DNA from: Candidatus Hodarchaeota archaeon
GTDB taxonomy: Archaea > Asgardarchaeota > Heimdallarchaeia > Hodarchaeales > Hodarchaeaceae
Assembly (NCBI GenBank): GCA_029856365.1
Contig: JAHQWW010000090.1
Location: forward strand, 1 to 15,184
Direction: 5' to 3'
Length of the DNA: 15,184 bases
In this document: positions 1-15,184 of the stretch, piece after piece
Position numbering within the stretch: the first letter of the stretch is position 1
Layout: the number at the start of each line of letters is the position of its first letter
The notes under the pieces: model-generated
What the model saw: only the letters and a program-made list of their open reading frames with translations
What the model was told of the DNA's origin: nothing
The model's database searches: none
Made by a program: the position numbers and the translations under genes

Positions 1-1058
1 AAATAAACGAGACCCCCTGTCGGATTATATTGGCCAGAAACTTCTTCAAATTGTCCTAGAAAAGCAACTAATGGATTATTAGGATTTTGCTTACCAATAA
101 TATTCCAGACCATTTGAGCGATAAAATAAATGTCAGCAAATACGGCAGAAGATAATATGACTGGGATATTTGACACGTAAAGCAGTTTAATAGGATAAGA
201 GGAACGGATCCCCTTGTATTGTGCATACAATATCGGTATTTCAATCCGCATCGATTCAAAATAGATGACAACGATGAATACAACAATGGTAGCGATTATT
301 GAAAGGAGAGACAGGGAAGGAAGATTCACATTCTCTGTAGGGTTATATCGGAAAAATAAAACATGAATTGCTTCGATTAATCCTCGTTGTGTTGCCCAAG
401 AATAAAATGAAAAAACAATCCCTCTCATCGAAATTACAGAGCGATCACCTGATCCTTCCCCAATTGTATGTAAGGCGAATAATCCCTGGAAAATTTGTAA
501 TCCGACACCTCCTGCGATGAACAAGGAGATTCCTGATCCTAAACCCCAACCCTTCTGAATCATCTCATCAAGAAGAATGATGATGATACCTGCAGCTAAT
601 AGTTGGGTAATTATAGCCAATTGATCTTCAAGGCTAAGGTTAGTTCCATAAGATCCTCCAATCAGGAATGCACTCGCCTCTATAATTGTCATTACTACTG
701 ACATAACCTTCTGTGTACCAGTATAGAGAGATCTTTCTTCTGGATCCCCCATATTTACACTGATAATTTTTGAACCCACTAAGATTTGCATAATGAGTCC
801 AGCTGTTACAATTGGTCCAATTCCAAGTTCAGCCAAAGAACCCTGAGTTGAGGCTGTAATTGTCCGCATAAAAGCAAGATGGTCAGCTCCTTCAGATTTA
901 GCACCAATAATTGGAGTTGATGCCATTACAAAATAAATGATAAGAGCTGCCAATGTCCAAACTACTTTTTCATTAAAATGAATCTCACGATTTGGTTTGA
1001 TAACTTCTGGAGTTATTGACATGAATGGCCTAATCATTTGAAGAAACTTAGAGGTCAT
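1..1058 (-). CDS. secY: Preprotein translocase subunit SecY/Sec61alpha (partial; 3' end runs off the window)
   Basis: Not in the ORF track. Manual translation from ATG at 1058 gives MTSKFLQMIRPFMSITPEVIKPNREIHFNEKVVWTL...GSLAELGIGPIVTAGLIMQILVG...LLDEMIQKGWGLGSGISLFIA...YPIKLLYVSNIPVIL...PTGGLVY, open to the window edge (352 codons). These are hallmark SecY/Sec61alpha motifs. Confidence 0.97.
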   Translation of the reverse strand, partial: MTSKFLQMIRPFMSITPEVIKPNREIHFNEKVVWTLAALIIYFVMASTPIIGAKSEGADHLAFMRTITASTQGSLAELGIGPIVTAGLIMQILVGSKIISVNMGDPEERSLYTGTQKVMSVVMTIIEASAFLIGGSYGTNLSLEDQLAIITQLLAAGIIIILLDEMIQKGWGLGSGISLFIAGGVGLQIFQGLFALHTIGEGSGDRSVISMRGIVFSFYSWATQRGLIEAIHVLFFRYNPTENVNLPSLSLLSIIATIVVFIVVIYFESMRIEIPILYAQYKGIRSSYPIKLLYVSNIPVILSSAVFADIYFIAQMVWNIIGKQNPNNPLVAFLGQFEEVSGQYNPTGGLVY

Positions 1059-1173
1059 GAAGAAAATCCCAGATAAATACTTTGATGAACTTATAACGTC
1101 TAAATTTTAAAGTTAAGCCGAATTATAAGCTACAACTGGTCATAACCCCTGCAATTTTCATTTTATAATTTTG

Positions 1174-1222
1174 TGGTACAATTACCATACTTCCTGTTGA
1201 TGTTGAAGACAGTAGTACAATT
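1174..1222. promoter_or_regulatory. Candidate operator: palindrome TGGTA-CAAT-TACCA with a repeated GTACAATT core
   Basis: Inverted repeat at 1174-1187. The 8-mer GTACAATT occurs at 1176-1183 and 1215-1222, between the divergent secY and HTH genes. Confidence 0.35.
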
Positions 1223-1232
1223 TCCTAACTAA

Positions 1233-1246
1233 CAGAAAGTATAAAA
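1233..1246 (+). promoter_or_regulatory. Archaeal BRE/TATA promoter for the HTH gene (probably leaderless)
   Basis: Purine-rich CAGAAAG followed by TATAAAA (1240-1246), ending 21 nt before the ATG at 1268. Confidence 0.55.
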
Positions 1247-1267
1247 GATAGTAATAACTAGTAAGAT

Positions 1268-2038
1268 ATGATGGTGGAGTCAATATTCAGTACGAGGAGA
1301 AGAAAGAAACTTCTGAGCTTATTAATTGTACTACTACTATTCCTATCTATTTTTCACTTTTTGGCTTTTACTCATATTTTCAATTCGAGTGAAAGTAAAA
1401 AGGTTTTAGTTCTTTCTGTAAATCCCCCTGATTATATTGAATACATGACAAACTATTATATTCAAAGTACCGATGGATTTGCTCAAATTAAAAAAGTATC
1501 AGAGACAATATCAAGTTTTTCGTTGCTCTTTTTCGGGAAAACTAGAATAGAAAACCACGAAAGTAAAAATCAAAATGGTGAGGCTCCGACAAATAGATCA
1601 ATCATTCTACAAACCATTGAACAAAGCCCTGGGATAACGCTTCGAGAAATTCAACGAGTAACTGGACTCGCTATAGGAGTTATTCAATATCATCTAAATC
1701 ATCTTGAAGCTGCTGGAATTGAGACATTAAGGTTGGGTCGATGTAAACACTTCTTTTTAGGTCAAGGTCACTTTTCATTAAAGGAAAAAAAGTGGTTTGC
1801 AGTTACCCAGAACAAGAATGTAAGAACAATATTACTGTTCTTAAGATCAAACGGGAACAAAGGCTTTCAAAAGGACATCGTCAATTTTGCAGGAATCAGC
1901 AAAGTTATGGTCTCCTATTACATCAAACAGCTTGAACAACTTGGAATAATCAATCGTAACCATCATAGATTGCAAATCACCGAGGATTACCTTTACATAA
2001 TGAATAAGGTCGTAAGCCTCAAGAATAAACTTTTTTGA
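1268..2038 (+). CDS. Membrane-anchored winged-helix transcriptional regulator (two wHTH repeats, archaeal COG3398-like)
   Basis: N-terminal RRRKK plus hydrophobic helix LLSLLIVLLLFLSIFHFLAF. HTH1: NRSIILQTIEQSPGITLREIQRVTGLAIGVIQYHLNHLE. HTH2: QKDIVNFAGISKVMVSYYIKQLEQLGII. Confidence 0.8.
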   Translation: MMVESIFSTRRRKKLLSLLIVLLLFLSIFHFLAFTHIFNSSESKKVLVLSVNPPDYIEYMTNYYIQSTDGFAQIKKVSETISSFSLLFFGKTRIENHESKNQNGEAPTNRSIILQTIEQSPGITLREIQRVTGLAIGVIQYHLNHLEAAGIETLRLGRCKHFFLGQGHFSLKEKKWFAVTQNKNVRTILLFLRSNGNKGFQKDIVNFAGISKVMVSYYIKQLEQLGIINRNHHRLQITEDYLYIMNKVVSLKNKLF

Positions 2039-2117
2039 AACTTGAATGAATCACTATCTTTATCTAAGAAGGAATAGATTGATAGAAACGTTCTTTAATA
2101 TCTTGAATTGCTTGGGA

Positions 2118-2501
2118 ATGCAAATGACTTGCCCAGACTCTTTAAAAGAATTACAGCTGCTAGTCGCGGACTTTATTAACCGTCGAAATTGGAAGAAATA
2201 TCATACTGTGAAAAATCTAGCAATGTCCATTTCGATCGAAGCTGCTGAGATAATGGAATTATTCCAATGGTTCACAAATGAAGAAGCAAGAGATCAGATT
2301 CAAACAGATCTTAATCTCAAAACAAAGCTTGAAGAAGAACTTGCAGATGTCCTAATTTATTGCTTAAGCTTAGGTTATCATACAAAAATTGATCTAAGCA
2401 AAGCAATACGGGAAAAACTAATCCAAAATGAGAAACGATTTCCAGTAGAAGTTGTTTCTGGGCGTTTAGGGCCATATACTCCTCATTCATCTAAAGAATA
2501 A
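2118..2501 (+). CDS. MazG-like nucleotide pyrophosphohydrolase (dCTP pyrophosphatase/DCTPP1-like)
   Basis: Motifs RNWKKYHTVKNLAMSISIEAAEIMELFQW, EEELADVLIY and KLIQNEKRFP. The track start is 2046, but the domain begins at the ATG at 2118 or 2124. Confidence 0.88.
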   Translation: MQMTCPDSLKELQLLVADFINRRNWKKYHTVKNLAMSISIEAAEIMELFQWFTNEEARDQIQTDLNLKTKLEEELADVLIYCLSLGYHTKIDLSKAIREKLIQNEKRFPVEVVSGRLGPYTPHSSKE

Positions 2502-2526
2502 AGAATGAGATTAGGTATTAGTAAGT

Positions 2527-3582
2527 TTAAGATTTCCGAAGATCATATTGTTTATAGGAGAATTCATGTTTTTGTATCCAGTTAATGATTCCTTTTAATG
2601 TGGTTTGGAGTGAGGTTCCTCTACCACCTGCTGCTCTTGGATGACCTCCACCAGAATATTTATTTGCTAAATAATCTACTCGACAACGTTCCAATACGGA
2701 CGCAGGTAGTTGGGAATTCACTCTTAATGAAATCCCAGTAAATTGTTTACCTGGGAAAAGTATACAGGATATTTTTACCCCTTTTTCAAACAAAGTACGA
2801 ACTAAAGCAGATGTCAGAATCTTTTCTTTCCCTTGGACAATTATAATTACATCTGCCATCTCAAGTTGATCTCCTAACTTAATACTCTTCTTCCTCAGTG
2901 TTCTCAACTTTATTATTCTTTGTTGATATATTTTGTTATTGAAAATTTCTAGTTCTTGGCTTGATAGGTCATGAAAAAGAGCAAGAACTTCTTCTATTGA
3001 TTCAGGAGTGCTGCAAATGTCATTTAAAAGCCATGCTTGCTCTTGACGTGTTGCTTCAAGGAATTTTAAAGCAATATTTTCCAGTGGAGGGACAGTAAAA
3101 CTAGCTGTATCAGTAATAGTTGTTAGATCAGCTAATAACTTTAAATTTTCAGGCAAGTGCTCATCAAAATGCTTTGATAACAGATAAGCCGTGCTAGGGG
3201 CATTTTCATCAAATAAAACCACTTCTGCGTTTTTAGCTATAGCTTTATTTGATAAATGATGATCACTGTAAAGAACAATTGATGAATCATTAAAGGGAGG
3301 AAGATCTATAATAGCTATCCAGTTTAACACTTTAAGAAATTCACCAAATTCTGGATGACGGATTTCTTGAAATCCTAGCGGGATGAATATTGCCTCTTGA
3401 AATTCTTTCAAGGATTTTAGTATAACGGCTGATACAACACCATCTGCGTCTGCAGCATGAAAAGCAACCTTGGGCTTAGGTAAAAGGGATAAGGAGTGAA
3501 TGAATCGGAAATTTCTCTTCATTTCATCTGAGAAGTTGGCAATAATACCCTCTAGGTCAAATAATAGGGCCATTACTTTCAC
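2527..3582 (-). CDS. DHH/DHHA1-family phosphoesterase (NrnA/oligoribonuclease-like)
   Basis: Motifs HAADADG (DxD), IIDLP, YSDHH (DHH), APSTA, ISLR and C-terminal GGGHPRAAG. Confidence 0.85.
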   Translation of the reverse strand: MKVMALLFDLEGIIANFSDEMKRNFRFIHSLSLLPKPKVAFHAADADGVVSAVILKSLKEFQEAIFIPLGFQEIRHPEFGEFLKVLNWIAIIDLPPFNDSSIVLYSDHHLSNKAIAKNAEVVLFDENAPSTAYLLSKHFDEHLPENLKLLADLTTITDTASFTVPPLENIALKFLEATRQEQAWLLNDICSTPESIEEVLALFHDLSSQELEIFNNKIYQQRIIKLRTLRKKSIKLGDQLEMADVIIIVQGKEKILTSALVRTLFEKGVKISCILFPGKQFTGISLRVNSQLPASVLERCRVDYLANKYSGGGHPRAAGGRGTSLQTTLKGIINWIQKHEFSYKQYDLRKS

Positions 3583-3621
3583 TTATTTCAGTCTATTTTG
3601 CATTTTCTGTACAATGTAAGA

Positions 3622-4284
3622 TCACAGAGTAATTATTCGATTGAAAGGGATCTTTCTTTTCTCAAGAAAATTTAAAGCTAAAATTGTGTTTCCTAAACTA
3701 TTCTTATGGTGAGAATCGGAACCTATAGAGTACCAATATTCATCATCAAGGTAATTAAACCATTTATCCATATAATTTCCATAACCTGTATTCAATTCAA
3801 CAATGATTTCAAATTCAGATATTTTGCTAAACACATAATCCACTTTTGACTCTGGTACACGTGTAAAACGTGTGTGAGCTAAACCCACATTGAATTTTGG
3901 ATTCTTTTTTTTGAAGTTTAAAACCTGCTGGAATTTTTTTTCCCAAGATGATTGAGTAAAAACATATTCAAATAAAATTAAATCCCATTGAAAGTCTTTG
4001 AGGGAATCTAAAAAATCAATCGAGGAAAGATCAACCTCTATACCGATAAAAATCTTTGTAGGTAACGATTCATTCATTCGTATTTCATCAAGTGTTGCAT
4101 AATACTCTTCAAGTTCCATAACCGAAAGAGCGGGTTTCCAAGTAGAATAGTGATCTGTTATGCAGACTTCTTGAATTCCTCTTTCGACAGCAGCTAAAAT
4201 CATATCTCGAGGACTAAAAAACCCATCAGAGAAAGATGTATGGATGTGATAATCAATGATTCTAGTCATTTGTTTTCTATCCAT
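3622..4284 (-). CDS. PHP-domain phosphoesterase
   Basis: Motifs DYHIHTSFSDG, ITDH, GIEVD, LAH, ELN and GSDSH, the full PHP metal-binding set. Confidence 0.88.
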   Translation of the reverse strand: MDRKQMTRIIDYHIHTSFSDGFFSPRDMILAAVERGIQEVCITDHYSTWKPALSVMELEEYYATLDEIRMNESLPTKIFIGIEVDLSSIDFLDSLKDFQWDLILFEYVFTQSSWEKKFQQVLNFKKKNPKFNVGLAHTRFTRVPESKVDYVFSKISEFEIIVELNTGYGNYMDKWFNYLDDEYWYSIGSDSHHKNSLGNTILALNFLEKRKIPFNRIITL

Positions 4285-4450
4285 TTGTTGTGTAAAGTAT
4301 TTTATCTTTTCGGGGTAAACACTATTTTCAGATACTCTGATCTTAATGGTTATATCTTAAACACAAGACGTAAATAAAGATCCACACATTTGTTTTTAAT
4401 GCCATGGTCTGATTATTTGGAGTTGTAGAACGATTTCTAAACTGGCAATC

Positions 4451-5209
4451 TTGATAGATCCTAACAAGGGTGAAGCGACTGAACGGATGTTTCAGGCATT
4501 AAAAGGAATATTAACTGAATGCGAGGATTCGACAAAACTTCCTCTAGAGATCTGGGTTGGGGATAGTTCTGAGATTTATAGAGGAGTACATAGCTATTTA
4601 AAGAGACTTCACCAATTAGAAATCCAACTTCCCCCTGTAGTTATATTTCCTGGTCATCCTCTACAAATTTCGTCTTTGGCAGACTTCATTCAAATGCCTA
4701 CTCTTCTTAATACATATAGGTTTAGGATTAAGGTGGTACTCAAGTTAGGGAAGAAATATCATTGGTTGATGAAATGGTGTCGTAGACCTTTAGGTAAACA
4801 TTGGCCCATTGATCGTAAATATGGATATATGGTTCTTAGCCCTCAGTCATCTGTCGGTAAAAAGCTTCACGCTAAAGAATTGACCGATGATCAGGCATAT
4901 GAAGAAATAATTTACAAATGGAGGGAATATTGGTCAATGATCTATCTCGAAGCAGGCTCAGGGCGGTTTGGTGCTTCAATAGCAGGGCGATTGGATCTAG
5001 TAAGGAAGGTGAAAAAAATTGCTCATGAAAAAAAGGCCATTTTAATCACAGGAGGAGGTATCCGAACAAAAGTTCAAGTTGAGGATCTGGTTAAGGCGGG
5101 TTCTGATTTGATTGTAATATCGTCTGTTTTAGAAAAATCAGAAGATCCCAAAACTTTAATGGAACAATTTCTTGAAGCAGTTAGCAAAACTATGGAAAAA
5201 TCTTTATGA
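4451..5209 (+). CDS. Geranylgeranylglyceryl-phosphate synthase/PcrB-family prenyltransferase (divergent; true start uncertain)
   Basis: Motifs (KLAIL)IDPNK, VIFPGHPLQISSLAD, YGYMV, YLEAGSG, TGGGIRT and AGSD. The in-frame sequence upstream of TTG 4451 continues the beta-1 strand. Confidence 0.82.
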   Translation: MIDPNKGEATERMFQALKGILTECEDSTKLPLEIWVGDSSEIYRGVHSYLKRLHQLEIQLPPVVIFPGHPLQISSLADFIQMPTLLNTYRFRIKVVLKLGKKYHWLMKWCRRPLGKHWPIDRKYGYMVLSPQSSVGKKLHAKELTDDQAYEEIIYKWREYWSMIYLEAGSGRFGASIAGRLDLVRKVKKIAHEKKAILITGGGIRTKVQVEDLVKAGSDLIVISSVLEKSEDPKTLMEQFLEAVSKTMEKSL

Positions 5210-5225
5210 TTATCCTTAATAAAGG

Positions 5226-5405
5226 TTAATACTTCAGATTTTTTAGTTTTTTACTAGTTTTTTTATTAAAAGGAGGTTTAATCTCTTTCATAATTCTGAG
5301 GTCAAACTTTGAATGAACACCCAAAATAGGGAGAAGACCAGTTCTTCTCCTTTTAAGCTTTTTCTTTCTTTCTGATGGAAGCTTATATTTCTTTTCATGC
5401 TTCAA
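5226..5405 (-). CDS. Putative 59-aa highly basic small protein (unannotated)
   Basis: TTG at 5405 to TAA at 5226 encodes MKHEKKYKLPSERKKKLKRRRTGLLPILGVHSKFDLRIMKEIKPPFNKKTSKKLKNLKY. A GAGGT RBS lies 6 nt upstream (5416-5412). The ORF fills an otherwise empty 320-bp gap. Confidence 0.5.
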   Translation of the reverse strand: MKHEKKYKLPSERKKKLKRRRTGLLPILGVHSKFDLRIMKEIKPPFNKKTSKKLKNLKY

Positions 5406-5530
5406 ACTAAGACCTCATTCTTGCATTTCTATATTCTTACTGTCCAGTAATGAATGATAAATTTTCGATTTATATTATTCTAATTAAATTTATAATATTT
5501 TTTATTTCGGAAGTATATAACTCCTAATAG

Positions 5531-6064
5531 TTATTCTAACTTTCTTCCATATTCAAATAAATTACCAGCGTGATAGATATCTAATTGAACCTTAGATAAA
5601 GGAGTGGCTGCTTTTAAGGATTGATTATTAGAAATATTATCGATTTTTCCTGTTTTTAAATTCACTTTAATACTATCACCTGTTTCAATATTATCCGACA
5701 TGATTTCTGGAGCCATCATAAGAGGTAGGCCCGAGTTAATAGCGTTCCGTTTATAGATCGCTCCAAAAGACTCGCCAATGATCATTTGAACACCGAGGGC
5801 TTGGAGACAATCAACAGCTTGTTGTCTGCTACTTCCAGCTCCAAAGTTCATTCCAACAACTAGAATATCACCTGATTTTGCCTTTTTAGAGAAATCTTCC
5901 CATCCTTGGAGATTACCAAAGCAAAATTGGCCCATTTCATTGATGTCAGTGATATGTAAATGCTTATTATGAAAAATCATGTCCGTGTCTATATCATCGA
6001 TGGCTTTCCCATTTTTATCCTTTATTACCATCGCTCTACCTTCAAGAATAATTTCTTTTTTCAT
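5531..6064 (-). CDS. Aconitase-family small (swivel) subunit, LeuD/HacB-type, pair A
   Basis: Motifs DDIDTDMIF, GDILVVGMNFGAGSSRQQA and ESFGAIYKRNAINSGLP. GAGGTGA RBS upstream. Confidence 0.92.
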   Translation of the reverse strand: MKKEIILEGRAMVIKDKNGKAIDDIDTDMIFHNKHLHITDINEMGQFCFGNLQGWEDFSKKAKSGDILVVGMNFGAGSSRQQAVDCLQALGVQMIIGESFGAIYKRNAINSGLPLMMAPEIMSDNIETGDSIKVNLKTGKIDNISNNQSLKAATPLSKVQLDIYHAGNLFEYGRKLE

Positions 6065-6086
6065 TTTTTCACCTCAGATCTTATTA

Positions 6087-7340
6087 TTATAATTCTGGCA
6101 CTGATATCTCACCAGCTAAGGCAGTTGCAGCAGCAGTTGCTGGAGAAGCTAGATATGTGTCTCCAGAACCTTGTTTCCCAGCAAAATTACGATTTCCAGT
6201 AGAAACCTGTACTTCGCCCTTTCCAGTCATCCCGATCTGACCTGCAGCACAACCACCACACCCTGGATTGGTAATGATAGCCCCAGCTTCATATAGAATG
6301 TTGATAAGACCATCCTTCAATAATTGGCCATAAACTTCTTTTGTAGCTGGAACAATCTTCATCATAACGTTTCGATGAACCTTCTTATTCTTGAGTATTT
6401 TTGCAACGATAGAGATATCTTCATATCGACCATTGGTACAACTAGCGACAACTACAGAGTCAACTTGTGTTCCAGCAACCTCAGCAACGGGTTTAACATG
6501 TGCTGGGGATGGTGGTAAGGCAATCAATGGTTCAAGATCTGAAAAATCGAATTCTAATGTTTCAATATACTCCACATCAGTATCTGATTCATATACAGGG
6601 AAATTATTACCACTTCGTTCTTTACAGTACTGAACAACCTGATCATTTGGAGGGATCAGACCAATAATACCTCCCATTTCAGTAACCATAGATGCAAGAG
6701 TAATTCTTCCCCCTAAATCAAAGGAGTCAATGGTGCTTCCATAAAATTCTATGGCTTTTCCTAGGGCTTTTTTTGAACCAATCTGCTGAAGAACTCCTAA
6801 AGTAACATCCTTCGCGAAAGAATTATGTGCTGGGGTTCCTTCAATCGTTATATTCATTGATTCTGGAACTTCAAACCAAGTCTTGCCAGTTTTAAAGGCA
6901 AAAGCAATGTCCTGATCACCCATACCTTGTCCAAAGGATCCTATAGCCCCAAGAATATTCAAATGTGAATCTGTTCCTACAACGGTGTTACCAGGAACAG
7001 CTATCCCTTTTTCAATCATAATATGAGAACCAATACCTGCATCAACATCATAAAGATGTTCTGGGGGCAAATTTTTACGTGCAAAAATTCTTGCTATATG
7101 TTGGTTCTCTGCATAACCAATTGTTTTGGCTGGTGCAACACAATCAAATGTGAAAAAAGTCTTCAAAGGATCAGCAATCTGTGGTTCATTTGGATAATAT
7201 TTCTCTAAATTTTTAACAACGTTGGCTCCACCAAAATCTCGGGCTGAACGGACATCGATTTCCATCCAAACAATATTACCTGGTATTACATCTTCTGTAG
7301 TGTGATCTGCAATAATTTTTTCGATGATTGTACTTCCCAT
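6087..7340 (-). CDS. Aconitase-family large [4Fe-4S] subunit, LeuC/HacA-type, pair A
   Basis: Motifs TIIEKI, GTDSH, SCTNGR, PGCGGC, STGNRNFAGKQG and YLASPATAAA. The likely start is ATG 7340, with AGGTG upstream; the track starts at GTG 7352. Confidence 0.93.
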   Translation of the reverse strand: MGSTIIEKIIADHTTEDVIPGNIVWMEIDVRSARDFGGANVVKNLEKYYPNEPQIADPLKTFFTFDCVAPAKTIGYAENQHIARIFARKNLPPEHLYDVDAGIGSHIMIEKGIAVPGNTVVGTDSHLNILGAIGSFGQGMGDQDIAFAFKTGKTWFEVPESMNITIEGTPAHNSFAKDVTLGVLQQIGSKKALGKAIEFYGSTIDSFDLGGRITLASMVTEMGGIIGLIPPNDQVVQYCKERSGNNFPVYESDTDVEYIETLEFDFSDLEPLIALPPSPAHVKPVAEVAGTQVDSVVVASCTNGRYEDISIVAKILKNKKVHRNVMMKIVPATKEVYGQLLKDGLINILYEAGAIITNPGCGGCAAGQIGMTGKGEVQVSTGNRNFAGKQGSGDTYLASPATAAATALAGEISVPEL

Positions 7341-7400
7341 CGGTTCAAACACCTTTTCAATCCTTATTTTTTGTATATTTCTAAATTTCTATAATTAATA

Positions 7401-7420
7401 TGTTCTCAACAAAAAGAACA
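7401..7420. promoter_or_regulatory. Inverted repeat TGTTCT-N8-AGAACA in the divergent promoter region
   Basis: Arms at 7401-7406 and 7415-7420, flanked by a further AATTTCT (7384-7390) / AGAAATT (7424-7430) pair. Confidence 0.3.
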
Positions 7421-7547
7421 CAAAGAAATTACATACCCATAACAATATAATTATATAGGAGGAGATTAGACTTGTATTTTGAATATATTACTATGAAGTT
7501 GTAGAATTCGAGGAAGTATCTCTTTAAAGAATGAGGATGATACAAAA

Positions 7548-7760
7548 GTGACGTTGGATATCAGAGAGGATGTTGATCTTCATAATAAGGCCGAACTAGA
7601 ATTAGTATGTCCATGGTGTCATACTCAAACTATCACGGCTACTGTTAATCATAGAACACTTCGTTTGAGATGCACTCAATGTTATATGGATGCCTTTGTG
7701 ACTCGTATCCCCCGAAATAAAAAATTGGATGATTATATTTCTCGCCGCTTGATTTCTTGA
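7548..7760 (+). CDS. Small CxxC-17-CxxC zinc-ribbon protein (Elf1-like spacing)
   Basis: CPWC...CTQC followed by LDDY. GAGGATGA RBS-like sequence upstream of the GTG start. Confidence 0.7.
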   Translation: MTLDIREDVDLHNKAELELVCPWCHTQTITATVNHRTLRLRCTQCYMDAFVTRIPRNKKLDDYISRRLIS

Positions 7761-7887
7761 TGATATTCTTTTAATAATAATCATTTTTTAGGTAATAACA
7801 AATAATGCAAGATCTAAAGCCCTGTAAATGTCAACAATAAAGATTTTAATTCTGACACCTATTTTGAAGTTCAAGAGGAATTAAGTT

Positions 7888-9147
7888 ATGACTGGGCAAA
7901 CATTAATACAGAAAATTCTTGCACAAGCTGCAGGAAAAGAGGAAGGCGTAACCGAGAATGAGATAGTTTTTGTTTCTCCCCATATGATTCTAAGTCATGA
8001 CAATTCTGCTGCAATTTCAAAGACCTTTTATGAGATAACTGGACCTAATGGGAAAGTGTGGGATCCAAACAAGATTTTCATTGATCTAGATCACGCTGTT
8101 CCTCCACCTGACTATAAAAAAGCAGAGAATCATAAAATAATTAGGGAATTTGTAAAAAAGCAAGGAATAAAATATTTTTACGATTGTGGAACGGGAATTT
8201 GCCATCAAGTTCTACCTGAGGAAGGATTAGTACCACCAAATGTTGTGATTCTTGGCTCTGATTCACATACTACGACACACGGCGCATTTGGTGCTGCTGG
8301 TATACCAATAGGTCGGACTGAAACAGCTTCTGTATGGGCTATTGGACAAACGTGGCTTAAGGTTCCTGAAACATTAAAAATAACCTTTGATAACTTCCTA
8401 CCTAAGGACGTTTATGCTAAAGATGTTATATTAGATGTAATTGGTAGAATTTCCGCAGACGGAGCCACATACAAATCTATCGAGTTTTATGGCAAAACAA
8501 TTGATAAGATGTCAATAAGTGACAGGATGACTATCAGTAACATGTCGGCAGAGGCTGGAGCTAAGGCTGGTATCTTTCCAGTTGATAATGTAACCGATAC
8601 TTGGAATAAACAATTTAATTTTCAATATGAAAAATTAGAAGCGGATGAAGATGCGGATTACGAACAAGAACTCAGTTTTGATCTCACAAACTTGACACCA
8701 CGGGTGGCCCAACCTCATAAAGTTGATAATGTTGTTCCAGTAGAAGATCTACCAAGAACAAAAGTGGATGTTGCCCTTCTTGGTACTTGTACAAACGGTA
8801 GAATTGAGGACCTCCGAATTGCATCAGATATACTAAGAGAGAAACAGATTAATCCTGATGTTAGGCTGCTCATTTATCCAGCTTCGAGGAGTATACTTCA
8901 TCAGGCAATTAAAGAAGGATTATTAGAAATTTTGGTTGAAGCTGGGGGTCAAATTGGGGTTCCAGCTTGTGGTCCGTGTTTGGGAGAGTATGGAGGAACA
9001 TTAGCTCCAGGTGAAATAGCAATTTCTACAGCGAATCGTAATTTTAAAGGAAGAATGGGAACGAGAGATGCTGAAATTTACTTAGCAAATCCTGCAGTGG
9101 TCGCCAGATCGGCGATCGCGGGGTATATCACCAATGAAGAGGGTTGA
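7888..9147 (+). CDS. Aconitase-family large [4Fe-4S] subunit, homoaconitase-like, pair B
   Basis: Motifs [46 protein letters not shown] and [19 protein letters not shown] upstream. Confidence 0.94.
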
Positions 9148-9149
9148 AA

Positions 9150-9656
9150 ATGAAATTCAAAGGTAAGATATGGATTTTCCCTGATGATGATATCAATACT
9201 GATGTAATATTCCCGGGTAAATATACTTATGATCCCCTAACTCCAGAACAAATGGCAAAGCATGCTATGGAAGATTATAATCCGAATTTTGCAAAAGAAG
9301 TTGCTAAAGGTGACATCATCGTAACAGGAAAGAATTTTGGTTGTGGGAGTAGTCGTGAACAAGCTGTAATTTCTTTGGCAAAAGTTGGTGTAAGTTGTAT
9401 CATTGCTAAGTCTTTCGCACGGATTTTTTACAGAAACGCTATAAATCAAGCCCTCCCGCTCGTTATCTCTTTTGATTGTTCTGATTACGTCATCCGAAAT
9501 AAATACGCACTAAAAGACAAAGAAATTTCAGTAGATTTTGATATAGGTATCATTAAACTTCATGATGAAGAATTTCATTTTCCTAAACTTGATAGTCAAG
9601 CATTAGAAATCTTCAAAGCTGGAGGATTGGTTGATTATACAAAAAATCGTCTCTGA
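9150..9656 (+). CDS. Aconitase-family small subunit, homoaconitase-like, pair B
   Basis: Motifs [28 protein letters not shown] and [13 protein letters not shown]. Abuts the large subunit (start TTG 9144 or ATG 9150). Confidence 0.93.
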
Positions 9657-9686
9657 GGATTAAAAAAAGGAAAGAAGAAGAATGCA

Positions 9687-10964
9687 TCACTTTTTCTCTT
9701 TTTTAGGAGTAATGTCGATTAACTCATACTCTCGTGAGCCAATACCTTGCGCATGAGCAGCTGCAAGTTGGGTCTCAGCGATAATGGGTCTAGATTCAGC
9801 ATCTACCCAAAGACTAAATAGACCAAGTTTCATGCTATCTGGTTCCATTGCTTCAGGAATAGGGTCAATTTTTGTGTCAGAATATTCCAAACCAGTTTCT
9901 GCAGGGGATTCAGGTATCCCAGGTGCTTTTGTCACAAGATCAACACAGGCTTGATCAATAGCAATTGGATCATTTGAGTATAGAATCCCTTGATCTGGGA
10001 CGAGAAGATTTCCACCTGCACTCATACAGTCACAATGACTTGTAATATCTAATGCAATATTGATATATCGCAGTCTTTCTTCCCCATCACTATTTATTCC
10101 TTTCACTACTCCCGCTGCGTTGTCCATCATTCGTTCTACTTGTTCAACACTGGGAATTCGACGCTTCACAGCGAAAATCCGTTTCTTTTCTAGCTCCTTA
10201 GCAGGAATTCCAAAATGGCATACAGCAAAACACATTGTACAGGCAATACATTTCTCTGGGTAATGTACAATTTTCTGATTCTCATCTAGCGAGAGAGCTT
10301 GTGTTGGACAGATTCTAATACATTTCCCGCAGGCAGTACAATTCTCTGGTCTTTTGACATAAATATTCTCTCCACCACCCCAGTGAGCTCCACCTTTTCC
10401 CTCATTACCAACACAACCAATTCCCAATTGCTTGAGAGCACCTCCAAAACCTGCACCATCATGGCCCTTAAATCGTGATACAATTAGGGTTTTATCTGCT
10501 ATTCTCAAACCCATTGCCAACGCAACTTCTTTAATGTACTTCCCTTTTTCATTATGTACTTTGAATACCTCGGTTCCTACGATACCATCATCCATGACAA
10601 CTGGAGCATTCATAGACCCAATGTTAAAGCCATTCCTATTCGCTAAAAGTACATATCCAGGGCCATTCGACATAGTCTCTTCTTTGTGCCGTTCATCCCA
10701 AAATAAGCCAACTCCCTCGCAAACCCAGGGAATGCCTCCCGCTTTACGCACTAAATCGACGACTTTCCTAATATACATGGGCCGAAGATGTCTGGTTTGA
10801 TTACGACTGCCAAAATGAGTCTTTATCGCGACTATTTCTCCTTTTTTTATCCAGTCCTTTATTCCAACTTCTTTATGATTCCATAATTGCTCTAAACGAT
10901 CTATAAGCGAATCTCCAATCCCCAATCCTTTGGTATTGACCATAAACACTTTTGTTTTACTCAT
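9687..10964 (-). CDS. DUF362-domain Fe-S protein with an inserted 2x[4Fe-4S] ferredoxin domain
   Basis: Motifs VAIKTHFG, FKGHDGAGFGGALKQLGIGC, CTACGKCIRICP, CIACTMCFAVC, SHCDC and DPIAIDQA. Start is ATG 10964 or GTG 10973. Confidence 0.88.
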   Translation of the reverse strand: MSKTKVFMVNTKGLGIGDSLIDRLEQLWNHKEVGIKDWIKKGEIVAIKTHFGSRNQTRHLRPMYIRKVVDLVRKAGGIPWVCEGVGLFWDERHKEETMSNGPGYVLLANRNGFNIGSMNAPVVMDDGIVGTEVFKVHNEKGKYIKEVALAMGLRIADKTLIVSRFKGHDGAGFGGALKQLGIGCVGNEGKGGAHWGGGENIYVKRPENCTACGKCIRICPTQALSLDENQKIVHYPEKCIACTMCFAVCHFGIPAKELEKKRIFAVKRRIPSVEQVERMMDNAAGVVKGINSDGEERLRYINIALDITSHCDCMSAGGNLLVPDQGILYSNDPIAIDQACVDLVTKAPGIPESPAETGLEYSDTKIDPIPEAMEPDSMKLGLFSLWVDAESRPIIAETQLAAAHAQGIGSREYELIDITPKKEKK

Positions 10965-11166
10965 AATTCTCACAACGAAATATAGTTTGAGTTCTAAATA
11001 CGAAAACCTGTGAATTGCCGTTATTTAATTAGAGTTAAATAATGATGGTATGTAGGTAATCCTCTTGATAAGGAAAACATCCAAAATAACAATAATTAAT
11101 TCCCTTAGTAACATTTGAAAGGGAATGAACTAAGTTTTCTGATAACAGAAATTCAAGTGAATAACC

Positions 11167-11424
11167 ATGTCAAACCTAAAAATTGAAGTAATCAAAATTC
11201 TTGAAGCAGGAAAATGTAATTTTGGTCATAAAAAGGGCGACACATTTGAATACCCAGAGGAAAAGGGTAAAATTTGTTCTGCTGCCTGGCACACGATGTA
11301 TCCTTATATCTGTGGACTTCAATATGGAGCAAGCTACCCATGGGAAAAAGATGCTAATAGCATTATTGTATGTTGTCCTGATTACAAGAATCCCGTTGTT
11401 TTTAAGATCATACGGAACGAATGA
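11167..11424 (+). CDS. Small Cys-containing protein, TIGR04076-like
   Basis: Pattern KIEVIKI..GKCNFGHKKGDTF..ICSAAWHTMYP..VCCPDYKNPVVFKI matches this family as recalled. Confidence 0.8.
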   Translation: MSNLKIEVIKILEAGKCNFGHKKGDTFEYPEEKGKICSAAWHTMYPYICGLQYGASYPWEKDANSIIVCCPDYKNPVVFKIIRNE

Positions 11425-11987
11425 AGACCGATAAGGAGTATTTCCGTATTCATATAGATTTATATATAGACTCACTCGTTTATGTACAAAATTCGCTTTT
11501 GGGAAAGTTTATTCTAGTGCCTCTTGACAAAGAAAAGTTAGATGCATTATTAGAGGAGATAAAACGTTTAGAAGAAAAACCAGTCAGAAAACGACGAGTT
11601 ATGAAACATTATTCGATCCCAATGACTGACATCTCCATTTCTCCCACAAAGAAAGAATTTCTCCTAGATACAGAAAAAAAAGTCTATTTCTCACTAAATC
11701 ATTACTATAAGTTAGTGATGCTCGCAATTGAAGACACCGCAACAGCTTTTGAGATTTGGATAAAGGGTGTTTTACCCTTACTACTAAGGCGAAATGGTCT
11801 TGATAGAGAAGAGTGGGAAAGAATTAGTGATCTTGGGGATAACGATCCCCAACTCGAACCAGAATTAACCGAGGATTGGAAAATTTTTTTCCAAGAGACA
11901 ATTCAACAGGGTTTGATAGATAATGAAATCTTGGCTTTAATTAATGAAGGAAAACTAAGAGTTGAAAGAATGCGAAGAGAACAATAA
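11421..11987 (+). CDS. Hypothetical protein
   Basis: 188-aa ORF with an ATGA start/stop overlap with the upstream gene and protein-like composition. No motif recognised. Confidence 0.75.
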   Translation: MKTDKEYFRIHIDLYIDSLVYVQNSLLGKFILVPLDKEKLDALLEEIKRLEEKPVRKRRVMKHYSIPMTDISISPTKKEFLLDTEKKVYFSLNHYYKLVMLAIEDTATAFEIWIKGVLPLLLRRNGLDREEWERISDLGDNDPQLEPELTEDWKIFFQETIQQGLIDNEILALINEGKLRVERMRREQ

Positions 11988-12072
11988 CAGGCGTATTCCT
12001 CTTCAGCTAGTAAACAAATTTTCGAAAAAAACCAAAAAAAGTTGAAATACAACCCAAAGTTGCAGGTTCACT

Positions 12073-12999
12073 ATGTCTTTTGAAACACAGGAAATAAGCT
12101 GTGGTAAATGTACAGTAGATGTTCACCACCACTTTTTTGCCAAAGAGAGTCTTCCTGCTTTTAAGCGAATGATTCCCAATGCTGAAAAAGCTGTAAAGAA
12201 CAATCCTGAAATGCATGCTTTCATTGATGCGATGCCTACAATTGAAGAAAGAGCGAAGTTAACTGTTTCAGAAATGAATAAATCGAACGTGGATGAAGTT
12301 TTACTGATGTCATTTACTGGCGATATAGAAACAGTCTATACAGCTCATAAGATGTATCCAACAAAATTCACTGGTTTGATTCCCTTCATAGATCCACGAA
12401 TTGATTCTCCAGAAGTATTGGAAGAATACAAGGAGAAGGGCGCTGTTGCAATTAAATTTTATCCTGGTTCATGGGGAGCTGCTTTTGATTTTAATGATGA
12501 ACGTGTTTTTCCATACCTAAAGAAGTGCCTTGAATTGGAATTGACACCTATGATTCATTTTGGGGTCATGAAAGGAGGATTTGGTAATTTGGATCAATGG
12601 CCAGCTAATCCACTGGAATTAAGGCCCTGGCTTCAACACCCTGATTTACAAGAGCAAAAGTATATTATTGCACATTTTGGAGCAGGATACTTACGTGAAA
12701 TCTTCTTAATGGCTTATTCCCATTTAGAACAGTTGCTTGTAGACACGAGTGGATCAAATGACTGGATTAATTGGTCACCATTTAATAACCTCACGCAGGT
12801 ATTTGAAAAAACTATAATTGCGTTAACACCACAACATATTCTTTTTGGAACTGACTCTGGTCGTCTTACAATGCGGCATGATGTTACGTTACGACAAAAA
12901 GGTATTTTGGAAGATCTAGTAACTAGAAAAATAATAACAGATGAAGATCGCTGGGATATTTTAGGCAACAACACAAAGAGATTATTGTTTTCCGACTAA
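12073..12999 (+). CDS. Amidohydrolase-superfamily protein (Amidohydro_2-type TIM barrel)
   Basis: Motifs VDVHHH, AIKFYP, PMIHFG, IIAHFG, VDTSG and ILFGTDS, with C-terminal ILGNN. Confidence 0.88.
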   Translation: MSFETQEISCGKCTVDVHHHFFAKESLPAFKRMIPNAEKAVKNNPEMHAFIDAMPTIEERAKLTVSEMNKSNVDEVLLMSFTGDIETVYTAHKMYPTKFTGLIPFIDPRIDSPEVLEEYKEKGAVAIKFYPGSWGAAFDFNDERVFPYLKKCLELELTPMIHFGVMKGGFGNLDQWPANPLELRPWLQHPDLQEQKYIIAHFGAGYLREIFLMAYSHLEQLLVDTSGSNDWINWSPFNNLTQVFEKTIIALTPQHILFGTDSGRLTMRHDVTLRQKGILEDLVTRKIITDEDRWDILGNNTKRLLFSD

Positions 13000-13183
13000 A
13001 AGAAAAATAACAGGTCGAAAAACTACGAAGGGAGCTTAAGTATCAAATTTTTCGGTTAAAAAATATGAAATCTCTGGCATTTAACAATAATCAAGTTATT
13101 ATTGCACCCATATGAATGTTTTTATTCATTCTTCAGCTATTAAATTCTTTGTCTAAGCCTCTCATTTGTTATGAGAGATCTGC

Positions 13184-14815
13184 TTGAGATTGCAGGTTTT
13201 GATAGTCTTGTCTTTCTTGAAAAAAACTGATTGGTTGCATATTAATAATAAAACTATAACCAAGGAGAAGTTGAGAAATAGTATAGTTTTATTCAGCCTT
13301 GTAAATCTCATTTGGTTCATATTCCGTACAGGTTCAAAACCTACCAGAATAGTGTATCCGTGTCAGCGAGCAGCTGTGAATAATATTTCAGTTTCGTTAA
13401 GTTCTTTGGTTCCACTCTCAATAACCACATCTTTCTTAACAACACTAAAGACCTTCTTGATCAAAAATAGGTACTTAATTCTACCAATTCTACTGGTTGG
13501 AATAATCAGTGGTGAGGTATTCTTAAGTACGGTTACTCCAAATCCCTATCAAGAAATTCGATTATCAATTGAATCCAAAAATGCTTCTACTTTTCCAGCT
13601 TCAGATATCTATGTGCTGAACGGACAAACAATTGCGCATATAAGTAATTTAATCAATTTAATGAGTTTAAACGATTTATTCTTTTATAAATCAAGTGTTG
13701 TGGGAGAAATTCAGGGACCTAAAGGTTTAATTGCTTGTGATGATGTTGTGTTGCTTAAAATCAATTCACAATGGGACGAGCGTGGGGGAACTAACACTGA
13801 TCTCCTAAATGAACTTATACTGGCCATTGTCGATCACCCAGATGGTTTCATAGGAGAAATTATTGTTGCTGATAACGGGCAAGGTTTTGGAAGTATGGAT
13901 TATACAAAAAACAACGCTGAGAATAATTCACAATCAACTCAAGTCGTTGTTGATATGTTCTTGTCTATGTACAATATTTCCACTTATAGTTGGGATGATA
14001 TCAGAAGTAAAAGCGTTGAAGAGTATTCTGAAGGAGATATGACGGACGGATATATAGTCTATGATACTGCGGATCCTGAAACAGGGATTTACGTCTCTTA
14101 TCCTAAGTTTAAAACGGAATTTGGAACTGCCATTAGTTTTAAACACGGTATATGGAACGGAACTGGATACGAAAAACGACTGAAAGTAATTAATTTACCT
14201 GTTTTAAAATCACACTCTAACTACGGAGTTACTGCATCCGTAAAGAATTACATGGGCGTCCAAACAGAAGTATTGAATGGAGGGCTAGCTAATGGGCATA
14301 GAACCATTGCAACTGGAGGGATGGGGACACTAATGTTGGAATGTGGACTACCAACTCTTAATATTATTGACGCGATCTGGGTAAACGCCAACCCCTCACC
14401 TGATTTATATTGTGGGCCATCAACGAGCTATTGGATGGCTACAAGAGTTAATATCCTTATAGCTGGACTAGATCCTGTTGCCCTCGATTATTGGGCTGCA
14501 AAATATGTCCTCGTGCCAACTGCATCCTCTATTGGTTATGATGACACTCAGAGTTTACAGCCTGATAAAACTGTGAGAGGTCGCTTAGAAGAAGCATTTG
14601 GTGTTTGGCTAGAACTGACAAAAGATGAAATGCTAAGAAGTGGGTGTAATGTTACAAGTGATGAAAACAGAATGAATGTCGTAACGAATTCTACCTCAAG
14701 TAGCTCTAGCTCATCAAGCTCACCTATCTCTGGTTTTGAGGTGATAATATCAGTATTGAGCCTTGCTATAATCCCTCATTTATTTTCTCGAAGACGGAGA
14801 AAACTATCTACTTAA
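13184..14815 (+). CDS. Membrane/cell-surface-anchored DUF362-domain protein with Ser-rich linker and GFE-type C-terminal anchor
   Basis: Motifs KPTRIVYPCQRAA, VLLKINSQW, INLPVLKSH..GVTASVKNYMG, IIDAIW and DPVALD. N-terminal hydrophobic helices. C-terminus is STSSSSSSSSSPISGFE, a hydrophobic helix, then RRRRK. The true start may be a later TTG. Confidence 0.8.
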   Translation: MRLQVLIVLSFLKKTDWLHINNKTITKEKLRNSIVLFSLVNLIWFIFRTGSKPTRIVYPCQRAAVNNISVSLSSLVPLSITTSFLTTLKTFLIKNRYLILPILLVGIISGEVFLSTVTPNPYQEIRLSIESKNASTFPASDIYVLNGQTIAHISNLINLMSLNDLFFYKSSVVGEIQGPKGLIACDDVVLLKINSQWDERGGTNTDLLNELILAIVDHPDGFIGEIIVADNGQGFGSMDYTKNNAENNSQSTQVVVDMFLSMYNISTYSWDDIRSKSVEEYSEGDMTDGYIVYDTADPETGIYVSYPKFKTEFGTAISFKHGIWNGTGYEKRLKVINLPVLKSHSNYGVTASVKNYMGVQTEVLNGGLANGHRTIATGGMGTLMLECGLPTLNIIDAIWVNANPSPDLYCGPSTSYWMATRVNILIAGLDPVALDYWAAKYVLVPTASSIGYDDTQSLQPDKTVRGRLEEAFGVWLELTKDEMLRSGCNVTSDENRMNVVTNSTSSSSSSSSSPISGFEVIISVLSLAIIPHLFSRRRRKLST

Positions 14816-14899
14816 GAGAATGTATAGAAGTAAAATTAACAGAAAGAAAAATAAACTGGAATATCCGTAACTGATTCTATAAATGAATATGTCCTTAAA

Positions 14900-15184
14900 T
14901 TATTGATAAGGAGTAATCACATTGATTACATCTTCAAAATCAATTCCCAGCTCCTTAATTTTCGCAATTGTTGGACACCCTTGTTTACTCCATCCTCGGC
15001 GTTCGTAGGCAGCATCTTGAAGTCTAGCGTAATTTTCTTCGCGATACTTTCGTAAGATTCTCAATTTTTCTTCCGTGGTTTTTCCAGAGGGATCTTCTCC
15101 AATCTCTTCCTTGATTTGTTTATCATATCGCTCATATCGACTCTCATATTCTTCTTTTGTTACAGGCCCCATTGCTCTATAAGG
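14900..15184 (-). CDS. Aldehyde:ferredoxin oxidoreductase family protein, C-terminal end (partial)
   Basis: The frame is open to the window edge (PYRAMGPVT...). The C-terminal motif AYERRGWSKQGCPTIAKIKELGI is typical of tungsten AOR-family enzymes. Confidence 0.8.
   Translation of the reverse strand, partial: PYRAMGPVTKEEYESRYERYDKQIKEEIGEDPSGKTTEEKLRILRKYREENYARLQDAAYERRGWSKQGCPTIAKIKELGIDFEDVINVITPYQ

Follow-up and report, generated by a model that had tools for sequence, protein, structure and literature searches.

Two divergent aconitase-family enzyme pairs in a Hodarchaeales genome mark an apparently undescribed gene module that may interconvert citrate and 2-oxoglutarate

The DNA analysed, referred to here as the window, was a 15,184-nt stretch of a Hodarchaeales genome in which two complete, non-identical LeuCD/HacAB-type subunit pairs are arranged divergently around a gene for a 70-aa zinc-ribbon protein. 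The locus contains the following features:

5531..6064, minus strand: small subunit of pair 1 (P1S), LeuD-like, 177 aa
6087..7352, minus strand: large subunit of pair 1 (P1L), LeuC-like [4Fe-4S] hydro-lyase, His-less
7425..7457, no strand assigned: AT-rich conserved element in the divergent intergenic region
7548..7760, plus strand: zinc-ribbon ORF, 70 aa, GTG start, two CxxC pairs
7832..7879, plus strand: TATA-like stretch and GAGGA ribosome-binding site upstream of P2L
7888..9147, plus strand: large subunit of pair 2 (P2L), 419 aa, canonical catalytic motifs
9144..9656, plus strand: small subunit of pair 2 (P2S), 170 aa, GCGSSRE

The true start of P1L is likely the ATG at 7340, which gives a protein of 417 aa matching database cluster P0002. 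All four subunits matched Pfam Aconitase/Aconitase_C (PF00330/PF00694), the NCBIfam subfamily models PRK00402, hacA_fam and LEUD_arch scored above cut-off for both pairs, and CTNGR, the CxxC pair, DSH and the small-subunit GSSR were found in both; each pair is thus a two-subunit, LeuCD/HacAB-type member of the aconitase superfamily. The first-pass annotation had described two complete, clearly non-identical pairs in a window free of synthase and decarboxylating dehydrogenase genes, and both descriptions held. P1L and P2L share 35% identity (419 aa, E 2e-83) and P1S and P2S 44% (97 aa), low values that mark the pairs as old paralogues rather than products of a recent duplication, and neither an HMGL-like synthase nor an Iso_dh gene was found in the 15,184 nt. 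A dehydrogenase and an HD-domain protein of the type described below are encoded elsewhere in the assembly, on contig C179, and in close relatives these genes lie 7–22 kb from pair 2.

Database annotations label both pairs '3-isopropylmalate dehydratase' or 'homoaconitate hydratase', in agreement with a reading as ordinary leuCD (leucine/isoleucine) and hacAB (lysine/coenzyme B) that are neighbours by chance, and the broad LeuCD/HacAB subfamily models match both pairs. Every equivalog cut-off was missed, however. Against LeuCD (TIGR02083/TIGR02084 or TIGR00170/TIGR00171), P1L scored 343 and P2L 444 (cut-off 610.7), and on the LeuD side P1S scored 118 and P2S 147 (cut-off 245.9). Against the HacAB models (NF040615, NF040604, NF040625), P1L scored 337 and P2L 462 (cut-off 550), while P1S scored 119 and P2S 157 (cut-off 230). 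With the Lys4/LysTU equivalogs (TIGR00139, NF010629), P2L reached 295 of 530 and P2S 128 of 229. The specificity loops, HNKHLHI in P1S and PGKYTY in P2S, resemble neither YLVY of M. jannaschii LeuD nor YLRT of HacB, and this genome (83.6% complete) yielded neither the LeuA/LeuB/Ilv partner set that would identify LeuCD nor the AksA-type synthase that would identify HacAB. LeuA/homocitrate synthase (HMGL-like), IlvC (KARI) and IlvD had no match in this 83.6% complete genome or in most relatives; HMGL-like genes in particular were absent from most close relatives with both pairs, some of them 93–99% complete. DapA (DHDPS) and LysX were likewise not found in the 83.6% complete genome, the LysX_arch search returning chance-level hits only.

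Phylogenetic comparison with the standard clades placed both pairs outside the LeuA/LeuB-linked LeuC clades. The P1 clade (SH-aLRT 100, with a long stem) and the P2 clade (SH-aLRT 89) are both apart from genuine LeuA/LeuB-linked LeuC (SH-aLRT 99) and from the fused aconitases (SH-aLRT 100), and they co-occur and are syntenic across phyla. The reading as ordinary leuCD plus hacAB is largely refuted and we regard it as extremely improbable; the failed equivalogs, absent pathway partners and separate clades bear out the earlier suspicion that the pairs are something else.

The best solved relatives of the pairs are M. jannaschii LeuCD (4KP1/4NQY, 3VBA) and HacAB (4KP2, 2PKP), which scored 377 and 360 bits with P2L and 303 and 259 bits with P1L. 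They have the same two-subunit archaeal-type architecture and fold, and share with both window pairs the cluster cysteines, Asp-Ser-His and small-subunit GSSR. M. jannaschii LeuCD is an isopropylmalate/citramalate isomerase and HacAB a homoaconitase. The window pairs fail the equivalogs and carry other loops, and pair 1 lacks two catalytic histidines. The classical aconitase active site contains three His-carboxylate pairs (Asp100-His101, Asp165-His147 and Glu262-His167, pig aconitase numbering). All three are present in pair 2, where P2L has the complete set of catalytic motifs (SHD, LDH, CHQ, DSHT, NMxxE, CTNGR, CGPC and NRNFKGR) and the PGKYTY loop of P2S is conserved. The closest relatives of pair 2 are synthase-linked homoaconitase/IPMI-type enzymes, and it scored higher with the fungal homoaconitase model than with the bacterial LeuC model, reaching the cut-off of neither.

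Pair 1 departs from the classical three-pair machinery. P1L keeps the three cluster Cys, Asp-Ser-His and Glu, and differs in HD to RD, DH to DC, CHQ to GSH, N to S in the NMxxE motif and the second Arg of NRNFxGR to Lys; the His101 equivalent is Cys (Leu or Thr in some orthologues) and the His147 equivalent is Ser. These changes are conserved across 120 homologues, whose sources include Asgard archaea, Anaerolineae, KSB1 and Thermoplasmata, and are also carried by a deep branch of Heimdallarchaeia (family f3). P1S retains the GSSR catalytic Ser/Arg motif, and 45 orthologues share its HN..L loop and GSSRQ. The sharply separate pair 1 clade is present in at least 579 species.

The co-occurrence and synteny of the pairs agree with an earlier proposal that they form a module. 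Both were present in 25 of 41 Heimdallarchaeia (P2 alone in one, P1 alone in none) and in 12 of 121 Anaerolineae (P1 alone in two, P2 alone in one), counts that include related genomes, which are not independent samples. A P2 orthologue (49–63% identical) lies in the same locus as P1 in 21 of 80 P1 loci, spanning at least nine phyla; among these 80 loci an IDH gene was found in 33 and an HD gene in 19. The typical operon order is CcsA-CcsB-CCL-HD-P2L-P2S-IDH-P1L-P1S, and in family f3 it is HD-IDH2-P1L-P1S-P2(fused)-CcsA-CcsB/CCL. When P2 lies apart from P1, it is nevertheless present elsewhere in the genome (five of five cases), and in the three genomes with an identifiable neighbourhood it adjoins HD, with CCL or CitE/CitF. 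In Heimdallarchaeia, IDH2 and HD share the phyletic pattern of both pairs, and the CcsB-CCL fusion occurs in module holders only (16/16). P2-like enzymes also occur without P1, and in two Hodarchaeales genomes (G002, G013) P1 and P2 are present and IDH2 and HD were not found.

Co-occurrence, often within one operon, would also suit a mixed-subunit or hetero-tetrameric enzyme with large and small subunits swapped between the pairs, as had been suggested. Natural gene fusions argue against it, since they join P1L to P1S (four loci) or P2L to P2S (family f3) and never cross pairs, and the two pairs frequently lie at separate places in a genome. We consider such an enzyme very improbable; a higher-order P1-P2 complex is possible. 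No paper describing a module of paired hydro-lyases was found, and the two pairs apparently constitute the core of a widespread, undescribed one.

Across at least nine phyla of bacteria and other archaea, a single operon combines both pairs with genes for an HD-domain protein, an enzyme resembling NAD-IDH and homoisocitrate dehydrogenase (IDH2) and a system that cleaves or forms citrate, which may be CCS plus CCL, a CcsB-CCL fusion (with CcsA) or CitE/CitF. This differs from M. jannaschii LeuCD and HacAB, as the module has no LeuA/AksA partner and its partners are citrate-cleaving enzymes rather than HMGL-type synthases. The operon CCL scored above the NCBIfam citryl-CoA lyase cut-offs and gave 215 bits with chain 6HXP, which we take to be the Hydrogenobacter thermophilus citryl-CoA lyase. 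The module of Thermoplasmatota and Acetothermia includes CitE together with a CitF that is 43–44% identical to E. coli CitF (citrate lyase alpha), and in Krumholzibacteriota KorAB-like and malic enzyme genes lie upstream. The HD protein matched only generic HD hydrolases in fold searches. IDH2 had the AksF2 homoisocitrate dehydrogenase model as its top match and gave a PDB score equal to that of Thermus HICDH; it has Ile in place of isocitrate dehydrogenase Asn115, as in HICDH, and its SPIV substrate loop matches neither the ICDH nor the Thermus HICDH type. IDH2 and pair 2 are nearest to enzymes beside LeuA-family synthases in Anaerolineae.

The context formed by CCS/CCL, CitE/CitF, the IDH family, KorAB and malic enzyme points to a possible citrate-isocitrate aconitase function. 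Our inference is that citrate and 2-oxoglutarate are interconverted by the module, the two pairs cooperating and possibly performing one half-reaction each, and we regard this reading as evenly poised. Gene content, gene order, co-occurrence, clade structure and active-site conservation are observations; the substrate is read from gene neighbours only, and the assignment of steps to the pairs and the flux direction are likewise proposals. The module core consists of the HD metalloprotein, IDH2 (beta-decarboxylating, NAD-IDH/homoisocitrate-dehydrogenase group), pair 2 and pair 1, and the route would run from citrate through cis-aconitate and isocitrate to 2-oxoglutarate, in either direction, as a branch parallel to, or replacing, monomeric aconitase and NADP-IDH. 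Pairs 1 and 2 would be separate heterodimers that jointly perform the isomerisation, most likely one half each: pair 1 would interconvert citrate and cis-aconitate, and pair 2 cis-aconitate and isocitrate, because related homoaconitases handle the secondary-alcohol half only. A split of dehydration and rehydration between the pairs is plausible. Points in its favour are the synthase-linked relatives of pair 2, the rewired active site of pair 1 and a fungal precedent in which two aconitase-family enzymes split one isomerisation (PMC3556520). In its most specific form, which is offered tentatively, the module would be a 'split aconitase', possibly ancient, made of a His-less citrate (tertiary-alcohol) dehydratase and a homoaconitase-like cis-aconitate hydratase with a HICDH-like dehydrogenase, HD and CCS/CCL or CitEF.

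It is also conceivable, if unlikely, that the isomerisation is not divided between the pairs: pair 2 would be a complete isomerase for the module, and pair 1 would convert some other intermediate by different chemistry, such as another hydration, an isomerisation or a reaction following the dehydrogenase. A classical aconitase mechanism would be crippled without the His101 and His147 equivalents, P1 has gained a substrate-pocket Arg (ARDF), P1 always adjoins IDH while P2 adjoins HD and CCL, and P2-like enzymes occur without P1 in synthase-linked clusters. Against this, P1 keeps the minimal hydro-lyase set (cluster ligands, Asp-Ser-His, Glu, the first Arg and the small-subunit Ser-Arg), and no additional pathway enzyme consistently accompanies it to make or use another substrate.

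The same module could instead act on homocitrate, elongating 2-oxoglutarate to 2-oxoadipate or running in reverse to acetyl-CoA and 2-oxoglutarate, with a CCS/CCL or CitEF-type enzyme in place of homocitrate synthase; homocitrate would then be dehydrated by pair 1 and cis-homoaconitate hydrated by pair 2, the division of work known from Thermus and fungi. The kinship of pair 2 and IDH2 to LeuA-adjacent enzymes fits a homocitrate-type substrate equally well, and the AksF2 and Thermus HICDH scores, the Ile at the Asn115 position, the fungal precedent and the presence of a conventional aconitase and IDH set in this genome all favour it. The absence of any detected LysX-type or DapA-type lysine pathway in the genome, however, would leave 2-oxoadipate without an obvious use, the reverse route costs ATP, NADH and CO2, the CCL and CitF are close to citrate-cleaving enzymes, and the KorAB and malic enzyme neighbours indicate the TCA cycle. 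We judge this version improbable. An earlier framing of the locus around homocitrate and lysine was not supported, as searches of the 83.6% complete genome detected neither homocitrate synthase nor LysX or DapA, and the operon partners elsewhere are citrate-cleaving enzymes.

Several observations count against the citrate reading, namely the IDH2 Ile and SPIV loop, the P2-like enzymes without P1 and the two Hodarchaeales genomes without detected IDH2 and HD. In favour of that reading, no monomeric aconitase was seen in several module genomes (G042, G043, G045). Many module genomes, this one included, have a PRK07229-type fused aconitase and a second IDH (this genome has aconitases of both the monomeric and the fused kind, C121, 934 aa, and C151, 644 aa), so a citrate role would be redundant unless direction or regulation differs. 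AcnA and the PRK07229-type 640-aa aconitases belong to the same superfamily and probably perform the same overall reaction. The fused aconitases form a separate clade; the window pairs are two-subunit, and the catalytic residues of pair 1 differ.

Among known systems, the bacterial module operons share CcsA, CcsB and CCL with the split reductive TCA cycle of Hydrogenobacter (citryl-CoA synthetase and lyase replacing ATP-citrate lyase), in which one classical step is also performed by two enzymes. The module differs in occurring mostly in heterotrophic anaerobes and Asgard archaea and, in some lineages, in using CitE/CitF for CCS/CCL; to our knowledge, no split aconitase step has been described for Hydrogenobacter-type systems. 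Fungal Lys4 or Thermus LysTU together with aconitase likewise use two aconitase-family enzymes for one isomerisation (PMC3556520), but the partner in the module is a dedicated His-less LeuCD-like heterodimer rather than a housekeeping aconitase, searches detected neither homocitrate synthase nor lysine genes of the alpha-aminoadipate pathway, and the model cut-offs were missed.

Genome annotation labels both pairs as leucine or lysine enzymes, so that amino-acid biosynthesis is wrongly credited to organisms apparently without it, and a central-carbon module carried by at least 579 species-level genomes is obscured. If this module is indeed a second connection between citrate and 2-oxoglutarate that uses two enzymes, the reductive and oxidative TCA potential of uncultured anaerobes and Asgard archaea needs rereading, the known 'split' TCA steps (CCS/CCL; carboxylase/reductase) gain a third case, and anaerobic bacteria and archaea of hundreds of species, the Asgard relatives of eukaryotes among them, would use the branch. 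Pair 1 would then be a natural aconitase-family enzyme operating without canonical histidines.

The zinc-ribbon ORF (CPWC-x17-CTQC) has 16 homologues, all Hodarchaeales-like (73–87% identity), and five orthologues show 28–42 substitutions at third codon positions against 7–15 at second; the homologues and this bias identify it as a real gene. It was found in one Hodarchaeales subgroup only and does not belong to the widespread module; it is a lineage-specific gene inserted locally between the two operons. The protein is weakly suggested to be a lineage-restricted Elf1/ELOF1-like paralogue. Its CxxC-x17-CxxC ribbon is followed by D-x-Y as in Elf1/ELOF1, the top seven Foldseek matches were ELOF1/Elf1 (E 0.015–0.07, TM about 0.5) and BLASTP against the genome's own Elf1 gave E 6e-4, structural and pairwise signals that are weak and mutually consistent. 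Its score with PF05129 was below the gathering cut-off (14.8 bits, E 0.032, against 29.8), and the genome separately holds a canonical Elf1 on contig C33.

The element at 7425..7457, GAAATTACAT...ATATAATTATAT, of which the second part is a perfect, TATA-box-like palindrome, is nearly invariant in four genomes in which the surrounding intergenic DNA has diverged. Its distance to the start of P1L and to that of the zinc-ribbon gene is about 85–90 nt in each case, which makes it a candidate for a bidirectional archaeal promoter or a regulator site. A separate promoter for pair 2 is probable at 7832..7879, where a conserved TATA-like stretch, AATAAAGATTTTAAT, and GAGGA lie 5' of P2L.

The first-pass annotation had described two non-identical large- and small-subunit gene pairs of the aconitase family diverging around a 70-aa zinc-ribbon gene, with no synthase (leuA/lys20-type) or decarboxylating dehydrogenase (leuB/hicdh) in the window. 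Open reading frames and profile matches confirmed the layout, and the gene content of the whole window confirmed the absence of both partner types. The large subunits (P1L and P2L) were 35% identical to each other and the small subunits (P1S and P2S) 44% identical over 97 residues.

Subunit and zinc-ribbon genes of the window
5531-6064, minus strand: P1S, LeuD-like small subunit (ORF and profile matches)
6087-7352, minus strand: P1L, LeuC-like large subunit (ORF and profile matches)
7548-7760, plus strand: 70-aa ORF with two CxxC pairs, a zinc ribbon (ORF)
7888-9147, plus strand: P2L, second large subunit (ORF and profile matches)
9144-9656, plus strand: P2S, second small subunit (ORF and profile matches)

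The true start of P1L is probably the ATG at 7340, which matches a 417-aa database cluster. The remaining genes of the window encode SecY, an HTH regulator, a MazG-like protein, DHH and PHP proteins, a PcrB-like protein, two DUF362 proteins, an Amidohydro_2 protein and an AFOR fragment. The assembly to which the contig (C112) belongs comprises 4.24 Mb and is 83.6% complete, and protein matches assign it to Hodarchaeales of the Heimdallarchaeia (Asgard archaea).

All four subunits passed broad subfamily models only, and scored well under the equivalog cut-offs for archaeal and bacterial LeuC/LeuD, methanogen HacA/HacB and fungal and Thermus homoaconitase. M. jannaschii LeuD and HacB are told apart by a small-subunit loop (YLVY and YLRT, respectively); its sequence is HNKHLHI in pair 1 but PGKYTY in pair 2, and each version is kept among the respective orthologues. 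The window's genome, at 83.6% completeness, yielded no match to the HMGL-like LeuA/homocitrate-synthase family, KARI, IlvD or DHDPS, and no credible LysX. HMGL-like genes were also missing from most holders of both pairs in the same genus, some of them 93-99% complete; in those Heimdallarchaeia that do carry a LeuA-family gene, it is a third LeuC paralogue that adjoins it. A leucine or isoleucine role was thus rejected, with no LeuA family, KARI or IlvD found in the window's genome, and lysine synthesis via alpha-aminoadipate was rejected there, with no LysX found; DapA was likewise not found. Failed cut-offs, differing loops and missing pathway partners together bear out the earlier proposal that the pairs are something other than ordinary leuCD plus hacAB.

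In a quick IQ-TREE maximum-likelihood tree, pair 1 formed a long-stemmed clade (SH-aLRT 100) and pair 2 a clade with support of 89; LeuA/LeuB-linked LeuC formed a separate clade (99) and fused 640-aa aconitases another (100). Both pairs thus lie outside the LeuA/LeuB-linked LeuC clade in this tree; their relation to the M. jannaschii, Thermus and fungal enzymes was taken from HMM and PDB scores. A pair 2-like group (51-57% identity) that occurs without pair 1 adjoins LeuA-family synthases and a dehydrogenase, and the pair 2 lineage therefore descends from classical homoaconitase/IPMI-type enzymes linked to synthases.

A scan of species-representative genomes returned at least 579 relatives of pair 1, and ORFs were called and clustered in the best 80 of these loci. 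In this best 80 of at least 579, 21 loci also contained an orthologue of pair 2 (49-63% identity to that of the window), 33 contained an Iso_dh gene, 19 an HD-domain gene and 20 a short citrate-synthase-family gene, while succinyl-CoA-synthetase-like alpha and beta genes were present in 15 and 13, respectively. The gene order CcsA-CcsB-CCL-HD-P2L-P2S-IDH-P1L-P1S, in which CcsA/CcsB is citryl-CoA synthetase (CCS) and CCL citryl-CoA lyase, recurred in Chloroflexota, Acidobacteriota/Aminicenantes, Bacillota, Gemmatimonadota, Planctomycetota, Myxococcota, Krumholzibacteriota, Thermotogaceae and Thermoplasmatota. Five genomes lacked a pair 2 next to pair 1; all five carried a pair 2 orthologue (50-54%) elsewhere, and in the three of them with an identifiable neighbourhood this unlinked pair 2 lay directly 3' of an HD gene. 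A single operon in Heimdallarchaeia family f3 reads HD-IDH2-P1L-P1S-P2 (large and small subunits fused)-CcsA-CcsB/CCL fusion, IDH2 being a beta-decarboxylating dehydrogenase resembling NAD-IDH and homoisocitrate dehydrogenase. The assembly that includes the window carries HD and IDH2 next to each other on contig C179, and CcsA and CcsB-CCL on C169; in close relatives HD and IDH2 are on the contig of pair 2, 7-22 kb away. Pairs 1 and 2 are part of one widespread module. Full-text literature searches found no description of this twin module, and its aconitase-family enzymes are classed here as including a new subfamily, in a new module architecture.

Among 41 Heimdallarchaeia (presence thresholds of at least 55% identity for pair 1 and at least 59% for pair 2), 25 held both pairs, one held pair 2 alone, none held pair 1 alone and about a dozen held neither, some of the last sharing a genus with holders; because related genomes are not independent, these counts and those below are given as patterns, not statistics. 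Of 121 Anaerolineae, 12 held both pairs, two held only pair 1 and one held only a close pair 2. The dependence is one-sided: pair 1 almost never occurs without pair 2. These distributions, with the common operons across phyla, sustain the idea of a co-occurring, syntenic module. The CcsB-CCL fusion occurred in 16 genomes, all 16 of them module holders. IDH2 and HD track both pairs in Heimdallarchaeia except in G002 and G013, two genomes of the window's genus in which the pairs are present head to head and neither IDH2 nor HD was found. Each of these two also encodes an additional LeuC-like paralogue together with an HMGL-like gene, and their content may reflect a different wiring of the pairs.

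Natural fusions of large and small subunits bear on the suggestion that the two pairs might form a mixed-subunit enzyme. P1L-P1S fusions were found at four loci in Krumholzibacteriota and relatives (L059:5946-7868, L069:132-2072, L085:10007-11917 and L094:10088-11917), their C-terminal parts being 49-53% identical to P1S and 37-39% to P2S, and a P2L-P2S fusion in Heimdallarchaeia family f3 (L127:7521-9422). Fusions stay within a pair; therefore each pair is its own enzyme, and the mixed-subunit proposal was not borne out. The fusions are also convenient single-chain targets for structure work. LeuCD/aconitase fusions receive only a general mention in PMC11237513.

With M. jannaschii structures as the reference, pair 2 holds every classical motif. 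Pair 1 retains the three cluster cysteines, Asp-Ser-His, Glu, the first Arg of NRNF and the small-subunit GSSR, and departs from the canonical sequence as follows.

Active-site motifs, canonical form and form in pair 1
HD: RD
DH: DC
CHQ: GSH
DSHTxTH: DSHLNIL
NMxxE: SMxxE
NRNFxGR: NRNFxGK

In the established aconitase numbering, these changes take away the equivalents of His101 and His147. The pair 1 residue set is shared by 120 homologues (Asgard archaea, Anaerolineae, KSB1, Eisenbacteria and Thermoplasmata), the sole varying position being the Cys, which about 10 of them replace by Leu or Thr, and the deep f3 branch carries the same set. Identity of pair 1 across the two domains is 54-64%, tighter than for pair 2.

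Operon CCL scored above NCBIfam citryl-CoA lyase cut-offs and matched 6HXP, a citryl-CoA lyase chain (presumably of Hydrogenobacter thermophilus), with 215 bits, and CcsA gave a weak citrate-binding-domain match. The citrate lyase subunits CitE and CitF stand in place of CCS/CCL in one Thermoplasmatota locus and one Acetothermia genome, where CitF shares 43-44% identity with citrate lyase alpha of E. coli. Krumholzibacteriota have genes for 2-oxoacid:ferredoxin oxidoreductase and malic enzyme immediately upstream. CitF is encoded twice in the window's genome, once convergent with the CcsA/CcsB-CCL genes (G000:C169:3598-4941) and once 8 kb from HD-IDH2 (G000:C179:18568-20112); tblastn found neither CitE nor CitD in this genome (83.6% complete). 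No monomeric aconitase was seen in three module genomes. From the CCL and CcsA matches, CitE/CitF, the oxidoreductase and malic enzyme neighbours and the aconitase absences, we infer that the module would run the branch citrate <-> cis-aconitate <-> isocitrate <-> 2-oxoglutarate. The association with cleavage systems suggests a putative flux in the reductive or cleaving direction, e.g. from amino-acid-derived 2-oxoglutarate to acetyl-CoA and oxaloacetate. A caveat to this citrate role is that the window's genome and many other module genomes also encode a fused aconitase plus another IDH.

A homocitrate-type substrate stays a live alternative because the loop and scores of IDH2 are ambiguous: it scores equally on NAD-IDH and Thermus homoisocitrate dehydrogenase, and its substrate loop, a conserved SPIV in which Ile occupies the place of Asn115 in ICDH, is ambiguous between the two. 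For the citrate branch, given the ancestry of pair 2 and the altered site of pair 1, the most economical reading of the sequences is a division of labour in which the two pairs would share one isomerisation. Fungal lysine synthesis is a precedent for two hydro-lyases in one isomerisation (PMC3556520), whereas methanogen HacAB catalyses each of the two halves (Drevland et al. 2008, cited in PMC11237513).

The gene adjoining the conventional IDH and fused aconitase (G000:C151:16-621) is truncated at the contig edge and encodes only a C-terminal fragment of the citrate-synthase family; an ACL identity was rejected. The fragment gave no match to CcsB-CCL at E 1e-10 and may be a citrate synthase.

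For the HD protein, an intact HD metalloenzyme, a PDB sequence search gave no match, the protein atlas returned 'HD domain' clusters only, and a confident model (pLDDT 90.7) matched generic HD hydrolases only, with YhaM on top; no specific function follows from these matches.

The 70-aa zinc-ribbon ORF shows coding-sequence evolution, and a search of 5.8 billion proteins gave just 16 homologues of it, each Hodarchaeales-like. It always lies between both operons in the closest relatives, and no homologue was identifiable between the pairs in more distant module holders; the gene is a local addition outside the module. Its matches to Elf1 (Pfam E 0.032; BLASTP E 6e-4 against the genome's canonical Elf1, G000:C33:19574-19792) and the top seven Foldseek hits of a moderate model (pLDDT 64), all ELOF1/Elf1, point weakly to a lineage-restricted, Elf1/ELOF1-like paralogue. 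The protein has an acidic N-terminus. Midway between the P1L and zinc-ribbon starts lies a conserved TATA-like element (7425-7457), GAAATTACAT followed by the perfect palindrome ATATAATTATAT, which hardly varies among four genomes, in contrast to the diverged intergenic DNA around it, and which may be a bidirectional TATA box or a regulator site. P2L is preceded by another conserved TATA-like stretch and by a GAGGA site.

A weak PcrB/GGGP-synthase-family gene (4451-5209, plus strand) adjoins pair 1 and keeps this position in relatives; no functional tie to the module was evident. An AcnX-type phosphomevalonate dehydratase, prompted by this neighbour, was rejected because both pairs carry PF00330/PF00694 rather than AcnX domains. 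An AFOR C-terminal fragment lies at the end of the window's contig. The DUF362 genes (9687-10973, minus strand; 13184-14815, plus strand) flank the Amidohydro_2 gene (12073-12999); the first contains an inserted 2x[4Fe-4S] ferredoxin domain and adjoins pair 2 in relatives too.
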